A stretch of DNA of 64,000 nucleotides from Macrostomum hystrix (taxonomy: Eukaryota > Animalia > Platyhelminthes): NCBI GenBank assembly GCA_950097015.1, contig CATNEN010000010.1, positions 1,674,001 to 1,738,000 of the forward strand. The letters are read 5' to 3'. The notes below the pieces were generated by a model, which did not search any database, had not been told where the DNA came from, and saw only the letters and a list, made by a program, of their open reading frames with translations. How positions within the stretch are numbered: the stretch's first letter is position 1; each line of letters starts with the position of its first letter. Below are positions 1 to 64,000 of the stretch, one piece after another. Both the position numbers and the translations under genes were made by a program.

Positions 1-87
1 ATTTATACACGCGAAGCATTCGCGACTGTTTCCTAGAAAGTGTCTCTTAAACCAGCCCCCCACACAATAGTCTGAAGCAGCGGCAGG

Positions 88-525
88 TCAGTGCTGGTGT
101 CCGTCTTCGTGAAAGTAGCGCAGGCCGCAGTAGCCGCAGGTGTGCGGCCCCGGCCCGTCCAGGTTGATGTAGACCCGCGGATGGCCCAGCGCCGGGTCGC
201 CGCCGTCGCAATGCACCACCCGGTCCGGGCTGGGAATGGGCGCCACCTCGTGCACCAGGTCGATGGCCTGCTGTTTATTGATCAGCTTCTGCTTGCCGAC
301 AAAGCGGGCCAGCCGATAGTCGCCCGGCTCGAAGCGCTGGCCAGTGTGAGTTTCCTCAAAGGCGGAGACCGGCGTGTCGACCGTCTGCGGCTGCTGGGAG
401 CCCGTGGTGGCAACGGAGGAGCCGGAGCTGAATCGGGCGGCGCGGATGGCGGCGCTGGCGGAGCTTCGCGCAGCGAACAGTCGAGGAAGAAGCTGGAGAA
501 CTCCGATGGCAGCCGAGGAAGGCAT
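88..525 (-). CDS. NDUFS6: NADH:ubiquinone oxidoreductase 13 kDa subunit (zf-CHCC), intronless, 145 aa
   Basis: Ala/Arg/Ser-rich presequence-like N-terminus; THTGQ..DYRLARF and VHCDGGDPALGHPRVYINLD..TCGYCGLRY motifs are typical of NDUFS6. Confidence 0.93.
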   Translation of the reverse strand: MPSSAAIGVLQLLPRLFAARSSASAAIRAARFSSGSSVATTGSQQPQTVDTPVSAFEETHTGQRFEPGDYRLARFVGKQKLINKQQAIDLVHEVAPIPSPDRVVHCDGGDPALGHPRVYINLDGPGPHTCGYCGLRYFHEDGHQH

Positions 526-565
526 GGCTAGCTGAAGATCGATTTGGGCGGCATTTTTATTTAGA

Positions 566-692
566 GCTTCGAACTTCCAATCGAGAGGTCGGGAGTTCGA
601 ATCTCAGGCCTAGAGAAACCATCTAAAACCTCGAGCGAGACACTTAATTGACCACTCTCCCCAGTCCATGGACTGAACAGCTAGCTGTACCA
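566..692 (+). mobile_element. Short/deleted copy of the tRNA-headed SINE family
   Basis: B-box-like GAGGTCGGGAGTTCGAATCT, CORE-like CCTCGAGCGAGACACTTAA, and family motif CCCCAGTCCATGGACTGAACAGCT shared with copies at about 14.8, 21.1 and 45.9 kb. Confidence 0.55.
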
Positions 693-1744
693 GTCTTTGG
701 TACTCATTTCACCCAGAGTACGCCCATTAGGGCCAACCACAACGGCACAGTGAGATTCCACACTGCCCGGCGATGAGATAGTCAGGACAGATGTGCACAC
801 CTGCGTGAGTGTATGCTCAGGGTCAGCGCGGAATGGACAGAATCGACTCCCCGCTGGCTGTACAATTAAAAAAAATAGACAGTGACATTGTGATTGCTGC
901 AAATCTACAAAAAGGTAGAACCAGAAGGATCTACAGCCTAGAAATAAAAAGCTTTTTAATCTTAAGCCTTTTTCTTATTACGCTCAATTGGTCAGTTGGA
1001 CTCTTTTGAAAAAAGTAAAAATTAAAAAATAATACCCTGTTTTTATTACTGACAAGTAAGGTGAATAGTATGTGTGGATTTAAGGTGAAAATTGCTCTAG
1101 CTTGTTTGGGTACCCCGTTGTGATATAAAATGTTTCATTGTCAATCTTTCCTATGATTTTCTAATCTGATTCGGAAAATGAATAATTTTAACGACAAGAC
1201 AAGCACAAAAAGTAAATGACTAAATTGAAGCTTTTTGTCTATTATATTTAATAAAATATTTGACTGATTGCACAACGAATAAAATTTGATGAAGTATAAA
1301 ACTGTAAATTAGTAAAAATATAAATACTAGTTCAACAAGTTGGTATGATAAAGGTCCGATACTTGATGTGTAGGAGGAATGTAGAACTGATAAGACACTT
1401 AATAAAATAAGGACAGCCATGGGGTTAGAAGACAAGTTCAACACTGCACTGAATACTTACAGTAGTATAATATCAGTGCTAATTGTACAAGCAGTTAGCA
1501 TTAACTGTACCGCTGAAAAACTATAATATTCTATAGGGTGTGAGGAACAAGGAAAAAACTATTAAGTAATCGGATAAACAAGTCAACGTTTTTTCCACTA
1601 AAATTTTGCATTTAACAAAAAATGACAGAATTATGTACTAGATTTATGATCACAGCGATACGAAGCAAGAATTTCACACCTCTCAATGGCAAAATATTCT
1701 CATTCCTCAGCTAGCTTGAATCACAGCTGTACTCAAATCGAATT

Positions 1745-2160
1745 ACAAAAGTACTCACATTGACTCGCAGCTGTACGCACAATGACTCGCAGCTGTACTC
1801 ACATTGAATCACAGCTGTACTCACATTGAATCACAGCTGTACTCACATCGAATCACAGCTGTACTCACATTAAATCACAGCTGTACTCACATCGAATCAC
1901 AGCTGTACTCACATCGAATCACAGCTGTACTCACATTGAATCACAGCTGTACTCACATTGAATCACAGCTGTACTCACATTGAATCACAGCTGTACTCAC
2001 ATTGAATCACAGCTGTACTCACATTGGATCACAGCTGTACTCACATTGAATCACAGCTGTACTCACATCGAATCCCAGCTGTACTCACATTAAATCACAG
2101 CTGTACTCACATTGGATCACAGCTGAACTCACTAAAAAATACAGCTGTACTCACAGAGGC
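1745..2160. repeat. 22-bp minisatellite (ACATTGAATCACAGCTGTACTC)n
   Basis: Direct tandem copies with degenerate edges, just 3' of the kelch gene. Confidence 0.92.
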
Positions 2161-2191
2161 TATTCACACAGTCGCAGAGCTAGAAAATGAC

Positions 2192-3211
2192 TCAGCAGTG
2201 TCTCAGCGGGCGTTCTCGAATTCGCAGAAGCCGCAGGTCGGCCAGCGGTCGGCCGCTCGGCCAGGCGAGGCCACCCTGCAGCAGAATACCTGCGTTATCA
2301 TCGAAGGCTGCGGGGTCGGCTGTGTAGCTGCACGCAGCCGCCAGATACCGCGGAAGCTGTTCGTCTATTGGCAAGGCTTGACCTGCCGCAGGTGACACCG
2401 GTTGCCACCCGGTTGCTAGGCAGGCGTCCAAACATTCAACGAAGCCTTCTTGACCCAGCGCGAACAATCTGCTCCCGCTGCCTGAGGTTGCGGCAATCAG
2501 CCGACGTGACCGAAGCTCGGCCGCGGCATTGCACTCGCCATCAGCTGGGACAGAAACGCCACTCCAGCGGCAGGTGAACAGGTCGAACTGCCAGCAGCAG
2601 CCGCCGCTGCCAACAGCTACTAGACAGTCGGCGCTGACGCCAACCAGACAGTCAGCTGCCTCGGCTGCTTCAGCCGGCGGATCCGGCAGGCGGGTCCACC
2701 GACACAGAGCCGCGTCCAGCTGCCACAGGTCGGCGAGGCGGCGACAATCGTCAGGGGCGTCACTGTGGCCGGACATCAGGTACAGCCGGTGCCCGATTCC
2801 GCAGGCGAGAGCGCCGGCGCGCGGCGACGGCTGATCCGGTCCGACTGGCGGCGGACGCATCCACCGATGCTGGCGAAGGTCGAGGCGAAACAAGTCGCCC
2901 GAGCAGGCGCCGCCGGCGCCAGGTCGCCCCCCGAATGCCAGCAGGCTGGCACAACCGTCGGCAAAGGCGACGCATCCGGTGACATCGGCGTCTGGAGCAT
3001 CGCCGACAGCGTTGAGCAGTGTCCAGCGACCGGCAGCCAGGTCGAATTGCAGGACGGGCGGCGAAGTGGCGGCGAACTGACCGCCGCCGATAGCGAAGAC
3101 GCGACCGTCGGCGAGGGCGAGGGCGTGGCCGCTGCGACGGCACTCGTGGCCTGCACCGTCTGGACCGTCGGTGCCGCTGCTCAGGAGGTCCAGCGTGTAG
3201 GCGAAACGCAT
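2192..3211 (-). CDS. Kelch-repeat (KLHDC-like) beta-propeller protein, intronless, 339 aa
   Basis: Repeated kelch signatures: RSGHALA..VFAIGG, LLAFGG, PSPRAGALAC..LYLMSG, (F/Q)DL..RW. Acceptor-like TTTTTTGCAG about 80 nt upstream of the ATG. Confidence 0.8.
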   Translation of the reverse strand: MRFAYTLDLLSSGTDGPDGAGHECRRSGHALALADGRVFAIGGGQFAATSPPVLQFDLAAGRWTLLNAVGDAPDADVTGCVAFADGCASLLAFGGRPGAGGACSGDLFRLDLRQHRWMRPPPVGPDQPSPRAGALACGIGHRLYLMSGHSDAPDDCRRLADLWQLDAALCRWTRLPDPPAEAAEAADCLVGVSADCLVAVGSGGCCWQFDLFTCRWSGVSVPADGECNAAAELRSRRLIAATSGSGSRLFALGQEGFVECLDACLATGWQPVSPAAGQALPIDEQLPRYLAAACSYTADPAAFDDNAGILLQGGLAWPSGRPLADLRLLRIRERPLRHC

Positions 3212-3414
3212 GGCTCCAATGCGCGGCGCTGGGTTATCCGGAGCTCCTGACAGCCGTCAAATCGCAGCCTAATTAGCAGTTTGAGCAGCCTGCAAAAAAT
3301 GCGCGCGACAAGAATTAGATTCATGTAGTTTAAAGGGCCCGCTTTTAAATTAATTTATTGCATTTACAAACAAAATTAATTAAATTAAGTAGGTAAAAAG
3401 TTTACAAGTAAAAC

Positions 3415-4235
3415 GACTAGATAATCCTAATCCTTAACGAACTGAGTAGAAAATCCTTAACGAACTGAGTAGATAATCCTTAACGAACTGAGTAGATAAT
3501 CCTTAACGAACTGAGTAGATAATCCTGATCCTCAACGAACCGAGTAGATAATCCTCAACGAACCGAGTAGATAATCCTTAACGAACTGAGTGGATAATCC
3601 TGATCCTCAACGAACCGAGTAGATAATCCTTAACGAACTGAGTGGATAATCCTGATCCTCAACGAACCGAGTAGATAATCCTTAACGAACTGAGTGGATA
3701 ATCCTGATCCTCAACGAACCGAGTAGATAATCCTAATCCTCTACATACCGAGTAGATAATCCTGATCCTCAACGAACCGAGTAGATAATCCTGATCCTCA
3801 ACGAACCGAGTAGATAATCCTTAACGAACTGAGTAGATAATCCTTATCCTCAACGAACCGAGTAGATAATCCTAATCCTCTACATACCGAGTAGATAATC
3901 CTGATCCTCAACGAACCGAGTAGATAATCCTGATCCTTAACATACTAAGTAGATAATCCTGATCCTCAACATACCGAGTAGATAATCCTAATCCTTAACA
4001 TACCGAGGAGATAATCCTAATCCTTAACATACCGAGTAGATAATCCTAATCCTTAACATACCGAGTAGATAATCCTAATCCTTAACATACCGAGTAGATA
4101 ATCCTAATCCTTAACATACCGAGTAGATAATCCTAATCCTTAACATACCGAGTAGATAATCCTAATCCTTAACATACCGAGTAGATAATCCTAATCCTTA
4201 ACATACCGAGTAGATAATCCTAATCCTTAATGAAC
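3415..4235. repeat. Minisatellite of mixed 23/29-bp units (CCGAGTAGATAATCCTAATCCTTAACATA)n
   Basis: Tandem units, with variant types shifting along the array. Confidence 0.92.
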
Positions 4236-5049
4236 GGAGTAGTTATCTTAGTTCTCATCAAACAGAATAGATAATCCTTAGATAATCTTAATCCCAAAGC
4301 AAAAGAGCAAATGTCTGTAATTTGTGAAGCAATGACAGAGCTCCGATGCACTGCAGATTATATATATATATAATAATAAACTTCTACTATTGGGCTGAAG
4401 CGGCGGGCAGCCTCAGCCACGCAATTGCTTGATTGGATTAAAAAGCGAGCAAAACAGCAAACACTGCTTATATACCCGATCATAAGTAGTAGGTTAAGTG
4501 TGCGAATAGTGTGGATCGGGGTCTAGTGAACAGAATAAACAGTCAGCAAACATCCTATCAAAATACGGGGATCTCAATGGTGAGTAGAGGCAACAAAAAA
4601 CTCAATTGTGGATCCCACAGAATCACAGACTGCAGCCGGGGCGATATGGTAGAAATTGAAACGGGGGACAGGAAGGAAAGGCAAAAAAGCATATACGGTA
4701 GGTTGCACAACCACTTTTAGCGAACAGACAAAGCCTGTGTGTGGTGGAGTCGAGAAAGTACAAAGCGAACTGTTGTACTCAGCTATGATCAGGTAGCACA
4801 TGCAAGTGAATGATTTTTCGATTTTGGCTTAAAGCAGTAAAACTTCAGGCAGCAGCAACACAGTGATATTCATTCGATAAAGTGCGCAAAGTGAGACTGG
4901 TGATGGTACACCAACCGTTACAGGCTGAGCAAACCAGTAAACACTAGTTTACTATACTCGGGAAGACTCGAATATTATATATTAATAGATTTATACTAGA
5001 ATACATTGATCAGATTTGCAATAATAGTGACTGTGGCTTTAATCACTTA

Positions 5050-5690
5050 TTGGACTTTTGTGAGGCTTTGCGCTAATCCCTTATTCTACTCATTGTGAGG
5101 CTTTACGCTAATCCCCTATTCTACTCATTGTGAGGCTTTACGCTAATCCCCTATTCTACTCATTGTGAGGCTTTACGCTAATCCCCTATTCTACTCATTG
5201 TGAGGCTTTACGCTAATCCCTTATTCCACTCATTGTGAGGCTTTACGCTAATCCCCTATTCTACTCATTGTGAGGCTTTACGCTAATCCCCTATTCTACT
5301 CATTGTGAGGCTTTACGCTAATCCCCTATTCTACTCATTGTGAGGCTTTACGCTAATCCCCTATTCTACTCATTGTGAGGCTTTACGCTAATCCCCTATT
5401 CTACTCATTGTGAGGCTTTACGCTAATCCCTTATTCCACTCATTGTGAGGCTTTACGCTAATCCCCTATTCTACTCATTGTGAGGCTTTACGCTAATCCC
5501 CTATTCTACTCATTGTGAGGCTTTACGCTAATCCCCTATTCTACTCATTGTGAGGCTTTACGCTAATCCCCTATTCTACTCATTGTGAGGCTTTACGCTA
5601 ATCCCCTATTCTACTCATTGTGAGGCTTTACGCTAATCCCCTATTCTACTCATTGTGGGGCTTTACGCTAATCCCCTATTCTACTTGTTG
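5050..5690. repeat. 35-bp minisatellite (TGTGAGGCTTTACGCTAATCCCCTATTCTACTCAT)n
   Basis: Near-identical tandem copies with no spacers. Confidence 0.94.
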
Positions 5691-5831
5691 TGGGGCGTCG
5701 AGCAAATTTCTAATTTGCAAGTAGGCTACGAGGCCTCGTATCTTGGAAATATACAAAATAATTTTGAGTTTCCCTATGAACCCAAGGTACTACTATAAGC
5801 ACGGTAGAAAACTTGTAGTATGCAGCGCCGT

Positions 5832-8800
5832 TCAGCCGCGCCAATCCTTCACGGTCTTGTGCTCGCCCCAGGCGTGAAAGCAGGCGGTGAAATCTGGCGG
5901 CTCCGAGCCTTTCTGAGCCGCTCCGAGCCGCCTGGTTCCGCTGGTGCCTTCGCGGTCACGCACGGCCATCAGGTAGAGCTTGGCCGCCTGCAGGGCTAGT
6001 TTCTTGAGCACATCGGACACCTTGCTGCCAACCCACAGGTAGAGCTTGGTGCCATTGTCCAGCAGCATGATGGCGCTCTCGGTGAGGGCGGACTGGGCAA
6101 AATCAACGCCCAAGTCGTCGGCCTTCAGGTAGCCCTCCTCGGTGGTGATCCTGAACAGTCGGCAGGCCGAGTAAAAGTCCACGCCAGTGAAGTAGGCCGA
6201 GCGGCCGCCCAGCAGCTCCCAGAACTGGTCCGTCTCTTCGCCTTCGGCTAATTCAACCGGCGTCGCTTCGGGCAGCAGGGAGGTCGCGAGTTCGAGCGCC
6301 AACTCCCGATCGGCCTGGCTGGAGCCGCGGCCGTGCCACACCAGCAGCTGGTCCGGGCCGCGGGTGAGCAGGTGTGAGAAGGCTGAGCACAGGCTGGCCG
6401 GGGATGCGGGCACTTCCAGACAGCGGGAGAGCAGCGGGTCCGCATTCGGCGTGCGCAGCTGGTAGAGGCGAGTCACCGGCGCCGCCCTGTAGAATGGCAA
6501 AATAAAGAAGGGCCTAACAGTAAGAATACCAAGTCACAGGCACATTTGTGTGACATGCAGATAAATTTTGAAGGCCTGGCAAGGCGCAGTGCTAATTTGT
6601 GTATAGGATGCCCGCATTTGGGCCGTGTTTGAGTTTAGCGTGCTTGCGTTGCTCCGTTCTGGTGCCGCAAAAAAACTTTATCAGAGGGGAAATGGGAACT
6701 TCCCCTCTCCCTTGGTGGTTCTACTGCTCATAGAAATCCCAATACAGGTGCCCGTAGACTCATTCCCAAGTCTCACCTGCGCTGTTCAGCATCCTGCGGA
6801 GTGCGCGGCCGCTGGCCCTTGTGGACAATGAACTTCCTGTTCAGCAGAGCCAAAAACTGCCGACTCTCCTCCTGCTGGCGCATCGGCCGGAACTCCGGAT
6901 CCTTGATCTTCTCGGCCAGAGTTTTGCGCGTGTCGAAGTTGAATTTGTGCAGCGCCAAATCGCTGGTGTCCCGGCCCTGCCAAAAGTACACAATGTACTT
7001 CATCTGCACCTCCTCTTCCTCCTCTTCGTCCTTCGCCTGGTCGGCCGTTTCATCTTGCTCCGGCTCCTCCGGGTAATAATGGCAGATGAAGATGTAGCAC
7101 TCCTTGGTGTAGAAGTGGCCCAGCTCGTCTGGCGTGATCCGTTTGTACTTTTCCGCCGATCTTGAGAGATGGAGAGGCGGGGTGGCGTGGGGCAGCGATA
7201 GTCGGCTTAGAAAATAATCTTTACGCTTGCATAATTTGAATCGATGAAGACCGACAAGGATCTACTAGTCGTCAGAAATCGACCGAGGAATCGAAGCTGG
7301 GCGACAAAGATTCGACTAATTGTTAGGAATCAAACGAGGAATCGAAGATGACTAAAACACATTCCACAAGGCAAATAGAATCGACCGAACAATCGACCGA
7401 GGAATCGAAGATGACTAAAACACATTCTACTAGGCAATAGTAATCGACCGAAGAATCGACCGAGGATTCGAATATGACTAAAGCACATTTTACTAGGCAA
7501 TAGGAACCGACCGATGAATCGACGATGACTAAAACACATTCTACTAGGCAATAGGAACCGACCGAGGAATCGACGATGACTAAAACACATTTTACTAGGC
7601 AATAGGAACCGACCGAGGAATCGATGATGACTAAAACACATTTTACTAGGCAATAGGAATCGACCGAAGAATCGACCGAAGAATCGACCGAAGAATCGAT
7701 CGAAGAATCGACCGAAGAATCGATCGAAGAATCGACCGAAGAATCGATCGAAGAATCGACCGAAGAATCGATCGAAGAATCGACCGAAGAATCGATCGAA
7801 GAATCGACCGAAGAATCGACCGAGGAATCGAAGATGACTAAAACACATTCTAATAGGTAGGTAGGATGAAATTACTATCTATTACCACTTAATGTGTAGG
7901 CTTGACGAAGCTTCATACAGTGGGTTAACAACAGAACGATATGTGTTGAAATACGCATATACACAAATTCAACGTATAACCTATGAGAGAAGAATGAGGT
8001 AAACGGTCAGCTCACTTGACGGCACTGTAGTTGGGCACCAGCACAAAGTTGGCCAGGGTTTCCAGATTGTCCACATCGTCCCTAAAGCTGGCCATCTGGT
8101 CGGCCGCCACGTCCGGTGTCGGCGGCGTTGGCCTTGGCAGGAAGAAGTCGGTGAGGTCCATCCGCATCTTATCCCGCTCCATGATGGTTCGCATATCGAC
8201 GCCGCGCTTGGCAACTGACTCGGCTGTGCGGGTGAAATCCACCGCCACGGCGTCGTCCCAGCCGTGGAAGCGCAGCTTGAAGCTGATTGGCTCGGCGCTC
8301 TCCAAGCAGCGGGTGACAGACGTAGTCTCCGGGGACCGGTCGAACAGGGTGAAGGCCTCCTGGGCCAGCTTCAGGCCCGCGTAGCGAAGGAATTTCACAG
8401 CCTTGCTGCCGAACCAGACGTAGATATCGGTGTCGCAGTCAAGCAGGTAGACACCGGTGGACTCCAACACAGACTGGGTGAGCTGGCCGCGAACTCTTGG
8501 AATCTCCAGCGAGCCGGGGCCCATGCGGACCGCGTACAGAAGCGGCCGAGTTGGCTCCCAGTCTGCTGGGATGTGGTCCACCGCCTGCAGTGCATTGTGA
8601 GCATAGATTTCAAATGTTAGTCAGTGTACAGCCTTATCCATCCAGTCATCTAGAAAACAAGCCGCGGTACTTGTCATTAATCTGCATTTACAAGCACCCG
8701 ATTGGCTATATTTAATCTAAAAATACATATGAGCTATCTTTAGCCCTAGCTTATGAGCATGCATAACCCTAGCTTATGAGCATGCATAACCCTAGCATAT

Positions 8801-11800
8801 GAGCATGCATAACCCTAGCATATGAGCATGCATAACCCTAGCTTATGAGCATGCATAACCCTAGCTTATGAGCATGCATAACCCTAGCTTATGAGCATGC
8901 ATAACCCTAGCTTATGAGCATGCATAACCCTAGCATATGAGCATGCATAACCCTACCTTATGAGCATGCATAACCCTAGCTTATGAGCATGCATAACCCT
9001 AGCTTATGAGCATGCATAACCCTAGCATATGAGCATGCATAACCCTACCTTATGAGCATGCATAACCCTAGCATATGAGCATGCATAAGCCTAGCATATG
9101 AGCATGCAGAACCCTAGCATATGAGCATGCATGACCCTAGCTTATGAGCATACATAACCCTAGCTTATGAGCATACATAACCCTAGCTTATGAGCATACA
9201 TAACCCTAGCTTATGAGCATACATAACCCTAGCTTATGAGCATACATAACCCTAGCTTATGAGCATGCATAACCCTAGCTTATGAGCATGCATAAGCCTA
9301 GCATATGAGCATGCATAAGCCTAGCATATGAGCATGCATAACCCTAGCATATGAGCATGCATAAGCCTAGCATATGAGCATGCATAACCCTAGCATATGA
9401 GCATGCATAACCCTAGAATATGAGCATGCATAAGCCTAGCATATGAGCATGCATAAGCCTAGCATATGAGCATGCATAACCCTAGCATATGAGCATGCAT
9501 TACCCTTGCGTATGAGCATGCATAAGCCTAGCATATGAGCATGCATAAGCCTAGCATATGAGCATGCATAAGCCTAGCATATGAGCATGCATAAGCCTAG
9601 CATATGAGCATGCATTACCCTTGCGTATGAGCATTTTATGCCAAAATTAGGCCTGTATATTATATCCTATGTATTTAATAGTCTACTACAAAAACCCTGT
9701 CCAGAAACAGTCGCAGATATAATTCACCTCCTCCTTGGCGGGCTTCTCGCACCCCAATGCGGCCCAAAACTCGGCCGGCTCGAAGCCCTCCATGGTGCTG
9801 ACAACCTCGGCGGCATTCTTTCGCTCGGTTTTGCGAATCCGATCGGCAATGAGGCGTGCCTTGGAGGCGGTCATGTGCTTGGCGGAGGCGCCAACCCAGA
9901 CAAACAGTGTGGTCTGAGCATCCAGCAGGTACACAAACTTCGGATCCAGCTCGGTCAGCGACAGCGGAACCGCCTGCAGGCGGACCGTCTGGGAGCCGCA
10001 AAGGCGATAGAGCCGGCAGGGCGGCTGGTCTTCAATCACCTAGAAGTTGTTGGGTTAAAAATGCGCAACATGTTATGAGCGCTACTTGAAGTAGCATAGT
10101 AAAGAAATTTACAAAAGTCCACAAATTCTTAACGCAGTCAAAATGAAACTACCCGCAAACATTAAAATTAAAGAAGGAAAAAATCGAACTAAGGAGACTA
10201 TAATTAAACTGTGAGGATAACGAAACTCGAAAGTTCAGATTGTAGGATAACACGGGATATAGGGGGGATAACTGTCAAACTGATGGGATAACACTGGAAT
10301 AACAGTCAAACTGATGGGATAACACTGGAATAACAGTCAAACTGATGGGATAACACTGGAATAACAGTCAAACTGATGGGATAACACTGGAATAACAGGC
10401 AAACTGATGGGATAACACTGCAATAACAGTCAAACTGATGGGATAACACTGGAATAACAGGCAAACTGATGGGATAACACTGGAATAACAGTCAAACTGA
10501 TGGGATAACACTGGAATAACAGTCAAACTGATGGGATAACACTGGAATAACAGTCAAACTGATGGGAGAACACTGGAATAACAGTCAAACTGATGGGATA
10601 ACACTGGAAAAACAGTCAAACTGATGGGATAACACTGGAATAACAGTCAAACTGAGGGGATAACACTGGAAAAACAGTCAAACTGATGGGATAACACTGG
10701 AATAACAGTCAAACTGAGGGGATAACACTGGAATAACAGTCAAACTGATGGGATAACACTGGAATAACAGTCAAACTGATGGGATAACACTGGAATAACT
10801 GTCAAACTGATGGGATAACACTGGAATAACTGTCAAACTGATGGGATAACACTGGAATAACAGTCAAACTGATGGGATAACACTGGAATAACAGTCAAAC
10901 TGATAAAATGGACATGTGGATGAAATGATGAGATCACAGTTTATAAAAATACGAGAACTAAAAAGATGGTAAGACAGCAGGTATCGTGTGGATGAGAAGT
11001 TAATGACATGAAAAAGTGCTCCCCCTCACCTGGAATAAGCCGGAGTTGGAGTGCTCGCCGTTCACAACCTGAATGCTGCCGCCGAACAGCGCCAGAAACT
11101 CCGGACTCTCCGCGTCCTCCTCTTCGCGCTGGGTCCGGCACTCGGCGCCCAGCAGGTTGCGCAGGTTGACGGCGTGCATGGAGGCGCAGAACAGCTTGTC
11201 GGTGGTGGCGTGGGACCCGATCCAGTAGTAGATGGTCCAGTCCAGGCTGCCGCTCTGCGTCTGGAAGGTGTTCAGCACGACGTAGCAGTCGCCGCGGAAG
11301 AACACCCCAATTAGATCCTTCTCGTCCACCGGGCGGGGATAGCGATCGTCGATCTCCCAGACTTCCAGGCCGGGGATCTGGCCGACAAGCTCGTCGAAGA
11401 TCTCGCCGTAATCCAGGTCCGGCTTGCGCAGGGCGTCCTTCCAGCTGCGCGACTTCACCGACTGAGCCTCGAACTGCTGGGTCTGCTTGGCCCGCGCCAC
11501 CTTCCGCATGCCGTCCAGCACCTTCCGGCTGCTCGTGTCGTCCCCGGAGCCGCCGGCGCCGGACTCGCTGCCGCTGTCGCGTCCGCGACGCTTCAACCGG
11601 CGCCAGCGAGCCGCCTGGTCCCGCTTGGCGTGGCCCGGAGCCGCAGCCGCCGCCGCAGCCCGCGTCGCCTGATCGCCGGCCAGCGGGCTGCCAGAGCGGA
11701 GCAGAGCGGCCTTCTTGTGCGTCTCCAGGGAGAAGTCCAGATTGTAGAAGGCCTTGCCAGCCCCGATCTGCATCTCCTTCTGTTGGAGCAGATTTTTGGG

Positions 11801-14800
11801 CGAAACAATGTCAGGCAAATTTGTAAGGTCAGTCATTATCTCAACCTTTAACTTCAGCTTGCTTAATGCGCTTTCCGTGTGCTTGTGTTCTATTATTATA
11901 CTAAAAAATTCTTCTTGTTCTTTCCTTCTCCTCAAATGTCTCCTGCTCGGTCATTACACTCTCTTTTTCAAGTCTACTGTTCATTCCCTATCCTTTCATT
12001 ACTCTCTCCACCATAATCTCATGGTTGGTCATTTCCCATAATCCTTTCCTCCAATGCCTGATTGTCGGTCATTACCCAATCCTTCCAATCCTTCCAGTGT
12101 CAGATTGTACTAGTGAGTGTCAGATTGTACTAGTGAGTGTCAGACTACTGCTGCGTGTCAGATTGTACTAGTGAGTGTCAGACTACTGCTGCGTGTCAGA
12201 TTGTACTAGTGAGTGTCAGATTGTACTAGTGAGTGTCAGACTACTGTTGCGTGTCAGATTGTACTAGTGAGTGTCAGATTGTATTAGTGAGTGTCAGATT
12301 GAACTGGTGAGTGTCAGAGTTACCCTATTTTTCAATGTCTCCTGGTCAATACTCTGTCTTCAAGTGTCTCATGCTCGGTTACTACCCTGTCTTCAAGTGT
12401 CTCATGCTCGGTTACTACCCTGTCTTCAAGTGTCTCATGATCGGTTACTACCCTGTCTTCAAGTGTCTCATGCTCGGTTACTACCCTGTCTTCAAGTGTC
12501 TCATGCTCGGTTACTACCCTGTCTTCAAGTGTCTCATGCTCGGTTACTACCCTGTCTTCAAGTGTATAATGCTCGGTCCTATATCATACAACCCTATCAG
12601 AAGTGTTTCCGGTTTAGTCATTACTACTCTTCCCCTATCATGAGGATGGTAATTTAGCCTCGCTGAAGGCCCCGACAGTAGAACATGAGATCAATAGAAA
12701 CTCACTGGCTTGGGCGGCAGCACCAGGTCGGGATTGTTGGCCACGTCGAACACATCCAGGGTCTCCTTCAGGTAATGAATAGCGTCTGGCAGGGTGAGCA
12801 GCCGGTTGCTGGCCAGGTAGAGGCGCCTGAGCTGGCCGCAGCGGCAGAGGCTCTCCGGTATGTTCTCCAGCAGGTTGTTCGCCACATTCAGCACCACCAG
12901 GCGCTCGAGTTTGCCGATGCCCTTCGGCATGCCAGCGAATGTCAGGCGATTGTCGCTGACGTAGAGTTTCCGCAGGTTGGACAGCTTGCACAGCGCGGCA
13001 GGCAGCTGCTCCAGTTTGTTGCCGGACACGTCCAGCACCTCCAGCTGCGGCCAGCTGTTGCTCATGGTGTCCAAAGAATTCAGGCCAGTTCCTTTTTAGA
13101 GTGTGCGAGAGTCTTGTGTGACAGTTTGAGATTCTAGCAGGAGATTTTCGATGCTATGAGATTCTAGCAGGAGATTTTACGATGCTATGAGATTCTAGCA
13201 GGAGATTTTATGATGCTATGAGATTCTAGCAGGAGATTTTATGATGCTATGAGATTCTAGCAGGAGATTTTTTATGATGCTATGAGATTCTAGCAGGATA
13301 TTTTATGATGGTATGAGATTCTAGCAGGAGATTTTATGATGCTATGAGATTCTAGCATGAGATTTTATGATGCTGTGAGATTCTAGCAGGAGATTTTATG
13401 ATGCTATGAGACTCTAGCAGGAGATTTTATGATGCTATGAGATTCTAGCAGGAGATTTTATGATGCTATGAGACTCTAGCAGGAGATTTTATGATGCTAT
13501 GAGATTCTAGCATGAGATTTTCTATAAAGGTTTCAGCCCTTTTATAATGATGAAATACTTTAGCAGTAGATTTTTATGATTATATTAAGCTAATAAGAGA
13601 TTTAGAATAATCATCTACAGTCCTCCGTCTACAGCTGTTGCAAGACTCACCGGCAAGGCTGAGGCGGCGCAGAGACCTGAGCTGGTAGAGTGCTTCCGGC
13701 AGCACTGGCAGGTCGTTGGATGCCAGGTCCAGGTCGACCAAGCGGCCCAGCTTCTCCAGCGACTCGGGAAAATTGGCCAGGGTTCGGCCGGTGTTGGCCA
13801 GATGCAGGGTCTCCAACTGCTTCAGAGCCATGATGGAGCGAAGCTGCGAGAGGCCCATCTCTGGATTGTTGGACAGCACCAGCTTGCGCAGATTGATGCA
13901 GCGGCGAAGCTGGGCGGGAACCTGGGTGGATATTAGCAATAAGACAAGCGCGAATGCTTTGAAAGTTTATATTAAACAGAGAAAAAATCTGAAGATCAGA
14001 TTGATCAGGAATCGGAGAAAACTGAAAAAAAAATTAATTTTCGAACTAGAAATCGTACTAAAAAATATAGAATAGATCCCAAAAAACTAACAAGGAATGG
14101 ACGAAAACCGGTTCTGGAATAGAATCTGACCAAGAAACCAATCAGGAATCTGACCAAGAAACCAATCAGGAATCTGACCAAGAAACCAATCAGGAATCTG
14201 ACCAAGAAACCAATCAGGAATCTGACCAAGAAACCAATCAGGAATCTGACCAAGAAACCAATCAGGAATCTGACCAAGAAACCAATCAGGAATCTGACCA
14301 AGAAACCAATCAGGAATCTGACCAAGAAACCAATCAGGAATCTGACCAAGAAACCAATCAGGAATCTGACCAAGAAACCAATCAGGAATCTGACCAAGAA
14401 ACCAATCAGGAATCTGACCAAGAAACCAATCAGGAATCTGACCAAGAAACTAATCAGGAATTGGGCAAATAAAATTAGTCAACGAATAAAACTGCCGAGA
14501 AAGTAATAGAAAATGCAAACAATAGTTCCATAAATACCCATTAACTCACCTGCTGCAGAGCGTTGTGACTGAGATCTAGGTACATCAGATCCGTACAGTT
14601 CACAAACAATTCCACTGGCACCTGCTCTATCTGGTTGTGGCTCAGGTTGAGCACCATCAGAGAGCGGCTGTGCTCAAGTGCGGTGGGAAACGAGCGCAGA
14701 CGATTGTGACTGAGGTCAACCACCTGCGGAAAATTAATGAGAATTAAGTATAAAAACTGTAAATTATACTTTTATGATAAATATGTTTATACTTTATTAC

Positions 14801-15819
14801 ACCTGCTTTCGGTTGGGCCAAATGTGCAGCCGACAGCACAGCCGCAGCTATTACACAGCGCATCTGAAGGCTGCGTACAGCTGTTCAGTCCATGGACTGG
14901 GGGAACGCCACACCCAACTTCAATTACCCCAGTTGATGCCAGTGGTACCCACTTAAGAGCTGGTTGAACCGAAGCAATGTATAGATTAAGAGTCTTGCTA
15001 AAGGATACAAATTGTTCCAGTGGAGTCGGGAATCGAACCCCCGACCTTCGAATCGTGAGTCCGACCAATCACTCCAACCACTAGGTTGAAACCCGCACGA
15101 ATCGATGACTAAATTATTATGACCTGCAATGACTGTAATATTGAGTTCGGCAGCAATGACTCCAATATTGAGTTCGGCAGCAATGACTCCAATATTGAGT
15201 TTGGCAGCAATGACTCCAATATTGAGTTCAGCAACAATGACTCCAATATTGAGTTCGGCAGCAATGACTCCAATATTGAGTTTGGCAGCAATGACTCCAA
15301 TATTGAGTTCAGCAACAATGACTCCAATATTGAGTTCAGCAACAATGACTCTAATATTGAGTTCAGCAGCAATGACTCTAATATTGAGTCCATCACTCTA
15401 TCGCAGTACACACCCACCTGCATGTCGGCAGTCTGAAAAAGGGTGTCTGGAATGCCCCCAGCCGTGATGGTATTGTGCCTGGCGTGGAGGCTCTTTAGCG
15501 AGGCCACGGTGCACAGCTCGCCATGCAGGTGAGTGAGCAGATTCCTATTCACGGACAGGTGCTCCAGGCGCTGCAGTTTGCCAACACGGTCGGGCACAAC
15601 TCGCAGACCAGCCGAGTTAGCGAACAGCCATTCGAGCCGAACCAGCCGGTCAAGGCCAGCGGGCAGATCGCCGGGCTCAGATTCGCCGTCAGATGCGGCT
15701 TCGCCTACTTCGTCCGAGTTGACGCGTCGGCGCCGGCGCCGGCTCTGCTGACTATCGCTGGCGTTGGTCTCGGACAGGTCGATGCCGCGCACGTAGGGCA
15801 GCACACTGCGCGAGGTCAT
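5832..15819 (-). CDS. FLII: Flightless-I (LRR + gelsolin repeats), 9 exons, about 1300 aa
   Basis: N-terminus [16 protein letters not shown] matches FLII VLPFVRGVDLS; LRRs followed by gelsolin motifs ([31 protein letters not shown]). Exons 15819-15418, 14723-14550, 13921-13651, 13091-12706, 11779-11030, 10039-9728, 8584-8016, 7160-6777, 6486-5832 all have GT-AG ends and sum to 3903 nt in frame. Confidence 0.93.
7280..7850. repeat. Compound intronic repeat: 12-bp GAAGAATCGA(C/T)C run plus a longer ~50-60-bp unit (FLII intron 7)
   Basis: Pure 12-mer run at about 7665-7820 beside GATGACTAAAACACATT(T/C)TACTAGGCAATAG units. Confidence 0.88.
8745..9632. repeat. 23-bp minisatellite (GCATAACCCTAGCTTATGAGCAT)n, FLII intron 6
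   Basis: Direct tandem copies. Confidence 0.94.
10265..10905. repeat. 31-bp minisatellite (TGATGGGATAACACTGGAATAACAGTCAAAC)n, FLII intron 5
   Basis: Direct tandem copies. Confidence 0.94.
12100..12570. repeat. Two adjacent arrays in FLII intron 4: 20/18-bp (GTGTCAGATTGTACTAGTGA) at about 12100-12320 and 33-bp (TGTCTTCAAGTGTCTCATGCTCGGTTACTACCC) at about 12345-12570
   Basis: Direct tandem copies; the 33-bp unit explains the 11-aa periodic ORFs at 12271 and 12311. Confidence 0.9.
13125..13520. repeat. 31-bp minisatellite (GAGATTCTAGCAGGAGATTTTATGATGCTAT)n, FLII intron 3
   Basis: Direct tandem copies. Confidence 0.93.
14120..14460. repeat. 24-bp minisatellite (CCAAGAAACCAATCAGGAATCTGA)n, FLII intron 2
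   Basis: Near-perfect tandem copies; source of the spurious (LVRFLIGF)n ORF. Confidence 0.95.
14793..15087 (-). mobile_element. Apparently full-length tRNA-derived SINE (about 295 bp), FLII intron 1
   Basis: Minus strand: A-box-like TAGTGGTTGGAGTG, B-box GGTTCGATTCC, CORE-like CCTTTAGCAAGACTCTTAA, palindrome CAGTCCATGGACTG, 3' end CAGGTGTAATAAA. Collinear with the copies at 21.0 and 45.9 kb. Confidence 0.78.
15130..15390. repeat. 27-bp minisatellite (AATATTGAGTTCGGCAGCAATGACTCC)n, FLII intron 1
   Basis: Direct tandem copies beginning about 30 nt from the exon 1 donor. Confidence 0.93.
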
Positions 15820-15910
15820 GGCCACTGCGGGGCGAGGGTTGGCGGCTCTTGAGATCACAACCTCGAGCTAGCAAGAGACGCTAGCGTTGGCTTAAGGACA
15901 TGCCTACCCG

Positions 15911-16510
15911 ACTCTACTCATCTACCCCTCTCTTCACTACCCATCTACCCCTCTCTTCACTACCCATCTACCCCTCTCTTCTCAACCCATCTACCCCTCT
16001 CTTCACTACCCATCTACCCCTCTCTTCACTACCCATCTATCCCTCTCTTCTCAACCCATCTACCCCTCTCTTCACTACCCATCTAACCCTCTCTTCACTA
16101 CCCATCTACCCCTCTCTTCACTACCCATCTAACCCTCTCTTCACTACCCATCTAACCCTCTCTTCACTACCCATCTAACCCTCTCTTCACTACCCATCTA
16201 CCCCTCTCTTCACTACCCATCTACCCCTCTCTTCACTACCCATCTACCCCTCTCTTCACTACCCATCTACCCCTCTCTTCTCAACCCATCTATCCCTCTC
16301 TTCACTACCCATCTACCCCTCTCTTCACTACCCATCTATCCCTCTCTTCACTACCCATCTAACCCTCTCTTCACTACCCATCTAACCCTCTCTTCTCAAC
16401 CCATCTAACCCTCTCTTCACTACCCATCTACCCCTCTCTTCACTACCCATCTAACCCTCTCTTCACTACCCATCTATCCCTCTCTTCTCAACCCATCTAC
16501 CCCTGTCTTC
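15911..16510. repeat. 23-bp G-free minisatellite (CTACCCATCTACCCCTCTCTTCA)n between ALKBH3 and FLII
   Basis: Tandem copies; no G seen on the + strand from 15911 to 16504. Confidence 0.92.
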
Positions 16511-16961
16511 TACAGGAATTGAGTTTCCTGTACTTAAAATAAAAAAACAAAGAGTAGCCAAGGTCACTGGGCGCTCTGATAAGTTAATCTGCACTTGAGT
16601 TGCTGCTGTTTGTATTTTACAATAAGACATTGTAGGATTTAGTAATGCAGTTAAGATAAAAAAGTAAAATTTAAATTTAAAATTAATTTACAATATTAAA
16701 AACTAATTCAAATTATCTTGCTACAAAACCGCAAACAGCAAAGCGAGAAGCTTCAAAATGTTGTTTTATTTAAAAAAATTGATTTTGAAAACAACGAAAA
16801 TAGATAAAATAATGGATAGATAATATATTTTACATTAGCTAAAACGGATCTGAATAATATAAGAAACTTAAAAACCGATTATCACAAGAGCAAGCGAGAG
16901 AGAAATGAAAAAATAGTTTAAAGCCAAATAGAGCGAGCAAGCAAAACTCCAAAAACTGCTG

Positions 16962-19900
16962 TCAAATCGCCAGGCCCGCCAGCAGGTTGTCAATGCCCCG
17001 CTGGCGTGGTGTTAGAAACAGGAAAACTGCTGGCGCGTGCGGCTCCGGCCGGCCCGACCGCCCGAGCTGACAGCGCCAGTCGGCGCCGAAGCCGTACAGC
17101 ATGGTGGCCGCGTCACCAGGCCGGAGGAAGACCCGGCCGGATCTGAGGTGGCCGCGAGCAGGACTGCTCAGTTGCTTCTCAATCTCCAGCGGTCGCTGCA
17201 GCACTACCTCGGGATCGCCCATGGCCAGCACTGGAATGAGGCGGAGATCAACTTAGCCTGAGTCTAGGCTCAGAATCTAGAATCAGATTAGAATTTGGGA
17301 TCAGCTGAAGATGAAGGGATTGAGAATTTGGGATCAGCTGACTGGAGATGAATGGATTGGGAAGTAGGGATCAGCTGACTGGAGATGAATGGATTGGGAA
17401 GTAGGGATCAGCTGACTGGAGATGAATGGATTGGGAAGTAGGGATCAGCTGACTGGAGATGAATGGATTGGGAAGTAGGGATCAGCTGACTGGAGATGAA
17501 TGGATTGGGAAGTAGGGATCAGCTGACTGGAGATGAATGGATTGGGAAGTAGGGATCAGCTGACTGGAGATGAATGGATTGGGAAGTAGGGATCAGCTGA
17601 CTGGAGATTAAGGGATTGGGAAGTAGGGATCAGCTGACTGGAGGTGAAGGGATTGAGAATTTGGGATCAGCTGACTGGAGATGAATGGATTGGGAAGTAG
17701 GGATCAGCTGACTGGAGATTAAGGGATTGGGAAGTAGGGATCAGCTGACTGGAGATTAAGGGATTGGGAAGTAGGGATCAGCTGACTGGAGATTAAGGGA
17801 TTGGGAAGTAGGGATCAGCTGAAGATGAAGGGATCGGGAAGAAAAGATCAGATGATGGGAGATGAAGGGACTGAGAAGTAGGGATCAGCTGATTAGAGGT
17901 AAGGGGATTGGGAAGTAGGGATCAGCTGATTAGAGGTAAGGGGACTGGAAAGTAGGGATCAGCTGATTAGAGGTAAGGGGACTGGGAAGTAGGGATCAGC
18001 TGATTAGAGGTAAGGGGACTGGGAAGTAGGGATCAGCTGATTAGAGGTAAGGGGACTGGAAAGTAGGGATCAGCTGATTAGAGGTAAGGGGACTGGGAAG
18101 TAGGGATCGGATTTATAATATGTAAAAGTACAAAGGCGACGGCGAACCTGTGATGAATGTCTCCTCGCCGGTGTCTTCGTCAACCGAGGCGGGTCCGCTG
18201 CGCCACGGCAGGTGCTGGGAGCCATGATTAAAGCGAACGGCTGCAATGTGCTGGTAGGGACCAAATTTCAACCGATCGTTGCCCGTCACCTTGGCCAGAG
18301 CGACGGCGAGGCGGCTAAACGAAGGCGAGATCGACTGGGAAGCGGCGATGCTGAGCTCAGCCAGATCGCAGGAGCCGGCATCGCGCCACTGCAGGCGGTT
18401 CAGGGCCTCCGTGGCCTCGGCGACCAGGTCAGGCCCCGCCTCCGACGCAAGCGGTGATCTGCGCCCGGGTAGAGAGGAAATGACAGAGGGGGAACCTGAA
18501 GTTGATCTCGTACAATAAAATTAATTCTCCTGTCTTGTGGCCCATAGAAGCTTTTATACTTTTTTTAGATGATGGGATCTGAATGACTTAACTACGAACA
18601 TGGGAATCAGATGATGGGATCTGAATGACTTAACTACGAACATGGGAATCAGACGATGGGATCTGAATAACTTAACTACGAACATGGGAATCAGATGATG
18701 GGATCTGAATGACTTAACTACGAACATGGGTATCAGACGATGGGATCTGAATAACTTAACTACGAACATGGGAATCAGATGATGGGATCTGAATAACTTA
18801 ACTACGAACATGGGAATCAGATGATGGGATCTGAATAACTTAACTACGAACATGGGAATCAGATGATGGGATCTGAATAACTTAACTACGAACATGGGAA
18901 TCAGATGATGGGATCTGAATAACTCGATCCCAAGAATTGGAACAATATGATTGGATTTTAATGATTCAATATTTAAAATATGGTATCAAATCGTTTGGAT
19001 ATCAGCAACATGGGCGCTAATCATTGGGATCAGGATAGATCGCAAAGATCAGTGAAACAGTGAGTTCACAGCTCACACTCGCCCACCTATAGCAGCACAG
19101 CTGAGCCGACAGCCTGCCAGGCCTTGAGGACAGCTCAACAACGCGATTTTCATTGCCAACCCCCGGCCTGATCTCCAGCTTCTCAGACGGTTCGTGCTCA
19201 ATCACCCTGAAGGTGAGATTCACCCTGACTGTCTTGTCGTGATACTCGGGTGGCACCGAGTGCAGCCAGTCCTCCTGCAGTGAGCCGCGCATCACCAGCA
19301 GGTCGCCGGACTGCAGCGGCACGGTGACGGGGTCGCCGATCAGCGGCTTGACGGTCTGGACCCGATTGTCACGCCGGCGTAGCAGAAAATTGCGTGTCTC
19401 TCCAAACGATAGCGACGCGATGACCGGATGCCGGCCAAGGCTGGGCTCGTCGTCCGAGTGCCAGCCGATCTTGTCCTTGCCGTCGCGGTACAGATTGCAC
19501 ATCACCGAGTTGAACTCTACGCCCAGCTTGTTGGCTAGGCGGGTCTTCAGCTCGATTAGCACCTGCAGGAGGTCAGGTTGTAACCTTGTGCAAGCAAGGA
19601 GCTTTGGAAATCTGATCGAGAGGTCGGGGGTTCGAGTCTCAGCTCACCCAAATAAGAAATCGGTTGACATTCGGATGGGTCTGGCGGCCTAGGATGACGA
19701 TTGCCTGCGCACAATTGACTGCACGACAACTGCCTGCGGCGACAGGCTCATTTATGACGTTTCCTAGGTGGTAGTGTTAGTTCCTAGGTGGTATTATACC
19801 AACCACTGAAGTACTGAAGTACTTTGACTATTTCCTTTGTTGGTATAATTCACTAGCAACGTCACAGCAGTCAATTGTGCCCAGGCAATCGTTGTAGAAC

Positions 19901-20530
19901 CGGTTCTAGCAGCCCCAACCCCTGTGTATGTTTTCTATTATCTCTCTTAGGCCCTAATTAGGTCACGAGTTCGAATCCGAGCGAATTCAGGCGAATTAAT
20001 TAATCAGAGTTTGTCACCTGTGGCCAAACATCGTCAGTAGCTTCCCATTTCACGTGGCTGTAAGTGTAGGGCCTGCCGTACCAGCAGGTCTGCCTGGGCT
20101 CCGGATAAGGCTTGCCGTCGCGGTCCAGGCCAGTGCGCACCTGCCAAGGCAGCCGCATCAGGTCGGCCAGGATTCGCTGGCTCTCACCGCCGGCCCGGAT
20201 GAAGTTCCGCTCCAGCTGCACCCGGGCTTCGACCTTGCCGGCGCCAACGCTCAGGTCGTAGACACCGTCGGATTCTATCGTGACAGGCTTGCCGAGGAAC
20301 TCGGCCTCACGCGCCAGGTCCTCTTTTACTCTGTTGTCAAAGACGAACTGCCCCTGACCAGCGGCTGTTGATGTCTGTAGCTGCTGCTGCTGTTGCTGTT
20401 GCTGCTCATTCTCAGCGTTGTCTGCATTATTTTTCTGACTGCCTCCGGCGCCCCCAGGCCGCCTGGCCGGTCCGCTGTTCCAACCGGACTGAACTCGGTT
20501 CTGGCGCCGCCTGTCAGATTTGCTGCTCAT
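16962..20530 (-). CDS. ALKBH3: ALKBH3-like 2OG-Fe(II) demethylase with a second degenerate AlkB domain; 4 exons, about 522 aa
   Basis: Exons 20530-20018 and 19562-19087 match ALKBH3 closely (RRRQNRVQSGW, PRQTCWYG.PYTYS, CNLYRDGKDKIGWHSDDEPSLG, DWLHSVPPEYH, RVNLTFR). Exons 18458-18148 and 17230-16962 join in frame via phase-2 and phase-1 GT-AG introns (1569 nt total). Core call is high confidence; the extension is moderate. Confidence 0.85.
17290..18110. repeat. 37-bp minisatellite (GGGATCAGCTGACTGGAGATGAATGGATTGGGAAGTA)n, predicted ALKBH3 intron 3
   Basis: Tandem copies, with a variant block (GATTAGAGGTAAGGGG) at the right end. Confidence 0.93.
18560..18925. repeat. 42-bp minisatellite (CATGGGAATCAGATGATGGGATCTGAATAACTTAACTACGAA)n, predicted ALKBH3 intron 2
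   Basis: Tandem copies; explains the 14-aa periodic ORF. Confidence 0.93.
19697..19892. mobile_element. Hairpin MITE-like element (about 196 bp), ALKBH3 intron 1
   Basis: Terminal inverted repeat ACGATTGCCTG(C/G)GCACAATTGACTGC (25/26 match) plus inner inverted blocks TGACGTT..CTAG and ATTATACCAAC. No clear TSD. Confidence 0.65.
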
Positions 20531-21033
20531 TTGGTGAGACGGAGTTTTTCTTTTCAGTTGAATTGATTCGCCAAATCTGTAGCTTAATTATGGCCGCTTA
20601 ACATCAGTGCTGAAAATGAATCAATTTATTCTAAAACAAGACAACTGGATTAAGCGATGGGTAACAACTGTAGATAATAATAACAACAACAATATAACTG
20701 CTCATTCTATCATACAACTGCTTAAGTGTATCATCTAGAGACATACAACTAAAATATTTTTTCAGCATGCTGTGATCCCAACTCATAGCTCATTCATATT
20801 TATCAATATTGATACTTCTATATTCTATTTTTGTAGCTTTGTAGCAATCACATAGCACCTTTATTAATACTATCACAGTAATAATTTGATCCACCTTTCA
20901 TCTTAAATCTTAATGCAGCCTTGCAATAATCTCATAGTTGGTTAGCAGCTTCAGTTGCAAAGGCCTATTATAGATAGTGCTAACTTGGCAATAATTCAAT
21001 ATTAGCTTAAATAGTGAACTTAGGAGCAGCTTC

Positions 21034-21302
21034 ATAATAATAATAATTGATTACACCTGCGCCAATTAGGCCAGAGGCCACTATGCGCAGCACATCTGAA
21101 GGCTGTGTGCAGCTGTTCAGTCCATGGACTAGGGGGATGCCACACCCACCTTCAATTATCCCAGTTAATGCTGGTACCCATTGAACGGCTGAACAACTAA
21201 AGCAAAGTAGAGTTAAGTGTCTTGCTAAAGAATTGTTCAAGTGGAGTCAAAAATCAAACCCCCGACCTTCAAGGTAAGTCTAACACTCTAACGACAAGGC
21301 TA
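21034..21302 (-). mobile_element. tRNA-derived SINE copy with (TTA)n tail
   Basis: Collinear with 14793-15087; degenerate B-box GGGGTTTGATTT; tail reads CAGGTGTAATCAATTATTATTATTAT on the minus strand. Confidence 0.75.
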
Positions 21303-22288
21303 TAACCTCCCTTAAACAACTTTACAATAATAAAATAACTGTTTATCTATAATAGAATAGCATTTTTGCCTTAATGTCATAGCAGCTTAGCCATAATTAT
21401 ATAGCAGTATAGTAATGATCTCATAGCAGTCTAGCTGTCATATCATATCAACTTTTTACTATTGCAGCTAATTTCTTATCAAATTGTAAGTTTGAAAACA
21501 TAAGAATTTCTTTACATATGAATATGCTACCTTGTCTTTCAACTTAAACTTAGAAACCTAGAGTAAGAAGTTATATAATTAATTTTTCTTAGAACCATTT
21601 TCAATGTCTATTGATATTGTCAAAGGAAGCTATAGAAAAGAACAATGGAATTTTATTAATAGCTAGCTATGAAGATATGTTTATGGAAATCAACATTTAA
21701 ATAAAGCAATCTGCATATATATAAGCTCTAAAGTTATATCCCAATAAAGGTGAATGCTTTAGCTGCTAGTGATTACTTAGAAAACAGATTTTTATTCCTG
21801 TAATAAAAACTATTTCTAGCTACTACTTCATAAATAGCTAGAAAGGTTTTTTACATTTTTACAATAGATTTTAAAATCAACAAAGGGTGTCCATAAAGTA
21901 TTAGGACCTTTTCACATAACTCTTTCCAACAGCTAGCAAGAGTAGGGGCCTAACAACAATAAATTTATATTATAGCTGCTTTATTTACAAATGACACATT
22001 TAAAGAATTTTGAAAATATCACTGTGTTAACTGTTCAAAAGTTATGCTTCCTTAACTACAGTGGGGTACTGCATCTCAATACATGAACAAGAACATGGAA
22101 GCTGCATATGGAGCAACAGGAAACAGAAGGTCAGCTGTCTTTCAGCTATATTTAGTTCTTAGGTATTCATGGCAATGTTCAAGTTGGATAATAGCTTCTT
22201 GTTTATCAAATCTATGATAATGCAGCAAATGATGTTCTCTTTTATTTGGAAATAATCTATAATGTCAGAAATCATGGTAAGGACTAAC

Positions 22289-23396
22289 GGTACCTGGACA
22301 CTTCGTCATCTTACAACTTCGTCATCCAGATGACGATCTGTCCAATATCTCAGAGGGTGGATGACGAAGAGACTTAGACTTGGGGACACTTCGTCATCTA
22401 TAAAACAAAAGTTTTCAAAGTTAGAACAGAACCACCCCTCCCCACCTCCTCACATAGTGTTGGCACCTTTCTTTCAACTCTTATAATGAAATCAGTTTTG
22501 ACACCTCTGCCCCACCACCCCACCCTCACTTTATTGATGACGAACTTAATTGCTTATTTGTGTAGTAGTTGCGATTTATGCCGTATTTTTTTACATTTAA
22601 AGTTTTGTATTTACTAGAAATGCAGCGTTAACGTAGAATTAAATATTTTGTTTAAATGCCGTTTTTGTTAAAATCATGTCCGCCACCCTGAAAGAAACTC
22701 AATATATACGAGCGATTTTAGACATGAAAAACCCAACTGGCGTTTCTCCGCAAGTTCTGGAAAAGCAAGCTGTTCAAGCAAATAAAGTTTTCTTTCCTTT
22801 ATCATTTTAGCTAAAGGCTACAAGCTGGAAAGTGTATGCCATAAGTGAGAATTCGTATTGAAATAAGACATCCAGGTTGGATCAAATTAGACAGAAGGCC
22901 CAGAAGGGATTTAAGTATTGCAGATTTGCAAAGTAAAAAGTGATGAAATAAGGAGTAATTCCGAATAAGAGAGTGATTGTGTGTAAGATTGGACACCCTC
23001 CGATCCACTGGTAGCCCTTTGTTGGGACTGAGTTTAAGAAGACTGTGTGTCAATAATATAATCAGTGCAAATAATATACATACGAGTTATTCATGTTAAT
23101 AAGTTTAAAATAGTGTCTTGCTGCTCCAACACTTGCATGCTATCACAGAGTAAATAACTACTCTAATATAATATTATAAAGTGTTATACTAATTAAGATT
23201 GCTAAAGTTTAAAAGCCCTGTGACCAATTGATAGAATATTAAGAGAGGAGCCCTCCCACATTTGTTATTAGTAGATGAGGAACTGACCAAACTTTAAAGC
23301 ATGCCAATTGGCTGGATGACGAAGTGTCCTACCTTCCAAGTGGATGACAAAGTTGTAAGATGACAAAGTTGTAAGATGACGAAGTGTCTAGGATCC
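22289..23396. mobile_element. Mutator-like non-autonomous DNA transposon, long copy (1108 bp)
   Basis: Imperfect TIR GGTACCTGGACACTTCGTCATCTTACAACTT.. / ..AAGTTGTAAGATGACGAAGTGTCTAGGATCC; 9-bp TSD AGGACTAAC on both sides; second copy at 59225. Superfamily is inferred from TSD length only. Confidence 0.8.
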
Positions 23397-24957
23397 AGGA
23401 CTAACTGACTAAGTAAGGTAGTTAGCTACTCTAGCTAGATTTCTAGGCCCTATAGCAATGGGTTACTTGCTTAATATGAGTAGAGTACATAAAAAGTTGC
23501 AAGCCAGCTAGTGCCTTACAGCCCTATATTTTCCAGATTCAAGAAATGAATACTAGGCCTACTAAGAATAAGACCCAAAAGCATTTTATATCCTTAGTCA
23601 TGGCCATGGACCATAAGCTGATAAGCATTTGCAAGTCATGGAGAAAGAAAAATAGGCACATTAAACATTTTAAACATAACTTCTTATTTGATCTTTTCAT
23701 TGCATAGAATTGACCTTAAGATTTAGGTTTTGCTTAGCTTTCAATTTAAGGAGAGCTATAACATAACATAATTAACATAATCGATTACCAATACTAACAT
23801 TGTAAAATCAAAGCTTACCACTGCTATAAAAAATGTACAATAATTGTTAAGTCTAGCTAGGAGCCGAAAGCATTTTAGCTAGCTAGCTATAGAGCTTACA
23901 TACTGATAGTGATATTGTAAGTAAGTAGCTAGCCTAAACAAAAAAGTTTTGCTAGGCCCCCAACCAAATAGGTCTAAAATATTTAAATAGCTTCTTGTGC
24001 GCGATAAAAAACAACCAACACAGTACAAGAAAAAATAAATAAACACATTTAAAGCCTATAACCATAAAGTTAAACGCAACAGTTTCTGATCCGATGTACA
24101 TATCCGATGTACAAGTCCGAAGTCATTAACAAATGGTCAAATGACGAAACCGGTGTATACTACACAGGTATTGAATAGACATACTTCTGTTAGATTATAA
24201 GATTGCACGGATTTAGACAAACGCAGGTTTATTATAACAACATATACTCGCAGAGTGTACTTAATAATTATACGATCGCAGTTGTCGAACAAAAAAGAGT
24301 ATTATTAGCAAGTATAGTACTAATTATATAATTCAGTTGCACGCATTTTTGCAACTAAAAAGAGTGGTATTTGTTTTTAACACTAACAAATCACCCTTTT
24401 TTTCTGAAATAACTTTCAGTCTGAAAGGCCTTCCCAATTAGTTTGTTGTCTTACTGGATTTTTTTTAAATGACGAACTTTGCTAACACTGAGAACTTAAA
24501 AATGTTTTTCAGTTATGAATTACGATTTTGGCACTTTTAGCAGCTTCTTTATCAGTTGCTTTGTTCTTTATTTAATGTATCACTTAATCATTAACAATAG
24601 TTCTGTTAATTTATTGTGAATGCTTTATTTATTTATGTTCATTTATGTGTTGTGCTAATACAAAGATATAAAATTCAAATAGATTAGACATATTTGCTTC
24701 TTATTTTTGTGATGAGACTACAACATAAAAATATATGTCCTAGTATTTTAAGTTGTCATTTTAGTTGCATCTTAGAAATAAAATCATAAGTATGCAACGA
24801 TTTGTCGTATATAAACGCGATTAAAAATAATTTCAATTTCAGTATTATCTGTGTTAAAACTATAATATAATTGTAGCTGATTTTATAATCAATCTTGCTT
24901 GTCTATGAAGTTTTATGATAAACTTTTGTCTGCGATTATTTTACAGGGCAGTCGGGC

Positions 24958-27900
24958 ATGACCTCGGAGGCCGTTAAAGTAATTGTGCGGTGCCGACCGC
25001 TCAATCAGCGTGAGAAGGATCTGAACTGTGAAACTGTGGTCAGCATGGAAAGTGCTCGGGGCCAGTGTGCTATCGTTAACCCGTCAGACAGTAAGGCGCC
25101 ACCGAAGGTGTTCTTTTTTGATGGCGCCTACTTCACAGACTCAACAACCGACAATATCTACGCAGACATAGCATACCCTCTGGTTGAGGGCGTCACCGAG
25201 GGCTACAATGGCACAATCTTTGCCTACGGCCAGACCGGCTGCGGCAAGTCCTTCTCAATGCAGGGCATCACAGATCCAGCCTCGCAGCGCGGCATTATTC
25301 CCAGGTTGGAAGCTCGTGAGACATTGTGGGGGCAGCAGCAGATCCCTGCTTTAAAAGCTATTTAAGCAACCTTGCTAGAGAGATGGGTCGTCCACCATAA
25401 GATGGGAAATTTAACGACACATCTAAACACCCACAAGTTACATGCTCGTAAATACGAGTTACCTACAGACATTAGGTAGCGTCATGGCTAACAAGCCTAG
25501 ACTTTTTAATTATCTGGCATAGCTAACACTCACTGTTATTCTACTCGTAGATTGTGGTTAAGTTCATAATACGCGTCGTGCCTGCAAATTCGTGTTCCGT
25601 TAATTTCCTCTTTGGTAAAACCAGGGCGTTCGATCACATCTTCGAGACCATCTCGGTGGCTCAGTCATCGAAGTTCCTTGTGCACGCCTCCTACCTGGAG
25701 ATCTACAATGAGGAGATTCGTGACCTGCTGGGCAAGGATGTTAAGGCCAAGATGGACTTGAAGGAACACCCGGAAAAGGGTGTCTATGTCTCTGGGCTCT
25801 CAATGCACAAGGTTAGTGAGGGTAATGGACTAGAAATATTGCTGAGTGAAATTTCTAGCTCTCAGTGAATCATGAGCGGCGAAATAAACTCAACCAGGTA
25901 ACGAACGTGCGCGAGTGCCAGGTGGTGATGGAACGCGGCTGGAAGAACCGCGCCACTGGAGCTACGCTGATGAACGCTGACAGCTCAAGGTCACACTCGA
26001 TATTCACCATCTACCTGGAGTGCGCCGAGTGGGATGATCAGGGCGAGGAGCACATCAGGGCCGGCAAGCTCAACCTAGTCGACCTGGCGGGCTCCGAGAG
26101 GCAGTCAAAGACTGGCGCCACAGGCGACCGACTGAAAGAGGCCACGAAGATCAACTTGTCGCTCAGTGCGCTGGGCAACGTCATCAGCGCCCTGGTTGAT
26201 GGCAAGAGCAAGCACATCCCCTATCGAGACAGCAAACTTACGAGGCTTCTGCAGGTACCTGCTGACTGCCTTGTTAAGCAGTGCCGTGCCCCAATGCCAC
26301 AGATTCCCTTAGATTCCCTACACTCTTCAAACCTCCATCCAAAACCAAGGACTCCCTGGGCGGCAACACCAAGACACTGATGGTGGCCTGTCTGAGCCCG
26401 GCGGACAACAACTACGACGAGACGCTGAGCACGCTACGCTACGCCAACCGTGCCAAGAACATCCAGAACAAGCCCAAGATCAACGAGGACCCGAAAGACG
26501 CTCTGCTTCGCCAGTACCAGGAGGAGATTGAGAAGCTAAAAGCCATCCTGGCCGGCCACCTGGGAGATCCCAGTCAGCTGGCCGCACTGCTGGGCGGAGC
26601 CACCGCCCTGGCCAGTCAGCAGAAGTCGCCGAAGCATCAACAGAGAGGCGGGGGCGACGATGCGGGGCATCGCGAGGCGCTTGAAGCAGAGAAGGAACAG
26701 CTGAGGCTGGTGAGTGCAGATAATAGAGGGGAGATATGAGAGAGATGAGAGAGGGAAAGAGGGGAGAGAGAGGAGAGAGGAGAGAGATGAGAGAGAGGAG
26801 AGATGAGAGTAGAGGGGAGAGATGAGAGACGAGAGATGAGAGAGGGGAGCTTTCATGCATCTGGCTGTAAGCCCAGTGTTTTCGGACCTTTGTTTCAGAG
26901 GCTTTTAAATGGTTACACATATTACGAGTAAGAAGGGTTCAGTTGTTGAATTTTTCGCAGAATTATTTCAACACAGACGGACATTTGTGACTCCACCCAA
27001 ACCGACTTTTACAAATGCGGAGCCGGCACTGTCATGCCCCAATCCCGAACCCGCAGGAATACGAAGAGAAGCTGAAGGCCAAGGAGGCGGCATTCGCTGT
27101 TGAAGCCGCGGACAGGGTGAAGCTGCAGGACGACATCAACAAGCTGAAGAGCTACTACGACTCAAAACTGGCCCAGCTTGAGGAGAGTGTCGCCTCTCCG
27201 GATGAGGGTGAGAGCGGCAGTACAGTATGTGCGAAGTTGCCATTATTCTCTATCAATGAGCCAAAATTCTGAACTAACCCTAAGTCTGGACATCCCAATG
27301 TACACCTGTTCCGTAACTCACGCTTCTCATTCCCATCGTGCCATCGCCAATCAGTGCTCGCCAGATCTGCCAGCGTGAACGCAGAGGTGGCAGCGGAGCT
27401 GCTGCGGCTGGAGTGTGAGTGACCGCTCAGGACAAAGTCTGAGAAACGAGATCGTGTCTCGGCTATTTCTCGTGTTTTATTATTTTTTTTTTGGAGAAAG
27501 TCGGATTTTTTGCTTCTATTATTTGCACACGGACGCGAGAGGCTTTGAGTTTTTGCGCTCTGTCTGCACTTTTTTGTGCTTCAATTCCTTAGCCATCATC
27601 CAATGGGTCTTTTGCAATTTAGTGCTTTACTAAATTCAATAGAGTAAATCATCAGTATAGGCTTGGAGTTTGGCTGGTAATTACAACGCAGCATCTCGCT
27701 TCTGTGTGTTTCACTTGTCAGCTTTTTTAATATTTGCACGCTTTTGCGCAGAGAAGATTAACTTTATTCAAGGTCGTGCAAAATCCCTTGCTATACATCA
27801 CATTTGCTCACGAGATTTTAGACTTATCGCTTGCCGATAGAAATTATTGAATTAATTTTGATTCATAGTGCAAAAAATGACACGCATCGAACCGAAATCT

Positions 27901-30900
27901 AATTCGAGAATTTTTCACTTTTTTCTCATAATGATAATGAAATTACGGCTACGAGTGATGTCACGATTTTTCTATCCCTTCCACCAATTAACACAAGCCT
28001 CAACGAGCCACCACCCCACTGGTTCTATTTTTAGCCGTGAACGATTTCAACGCAGGGAATTCCCCTGACGAGATGTACATTGGCGACAATGGCGCCCCCG
28101 TGCAGCAGGCGGTGCACTTGAAAAGTCGGCCAACTACTAGCGGCGTTGCCAAGCAACAGACAACAAATAGTCCGCAGCAAGGCCCCGATCTCAGGGACGA
28201 AGGCGCGGTGCAAGAGGAAGTGCTGAAGAGGTAAGGCAGGATAGTACTTTGTTCGCGCCAATGTTTCCATAAAAACTAGTTCGTATCAAATGAATTTTGC
28301 TAAGCAATACAACAAAGGTGATTTCCTTTTCAGGCTGGGCAGAAGGTAAGTTAAGCTGAGGCGAATGGCAAAATGAATGCAAATCAAGTCAGAATCCCAT
28401 TGTCTGTCTGTCCCTGTCTAATTATGTTCATTGATTGCCTGGCTTGGTGACGGAAGCCATTTCATACATTTATAAACGCTCCGATTCAGTAGATGTAGAA
28501 AACAACAATGGTACGGGCAAATGTACACTAGATCTGCCAGCAAGCAATGAACAGTATCGCCTTCTCACAGCCTTTTGGTGTACTTTAAGCAATGCTTTGC
28601 CGGGCAGATGCGTCAGCCTAGAAGATATCGACGCTAGGTCAATGCTTTTGCACTTTACCAGTTGTCAGACAGCAACTGTAGCTTGCTTTGATTAGAAATA
28701 GTCAAAAAAAATTATTATTACCATAAATACATGAATAAATATATATCAAATTTATTGTTCCATTCGAACTTCTTTGTAAACATTGACGTTAAATTACTTG
28801 GTAATAGTTTCAGCAATCATACACCTTGGATGCTACTAACACTGTAGGGAAAGTAGCATTCCGCGCGCATGTTCTGTTTAATTTTGTGCACGGCATCGCT
28901 AAAAATGGTCATAAACTGTTGAAACACCAGACTGCAGGCGCTGGAGTCGGGCATGGTGGGCGGCGAGTTGAAGAACGACGCAGAGGTGCGCGAGCGGCAC
29001 AAGAAGAAGAAGCGACACGCAGAGGAGAGAAAGCGGCGCCTGCTGGCGGCCAACTCGCAGATGGAGGACGGCGGCCTCATGGTTGGAATCTACGAGAGCA
29101 TGCAGGTGAGGCATGGGAAGCTGAAACTGCTAGCAACCACTGTTAGACAGGTACCTCACGTGTTAGACAGGTACCTAAAGCTGTTAGATAGTATCTCAAC
29201 TGTTAGACAGGTACCTCACCTGTTAGACAGGTTCCTCACCTGTTAGACAGGTTACCTCACCTGTTAGACAATGACCTCAACTGTTAGACAGGTACTTCAA
29301 GTGTAAAACAGGCGCCAAACTTGTAGGACAGGTACCTCAATGTGCTCAAAAAATTCAATGTGACAGGGAGACTTGAAGAGCAAGGAGAAGCAGCTCAGCA
29401 AGCAGCAGCAGCGAGCCGAGGCGCTGGAGCGAGAGATTCTCGATCTGCAGTCAGAGTTCGAATCGGATCGCATGGATTATCTGGACACGATTCGCAAGCA
29501 GGAGAGACAGCTGCTGCTCTACCAGGTGAAAAAAAATATTACGATTTCCTTGGATAATGCATTGCCCATTACCTATGTACTGGGTAGCACAATATTTCCC
29601 TTTCCTCAAAAATAGTTTGTTCACATTATTTTCCTTTCCAATAAGCTGGTTAGCACAGGATTCTCTTTTCCCGAAGACTGTTTGGCACAGGGTTCTCCTT
29701 TCCTAGAAGCCGGTTCGTACAGGATTCTCTTTTCCTAGAAACTGGTTCGTACAGGATTCTCCTTTCCTAGAAACTGGTTCGTACAGGATTCTCATTTCCT
29801 AGAAACTGGTTCGCACAGGATTCTCCTTTCCTAGAAACAGGTTCGTATAGGATTCACCTTTCCTAGAAACTGGTGCGTACAGGATTCACCTTTCCTAGAA
29901 AGGTTCGTGCAGGATTCTCCTTGTCCGAAAGATTGTTGGCATAGGTAGCTGCAGCTCCTGCAATCACATTGTTGATGATGCGCTAACATCAGCTCCCTGA
30001 TACTCCGCGTTGTCCTCCCAGACCATCCTGGACCGAATCCAGCCATGCATTCGCCGGGACTCCAACTACTATTACCTGGACCGGATTCGGCGCGACGCTC
30101 GATGGGACGACGAGAAAGGCGTCTGGCTGCTGCCGCCCGTGCAGATTGAGAAGACCTCCCTGCCATCGGCTGTTGGCAACGGCGGCGGCGGCGCACCAAG
30201 GGGAGGCGGCAGCGGCGGCGGAGCGGGCAGCTACCTGGACGAAGACGACCACTACGAGGACGACAAGCTTTACCAGAAGATGCACGCCAGACAGAACGAG
30301 GCCAAGTACTTTCAGAGCGGTCGGGCTGATCGGATCATAGCCGAGACCAGAGCGGCTGGTAAGCACCTCCTCAATGTAACTCAACTGCATGCACTTTTAG
30401 TCTTTGTACCGCTTAGGGAGATAAAACAAAGCCTGTGTTTTGAGGCTATCACTATTGTGCCATCACAAATGTTTCAAAAAGCATGCAAAAAAGGTCCATG
30501 TTAGATAGGCGGACATTTTAGTCAAGTGGACATGTTAGACAGGCGGACATGTTAGACAGGCGGACATGTTAGACAGGCGGACATGTTAGATAGGCGGACA
30601 TGTTAGACAGGCGGACATGTTAGACAGGCGGACATGTTAGACAGGCGGACATGTTAGACAGGCGGACATGTTAGACAGGCGGACATGTTAGACAGGCGGA
30701 CATGTTAGACAGGCGGACATGTTAGACAGGCGGACATGTTAGATAGGCGGACATGTTAGATAGGCGGACATGTTAGACAGGCGGACATGTTAGACAGGCG
30801 GACATGTTAGACATGGAAAATCATGTTACCTGTGCCTTTTCTGAATACCAATCGAATCTTGAAATCGCCAACGCGCCCAGAAGCCACGCCGAAGCTTCTG

Positions 30901-32348
30901 AACCGGCGAGACAGAAACTCTTTTTCTGGCTACGGCTCACTGCCAATGACCTTCTCGGATACGTCAGGTAGCGAACGGAGTGACAGACGACTCGAAATTG
31001 AGCAGCTTTATGCTCGGCTAAGCTCTCAACAGTACAATGAGTAACTTAGCAACAGATTAAGACAAATCTAACACTTGCTAACCAAGATTGAATTTATTTT
31101 GTAACTTAATATAGTTGTAGTTGTAACCGCTTTTTTTCTAGCCAAATAAGAGTTCATATTTAGCTCGTCGATTTTTAAATATAATACTAGCATAATAATA
31201 AACGAAATGCGAGCCTCGCGCCCTAACGTAAAACTCAATGATCCAAATTTCCGACAAATCCTAAGTTCACTTTCGGATCTCAGATCCTGATCCTCACTAT
31301 ACCATATCCTAACCCTCAGTATACCATATCCTGACCCTCAGTATACCATATCCTGACCCTCAGTATACCATATACTGACCCTCAGTATACCATATCCTGA
31401 CCCTCAGTATACCATATCCTGACCCTCAGTATACCATATCCTGACCCTCAGTATACCATATCCTGACCCTCAGTATACCATATCCTGACCCTCAGTATAC
31501 CATATCCTGATCCTCAGTATACCATATCCTGATCCTCAGTATACCATATCCTGACCCTCAGTATACCATATCCTGACCCTCAGTATACCATATCCTGACC
31601 CTCAGTACCAGATCCTGACCCTCAGTACCAGATCCTGACCCTCAGTATACCATATCCTGACCCTCAGTATACCATATCCTGACCCTCAGTATACCAGTAT
31701 ACCATATCCTGACCCTCAGTATACCATATCCTGACCCTCAGTATACCATATCCTGACCCTCAGAACCAGATCCTGACCCTCAGTACCATATCCTGACCCT
31801 CAGTACCAGATCCTGACCCTCAGTACCAGATCCTGACCCTCAGTATACCATATCCTGACCCTCAGTACCATATCCTGACCCTCAGTATACCATATCCTGA
31901 CCCTCAGTATACCAGTATACCATATCCTGACCCTCAGTATACCATATCCTGACCCTCAGTATACCATATCCTGACCCTCAGTATACCATATCCTGACCCT
32001 CAGAACCAGATCCTGACCCTCAGTACCAGATCCTGACCCTCATTACCATATCCTGACCCTCTATTTCTTAGAGGCCAGAATGCTGGAAACACTCCCGTTA
32101 AACTTCGAATCCCAGTCCCTGATACAATGGTGCAACTCACTCCGCTCCCCGCAGTCGTGTCCCTGCCCGGGCAGCAGCAGCCGCCGGTGGCCTCGCCGGA
32201 GGCCCGCGCCGCCCTCGTCCACGGCGGCGGCGGCCTCAGCGGCTTCGACGATGGCGGCCTGCGCCGACCCACGCGGCTGGAGTCGCTGCCGCCGGCGCCT
32301 CGAACGGCGGGCAAGTCGCGACGAAAGCAGCGAGACGGATTCTACTGA
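24958..32348 (+). CDS. KIF17: Homodimeric kinesin-2 (KIF17/OSM-3), 12 exons, about 869 aa, plus a candidate 12-nt microexon
   Basis: [57 protein letters not shown], and tail motifs [18 protein letters not shown] and RRPTRLESL match KIF17. Exons 24958-25304, 25625-25811, 25898-26254, 26350-26709, 27057-27207, 27355-27414, 28035-28230, 28931-29105, 29367-29525, 30022-30358, 30881-30967, 32155-32348 sum to 2610 nt. Stalk and tail exons are less certain than the motor exons. Confidence 0.9.
26730..26850. repeat. Purine-rich (GA/GAT) low-complexity tract, KIF17 intron 4
   Basis: GAGATGAGAGAG-type run, almost entirely A/G. Confidence 0.8.
29140..29340. repeat. ~19-21-bp degenerate minisatellite (CTGTTAGACAGGTACCTCA), KIF17 intron
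   Basis: Repeated TGTTAGACAGGT(A/T)CCTCA units. Confidence 0.85.
29650..29930. repeat. 32-bp minisatellite (TTTCCTAGAAACTGGTTCGTACAGGATTCTCC)n, KIF17 intron
   Basis: Tandem copies with degenerate edges. Confidence 0.88.
30500..30815. repeat. 17-bp minisatellite (AGGCGGACATGTTAGAC)n, KIF17 intron
   Basis: Near-perfect tandem copies. Confidence 0.94.
31275..32060. repeat. 22/20-bp minisatellite (CCTCAGTATACCATATCCTGAC)n, last KIF17 intron
   Basis: Tandem copies with 20-bp deletion variants. Confidence 0.94.
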
Positions 32349-33049
32349 GGGCTGAGGCCAAATGGATGTTTTTATAGAGAAGTCACTTGACTTCTGCAAT
32401 GACTCTTCTAATGAAAGCAAATCGTCAGGTGGTTAAAAGCAACACACTTTAAAAAAACGCCTTTTTAATTTTCTCTTGACCGAGTCACATCATAAGACAA
32501 CATCTATTCTAAAGCAGATAAATTATTTTCTGATTTTGGCTAAATATTCTTTCTTTGCATATTCAATAACTTTTGGCTTTCACTTTGTGTCTAGTTGCCT
32601 TGTTTTTCTTTGCGTTTGAGATGTTCCTCATTGCTTCTGTCGCAAATAGGTCGCTCATGGTTATTTTTAACAAAAATTTTTCTGGATCTCAAATAAATGT
32701 TATGCGTGATTTGCTGTACTTTTTTACTGCCCATTGCTGTCCGTTTTTTGTTTCTTCACTGCTTTATTTGTGATTGCGCACGCCTCATGTTTCTGATTGT
32801 TCTCGTCACTTTCGTCAATAAGTAGCAAGATTAGACCATTATTCACTATTTTAGGAGGAAAAGCTGCGAATTTCGGCCAATTTTGTGAGCTTTTTTATAT
32901 CTTTGCTCACGTTAAATTGCGTCAGGTTATTTGAACACAATGTCGGATTGCAAGAATCGCTGTTTATTGAATTTTCTTGTGATATTTGTGCTTGGGCCTA
33001 TTCTAACAGGTCTAGTGGGGTTAGCGGGGTTTCGGCAAGGATTGAGCGT

Positions 33050-33270
33050 ACATTGGGAGTGAGGTTGCGGGCATGATAGGGATGTGTGTACATTGGGTGT
33101 GAGGTTGCGGGCATGATAGGGACGTGTGTACATTGGGAGTGAGGTTGCGGGCATGATAGGGATGTGTGTACATTGGGTGTGAGGTTGCGGGCATGATAGG
33201 GACGTGTGTACATTGAGTGTGAGGTTGCGGGCATGAGAGGGATAGGGTGTAAATCGGGAGTGGGGTGGGG
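33050..33270 (+). repeat. 40-bp G-rich minisatellite (CATTGGGAGTGAGGTTGCGGGCATGATAGGGATGTGTGTA)n
   Basis: About 5 tandem copies. Confidence 0.9.
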
Positions 33271-34169
33271 TTTTCTATTTAATGTACGAGTACATTGACG
33301 TAATGTCGGATTTTCTGTTTAGCTGGGGTACATGCTAAATTTTCTACTTATGTGGAAAGGCACTTTTCTTTGTTTTTATATTGGCACACGAAATTTCTAT
33401 CACTGTTATTTTTTGTAATAAGAAGTGGTCACATTGACCGTGTCAAGTGCAAAGAATAGCTCGTATTTGAGAAAGCGAAGACGAGAATCGATGAATCTAT
33501 AAAAGCTTTGTACGTTGAACTTTTGCGGGTGAGACCTTTGCCAACAGGGCCTGGCCTGGTATAATTTTATTGGCGTGCCTTATAATTTGCCTTGAAGAAA
33601 CGAGATTTGTTGCTCGCGCCTTCTTTATACATAAAATACAATTTTCTTATTGCCAATCGGCACTTTCGCTCAATCGGAAAATATATTTTTCAATTGATCA
33701 AAACTGACTTCGCTTTCAAGACTTACAGCATCTAAAAAGCCATTCTGGGTTGAAAGCTAACATCATAGCTAACGCTCGAGCGATTCTAGCTTCAATCATT
33801 TTTAGATCTACGACTAGCAAGTTTTGCCCCCCTTCGGGGAGCTCTACTGTTCAGACAAAAAATCTTGTGTAATGCAGAAGGACAAAACACACCTGAAAGC
33901 AAACAAAAACGAAAACTTTTTTTCGTCAGTAATAATTTCCCTGATTGCGAATATACGTGATTGCGAGTCAATGAGAATTAGAATTCTCACTAAATACAAA
34001 AATAGTCAGTCTGAGTTTGAATACATTCTGAGACATCCGGTCTGTACAACAAGAGCCCCATTGGGGCAAAATTACACAAGTAGCTTACGTTTGATACAAC
34101 TCAGCTTAATGCTACTGAGGTACATGTGAATACCATCCCCTCATCAGTAAAAAAACCAATGTCCACCCG

Positions 34170-35010
34170 GCAGTAAATAACCAATGTCCCCCAAGCAGCA
34201 GAGAACTAATTCCCCCCTCAGCAGCAGAGAACTAATTCCCCCCTCAGCAGCAGAGAACTAATTCCCCCCTCAGCAGCAGAGAACTAATTCCCCCCTCAGC
34301 AGCAGAGAACTAATTCCCCCCTCAGCAGCAGAGAACTAATTCCCCCCTCAGCAGCAGAGAACTAATTCCCCCCTCAGCAGCAGAGAACTAATTCCCCCCT
34401 CAGCAGCAGAGAACTAATTCCCCCCTCAGCAGCAAAGAACTAATTCCCCCCAGCAGCAAAGAACTAATTCCCCCCAGCAGCAAAGAACTAATTCCCCCCA
34501 GCAGCAAAGAACTAATTCCCCCCAGCAGCAAAGAACTAATTCCCCCCAGCAGCAAAGAACTAATTCCCCCCAGCAGCAAAGAACTAATTCCCCCCCAGTA
34601 GCAGCGAACTAATTCCCCCCCCCCAGTAGCAGAGAACTTATTTCCCCCCCAGCAGCAGAGAACTAATTGCCCCCCAGCAGCAGAGAACTAATTTCCCCCC
34701 AGCAGCAGAGAACTAATTTCCCCCCAGCAGCAGAGACCTAATTCCCCCCCAGCAGCAGAGAACTAATTCCCCCCCAGCAGCAGAGAACTAATCCCCCCCA
34801 GCAGCAGAGAACTAATTCCCACCCCCAGTAGCAGAGAACTAATTCCCCCCCAGTAGCAGCGAACTAATTCCCCCCCAGTAGCAGAGAACCAATGTCCCCC
34901 CAGCAGCAGAGAACTAATTTCCCCCCAGCAGCAAAGAACCGATGTTCCGTCAGCAGCAAATAAACCAATGTCCCTCCAGAAGCAGAGAACCAATTTCCCC
35001 CAAACAGAAG
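34170..35010. repeat. 24-26-bp minisatellite (TCCCCCCTCAGCAGCAGAGAACTAAT)n
   Basis: Tandem copies with a variable C-run. Confidence 0.93.
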
Positions 35011-35179
35011 AGAACCTCCATAATACCAGAATGGAGGCTACTTGCAGGCATCCAAACCCCTAGCACAAAATATTTCCCCTCTTTCTTTTAAACAGGTTTA
35101 TAGCAGAGAAAGATTTCACTCAGCCCAGCAGGCAACAGATATTTCCTGTTACATCTCCTGTTACATGTGGCTCTGTAGA

Positions 35180-35770
35180 TACATTTAGAAAACTGTTTGA
35201 CTCCTTAGAAAGCTGTTAAACACATCTAGAAACCTGTTGGAAACATTTAGAAAACTATTAAAGACATTTAGAAACCTGTTAAACACATTTAGAAACCTTT
35301 AAAACACATTTAGAAACCTGGTAAACACATTTAGAAACCTGTTAAACACATTTAGAAACCTGTAAAACACATCTAGAAACACGTTAAACACATATAGAAA
35401 ACTGTTAAACACATTTAGAAGACTGTTAAACACATTTAGAAAACTGTGAAACAAATTTATAAAACTGTTAAACACATTTAGAAACCTGGTAAACACATCT
35501 AGAAACCTGTTAAACACATATAGAAAACTGTTAAACACATTTAGAAGACTGTTAAACACATTTAGAAAACTGTTAAACACATTTAGAAACCTGGTAAACA
35601 CATCTAAAAACCTGTTAAACACATATAGAAAACTGTTAAACACATTTAGAAAACTGTTAAACACATTTAGAAAACTGTTTAAACACATTTAGAAAACTGT
35701 TGAACACATTTAGAAAACTGTTGAACACATTTAGAAAACTGTTGAACACATAAAAAACTGTTGGACACTT
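35180..35770. repeat. 21-bp AT-rich minisatellite (AAACTGTTAAACACATTTAGA)n
   Basis: Tandem copies; explains the (FLNVFNS)n ORF. Confidence 0.92.
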
Positions 35771-35799
35771 TTCTCGATTGAAATAGAGATTTTCAAAGG

Positions 35800-36015
35800 A
35801 GGGTCATGCCCACAACCTCATTCCCGCACGCTGATTGGTCCATCCAGATTTCATCCCCACAACCTTACACCCCCACTCCGATCCGTCCCTCCCGCGGTTT
35901 CATACCAACAACCTTACTCCCTCAATCCGATCGGCCCCTCTGGATTTTATCCCCACAACCTCACTCCCCCACTTCGATTGGTCTCTTCCGATTTCACCCC
36001 CCACAATCCCACTCA
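35800..36015 (-). repeat. Degenerate ~47-bp repeat whose core is the reverse complement of the 33050 array core
   Basis: TCATGCCCACAACCTCATTCCC, TTCATCCCCACAACCTTACACCCC, TTTATCCCCACAACCTCACTCCCC and similar units. Confidence 0.6.
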
Positions 36016-36452
36016 AAATGTCCGGTATGTTGTGTTGGCTCCGTTGGCTTTGTGATCTAGCATGTACCTGCATCTGATTGGCTAGAGCGAGAAGTCGGCA
36101 GTTCTTATCTCAGCTAATGGGAAACAATTTGCGTTATTGAGCAAGGCAGGTACTTTTCGATTGCTTTAGCTTATCCATGTTTAGTATATTAGTATATTTA
36201 GTATATTTAGTACATTAGTATATTTAGTATATTCATGTGAATATATGCCGATGCCAATGATGGATTTGAAACTGCAGAGATGGCAGCATTCTAGTTGCAA
36301 GTCACAATTAATAAGAGCTTGGCCATCAAATATTCAAGTATATTTTTGTTCAGTTTTCAACTTGGCATGCAAAAAAGCAGGTAATGAGTCAGCAATTGAA
36401 GCACAACAGATTTCTAATCAGCGTAGGACGCAGTCTCCAAGGCCTTGAGTCC

Positions 36453-39400
36453 CTACTCAACTGAGGGCAGCGGCTCGTCGTCGTCGTCCTTGAGACCGAG
36501 CTCGCGCAGGAAGGACATCTCCTCGGCAAGGTAGCCTTCGTACTTTTTCTTCATTTTGAGCAGGCGCTCCTCAGCGGTGAGCTCGACAGCCGGCGCGATG
36601 CCGGCCTCGCGCTTGGCCTTGGCCTCCAGCTCGATCTTCTCGTGCTCGCGGTAGTCCCAGCGGCTCATGACGAAGGCGCGTCGCTGAATCTCGCGCTTGT
36701 AGTAGGCCTCGATGCTGGGCGCCTCGCCGGCCATTGGGGTGTGCAGGGTGAAGGGCACCTTGTGGGCGTGGGTGGTGCCCTGTGTGTCGCCCACAATGAG
36801 CAGCTGCCGCTTGTGACTGATGTTCCACACGGTGCAGTAGGTCAGCGCGTTCGCCGAGATGTTCTGAACCAGCACTGGCTCGTGGGTCTTGTCTGGTTCG
36901 GAGGTGTATGGAGTGTAAGTATTAACTTCTTGACTTTACCTTCCATACAAGAAACACGGATACTTCTTGCACATACACGCGAACGCGAGAGAGAGTCTAA
37001 CATGTCAATAATAATAATAATTATTAACATTATGCTTGCAGGAGGGATGCAGGCAATGGAGGGTTCATTGGCTAAGGTTTTAATCAACCCCATTGCCACG
37101 AGTGAATTAATTCTATACAATGGCTGGGCATTGGCATTGCTACGAAGTGAAATTTTAGGCAATGTCACATCCTTTTGTGCCAACCCACAACCAGCGAGGA
37201 GGCAATTCTGCCCATTTTGCTGACTCCTGAGCACACACGCACACAGATAACGTACTGTGTTAGACAACGTCTCCTCCGCGACTGCACCCCAATTTAATGA
37301 GCTCAGGGACCTTGGTGCGAGAGGCAGGCGCCTCAACCGCACTGCCACTGACCCTCGTCGAACGCGTTACATTTGAGCAACACAACCAAGTTTTGAGACA
37401 AGTATGTTTGATAGCACTTGCTGCGACTCACCTAACAGATCCCAAACTTCAACAGATCCGTCCGCTCTGGTGATGAAGAACACGGAAGGTCTGGTTGGAC
37501 TCCAGCAGCCGCCAGTCAGTGGCTTCGGCGTCTTCTGCGAGTACAAGATCGGGCCGGAGTTCACGCCCTCCTTCCATAGCGTCCACAGCCAGCCGCCGAC
37601 ACTCAGGATCAGGCTGCGGTCGAATGGTGACCTGGCAGGCGGCAAATTTTAGTCGATGTAGAATTGCTTTTCGTCATTTGTTTCGTCTTGTAGCCAGTTC
37701 GTATTGTGATTAACAATATTTTCTTCCGCGTATCGTTACGGCACCCAAAAATGTAACTCAAATACTTACCTAGACAGATGCTTGATGGAGCTGTCGTGAA
37801 TGGTGGAGTAGAACACCGGCTTTGGCGTTTGCGACTTGCCAGTGTCCTGATCCTTCTGCGGCATCCAGTCCACGTAGACCAGCTCGCCATCCTCGGTGCC
37901 GACATAAAGGAAGGTGCTGACCTTCTGCAGCATCCGCTGCTTGGTGGCCTTCGGTGCTCCGGGCATGGTGAAGTCGCCTCGATGGCTGCTGGTCGGATCC
38001 TTGCTCTCCGGGTCCTCCTTGGAGAGCACAGACCGGTCGCCCTGCATCTCCTTCATGGACACCTTGACGGGGTTGTGGTTGCCGCCCGGTTCGGACTTGT
38101 ACAGGTTGACGCTGAGGAAGGGCTTCCACTTGAGGTGCAGGTGCCAGAAGGTGTCCGGCACGCCCATGGGGCAGCGGTCCTCTTCGCGCTTGAACGCCGG
38201 AGCATTGCTCTTGGCCGAACGCAGATCCCACAGGTAGATGGTCTCGTCTGTGGCGCAGGAGATGATCTGCACGTTCTTGAACTCCTTGGCCTCCAGCGCA
38301 TAGCCGGTGACCTTCTGGATCTCGAAGTGGTCGGGCACCCACATGATGTCGGTAACGGGAGCCTGGTGGCCCAACTCTATACTGCTGGCCGCAGCGTATC
38401 GAATCGTCGGGATCGGGTCGGTCTTCACGAACTCAGTCAGCATGTTGCTCGCCTTCTTGTTGCGGCCTTTGCCCTTGGTGCTCTTCAGCCGGTCCATGTG
38501 TTGGGAGATATCCCACAGTACGATTTGCCCGTTCATACAGCCACCTGCAAACAATGAGCCATTAATTCTTATTATACTCGATTTCATGAACTTTGTGCGT
38601 TAATTATTAAACAGTCCTTAAGCAGTCCCGAATAATTTTGTAATAAGTTGGGGAATTATTACTGGGAACGGGATCACTCACCAACGATGATATTTGGATC
38701 CGATGGGCAAAACTCGAAGCAGAGAACATCTTCCGGTGCCTCCAGGAAGAGCTGCGGCTGAATTGGATCGGTGAAGCTCCAGACAACTATGACGGACGTC
38801 TTCAGCACAATCTTGGCCGAGTGGTCCACCATGCCGTCAAAGTCATACTTCTCCCGAGTGCTGACCGCCACGATACCTTTGAGCGACGGGTGCCAGGCGA
38901 TGTGGCTGACGGCCTTCTCGCGCGAATGCTCTAGATCAGTGAAGGTCTGGAACTCCTTGAAGGTGTTGTCGGTCTTCGAGAACAGGATGCCCTCGCCACC
39001 CAGGTTCATGTAGTCGTCGTAGAAGCAGTTCATGATCTCGTTCTGCTGCAGCGACTGTTCGAACAGTGGCACAGTCCGCTGACCGGCTTTAACCAGCTCT
39101 GGCAGCTCCAGCTGCTTCTCTCGCTCCGCCTGGCTCAGCTGCCGGGCCTCGTACTGCGTGAAGGCGTTCTTCGGGTTACCCCAGAAAGTCTGCACGGCTG
39201 CGCTGTTTCTTGCTGGAGCCACCTGAACATCCTGGTCCTTCTCAGTGATAGGAATGTCGGATGTGGACCTGGCTGTGTCCTCCAGCGCCTGGACGTCGAC
39301 AATCTGGTTCTTTACTAGCTTGGAGGAGGGCGGCGCATCGACTGCGTTGCGATCGGCGAGGCCGATTGGGGCGCCAAAGTCGCGCCGCCTGCGCTGATAA

Positions 39401-40360
39401 GTGAGACGGAACTGCGGCCGGCTGTTGAAGACCGAGGCCTCGCGGATCTCCTTGTCGCTGCCCTGCGGAATCCAGTCGCGCGGCACCGGTGGAATATAGC
39501 CTGTGAGGTGAGGGACGCGAAGGATTCTGGATTTCGTTAAACAAGTCCGAGTCCGTTTAGCCAAGGCATTGAGAAGCAACTCACCCTGGACCACCAGTTC
39601 CTCCTCCTTCTCTTCTTCGCCTTCGTGTTCAGTCAGCATGCTGTTGCGCGCCTCCTCCGTCACAACCAGCAGAAAGTTCGCGCCGTATTTCCAGTCAGGA
39701 TCGGCGACCAGCATTATGTCCTCGGTGTCGATCTCGTTGATGATCTTCAGGTGCTCTTTGAACTCACTGACGGCAGCGCGGTTTTGAATATCGTCTAGGA
39801 TTACCTGCGGATGTTGGAAACATGGTATTGGTAGTGAAGTTTCATAAGGAGAAGGCTTGTGCATAAAAACTTTTAATGCAGTGTTTGCTTAATGAAGGTT
39901 ATTGGCTCGTACCTGACCCCCTAACTGAGCTAAATGATGCCACATGTATTGCTACTGGATCCCTCACCTGCTTCGGTACGAAGCGCAACAACGACTGCGG
40001 CGGCTCCTCGCCCTCCGGAATCGCCAGGCCGACAATCTTCTGCGTCGGCTCTGGCAGGAAGATCGGCACGCAGCCCTCTGGCGCCGGCTCCGCCTGCGAC
40101 GCCTCCGTGGCCGGCGTGTGCACCGCCGCCGCCTTCTTCTTGGTGGGTGACTTCTTTGGCGAGCGGTCGCTGCGCTGGCTCTTGTTGCCGCCGGAGCCGA
40201 TTGAGCGGCCGCTGCGGGGCTGCGACTTGCCAGAGCGGGCGCTTGCCACCGACTTCGCGTCGTCGCGTGCAGATTTCGGCGCCTGCAGGGTGCCACCACC
40301 GGATGGCGTGGCTGCCGGCTCTGGCGGTTTGGGCGTCTCGGCGGCCTCGCGTTCCGACAT
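36453..40360 (-). CDS. DNAI3: Dynein axonemal intermediate chain 3 (WDR63/IC140), 6 exons, about 948 aa
   Basis: DPDWKYGANFLLVVTEE, WSFTDPIQPQLFLEAPEDV, GGCMNGQIVLWDI, VEVWDLLDKTHEP and YYKREI match WDR63. Exons 40360-39968, 39804-39585, 39500-38682, 38544-37770, 37631-37432, 36892-36453 sum to 2847 nt. Confidence 0.88.
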
Positions 40361-40899
40361 TTTCTAGTGCTGCAAAATGTGGATTTATGCTAATCGATCA
40401 GGAAGCACATATCGATTTGAAACTTGAATGCATCAAAGGAGCCCAACACATGCGAACATTGAATGGAAAATTAACAACGAAAAGAAACGTGCAAAAATCA
40501 GTGCAATTACACTTCTGTATTATCACTAAAATTTAGGTACATGCAGAACATTCTTTTCCCGCAAATTAATTATCGCTAAAGGCAATGATCCTTTCATCAG
40601 ATTAAAATTTTTACATTGATCTTTGTTAAAAACGTATTACCAATAATTGGCATAGACATAAACTGCATAAGACAGTCTTAACTGCTAGTTTCGACCCAAT
40701 CCAAAATTGTCCTTGGAATACAATGATCCTATTCCTGCTTAATTTACATTAAAAAAGTTTGTTGCTAAAAATATGTTCTTTGCCGCTTACTATACATGTA
40801 TACTTTTAGCCAGTAAAAAGCTGAAACACTACATTTCTCAATTCGCTTCCCTAATAATAAACATTTTGTCCAGAAAAATAAGCACAAATGATAAGCAAG

Positions 40900-41715
40900 T
40901 TAGGACTCAGTGTAGGAGAACATGTTGCTGAACAGTGGCCACACATAGTCTGACGCCAGTTTGACATCGAACGGACGCTTGTAGATCTCCAGAAATTCAG
41001 CACACTGCAGGAGGCACGAATTCTGGCAATTCTGGGCCAGGTATCCTACTGCGGCCTGGGCTGGGACCAGTTCCTGGCGCTCCTCTCGAACCTTCTTCAT
41101 GATCTCGTTCATCTTTCCCTTCATTGGGTCCTTTTGCAGATGGACGCCAAGCTTCAGCAGCTGGGTCATGATCGACGCGATTAGATTTTCATCGCTGTCG
41201 CTGGTCTCGAACAAGTCTATGTTCACTGGCTCAACTTCAAGAATGGCATGCGACCAGAAGGAAAACAGCCGATGATTGACGTTATGAGAAATGTTTAGAA
41301 TGACAGCTCTTAGAATCGGAGAGTTTTCGCGCATTGTAAAATCGTTCAGTTCTTCCACAACCTTTCGAATGACATTAGTCGTTCCCTCGATGACATGCAG
41401 CGCGCACGACGGATACATCAGCAGCAGACCGGTGACTTCCTCTGGTCCAACTGCCGCGTGTTTAAGAAATCCATTTGCATCAGGATCATAGTGCAATCCT
41501 AGCAGCGACTTAAGACTGTGTTTGCTATAGTCGACGCTGAGTCCAGGAAAGAATGTTTGCGGTGGCTGAGCCGATGCATTCAAACGCATAGCGATCACTG
41601 CACGATGGACACTATCACGTTTTCCTGCTGCTTTATTTTTGTCTTCAACGACATGGAATAATGACTTTTGGATTCCGTCAATGACGGAATCATCTTCAGC
41701 GATTGATGATTGCAT
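40900..41715 (-). CDS. TEX47: TEX47/DYBLUP/MOT7-like BLUF-fold protein, intronless, 271 aa
   Basis: VTGLLLMYPSCALHVIEG..ILNISHNVNHRLFSFW resembles, from recall, the TEX47(C7orf62)/DYBLUP BLUF-like core (TGLLL.YP..LH..E; SHN...RLF..W); C-terminal PFDVKLASDYVWP. Not verified by search. Confidence 0.7.
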   Translation of the reverse strand: MQSSIAEDDSVIDGIQKSLFHVVEDKNKAAGKRDSVHRAVIAMRLNASAQPPQTFFPGLSVDYSKHSLKSLLGLHYDPDANGFLKHAAVGPEEVTGLLLMYPSCALHVIEGTTNVIRKVVEELNDFTMRENSPILRAVILNISHNVNHRLFSFWSHAILEVEPVNIDLFETSDSDENLIASIMTQLLKLGVHLQKDPMKGKMNEIMKKVREERQELVPAQAAVGYLAQNCQNSCLLQCAEFLEIYKRPFDVKLASDYVWPLFSNMFSYTES

Positions 41716-42018
41716 GTTAAAATATCACATTGAAATTTCAGAAGTTAACTATTTAAAATGCGCTGGATTAAAAAAGGCCAAAGGGAATGCTAATCAAAAT
41801 ATTACAAAATTCGAAGAGCAACCGAAAGCAATCAAAGTAAAGAAAATATCTATAGTAGAAAATATAGTAAAAATTATATTAACATCAATTTCCCCACTAT
41901 TTTTTTTATTCAAATAAAGACAAAAAAATATAATAATAATATACGTTATACTACTTTCAGAATTTAAATTTATAGTTTCGCTGAAAAGTTTAAATAGTCA
42001 TAAAAGCTATAAAATCTA

Positions 42019-42786
42019 CCGGGTGGCCCATGCGTTTAAGGACAACCTTAAAAATAGAAGAAAGCAAAGCCAGCGGTAGCTAGAGCATAATAGTTTTGGT
42101 CATAGACAAAATAGTATCTATATAGTCTGTAGCTGCCGCGAAAATTTTCGGCAACTTAGCATTAGCCATGAATCGCGCTAAACGTTTGATGGTGGTAGAC
42201 CAGCTCGCGCGGGGTATAAGCCCAGCACAGGTACCAGCTGGAGTGAAAATCAACTCAGCCGAGTACATCCGCATGCTGCAGGATCATGTACTGCCATGGA
42301 TTCGACACAACTTTGCCCCAGGTACGTTTGTTTTTCAGCAGGACGGCGCTCCTGCCCACACGGCTGTCGCTACTCAAGAATTTCTTCGCCGGGAGCTCGG
42401 CGAGGACTTCTGGGATGCGACCACTTGGCCACCATCGAGTCCAGACTGTTCCCCTCTCGATTACTTTGTGTGGAACAACGTGGCCCGCGTTGCATGTTTA
42501 ACAACTTATGCTACCGTGGAGACTCTCCAAGTTGCTGTTAGTGCTGCCTGGTCAGCTCAGGGCCCTGCCGTCATCAGAGGTGCCTGTACCAAGTTTCGGT
42601 CTCGCATTGAAGCCGTGTATGCAGCGGAGGGGGGCTACATTGAGTAAATGTTATTTTTAGTTGCCATCTAGACATTATGGCGGTCAGTTAAAATGTTAAA
42701 GTTTTCGTTTGTTGGTTGTTTTTATATTAAAAATGTATATACATTTGATCATTTTTAAGTTGTCCTTAAACGCATGGGCCACCCGG
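42019..42786 (+). mobile_element. Internally deleted Tc1/mariner (maT-like) transposon, 768 bp
   Basis: Perfect 28-bp TIR CCGGGTGGCCCATGCGTTTAAGGACAAC at both ends, flanked by TA on each side; encloses a transposase remnant. Confidence 0.93.
42168..42647 (+). pseudogene. Truncated DDE transposase ORF (159 aa): short N-terminus fused in frame to the C-terminal catalytic half
   Basis: FQQDGAPAH..WPPSSPDCSPLDYFVW and C-terminal GGYIE are maT/mariner motifs; the first catalytic D and most of the DNA-binding region are absent. Confidence 0.88.
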
Positions 42787-44541
42787 TATATTCTAAAGCA
42801 TACAGTGTAATTGGGAATGGTAAGAACCAGCTTTATGCCAATCAAATGCCTATCGAACGTTATCAATGTATAATTATAAAACAAAACTTTTTCGTACACT
42901 ACAATGCATGGAAACTCTTAAGTAGTGCATAAAGTTATTATCTTATCCATTTCTCGACCAAATAAGATTTTAGGTTTTTGTTTTTGCTATGTTCTAAATT
43001 GAATGTAGAGTTCAATTAAAAAGAAGTAATTTTTTGTCTGTAGATACTAAATACTATTGAAATACTAGTAGCTATTGAATTTCCCCTATCACACCTTATT
43101 CATTTCATGTGAAATAGTGAATTTAACTATTTTTACTCTAGTCCCATAGTCAGGTAGGTGACACAGCATGCGCCGGAATAAATTTTGGAGGGACAATCTG
43201 TGCGCCACGCTTGTGCGCCAATGTGCGCCGAGACCCTTTGTGTGCGCGGGAATTTTCCCCCTCAGCAGCCACCTTCCTGACTATGGCTCTAGTCCTAACT
43301 CTTGTAATAGGTAACTGCTATAAAATGAATTGCAAATTATGAAATGAGACACCCTTAATTACATTAATTATTATTCTTTAATATGTACTTAACTTATCTT
43401 TCAGTTAAAAGTTCTTATAACTTATTTATAGCTAGCAATGCTCATAGGACATAGTCAATTGAAAAAAGCTTACTGGCATCAATAGAGCTAGAATACATTT
43501 AATTACACTTAAAATCTAGTAACAATAACCTACAGTACAAAATAATTAGAGTTTATGCAAGAATGTTTTGTTGAAGGGTAAAATGTATCTTAAAGGATTA
43601 CTTCTGTTCATATTTGGATTCGTAATTTAAAGCAAATTAAGGACATTTTTATATATTTTGTTTTTTAATTTTAAGCTAGGCCTTGTTGGTACTTTGAATA
43701 TCTAGGTATAGCGAAACACTATTTTATAGCTTGTAATATTTTTTATTCAGGGTCTGTAATAGTAATGTTCATTGTCTTCTATCGCTTTTATCCTTTTATA
43801 TATTTGAAGACCCTTTGTTACTCCTGCCTTTTACCTGAAGGTATTATAAAAATGTTAAATTTGAGCACTTTATTGTATTAAAGAACAATTGAAGTTAAAA
43901 TTCAATAGTTCAGTGTAAAAAAGACAAAATAAAAGAGCATGCTGATTAAACACAGTGAGGTGGGAATATAATCCTTGGACATGCTGCAGTTACCCCAAGG
44001 CTTTACATATTTGGCATACTGTTCAAACCAGTGCAAACCAGATGATGCTAAATTTAACTAGAAGTGGAATTTGAGGTATGCAAAACATTACCTAACAGTG
44101 CTTAAAGCAGTGCTTACATTGCCTGCCTAACTAACGACTGTAATTACTCTTACCCTTTGCAAGAAGGCATTTAAAAGCCTTTAAAGGTTTTTTAAATGTG
44201 CACCCAGTTGGAAAAGCTTAAGTATCTAAAGCTGAGCAACGATGGATGTATTTTCTTTTGCATTTAAGATTCACTATTTAAGCATGAAAAAGTAATAAAT
44301 TTATATTAAATTTAAATTTTCCTTGTTTTGTAGTTTATAGTTCATTTAAAATCTTGTGCTACTCATATTATGTATTACGAGTATACCAGTGCCTTGGTGT
44401 CCAATTCAAATCCATCCAACAAGCAGAAGCCTACAGACCTGCTGAGCACTTCAATATTCTTATTTAGACATCCTGAAAGCGAAACTTCGAATGTTTAAAA
44501 TGTGTTTCTACAGCATCAAAACTGTTTAACTTCCAGTTGCC

Positions 44542-45525
44542 ATGGCCACAGCATCAGTTCCATCTGCCCAACCCAGTAGCGAGGCCGCAGCCAGTGCTGT
44601 GCTTCGCGATTTCGAATCCTATGCCAGCCAGCTTGACGCGAGCCACCAGCTGCGCCAGTCGGTCAAGCTGGCAGCCGAGGAGCTGGACGCGGCCTCGCGC
44701 GTCGCCCTCCTGCGGCTGCGCGCCGCTGCCACCAGTCGACCTGCAGGTCGCTGCGGCGGTAGCACCGGCGACTTAGAAGACTCCTCCGTATTTAAAGACA
44801 GTCAGTTCGCTGCGGTGCGTGGTTGCCTTGCCGACTGTCGCCAGGCCTTGGTCACGCTGGCCGAGCTGTTGCCAACTCCAGATCTGCAGCTCAGGTGAAT
44901 AACGGAGATTTCGCTTTTCTACTCGCTACTAATAGTAGTGTGTCACATTCAATTCAAATTCCTTGAGCTACTGGACTTGGCCCCCAACCTCTCAGGCACC
45001 AGTGGATGTGGCGGAGAGCCAGCCAGCGTCTGTCACTGGCTGTGTCGTTGTTGAGCTTTCTTGAGACCGGCCGGTTGGCCAGCCGCGCCCAACTGGCTGA
45101 GCAGCTCGGCCTGGCCGACTCCGGCTCAGCCTGGGATGCCAGGCTGCCGCTGAGTGATCATCTCCAGGTGAGATCATTCAGGAACTAATCCGTTCTGCTC
45201 CTGTGAGTTGGATGCAAAATTCAACCGATTTCCATCCAACTGAAGCTTTTCAAACTGCTCAACTTTTCAGGGCCTACTCAGCTTCGCCTCTGAGCTCGCC
45301 CGCCTCAGTGTCAGCTGCGTCATCGCCGAGGGCGCCTCGGCCAGACTGCCAGGCCGCGCCCTGGACTGCCTGACCGACTTGAGGCGCGGCTTCCGCCTGC
45401 TGGCGTCGCCGGCGGATGGTGGCGGAGACTCCGCATTGGCGACCGCGGCCGATGCTCGGCTGGCCAGCGAGTTGGCCAAGGTTGAGGATGTGGTGTACGA
45501 TATCGCCGTGCGGAAGAGGAGATGA
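44542..45525 (+). CDS. TSN: Divergent translin-like protein, 3 exons, 259 aa
   Basis: FLETGRL, GLLSFASELARLSVSCV, GFRLL and KVEDVVYDIAVR align with translin (YLETETL, GVLILASELSRLSVNSV, GFRLL, KVEEVVYDLSIR). Exons 44542-44894, 44996-45167, 45271-45525 sum to 780 nt. May be a paralog rather than the ortholog. Confidence 0.78.
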
Positions 45526-45770
45526 GGACTTCCATAATATCCCATTGTAATAAGAATAAAATATTACTGTTTATTCTGCGCAGCTGTACTCTTGCATTTG
45601 CAGTTCTACCAATGTCAACAATTTTACATCAATGCAGTCGTAACTTGTTTACTAACGCGATAAAAATTACACGGTGCGAAATTCAAAATCCTATTTTGCA
45701 TCCTGGACTCGGTGTTTGTTTTTCAGAGAGCGCAAAATGTTCATGCTTTGCTCATTTATAACTCATTTGG

Positions 45771-45830
45771 GGATTAAGATTAGCGGGATTACCGGGATTA
45801 GCGGGATTACCGGGATTACCGGGATTAGCG
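45771..45830. repeat. 9-bp repeat GGGATTA(G/C)C containing six GGATTA
   Basis: GGATTAAGATTAGCGGGATTACCGGGATTAGCGGGATTACCGGGATTACCGGGATTAGC. Confidence 0.85.
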
Positions 45831-45893
45831 GCGTTTTCGAGACGTTAATAAGCGACCAAATTTACCCGCCTCAATCAGGCTAGGAAGCGGCAT

Positions 45894-46100
45894 TTCAGTC
45901 CATGGACTGGGGGACGCCAGACCCATTCTCAAATACCCAAATGAGTGCTGGCACCCATTTAACAGCTAAGTAAGCTGAAGCAATGCAGAATTACGTGTCT
46001 TGCTAAAGGACAAAAATTGTTCCAGTGGAGTCAGGAAATGAACTCTCGACATTTACGACTCAAACGCCTCGATTGTGTGGTATTAAGCGACTCTATAGTG
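45894..46100 (-). mobile_element. 3'-truncated, diverged copy of the tRNA-derived SINE
   Basis: TTCAGTCCATGGACTGGGGGACGCCA..GTCTTGCTAAAGGA..ATTGTTCCAGTGGAGTC is collinear with the 14.8 kb copy. Confidence 0.72.
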
Positions 46101-46348
46101 ATTCAGACTTCTAGGCAACTCATCATTTTCGTTTGATTTACACCTTTTTACGGCGACGTCCAGTTGTTCTGATGTCGTTATTTAAAGCTATTTTTACCTT
46201 ATTAAATCTCATCAACCCTGAACCGACTCTGAAGCGACTCAAACGTATATAAAACGTCTTTAGATTCGGGTTCCCTTTTCTATATGGAAATGAATCATGG
46301 AAATTCAGGCTGAAAGTTTTACGGCTGACAGTGGAATTCTTATTCCAG

Positions 46349-46912
46349 ATGGCTCCGCGCGATCTGCAGCCGAGGCGGCTCCGAAGACAGCCTTCAGCTT
46401 CGGCATTCGCTTTTCGTCTCATTCTAGCTCTAGCCTCATCCACGGCGACCGTGTCACTCGCCGCCGAGTCGTCCTCGCCTTATCCATCGTCGCCGTCTCG
46501 TCTGACGCGGCCGCTGCTATGCCGTCAATGCGGGGCGGACATTGTGAGCCCCAACGCTAGCCTCCTGCTGACCGTGGCCAGCCCGCAGGCCCTGACTAGC
46601 CGCAACTGGACCGTGGGCGGCCTGCCGGCTCTCCTGCAGCGATTCGCCAATCCGGCTGGCTACGAATTCGAAGTGGTCTCCGTGGCAACTGACGGCGTCT
46701 CTGTCACAACGGCTGGCGAGAGCGTCGAGGAGGGCACATTCTTTCCCGGATTCACCTGGCAGGTGTGCGGCTGTCCAAAATGCGGCGGCCATCTGGGCTG
46801 GCTGTTCAGATCCGTGAGCGACTCGGCCGTGGCTTTCTACGGCCTCATCCTGAACCGCCTGCTCGACTCGGGCGACCTCGGCGGCGAAGTTGCCTGGGTG
46901 GAGAACGCCTGA
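46349..46912 (+). CDS. Stand-alone CULT (cereblon thalidomide-binding-like) domain protein with a predicted signal/anchor segment, 187 aa
   Basis: LLCRQCG and CGCPKCGGHLGWLF zinc ligands; FANPAGYEFEV; TFFPGFTW aligns with cereblon SWFPGYAW. No LON domain. Hydrophobic AFAFRLILALASSTATVSLA near the N-terminus. ATG directly follows TTATTCCAG. Confidence 0.82.
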   Translation: MAPRDLQPRRLRRQPSASAFAFRLILALASSTATVSLAAESSSPYPSSPSRLTRPLLCRQCGADIVSPNASLLLTVASPQALTSRNWTVGGLPALLQRFANPAGYEFEVVSVATDGVSVTTAGESVEEGTFFPGFTWQVCGCPKCGGHLGWLFRSVSDSAVAFYGLILNRLLDSGDLGGEVAWVENA

Positions 46913-46924
46913 GTCCTGGCGCAC

Positions 46925-47428
46925 AGGAATGCGGGTGTTTCAGAGGGAATGCGGATGTTTCAGACGGGAATGCGGATGTTTCAGAGGGAATGTGGGTGTT
47001 TCAGAGGGAATGCGGGTGTTTCAGAGGGAATGCGGATGTTTCAAAGGGAATGCGGGTGTTTCAGATGGAATGCGGATGTTTCAGAGGGAATGCGGATGTT
47101 TCAGAGGGAATGCGGGTGTTTCAGAGGGAATGCGGGTGTTTCAGAGGGAATGCGGATGTTTCAGAGGGAATGCGGGTGTTTCAGAGGGAATGCGGGTGTT
47201 TCAGAAGGAATGCGGATGTTTCAGAGGGAATGCGGATGTTTCAGAGGGAATGCGGGTGTTTCAGAGGGGAATGCGGATGTTTCAGAGGGAATGCGGATGT
47301 TTCAGACGGGAATGCGGATGTTGCAAAGGGAATGCGGGTGTTTCAGAGGGAATGCGGGTATTTCAGAGGGAATGCGGATGTTTCAGAGGGAATGCAGGTG
47401 TTTCAGAGGGAATGCGGATGTTTCAGAT
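46925..47428. repeat. 20-bp minisatellite (GGGAATGCGG(G/A)TGTTTCAGA)n immediately after the CULT stop codon
   Basis: Tandem copies; source of three spurious ORFs. Confidence 0.94.
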
Positions 47429-47713
47429 AGTTAAAAGGTATAATTTTTTACGATGATAGTAGTCCTTAGTGTAATTCATAGCTAAAATTAGTTCGTTCGC
47501 ATTCACAGTCGCTTCATCTTTATCCACGTTATAAAATTTTTGCCTACGAGCGTGATTTTATTGCTAGGCTCGGCAGAAAAACTTTCTAGTTCCTCCTTTA
47601 AGCAAATTTTCGTTGTTTTTGTGTCCTAATATCAAAATATTTTCTCTGGTCTGTGTGGCTAATTTTGCTGTACTGTTGGCCCTTGTCCAACTGTTGCTTC
47701 ATGCATTTCAACT

Positions 47714-47727
47714 GTTGCTATGGTAAC
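47714..47727. promoter_or_regulatory. RFX X-box-like motif GTTGCTATGGTAAC
   Basis: Full match to the X-box consensus GTHNYY-AT-RRNAAC; function untested. Confidence 0.45.
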
Positions 47728-48279
47728 ATTTTAAGAAAATAACTAAACTTTGCAGTGCGACTACAGTTTTGTATGGAATCTGCAGGTTTCATCGCATTGC
47801 TGTTGGCTACCCCATTAACTGTACACTGTGGTGTCAGTCTTCAGATTGTTTGGTTTCTGGCAATTGTCTGCTTTTTCAATCTTAATTTGCCTATTTGTTT
47901 TTGTCTTTCATTGTAATTCCTCTGTGCTTTTCCGTGTACACTGACTTACACTGACTATCATTGAAATAAAAAACATTGTTTCTATCGTCTGTCGTCTGCC
48001 AAAAAGGCATTGTACTGTTTTTATTGAAATTCTCAAATTTACTCCCAAATTTTTACTTATTTTTTATGTACCTTCAGTCTGGGCACAACTATTTCGGTAA
48101 AATCACAACAGTAACGTGTTATTGAAAAAACAATTAGGGAGTAAAGTAAAGAGTAAAGATTATATTCCAAACGATATAAATTGGTGTCTGTACAGGTTTT
48201 AAAAATGCTGATCAGACACCAGAAATATATAATAAAGAAAAGTATTGCATATTGATTCTCGATCAGGGATTTTCGTTTG

Positions 48280-48570
48280 TCTACTCCAATGAGAGTTCTT
48301 CAGTACAATTAGGGCCCAGATTGGTTGACCAATGAGAGTTATTCAGTACAATTAGGGCCCAGATTGGTTGACCAATGAGAGTTATTCAGTACAATTAGGG
48401 CCCAGATTGGTTGACCAATGAGAGTTCTTCAATACAATTAGGGCCCAGATTGGTTGACCAATGAGAGTTCTTCAATACAATTAGGGCCCAGATTGGTTGA
48501 CCAATGAGAGTTCTTCAATACAATTAGGGCCCAGATTGATTGACCAATGAGAGTTCTTCAGTACAATTAG
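48280..48570. repeat. 43-bp minisatellite (CAATGAGAGTTCTTCAGTACAATTAGGGCCCAGATTGGTTGAC)n
   Basis: About 6 tandem copies, each containing ATTGG and CCAAT. Confidence 0.92.
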
Positions 48571-50104
48571 ATCGCGCAGTAGCTCGTTATACACACTGCA
48601 GTGATCAGAATGCATTATTTTGTTCTTGCTCTCATCATGCTCGAAATAAGGAATCGCTTTGGGTTTTCTCGAAGACAAATCATGAATCTGCTAGCAAGGC
48701 TAATCCCATTCAGCGAGTAATTGACTCACTTTTGGACTGACTTTTGACTCACAGATGACTCGTCGACTCACTAAAAAACATCCCCATCGTAATCCAACAT
48801 AAAAAACAGGTAAACGAAGAAAATGAAAACTGAAACTCACCTATGACTCGTTTCCAAACACTTTTATTGGCACTGAATCTAGCCTTAGATTCGGCCCAAG
48901 GCCTTGCGAAGTCGACGCTGCCGTTAATTCATTGATGAATCCCATTGTGAGCACATCCTCGTTGAGATCGGACCAAGAGATGGGGTCGCTGAATTTAAGA
49001 AGTGTAGGAACAGTTTCGACACAGGCAATTAAAGGATCAGCGGTCTGAGAGGTCTGGCATTGAGTGCTTGACCTGGACTGGGTTCCATAAGTTTGTGTAA
49101 CCTGTGAGCTGGGTAATCTCACCTTCCATTCCCCACCCTCCGTGATCCTTGTATGATAGTAGTCCTTAAGTAGGGGTTTTTCCGTTTCTACAGATTCATA
49201 TTCATATCATCAGTTTCTCAGTCCCTGTCATTTCGTTATATAGAAGTAAAAATGTTTTTTCAACATTCAACAAAAAGCTCTTGACCGGCTGCCAACGCTG
49301 CTTTTTCGCCCACCCGCGGCAGACTTTGGTCATCAACTGCTTCAAATCAGCGAAGAAAATAGGCCTTGGAGAAGTTCGAATCGTTATAAGATTTTCTCAA
49401 GCTAAGCTCTGCTCACCAGGCCCTATAGTTCTAAGTTCATTGGCTAACGACCTGCGGTTAGGGTATGTCACAGAATCGCGCCATCAGCCCTTCGACCCCA
49501 GCAGTTAGATCCGCCACGCCAATTCTTCTACAGGCGGACCCATAACAAAATCGAGCAAATCGCGCCTCACGAAATTGGCAACGGCGCCTCGCTCGCTCTG
49601 ATTGAATTGGGGGGAGGGCTGAATCGAGCAAGGAATGAATCGCTGTGGCTCCCAGCATCCCGGATACCTAGGAGCATGCAGTTTGGCAGTAGTGGGGAGA
49701 GGGAGGCACGGAGCACTGCGCCGCGGTTATCTCCAGCCAGACTCGAATGACGATAATGGATTGCTGACTGGGTCGCACTGTGACGCTCATTTCGAGGCCA
49801 GTTCACTGTCTTCTCCCTCTTTCTGGCTATTCTCTGCCCTCCGAGTTCAAGACGCCCGTGTGCCCCTTATCATTGAGGTCGGCGTGGATAAGACAGGCCG
49901 CATCTAATCCCGGCTCTGGGTTTCATCTCTCGACTCCACTTTTTTGCATTCTTCTCTTTACATAGCTAAAAACTAGAGCCATAAAATTTTTAAAAGTTCC
50001 TGTCGCGTTTGCTGCTCTCGGAAGGTTTTTGAAGGCCTGCCTCACACAAAATCAAACATCAAGACCTCGCCTGATTGCGTAATTAGGAGCAGCCCACGAA
50101 TTTC

Positions 50105-52758
50105 ATGTACACCGCGGCTGGCAACTCCTGTAACTCGAGACCAGTGCTCGGTATCGTCAACTCATTGTCCATCGACTCCACTAGCCCACCGGCGCAACAA
50201 AGGCAGCGTCATCAGCGTGAGCATCGCCGCCTGACGCTCTGGAGTCGACGACAGCGCTGGCAACCACAGGACGGCTTCGGGCGAAGCATCCTTCCGGTTT
50301 ATCGCGGCGGCATCGGAATTGGTGGAGGAGGCAGTGGTGGGAGCGGCGGCGGCCGTCTCGCTCGCCTGACAAAATCGCAAAGGCGCCAACAGTTGCAGCG
50401 TCTGCGGCGAAAGCGGCGCGCTCGCGAGGCTCTCAACTGCTGTAAGCGCTTCCTGGCCTTCGCTTTCTCCAACCTCGGCCTGTTCGGAGTGATCCTGGCC
50501 TACACGGTGCTGGGCGGAATGGTCTTCCGCCGCCTAGAGCTTCCCCAGGAGGAGGCTACACGCGAAGAGGTCCGACGTAGGTTTAAACGCGCCGTCGACA
50601 ATGTCAGCGCTGAAGTGGCCGAAGCCATCGCCGAGCGGGCCTGCTTCAATGAAACCTGTCGCAGGCTGATCGCCAACGCAACTGTGTCGGCTGGCCTCAG
50701 GAGCGCTCTTGCCGCAAGGCTAGCCGAGTTCAGCCGCGACCTGGTTGTCTACGTGAATGTGCACGGCTGGAATGGCCGACTGGACGACGAATGGAACTGG
50801 AGCTTCTCCGGTGCGCTGCTGTATGTTGTCACCGTCATCACCACCATTGGTAAGCTCTTGTATTGGTAAGCACGGATGGCTCTTGTATCCAAATGTTATG
50901 CAAGCGTACATTGTCATAGCCTGCAACATTTAGATTGTGCCATCACCAACATGCGTGCTTATAATTACTCAAGCAATATTTCATCTTTTAAACACCTGGG
51001 CTCCATTCTCCACAGGCTATGGCCAAGTCGTACCAAAGACCTCTACTGGCTACCTCCTCACCATGCTCTATGCTTTTTTCGGCATACCATTGGTCTTCCT
51101 GTACCTCAATAGCGTCGGCGATTATCTAGCTGACGGCTTCCGTCTGCTCTACCGTGACCTACTGCGGCCCGCTTGGCGGCGCGTCTTTCGCCGACGGACT
51201 CGACGTCGTGCCCACGCATGTCTCGCCGCTTGTCGTCGTTGGGTTACAGCGCCTATTCGACTGGCGTGGAAGGCGACAGCTGAAACACTGGCCGCCGCAT
51301 GCCGATCTGCAGCCGATGATGACGAAGACGATGAGGCTGCAGTGGCGGCGACGGTGTCTAACCCGACAATGGCGGTAGCTGAACTGACTCCTGCATTAAC
51401 TGAAGCAACATCATCAGAGCGTAGACCATTGCTCAGCTGGTCAGAGCAGCCGCCTCCACCTCCTCCACCTTGGTCGCTTCCGCCACAACAGCAGCCCACC
51501 GCGGTGGCCCAAATTCCATCTCCAGTCAGTGCCGCGTCAATCAGGGTCGCCTACGTTGTCGCTCGGATTCTGCCAGCGCGACCAGCCCCGCTGCAACTAC
51601 CCGGAGTAGATTCGCTGCTGGCCGCTGACAAAGCGGCTTCTGCCGCCGCCGCCGCCGCCTCCTCAACGGCAGCCGGCGATGGTGACTGGAACGCGGACGT
51701 CCAAACACCCATCTCGCAACGGCCAATTCGGGAGTGGACCAGTGACGAGCTGCGCACGGTGCCCGTTGTTGGATGGGCAGATATCGACAGGGAGCTGCAG
51801 CAGACCTCCGCTAAGGCCACCGTGGCCGCTGCTACGGCAGCGGCGGCGACTGCAGCTTCTCGATCTGGTAGTCGGCGAAGACAGCTTCGGCGCGTTCAAT
51901 CTGAACAGACAACACGGCCAAGAACCACTCTGGAGGTTGCCTTAACTGGCCCTGTCACTGTGCCTAAAAGGAAATCACCGCTTCGCTCTGAACCACCGGC
52001 TCGCCGCGGTCGTGGGTTCCGTCGACTCTCCGACTGGTCATCGTCAGATTCTGACGGTTCGTCGTTCTCAAATGAATTTGAATTTGAACTTGGCACACTG
52101 GCGAACGCCGAATCGAATCCGATGCTGCGTCGCTGCAGCTACATCAGCGTGCACGAGAGCTCCTCTAGCAGCCTCTCCAGCTACCTGGCGACTCCGTCAC
52201 AGCGTCCGGACGAAGACGAGGATGACAAAGACTCGATGCAGGGACTGGCACTGCGGCAGGTCACGGTGCCTCTTTTTCTCTCCTTGTCCGTCATGGTGCT
52301 CTATATCATATTCGGGGCGCTGATTTTTACCATCTGGGAGGACAAGGACTACGTCAAATGGTCCTACTTCTGCTTCGTGACGCTCAGCACTATTGGCTTT
52401 GGGGACATTGTGCCAGGTAAGAATGCTACATCAGTAGGACAGATTTAAAATTCGGTTACAAACGCGAGCATGTTTCTAAATTTCCTAAACTGTCACTACA
52501 GGAACCAAAGTGGACAGCGAGAACCCCAAGGAGAAGCTGGTGGCCACAGTCTGCTACGTGGCCATTGGCCTGTCCGTGTTCGCCATGTGCTTCAAGCTGA
52601 TGCAGGAGGAGGTCATCCAGAAGGTGCGCCGACTCAAGAGACGCCTGGCGGCTATTCGCGACCGACTGGCCGACGGTCGAAACGGTGGCAACGGCGAAGA
52701 CGAGGACCCGAACTGGACAGGGGGTTTGAGACCGAGATCTGGGGCTACTGTGCTGTGA
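50105..52758 (+). CDS. Two-pore-domain K+ channel (TWiK/TWK-like), 3 exons, about 800 aa
   Basis: P1 WSFSGALLYVVTVITTIGYG and P2 SYFCFVTLSTIGFGDIVP; four TM segments; long M2-M3 loop. Exons 50105-50849, 51016-52416, 52502-52758 sum to 2403 nt. Start codon uncertain. Confidence 0.9.
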
Positions 52759-54705
52759 CACGTTTAAACTGAATATTTCGAACTTGTTTGAAATATCTGC
52801 ATTTGTCTAGCAATTTAGGTCTATATGTACTGGTATGTATTCAATGTATGGTTTGTGCCATAGACAATATAATGAGTAAGAACCACAGATACTATATTTA
52901 GTTTAATAGTGGCCCATCTAGTGAATCACAGAAAATCATTTTCCTGTGTAGTAAATATTGCGGTAAGAATCATATTTTACTCAAGGCGTTCTAAAGATAG
53001 CATCTTTAGATAGAACTCCTTGATTATTCTACAGTCGTTAAGAACTGGGATGGTGATAATTGCACGTTAGCTTAACCCATAAACATTGTGTAAAAATAGA
53101 CTGTACCCAAGAATGTTTTATACTAACATCATCCTTGACTGTTCGCCAAGTCGTGTGAAGTTGTGACATGTGAAACCTTTGATCCCTGTTAGACTAACAA
53201 TGCCGCGGTGTGCTATCTACTGTAGATCAGTGGAATCTCTGATCACGCCAAGAAGGCACTGATTTTCTGGGCAAGCAGCAAGCATATTAATGATCGTTCC
53301 GTGCGTTTTGATTATTACAGAGGGTTTAAGAGCGATTGCCTGGGGTTGGGGAAGTCCCTTTCAGTAGTCCTTACACTGAGACAATTTTAAATGATTCTGT
53401 TCCACTGTAAGCTTGAGAGCATCTATCCGATCTTTCCAGTGATTACTTTGCAAGCCAAGTGAGCACCCTTGGGTGAGACAGTGTGTGAGTAGCAAGTGGA
53501 GATCATATGGGCTCACATGACCAATTACGTTTCTTTCTTCCTTGACTGAAAACTGGGTTTAAAAGCAAGCGCTGATTTGTTTCTATACTTTTTTCTTATA
53601 TTATAAGAAATACTTATAACCACAGACCAAGAAATACAAGAAATTTTTTCTTAGTCATGCACTTACTCATTGTTTACACTTTGTGGACCCAACGCTTCGC
53701 AAATCTTCGTCTATTTCTGCCATAGAATATGATGCTATTACGAGCTAGCATTAAAAAACAAAGTCAGCAGTGACAGGCAAAAGCAACAATACACCGGTCA
53801 GGTGCAAACGATTAGCGACTTCTGCTTGTGTTGGATGGTTTGCGACCTGGTGGGAGGTGGAAAGCATGCCAGTTGGTCATGGTAATACATAGCTGAGGCA
53901 ACCTGTAGTGGATCGTGAGCATTGTAGCGGCGCTAGGCCATGAAAGTGGTCCGCTGGTACTTGGTCCGTTGGTCCGTTGCTGCGCGTACCAAACGACCAC
54001 ACTTGGCAGATGTTGTGCGTACATGAACGCGGTAGATGTGGCTGGCCGATGGTGACAGTCTAGGCAATGATCCCGCGCACTGACAGGCACAGACGACGGC
54101 CAGGGCCAATATGCACTGCTGTCAATCGCTCATAGTGATCGCGTAACTAGCAATAGAAAGCACCAACTTGCCAAATTTGTCCCACCTTCGGCTCAGATAA
54201 GCCTGACAGGATAAAATTCAGTTGATGAATAACTTGTAACACATTTAGGCTTTCAAGCTCAAATATCTTGTATAGTAATGCCTCGTTGGTTTTACTAAGG
54301 AATTAGGAATCCTGTTAATACTTCTATAAACAGATGATATAGTTTAGTGATTTAGTTTAGTAAGGTTTTAATTAAAAAACTCGGCAGTTTTCACGGATCT
54401 TTGGAGTCTCTAAAAGTCTACGAAAGGACGGGTCCAATTTCACAGGCGTGTGAATTTTTTTTGCTTTTAGACCTGGGTGAGAACTATAGGTGAAAAGGTG
54501 CGAGATCATGCTAAAAATTGCCTTGGCCTTCCGTACAGTGAGATACATGAGAACCGCGCCTACAACTTTGCTGAGCTGATCTGCCTACAGACGCTCGCGT
54601 TCAGAACTAGACTGCGACTTCCCGCATCATCTGCGGGCAGCCAGTGACGCCCGCTCTTCGGCCACACTGTCAGTACTCATAGAAGCGCATTCAGTTTTTT
54701 GAAAT

Positions 54706-55383
54706 ATGCGTGATGAACTAAGTGAGACCTGGTCCCCTCTGTTTTGTGCAGCCCAGAACGGACATGAAGACAGCATAGTCAGGCCGCTGATTAAGAAGAA
54801 TTGCAACGTTAATCGCATCAGTAAAACAGGATGGACAGCTCTTCTTTCGGCTATTGTTCAGAACCACGCTAACATTGCCAAACTGCTGATTGATGCTGGA
54901 GCACACGAAAACATCAAGGACAAAGAAGGAACCTGCCCACTTGCCTGTTGCATTGTAGCAGGGAGTCAGGAAACTTTCAATTACCTACTGGACGTGCAAA
55001 AGGCCGTCTACAATGCGATAGATCACAATGGCTATAAAGTATTTATTAGAAAACTTTGATCTCAACATTGACAATAAAAATTTGATTGGAAGCACGGCCC
55101 CTTCACTGGGCAGCTATGGCTGAAGAGAAGACTGTTCTCGACTTGTTGCTAGATAAGAGTCCAAGCATTGATGTTGAAGATAAAGACGGTGCAACGCCCT
55201 TAGTGCTAGCCGTGCAGACAGACTCTCTGGAATGCACCAATATTCTTCTCGAGTAAGGCGCTTCGGCAACTAAAGAGAACATTGGAGAGAGCGCATTGAC
55301 ACTTATGCAGCACAGCAACAGACTCGACGCGGAAGCTCGGAGAGGATTTAAGGCAACAGCTTGGAGTGGAAGAACAAAGCGGG
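54706..55383 (+). pseudogene. Ankyrin-repeat pseudogene
   Basis: Repeats SPLFCAAQNGH, TALLSAIVQNH, PLACCIVAGS, LHWAAM, TPLVLAVQ. Frame breaks near 55037 and 55098, and an in-frame TAA at 55254-55256 within LLE*GA. Confidence 0.72.
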
Positions 55384-55888
55384 TAAGAAATGTTGTAATA
55401 TAATTTTTTAAGTAGCATTTTTTAATTTTAGCAAAACATCCTCTCAACATTCCAAACTGTATCAACAGATTTTCGGGCACCGTCGCCGACACCGGACGAA
55501 TAAAAGCCTTCACTGCTATGACCACTTTCCTGACGAACAACCAGAACAACAGCAAGATGCAGATGCAGAGGAGATACAGAAAATTACATTCCAATACTAG
55601 AGTTAACACCAAGATCGAAAACTCCGGAGACAAAGGAATTCCCTTCTAGCGGCGATGACGTTCAGACACCACTAGGGTAGGTATTTTAGCTATTAAATTA
55701 TTTTAGGTTATTGTTTTTACCTCATCATCTACGCCTTAACTACGCTTTAAACTATGAATTTAGAAATAATGTATAAACTGTTCAAGCTACATGAACATAA
55801 TTTCATACAGACAGTGGTGGGTCCAATGAGCAATTTCTCTGTACAGGCGCTAGCTGGGAATACGAGTATAGCCAGCCTGTGGGAGTCG

Positions 55889-56668
55889 TTAAATGAGCAG
55901 GGCCAGGTTGAGCACTATGAGCAGGCAGGGCAAAAACAGCCGTCCAGCGGCTATCAGACCGCCAAGAAGTAGCCGCAAGCTCCGCCGGCAGGCAAATTCA
56001 TCAGCCGTCGCCGCCCCGTCACCGGCTGCGGCTGGACACGGCCGCGTGTCCACGCAGTCGTGGAAGACGCCGAACCAGCCGGCCAGCTGAAGGAGTCGAC
56101 TCGCCAGTCGGGCAACCGCCAGTGCCATCGCCGTGACAGCCGACGCTCTCAGAATCGGGGACGCGACCGCCACTATCGTCACCAGCTTCAGGCTAGCAAG
56201 AGGAACCTCTAGCACTGCAGCCATCGGCGCGGCGACATTAAGAAGATGCTGTTCGGCAACACGGCGGCTGCCTCCAGCGCGCAAGCCTAGGCCGATGGCT
56301 GCGGTGGCTTCAGCGATTGCAGCTACGCAGGACAGGCCGGCGAGAATTGAGTAGGCCACCCAGACTGGTCTGTCTTGATCTTTTGCCACCACCGTCGGCG
56401 CAAGTGCTGCATGCAGCGCCGCGGTCAGCGCAGTCAGTGCTAGCTGGCTCGTGAGCAGTGTCCAACCAACGCGACGCCGGTTGAGCAGCTTGAGCAGCCG
56501 CGCTCGCAAATAAATCTTGCGGCTTTCAGCGCCTGGCACATCGACGCTTTCGGGATCTCCCGACTGGCCCCCGACTCCGCCGCCGGGATCTGGCAAGCGA
56601 TGGCCGTCGCATATGACGCTGACGCAGAGCACCTGTGGGTACTTGTCGGCGCCGTCTACCCTCAGCAT
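55889..56668 (-). CDS. Uncharacterised multi-pass membrane protein, intronless, about 259 aa
   Basis: Long GC-rich ORF with 4-5 hydrophobic segments; likely ATG at 56668, 10 nt after an acceptor-like CTCCAG. No family recognised. Confidence 0.62.
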   Translation of the reverse strand: MLRVDGADKYPQVLCVSVICDGHRLPDPGGGVGGQSGDPESVDVPGAESRKIYLRARLLKLLNRRRVGWTLLTSQLALTALTAALHAALAPTVVAKDQDRPVWVAYSILAGLSCVAAIAEATAAIGLGLRAGGSRRVAEQHLLNVAAPMAAVLEVPLASLKLVTIVAVASPILRASAVTAMALAVARLASRLLQLAGWFGVFHDCVDTRPCPAAAGDGAATADEFACRRSLRLLLGGLIAAGRLFLPCLLIVLNLALLI

Positions 56669-57597
56669 TTTTCTGAGTCTGGAGCAATGGATCAGCTGAA
56701 TAGAATCATTTCGATTTTGGCAACACTGCCTGAGCCAAGATGTCCTCTCCGCATAGTATGCAAACACGTTGATTTCTTATATTTCATGGCCTAACTCTCA
56801 TTAATTATTTAGCGACTGCGACCATCACTTCCTAGTTCCCACGGGGTTTTATGTCGCATTTCTCGCTTCAGCAGCTTTAATTATGCAGAATGCAGCTGCG
56901 GATGAGCTGGTCTGTTGGCTAGCTGATCATGCTAGTTTCTTCAGGTATGCAAAGCTTAATGCTTTATTGACTATGAGAAGTGCCTCGTAACTATCTGGCG
57001 CAACTTGGTCGAAATATAGTCGATTATACAGGTTTAAATTCTACACGAATAACTATTCAATGGGTTCTGAATATCTTCACTGCATGCACAGTACTACTTT
57101 GAGAAGTAGCAATTATGCAAAATATTTTTATTTGGGACACAGAAGCAGAAAGGTAGAGACGTCACTAAAAACATCACCCGACAAGCCATCTCGCTTCTCA
57201 CATTCATTTTAGAGAGCATTCAAAGAAAAATGCTCACTTTTCGGTTCGGCTCGCAGACTTCTCTCTAAAGATCGCACCCGAGCTGTTAGAACAGCGCCAA
57301 GCAGTCTCACAAAGTGCAATTTTCTCTTGAAAGAAAAGAGGTCCTAATTGTACGCGAGTAGGCAAGGCTAGGACGGGTTTCGCGACTCCGTGGCTCCAGT
57401 AACGGACAGCGAAGAGTGTACACCGATTTTTTTTCTATTGTCTTTCCTTTATCTCAGTCTTCTGTCTCTCTCGCGTCAAGCAGTCAGCCGAGCGAAAGGC
57501 CTTAAATAGGGTGGATGCTGAGAGCAAAACTTTTCAGCGGTATAGCTATTCGACTACGGAGCGGAATTAGAACAAGCGGCTCATAGACGCAGTTGCA

Positions 57598-59134
57598 ATG
57601 GTGCAAATTTCAAAGAAAGTCGTGTTTTTGCTTCTTGCTGATCATTTGGCCTCTGCATTCTTCGATTCACTCTTGCTGCCGCAGGACCTGGCCGACACGC
57701 TGTCGGGTCACGTTTCCTCAGTGCTGGTTATGGCTCTGTTCGCTATCCTCATAGCCAGGATGTACTTTTTCAACAGCATCGACTGCTTTGTGCCGGCTGA
57801 GTGGCCCGACCCGTGGGAGCAGGCAACCGAGGCCTACTGCTACATGGAGGGAGCCTACGCGGTGCCCGAAGCAAATCTCAACAAGACCGGGCCGGCGGCC
57901 TGGGAGGTCAAGGTGCCGCAGAGTGAGTGGCCAGGGCGGATGGGACAAGTGCTTATAATTAGACAAATCCTCAGCTGAATTTTGCTGATTTGACACATAA
58001 AGCAAAACGACTAAGAAACAAATACTTATAAAACAACTTACAGCATACTACTTCTGGCTGCCAATAATCCTAATTGTGCTGGCCTTTCTTCTAATCTTTC
58101 CCGACATTCTGTGGACTCTGTACTGCGATAACACTTTGGGACAGCCACGCCAGACGCTGCAGGCGGCCGCCAAGCTCACCAAACCTATGGACTGCGGGTA
58201 CGAAAGCCATGAAGAAGGCTCGGCGTCATCGTTTGAGTCGGAGTCCGGCTGCTCCGATTCCGAGAGTAATGAAGAGACCAAAAGAAAGAAGAAACGAAAG
58301 TACAGGCAAGAGAACGAAATCGACGAGCTACAGAAGCACCTGGGCGCCCACCTCATGAGTGGCGGCAACAGCGGGGCAGAGGCGATTCCCCAAGCCAGTC
58401 TGAGCGGCTCCCAACTGTTTTTCGCTTACCTGATTAGCAAGGGTTTTCGGTTGCTCGTCACGCTGGGCTCGCTGTTCTTCCTGCAACACAGCTTCGGCCT
58501 GAGCACGCCGCTGTTTGGCATCGAGGGCCTGACGCGGAAATCAGGCGATTCGAGTGGCGGCGTCGATACGCCCGGCTTCCCGAAGTTGACATTCTGTGAT
58601 GTGGCGCTTCGCCAGCTGGGCCAGTGGAATGTCCGCACAGTGCAGTGCGTGATGCCAATCAACCTGCTGATGGACAAGGTCGCCCTCTTCCTCTGGTTCT
58701 GGCTGGTCACCTGCAGTCTGATTCTCGCCTACTCAACTATCCAATGGATAGTTCAGGTCGGACTGAAGACTCGCCGGCGGCGCTACGTCAAGACCTTCGC
58801 TCGCGTGATGCTGGGCCACTTGGAGAGTAGACGGCGTCGGAGATTTCAACGGCTTCGGCTCATGCGGTGGCGAGGGCCAGGTGCAAGAAGTCATAATAGA
58901 GAGGCAGAGACGCAGAACGGTGCGGTGGAGCAGTGGCGACGGCGGCAGAAAGAGGACCTGCTAGTCGAAGAGCTGGCCGCCACTGACAGGGTGTTCCTGC
59001 TACGCCTAATCCAGGACCGGCTTGGCATGGCCGCTGCCTACGTTGCCATGGAGGCCATGACGGGTCATTTTGAGCGAAGAGTGGCAAAGATTGGCACCGA
59101 CAATAGGCAATTCTCCGATCCGGAGTTGGTCTGA
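57598..59134 (+). CDS. Innexin (divergent), 2 exons, 471 aa
   Basis: Extracellular Cys pairs IDCF..AYCY and FCDV..QCVMPIN; TYYFWLP at the YYQW(V)P position; KVALFLWFW. Exons 57598-57922 and 58044-59134 joined by a phase-1 GT-AG intron. Confidence 0.9.
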
Positions 59135-59224
59135 CTTAGCTTATATTCACCAATTATGCAGCTTTTGATCGCAAATATTGCAATGGAGCTTCTGAAATCT
59201 GCTACTACTAGTAGTATTTTGTTC

Positions 59225-59724
59225 GGTACCTGGACACTTCGTCATCTTACAATTTCGTCATCCAGATGACGATCTGTCCAATATCTCAGAGGGTGGATGA
59301 CGAAGTGACTTAGACTTGTGGACACTTCGTCATCTATAAAACAAAAGTTTTTCAAGTTAGAACAGAACCACCCCTCCCACATCTTGTTGGCACCTATCTT
59401 TCAATGAAATCAGTTTTGACAATTTAGTGTGAAGCGTATTCACACCTCTGCCCACCACCACCCCACCCTCACTTTATTCCAAACGAAGCAAGCACAAAAG
59501 CACCTCTATATCCATATCCCACCCTTAAAGTTTCCACGTCTGTGTCAAGTTGTACATGTACGCAGAATTTTAGCATTTGTTAATTGAGTCTACAAACTAC
59601 AATGCTTGTTATTAGTAGATGACGAACTGACCAAACTTTAAAGCATGCCAATTGGCTGGATGACGAAGTGTCCTACCTTCAAAGTGGATGACGAAGTTGT
59701 AAGATGACGAAGTGTCTAGGATCC
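59225..59724. mobile_element. Mutator-like MITE, short copy (500 bp)
   Basis: Same termini as 22289-23396; 8-bp TSD TTTTGTTC on both sides. Confidence 0.82.
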
Positions 59725-60529
59725 TTTTGTTCGAATAAGTTCATAAAGTATACTAAAAACAGCAACAGTTTCTTTAAAATGAAATAAAGTGAAATATAAA
59801 TCGCTTGGTCAGAAATTTCTGAACACAACACGGACAAAACTTGCCCTTTTATTTTTTGAAAATAAAAAAGCTCAATTTTTAATGTCGTACCGTCAGCCAC
59901 CAGCGCTTTTTATACAACCGACAGGAAAAATGAACTACTATGCTACCAATAAGAAGCTGCTGTACATTTGGGTACAAGCTTTCATATAATTTATGCTGGA
60001 GCCATTGGAGAGAAGAAAAGAATTGCCACTCAACAATTTCAGCTGTTATTGCAAAAATAAATTTATTCACACAGAACAAAAGCCTATTTCAAAAGCAATA
60101 GATAGTACTATGGTGAGTAATAAATAGATGTTTATAAACATAATTCTTCACAAAGAATAAATTTCAAGCAATGAATGCAGATGGTTCGTGTCGTGCTAAA
60201 TTATAGCTTTCTGCAGAGCAGTCTGTCGGGAAAAATAAACGAAAACATTTCACTTCTTTCAGCAAGAGGGAAAACCGAGCTGCAACTGAAGCAATCAAAT
60301 ACAACAAACAGCTTCACAATATATTAGAGTGAAGTTAAAATGAGACGAAAAAAGCAGTCAATATTGTTAAGAAATAGTATAAGCAATGATGCATTAAGGC
60401 TTTATTAATTATCAGTCAATCGAACCAAGCCTTGCAAATTCATGTAAATAAAAGTGCAAATCTGCCAGTTCGTAAAATACCGGAGACATGTTTCAAACTT
60501 TTAAATGGAGCCTAAAAGATTTCAGTACG

Positions 60530-61195
60530 AAAACCTGAAGAAGCTCAGTTAGAACCTGAAGGAGTTCAGTTAAGAACCTGAAGGAGTTCAGTTAGAACCT
60601 GAAGGAGTTCAGTTAGAACCTGAAGGAGCTCAGTTAGAACATGAAGGAGGTCAGTTAGAACATGAAGGAGTTCAGTTAGAACCTGAAGGAGTTCAGTTAG
60701 AACCTGAAGGAGTTCAGTTAAGAACCTGAAGGAGTTCAGTTAGAACCTGAAGGAGTTCAGTTAAGAACCTGAAGGAGTTCAGTTAAGAACCTGAAGGAGT
60801 TCAGTTAAGAACCTGAAGCCTGAAGGAGTTCAGTTAAGAACCTGAAGGAGTTCAGTTAAGAACCTGAAGGAGTTCAGTTAAGAACCTGAAGGAGTTCAGT
60901 TAAGAACCTGAAGGAGTTCAGTTAAGAACCTGAAGGAGTTCAGTTAAGAACCTGAAGGAGTTCAGTTAAGAACCTGAAGGAGTTCAGTTAAGAACCTGAA
61001 GGAGTTCAGTTAAGAACCTGAAGGAGTTCAGTTAAGAACCTGAAGGAGTTCAGTTAAGAACCTGAAGGAGTTCAGTTAAGAACCTGAAGGAGTTCAGTTA
61101 GAACCTGAAGGAGTTCAGTTAAGAACCTGAAGGAGTTCAGTTAGAACCTGAAGGAGTTCAGTTAGAACCCGAAGGAATTCAGTTACAACCTGAGG
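60530..61195. repeat. 21/22-bp minisatellite (AGAACCTGAAGGAGTTCAGTTA)n
   Basis: Tandem copies; each unit contains the inverted repeat CTGAA-GGAG-TTCAG. Confidence 0.94.
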
Positions 61196-61347
61196 GAGCC
61201 TGCAATATACCCATTCGTAGAGAAGACTGAATAATCTGAGCCAGAGGAAGATCTTGCGGAGTCTCTACGTGTAGAAAGTTTGAAGTGATCAAGAAGAAGC
61301 ACAGTTGCCAGGAGAAATCCAATTATAGTCTCACGCAGACAAACAAA

Positions 61348-64000
61348 TTAGTCCAGGTACTTGGCCCGGATGGCGGCGCGCATCAACAGGCCCTTGGCCA
61401 ATCGGCGCCAGTTCTGCTCGGCCCGCTCAGACTTGGCCATAGCCGCCCGCTCCCGTTGAGCCTTGCGCTCTTCCAGCCAGGCGTCAATCAGCAGCCGGCG
61501 ATTCTCGGCGCACACAACCAGGCCTTCCAGCACCGGGCGGGCCCAGCCGGCGCCTTTGAACTCCCAGCCGGTCATGGCCGGGCAGCCGTCCACGCCGAGT
61601 CGCTTGGCAATGCGAGCCAGGCCGGGCAGGCGCAGGTGCACGCAGCCGCGGGGCAGCATACTGGGCTGGTACAGGTCCACGTTGCCGTGCTCGTTGCGAG
61701 GGACGCGGCCGTTAACAGCAATGGGCGGCTCGTAGGGCTCCGTCTGCCAACGGCCGAACAGGTCCACGCTGGCCGGCTCGCCATTGCCTTGTTCATTGAA
61801 GGCGAATCGTATAATAATAATAATATATGCAATAGTATTCGCATGAGGGCAGTGGGCACTGGCACAGCATTTGGTGACAGTGGATCCGCAGCCAGCTAGG
61901 TGGCAATGCTGCCCATTTCGCGGACTCCTGATCACACACGCACTCAGATACTGTACGCGGGCACACACACACAGGGGTGTGAACACCTGCCCTGACTCTC
62001 TCATCGCCTTGAAAGCCTGACCATTAAGGGTGCAAATTTCACGAGAAGACCTCCCGACCTCTTCGTCAGAGGTCCGAAACTCAAACTAACTCATCACCTG
62101 AAAGTCACAGGAAAAAATGAATTCACCGCTCTAAAAAGACTTGGGTCTGTAGCTTGTGGAGTTCTCATGGCCGACCTGACAAGCTCCACGGACACAGGAA
62201 GCACTCACCCAGCAGGCGCTGCTTAGCCGACATTCGCGATTTAACAACTTTGGCCGGCTTCTCTCCAGGGCGAACTACGCGGGCCTCTTTAAGCCAGGTC
62301 TCCCTGGTGTGGCAGACGTGCACGCAGTCGCGCAAATAAAACGGCTCATTACTGGGGCTGACATTGCCCTTCGTCTGAGCGTCGTCCGGGTGGATCACCT
62401 CGTACTTGAGCAGGTGCCGGCGCAGAACGTAGAGAGGATGGCCGCGAAAATCGTCCGGCCGAGAGGGCTTCGGCCGGGCAAGCAGAATGTCGGTCAGTTG
62501 GCGATCCTCGGCGGCAGACAGGGCAGCGTCGGCCGGCAGCCAGCCGGACAGAGCCGCCTCCAGCCAGGCCGGCGGGGCGCGAACTTTGCGCGTCTTGGTG
62601 CACCTGGAGCGATTTGGTGGTGGGCCGTTGAATATCTTAGGGAACGTGAATTCGATAGCACTGCAAATGGTTCCCATGGCAACGACCGCTTATTTAAAGT
62701 AACTAGAAATTTCTGACTACATAAAAAATATTAATACACGAAACCTATAAGATGTAAAGGGGTGAAGCGGCGAGGCGAAAGCTACTGATTTCAAGTCGAC
62801 AGCAGGACCACAAAAAGCCTATTCCAATGAAAAACACTATCTGGATGAAAAAACCCATTCTCAAAACCTAAAAATGCTTTTTAATAAGTTGCGGCAGTCC
62901 ACAAAGCAGGTAAGACGATAAGTCAGCAAAGGCGGTGCTCCTTACCAGTCGGCATCGTAGCGCGCTGTGACATCTCTGACTCCGCCGTCGGCATCCACGG
63001 CCATTATGTAGGTGATCGGCTTGGCGATGCGAGATCCAATGTCGTCGGGCTTGTCAACGCCATCATCGCCGCTGGTACCGCAGCCGCAGTTAAATGGCAC
63101 CCAGCGCTCGGATACGAAAACTTCGCACCAGAACTCGGGCTTCGCGAGGCCAGAGTTTTCTGTACGGCGGCTTTTCTGCCTGACCAGAGGCGGCGGTTTC
63201 ATCAGCTGCGATAGACTCGGCGGCTTTGCCGAAGCCGACTTCCGCTGCGGCTGCTTTTTGGCCGGAGGCTTCTTAACGACAGGTTCGTCATCTTCTCCTT
63301 CTGACGAATCGGAGGACGGCGGCGGCGGCGGCTTCAGCGGGGCACTCTTGGCGCGGCTGGATCGGCGAAGACCTTCAGCAGCTGACGACGCAGGTTGCTG
63401 CGGAACGGATGCTGCCACATTAAAGATTTTCGTCTTTGGCAGCTCAGTGTTTTTGGTCTTCTTAGCGGGCTCCTCTTTCGGTGTTGTCACCTTGGTCTTT
63501 TTCTTGCTTTTGTTATGCATTTTCTTGTCGACAAAGTCGCCCGCCTCTGAGCCGAAATCAATGCCACCAGCGTCTTCGTCAGCCGCCGCCGATCTAGCAG
63601 ACACATTTGTCTCCCTGACCTCCATCTGGGCCAGGGCTGCTTTCGTAAGGCGAATCGGCAGCACACGCAGAGCGGAGACGAAGCGGCAGCGCGAGACGCC
63701 ACAGGCACGCAGATGGCAGACGGCGAGAACAGCACGCAGATCGGCTGCGCTTGAGCCAACGTGACCATCGGAGGCGCACCTGATGGCGGCCTCGACAGTC
63801 AGGGCCGTTCGAAGGATGCGCGGCACGCCGGAGTCGTCAACGGTCGGGTAGGAGATGGCGAACCAGTCGGCGAATCGGCGCAGATCGTCCAGCGTAGGCC
63901 CAGCCGCCAGGGCGTTTGCCAGATCAGCTGGTGTGCGCGACAAGCAGACGGCCATCAGCTGTTTATCATTGGCCAGTCGGCTGGCCAGCTGGCATCGGGC
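61348..64000 (-). CDS. XPC: XPC/Rad4 DNA damage recognition protein, 5'-partial, last 3 exons
   Basis: FWCEVF, DVTARY, HPLYVLRRHLLKYEVI, DLFGRWQTEPY, GRVPRNEHGNV, NWRRLAKGLL. Exons 64000-62946, 62603-62209, 61787-61348 (1890 nt); the frame is open to the window edge. The last acceptor (AAG) is weak. Confidence 0.92.
62670..62683. promoter_or_regulatory. RFX X-box-like motif GTTCCCATGGCAAC in an XPC intron
   Basis: Full match to the palindromic X-box consensus; function untested. Confidence 0.4.

What the first reader, a model, noticed from the sequence alone, without database searches (positions are those of the whole stretch)
16962..19200. ALKBH3 appears to carry a second, catalytically dead AlkB domain in two unannotated exons
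Seen: the ALKBH3 frame does not stop after RVNLTFR. It can splice 19087(AG|GTGGGC) to 18458 (polypyrimidine tract + CAG, phase 2), then 18148(G|GTTCGC) to 17230 (phase 1), giving a stop-free 522-aa protein. Both introns hold minisatellites like the other introns here, and exon 3 has no in-frame ATG of its own. The extension aligns by eye, in order, with domain 1: GVYDLSVGAGKVEARVQL vs RVVELSSRPGRLSAQLCC; ILADLMRLPW vs ATEALNRLQW; VMCNLYRDGKDKIGWHSD vs IAAVRFNHGSQHLPWRSG; IASLSFGE vs ITVLAMGD; VPLQSGDLLVMRGSLQEDWLH vs VFLRPGDAATMLYGFGADWRC; RVNLTFR vs AVFLFLT. Known: AlkB enzymes need HxD..H for Fe(II) and RxxxxxR for 2-oxoglutarate, and human ALKBH3 ends a few residues after RVNLTFR. Inferred: an internal duplication left a pseudo-enzyme module (HxD to RSG, distal H to C, 2OG Arg lost) that may bind nucleic acid or partners such as ASCC, or regulate the active domain.
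Basis: partly seen in the sequence, partly recalled or inferred. Interest (0 to 1): 0.8.

Follow-up and report, generated by a model that had tools for sequence, protein, structure and literature searches.

The report
Flatworm ALKBH3 with degenerate second domain
A flatworm (Macrostomum-type) ALKBH3 repair-demethylase gene really does splice on two extra exons, giving a 522-residue protein whose conserved C-terminal half is probably, but not provably, a worn-out catalytically dead copy of the enzyme's own AlkB domain.

Summary
One contig carries the Macrostomum spliced leader at its 5' end. The mRNA is SL-E1-E2-E3-E4 and skips the stop at 19017, giving a 522-aa ORF.

A 511-aa Macrostomum lignano protein (P0001) is collinear with all four exons. 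The extension is 64-72% identical between the two species. That matches the N-half of the true AlkB domain (63%) and exceeds the N-terminal tail (54%). All other ALKBH3 orthologues found are 281-345 aa, apart from one 600-aa bird model that also carries reductase domains.

The "dead AlkB domain" reading is only moderately supported. Pfam, PDB and BLASTP show nothing significant. A custom profile-profile alignment to a broad AlkB profile scores 22.9 (P about 0.01). It beats 0 of 147 shuffles and the reversed query. A protein-language-model search of the extension returns mostly PF13532 clusters. The Fe(II) and 2OG ligands are absent in both species.

AlphaFold failed on the extension, and equally on the genuine domain as a control, so the fold is untested. 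This is a new variant of a known kind, of moderate interest.

The parts
20610..20611 (-). AG acceptor for spliced-leader trans-splicing; the mature mRNA body starts at 20609
   Evidence: Loose ends of contigs in X4 and X2 at 20610. Their reverse complement equals the 3' end of the M. lignano SL (PMC8629364). The genomic sequence reads ttttcag|cactg.
20018..20609 (-). Exon 1: 5' UTR 20609-20531, ATG at 20530, CDS to 20018 (171 codons). It encodes the N-terminal tail and the N-half of the AlkB domain.
   Evidence: joint 19559/62 to 20015/18, GT..AG with the cut at +3; collinear with P0001.
19087..19562 (-). Exon 2: the catalytic AlkB core (WHSDDE, DWLHS, RVNLTFR) plus a 39-aa tail that begins the extension. 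The donor is AG|GT at 19087/19086.
   Evidence: Pfam PF13532 1.3e-26; human ALKBH3 structures 1e-36; joint 18458-19087.
19017..19019 (-). In-frame stop inside intron 2. It would end a 2-exon protein but is spliced out of the observed mRNA.
   Evidence: no contig over 18752-19045.
18459..19086 (-). Intron 2 (628 nt), with a 42-bp minisatellite at 18567-18924
18148..18458 (-). Exon 3 (311 nt, enters in phase 2): the N-half of the extension. It includes the stretch aligned to the HxD region, where the His is replaced by Arg (HLPWRS).
   Evidence: (P0001 8.9e-22).
17231..18147 (-). Intron 3 (917 nt), with a 37-bp minisatellite at 17305-18108
16876..17230 (-). Exon 4: CDS 17230-16962 (stop TGA at 16964-16962), then 3' UTR to about 16876. 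It encodes the C-half of the extension (LAMGD, FLRPGDA, GFGADWRC, AVFLFLT).
   Evidence: BLASTP to the domain-1 core E 0.021; hhalign.

Best explanation
The locus is the single ALKBH3 orthologue of a Macrostomum-type free-living flatworm.

Shown: its SL-trans-spliced mRNA has four exons and encodes 522 aa. Residues of about 60-290 form a complete, catalytically equipped AlkB/ALKBH3 domain. This is followed by a genus-level conserved extension of about 230 aa, encoded by the tail of exon 2 plus exons 3 and 4.

Inferred (about 60-65%): the extension is an ancient tandem copy of the ALKBH3 domain itself. It has the same length (about 219 vs 227 residues) and the same order of elements. It has lost the Fe(II) triad, both 2-oxoglutarate arginines, the NxY motif and an 18-residue segment that the alignment leaves as a gap opposite the conserved PYTYS stretch. 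It therefore cannot be an oxygenase.

Speculative: it survives as a non-catalytic module that is kept under constraint. The most likely role is a scaffold or a binding surface for single-stranded nucleic acid or a partner, packing against or regulating the active domain.
For: mRNA structure.

Orthologue P0001 (M. lignano, 511 aa) is collinear across all exon junctions.

Conservation by segment: extension 64-72%, domain-1 N-half 63%, catalytic core 88%, N-terminal tail 54%.

Single copy in the 220-Mb genome.

Domain 1 is ALKBH3.

AlkB-likeness of the extension:
- 0 of 78 column shuffles reach it (mean 13.1, sd 2.2, max 18.1).
- 0 of 69 block shuffles reach it (max 21.6), and the reversed query scores 12.1.
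- The score rose from 17.6 to 22.9 when the profile was broadened.
- The best match is the ALKBH3 group, not the other AlkB paralogues of the genome.
- hmmsearch of the C-terminal 91 aa beats 995 of 1000 shuffles.
- BLASTP finds the same register independently in each species.
- Language-model neighbours of P0001:296-511: 25 of 30 clusters carry PF13532, with scores of 0.92-0.94.
Against: No curated profile sees it. Pfam gives no PF13532 hit at E<=10, and the genome-wide PF13532 scan does not list E3 or E4.

The hhalign probability is only 3.6-4.4%, and the first untrimmed run gave nothing. PDB sequence searches return unrelated chains.

The language-model result may be contaminated by the context of domain 1 if features were computed on the whole protein. 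Exon 4 alone gave no usable hit.

AlphaFold gave pLDDT 36.7, so no fold is available.

Intron positions in the extension do not match those of domain 1. Only two species are available, so constraint (dN/dS) could not be measured.

Confidence: 0.6

Rival explanations
1. The extension is a real, conserved, translated C-terminal domain, but it is unrelated to AlkB. It would be a lineage-specific novel or captured domain, and the weak collinear similarity would be chance plus shared alpha/beta periodicity.
For: Pfam, PDB and first-pass hhalign are negative. The hhalign probability is below 5%. No homologue exists outside Macrostomum in 1.8-5.8 billion proteins. Every catalytic residue is absent, so no motif anchors the alignment.
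Against: 0 of 147 shuffles and the reversed query reach the real score. The alignment spans both domains end to end with equal lengths. The a-priori family PF13532 dominates the language-model neighbours. The similarity is specific to the ALKBH3 group.
Confidence: 0.3
2. Exons 3-4 are the remnant of a once separate downstream gene, such as a tandem ALKBH3 duplicate or an operon neighbour, that became fused by read-through splicing. The tail is now a largely functionless, slowly decaying appendage.
For: Exon 3 has no ATG of its own. The donor at 19087 lies 39 codons past the normal ALKBH3 end, and a stop follows 70 nt later in the intron. Flatworm operons and SL trans-splicing make such fusions easy (PMC8629364). 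All catalytic residues are lost.
Against: The extension is as conserved between the two species as the N-half of the true domain, and more conserved than the N-terminal tail. The frame is intact in both species. GC3 is like that of the other exons. The spliced form is the only one assembled, at full depth.
Confidence: 0.08
3. The four-exon form is an assembly or splicing artefact, and the real protein ends at the 19017 stop.
For: Only contigs could be laid, not raw reads, and both full-length contigs come from one study.
Against: Identical joints appear in two samples with canonical GT..AG ends. The spliced leader sits on the same contig. No contig covers the retained-intron stop. An independent M. 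lignano gene model has the same junctions. E3 and E4 are single copy in the genome, so this is not a retrocopy.
Confidence: 0.02

Closest known systems
Vertebrate ALKBH3 (human structures 2iuw, 8jnr)
   Same: Domain 1 matches at 1e-36 and about 45% identity. It has HxD...H and RxxxxxR, and it matches ALKBH3 clearly better than ALKBH2 at 5e-18.
   Different: Known ALKBH3 proteins are 281-345 aa and end a few residues after the NLTFR motif. The one longer hit was a 600-aa bird model carrying reductase domains. This protein continues for about 230 more residues, encoded by two extra exons.
UniRef 'Fe2OG dioxygenase domain-containing protein' of Macrostomum lignano (P0001, 511 aa)
   Same: It is the orthologue, collinear over all four exons at 60-88% identity by segment.
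   Different: It comes from another species. It is annotated with a single PF13532 domain, and its C-terminal half is not described.
Ciliate ALKBH5-type DMT3 homologues with two tandem AlkB domains (PMC12974511)
   Same: They have a tandem AlkB-AlkB architecture within one polypeptide.
   Different: They belong to a different AlkB subfamily (ALKBH5) and occur in unicellular eukaryotes. The domains are recognisable as AlkB, whereas here the second copy is degenerate beyond Pfam detection and lacks all cofactor ligands.
Pseudoenzyme domains fused to their active paralogue (general class, for example the JAK pseudokinase JH2; from my own knowledge)
   Same: A duplicated catalytic fold that has lost its catalytic residues and is kept next to the active copy.
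   Different: No regulatory role is shown here, and the fold itself is unconfirmed.

Membership tests
ALKBH3 / AlkB 2OG-Fe(II) oxygenase (domain 1, exons 1-2) | Match to Pfam PF13532 above the gathering score | tested here: met
   94.5 bits for exon 2 alone against a cut-off of 31.2; 117 bits for P0001.
ALKBH3 / AlkB 2OG-Fe(II) oxygenase (domain 1, exons 1-2) | Fe(II) triad HxD...H and 2OG-binding RxxxxxR | tested here: met
   WHSDDE, DWLHS and RVNLTFR are present and align to the human ALKBH3 structure sequence.
ALKBH3 / AlkB 2OG-Fe(II) oxygenase (domain 1, exons 1-2) | Closer to ALKBH3 than to other AlkB subfamilies | tested here: met
   ALKBH3 chains score 1e-36 against ALKBH2 at 5e-18. The top 120 database hits that carry a source name are nearly all named ALKBH3.
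AlkB-type domain (extension, exon 2 tail + exons 3-4) | Significant match to a curated AlkB/2OG oxygenase profile | tested here: not met
   No PF13532 hit at E<=10. It is not listed in the genome-wide PF13532 scan. No AlkB chain appears in the PDB searches.
AlkB-type domain (extension, exon 2 tail + exons 3-4) | Collinear profile-profile similarity to AlkB domains beyond chance | tested here: inconclusive
   hhalign scores 22.9, P about 0.01, Prob 4%. 0 of 147 shuffles reach it and the alignment is end to end. This is significant as a single planned comparison but not at database standard.
AlkB-type domain (extension, exon 2 tail + exons 3-4) | Double-stranded beta-helix fold | tested here: inconclusive
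   AlphaFold2 gave pLDDT 36.7. In the control with the same two-species alignment the genuine AlkB domain also failed. No fold search was run because the models are meaningless.
AlkB-type domain (extension, exon 2 tail + exons 3-4) | Fe(II) triad and 2OG arginines (needed for an active member) | tested here: not met
   At the aligned positions the His is Arg in both species, the distal His is Cys (window) or Tyr (M. lignano), and RxNLTFR reads AVFLFLT.
SL trans-spliced Macrostomum mRNA | Genus spliced leader joined at an AG acceptor | tested here: met
   The 23 loose letters plus the shared G equal the 3' end of the published 35-nt SL. The acceptor AG is at 20611-20610.

The most novel reading that the evidence does not exclude
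The degenerate second AlkB module is a cofactor-free 'reader' or clamp. It would still grip single-stranded DNA or RNA (or a helicase partner) and hand substrates to the active domain next to it. That would make it a built-in pseudo-enzyme regulator of an alkylation-repair or RNA demethylase, evolved by tandem duplication in Macrostomum flatworms.
Probability: 0.15. Interest if true: 0.65.

Novelty: new variant of a known kind. Interest (0 to 1): 0.45.

Why it matters
ALKBH3 is a well-studied repair and RNA demethylase with a very uniform single-domain build of about 286 aa. A naturally occurring form with a conserved, cofactor-less second AlkB-like module would be a clean case of pseudo-enzyme birth by tandem duplication. 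The host genus, Macrostomum, has RNAi and transgenesis, so the role of the module can be tested directly.

The case also shows that a stop codon just after a conserved domain end can hide real downstream exons in repeat-laden flatworm introns, which matters for annotating these genomes.

Tried and rejected
1. Pfam on each exon and on the orthologue's C-half found nothing for the extension.
2. PDB sequence searches with the single sequence and with the profile gave only unrelated weak hits.
3. The first hhalign of A2 against A3 gave only a trivial self-hit, because both alignments held the exon 2 tail. It was redone after trimming.
4. AlphaFold2 on the extension gave pLDDT 36.7. On full-length P0001 with the same shallow alignment it gave pLDDT 35.7, and the genuine AlkB domain failed too. 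No fold search was run on these models.
5. The ESM-atlas search with exon 4 alone gave no usable hit.
6. Searches for more homologues or fragments of the extension found only M. lignano. The look-up of encoding contigs had no record for P0001, so dN/dS was impossible.
7. Origin from the genome's many other AlkB paralogues was rejected, because hhalign is best with the ALKBH3 group and E3 and E4 have no paralogue.
8. A retrocopy was rejected, because the exons are single copy with introns in place.
9. A tRNA in intron 1 was ruled out.

Left out by rule: the window's own four exons were never joined into one protein for any search, fold or script. Each exon was used by reference, and the database orthologue P0001 stood in for the full length.

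Full report
**What is in the sequence**

The gene lies on the minus strand. Translation of the stated frames shows that exon 3 (18457-18148) is open for 103 codons. Exon 4 is open from 17228 to the TGA at 16964-16962.

Exon 1 ends at 20018, with its GT at 20017-20016. The coding sum is 513+476+311+269 = 1569 nt, which is 522 aa plus a stop.

Exons 3 and 4 have GC 0.65-0.67 and reading-frame GC3 0.75-0.76, like exons 1-2. The introns have GC 0.40-0.48 and many stops. Introns 2 and 3 hold 42-bp and 37-bp minisatellites.

**Is it transcribed and spliced that way?**

Yes. These are two samples of one study. Both lie on 16876-17230 | 18148-18458 | 19087-19559/62 | 20015/18-20587/20610, with 0-1 mismatches and no indels. 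All three joints are GT..AG on the minus strand.

No contig covers 18752-19045, so nothing supports termination at the 19017 stop.

The X4 contig, and a 92-nt contig of run X2 from a second study, carry 23 extra letters at 20610. Their reverse complement, plus the shared G, is the 3' end of the published 35-nt Macrostomum lignano spliced leader (PMC8629364). An AG acceptor sits at 20611-20610. These are therefore mature, SL-trans-spliced mRNAs.

E3 and E4 are single copy in the 220-Mb assembly, so a processed retrocopy is excluded.

One caveat applies. Only contigs could be laid, not raw reads, so minor isoforms cannot be excluded.

**Relatives**

phmmer of exon 3 against 1.84 billion representatives found one real relative, P0001 (8.9e-22). 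It is a 511-aa UniRef protein of Macrostomum lignano. P0001 is collinear with all four exons across every junction.

Identity by segment:

| Segment | Identity |
|---|---|
| N-terminal tail | 54% |
| N-half of the AlkB domain | 63% |
| Catalytic core | 88% |
| Exon 2 tail | 64% |
| Exon 3 part | 66% |
| Exon 4 part | 72% |

The window therefore comes from another Macrostomum-type flatworm. The extension is kept in frame and is about as conserved as the non-catalytic half of the true domain.

No other protein or fragment resembling the extension was found. Every other ALKBH3 orthologue retrieved is 281-345 aa, apart from one 600-aa bird model that also carries reductase domains. The extension is thus lineage-specific as far as these databases reach.

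Domain 1 is a clear ALKBH3. It matches PF13532. Human ALKBH3 structures score 1e-36, against ALKBH2 at 5e-18. HxD, the distal His and RxxxxxR are all intact.

**Is the extension a second AlkB domain?**

The standard tests say nothing:
- Pfam gives no hit at E<=10.
- The PDB sequence and profile searches return unrelated chains.
- An ALKBH3 HMM scores the extension at -1.5 bits (29 of 1000 shuffles reach it). It scores the last 91 residues at 0.3 bits (5 of 1000 shuffles reach it).

Profile-profile comparison was the more sensitive test. I first removed a trivial overlap between the two alignments.
- Against ALKBH3 orthologues alone, hhalign scored 17.6 (P 0.076).
- Against a broader profile (36 ALKBH3 sequences plus 20 AlkB paralogues from this genome), it scored 22.9, P 0.009-0.012.
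- That alignment covers 101-163 columns by default and 197 of about 220 at low mact.

Controls:
- 0 of 78 column shuffles reached the score (mean 13.1, sd 2.2, max 18.1).
- 0 of 69 shuffles of 12-column blocks reached it (mean 15.2, max 21.6), and the reversed query scored 12.1.
- The signal is specific to the ALKBH3 group (18.9 over 100 columns). The other paralogue groups score 9-15.6 over fewer than 35 columns.

This specificity favours an internal duplication over capture of another AlkB gene.

A language-model feature search of P0001 residues 296-511 returned 30 neighbour clusters, 25 of which carry PF13532, with scores of 0.92-0.94. This is striking if the part was embedded alone. It is worth little if the context of domain 1 leaked in, and I could not tell which applies.

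The hhalign probability stays at about 4%. The case is suggestive, not proven.

**Structure**

AlphaFold2 on the extension with the two-species alignment gave pLDDT 36.7. As a control, full-length P0001 with the same shallow alignment gave pLDDT 35.7, and the genuine AlkB domain was also mostly below 50. The failure therefore reflects alignment depth and says nothing about the fold. No fold search was run on such models.

**Catalytic residues**

In the hhalign register:
- The HxD histidine is Arg in both species.
- The distal His is Cys (window) or Tyr (M. lignano).
- RxNLTFR reads AVFLFLT.
- The NxY motif is gone.
- An 18-residue stretch that includes the conserved PYTYS segment is deleted.

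If the module is AlkB-derived, it cannot bind Fe(II) or 2OG as AlkB enzymes do.

**Mechanism**

Shown: an SL-trans-spliced four-exon mRNA encodes an intact ALKBH3 domain followed by a conserved 230-aa extension.

Inferred (about 0.6): the extension is an old tandem copy of the ALKBH3 domain that became a pseudo-enzyme.

Speculative: it acts as a binding or regulatory module beside the active domain.

**Rivals**

- An unrelated novel domain (about 0.3).
- A decaying fusion remnant (about 0.08).
- An artefact (about 0.02).

**Comparison with what is known**

Tandem AlkB domains are mentioned for some ciliate ALKBH5-type DMT3 homologues (PMC12974511). I found no report of an ALKBH3 with a second, degenerate AlkB-like module. 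The M. lignano protein is already in UniRef, but with only one domain annotated. I class this as a new variant of a known kind.

**Rule-bound omissions**

The window's exons were never joined. They were searched exon by exon by reference, and P0001 served as the full-length proxy.

**Surroundings**

A gelsolin-repeat gene lies about 1 kb downstream on the same strand. A kinesin gene lies upstream on the + strand. Neither bears on the finding.

Noticed in passing
G000-wide; e.g. L004 = G000:C29:3924000-3932000, L005, L006: The genome holds about 75 PF13532 (AlkB) matches, and 65 are above the cut-off. Many sit inside intronless open frames of 700-1100 aa that recur in identical copies and in tandem units of about 6.4 kb (C29 3.90-3.93 Mb, C12 3.68-3.69 Mb). 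In L004 the 922-aa AlkB ORF lies on the same strand between an RVT_1 reverse-transcriptase ORF and an Exo_endo_phos endonuclease ORF. This looks like a non-LTR retrotransposon family that carries an AlkB domain. AlkB capture is described for orchid Ty3/Gypsy elements (PMC9289625), but I found no report for flatworm LINE-like elements.
   Followed up: partly
window 20609-20611 (-): The ALKBH3 mRNA is trans-spliced to the Macrostomum spliced leader at the AG at 20611-20610. Contigs of two studies show this. The leader's terminal ATG is followed in frame by CAC TGA, so it does not extend the ORF.
   Followed up: yes
P0004 (M. lignano, 415 aa), compared with window 19324-19692 (+): A second M. lignano gene model is identical to P0001 up to the exon 2 donor and then diverges. 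Its tail matches the antisense translation of exon-2-like DNA (BLASTP 2e-11). This suggests a mis-modelled locus with an inverted partial duplicate of exon 2 in that polyploid genome.
   Followed up: partly
window 16300-16510, 17305-18108, 18567-18924: G/C-skewed minisatellites with units of 23, 37 and 42 bp fill the 3' flank and introns 2 and 3 of this gene. GC skew reaches -1.0 at 16100-16399 and +0.65 in intron 3.
   Followed up: no
window 11000-15858 (-) and 24958-26380 (+): The neighbours are a gelsolin-repeat gene about 1 kb downstream on the same strand, which may be an operon partner of the trans-spliced ALKBH3, and a kinesin motor gene upstream on the opposite strand.
   Followed up: partly
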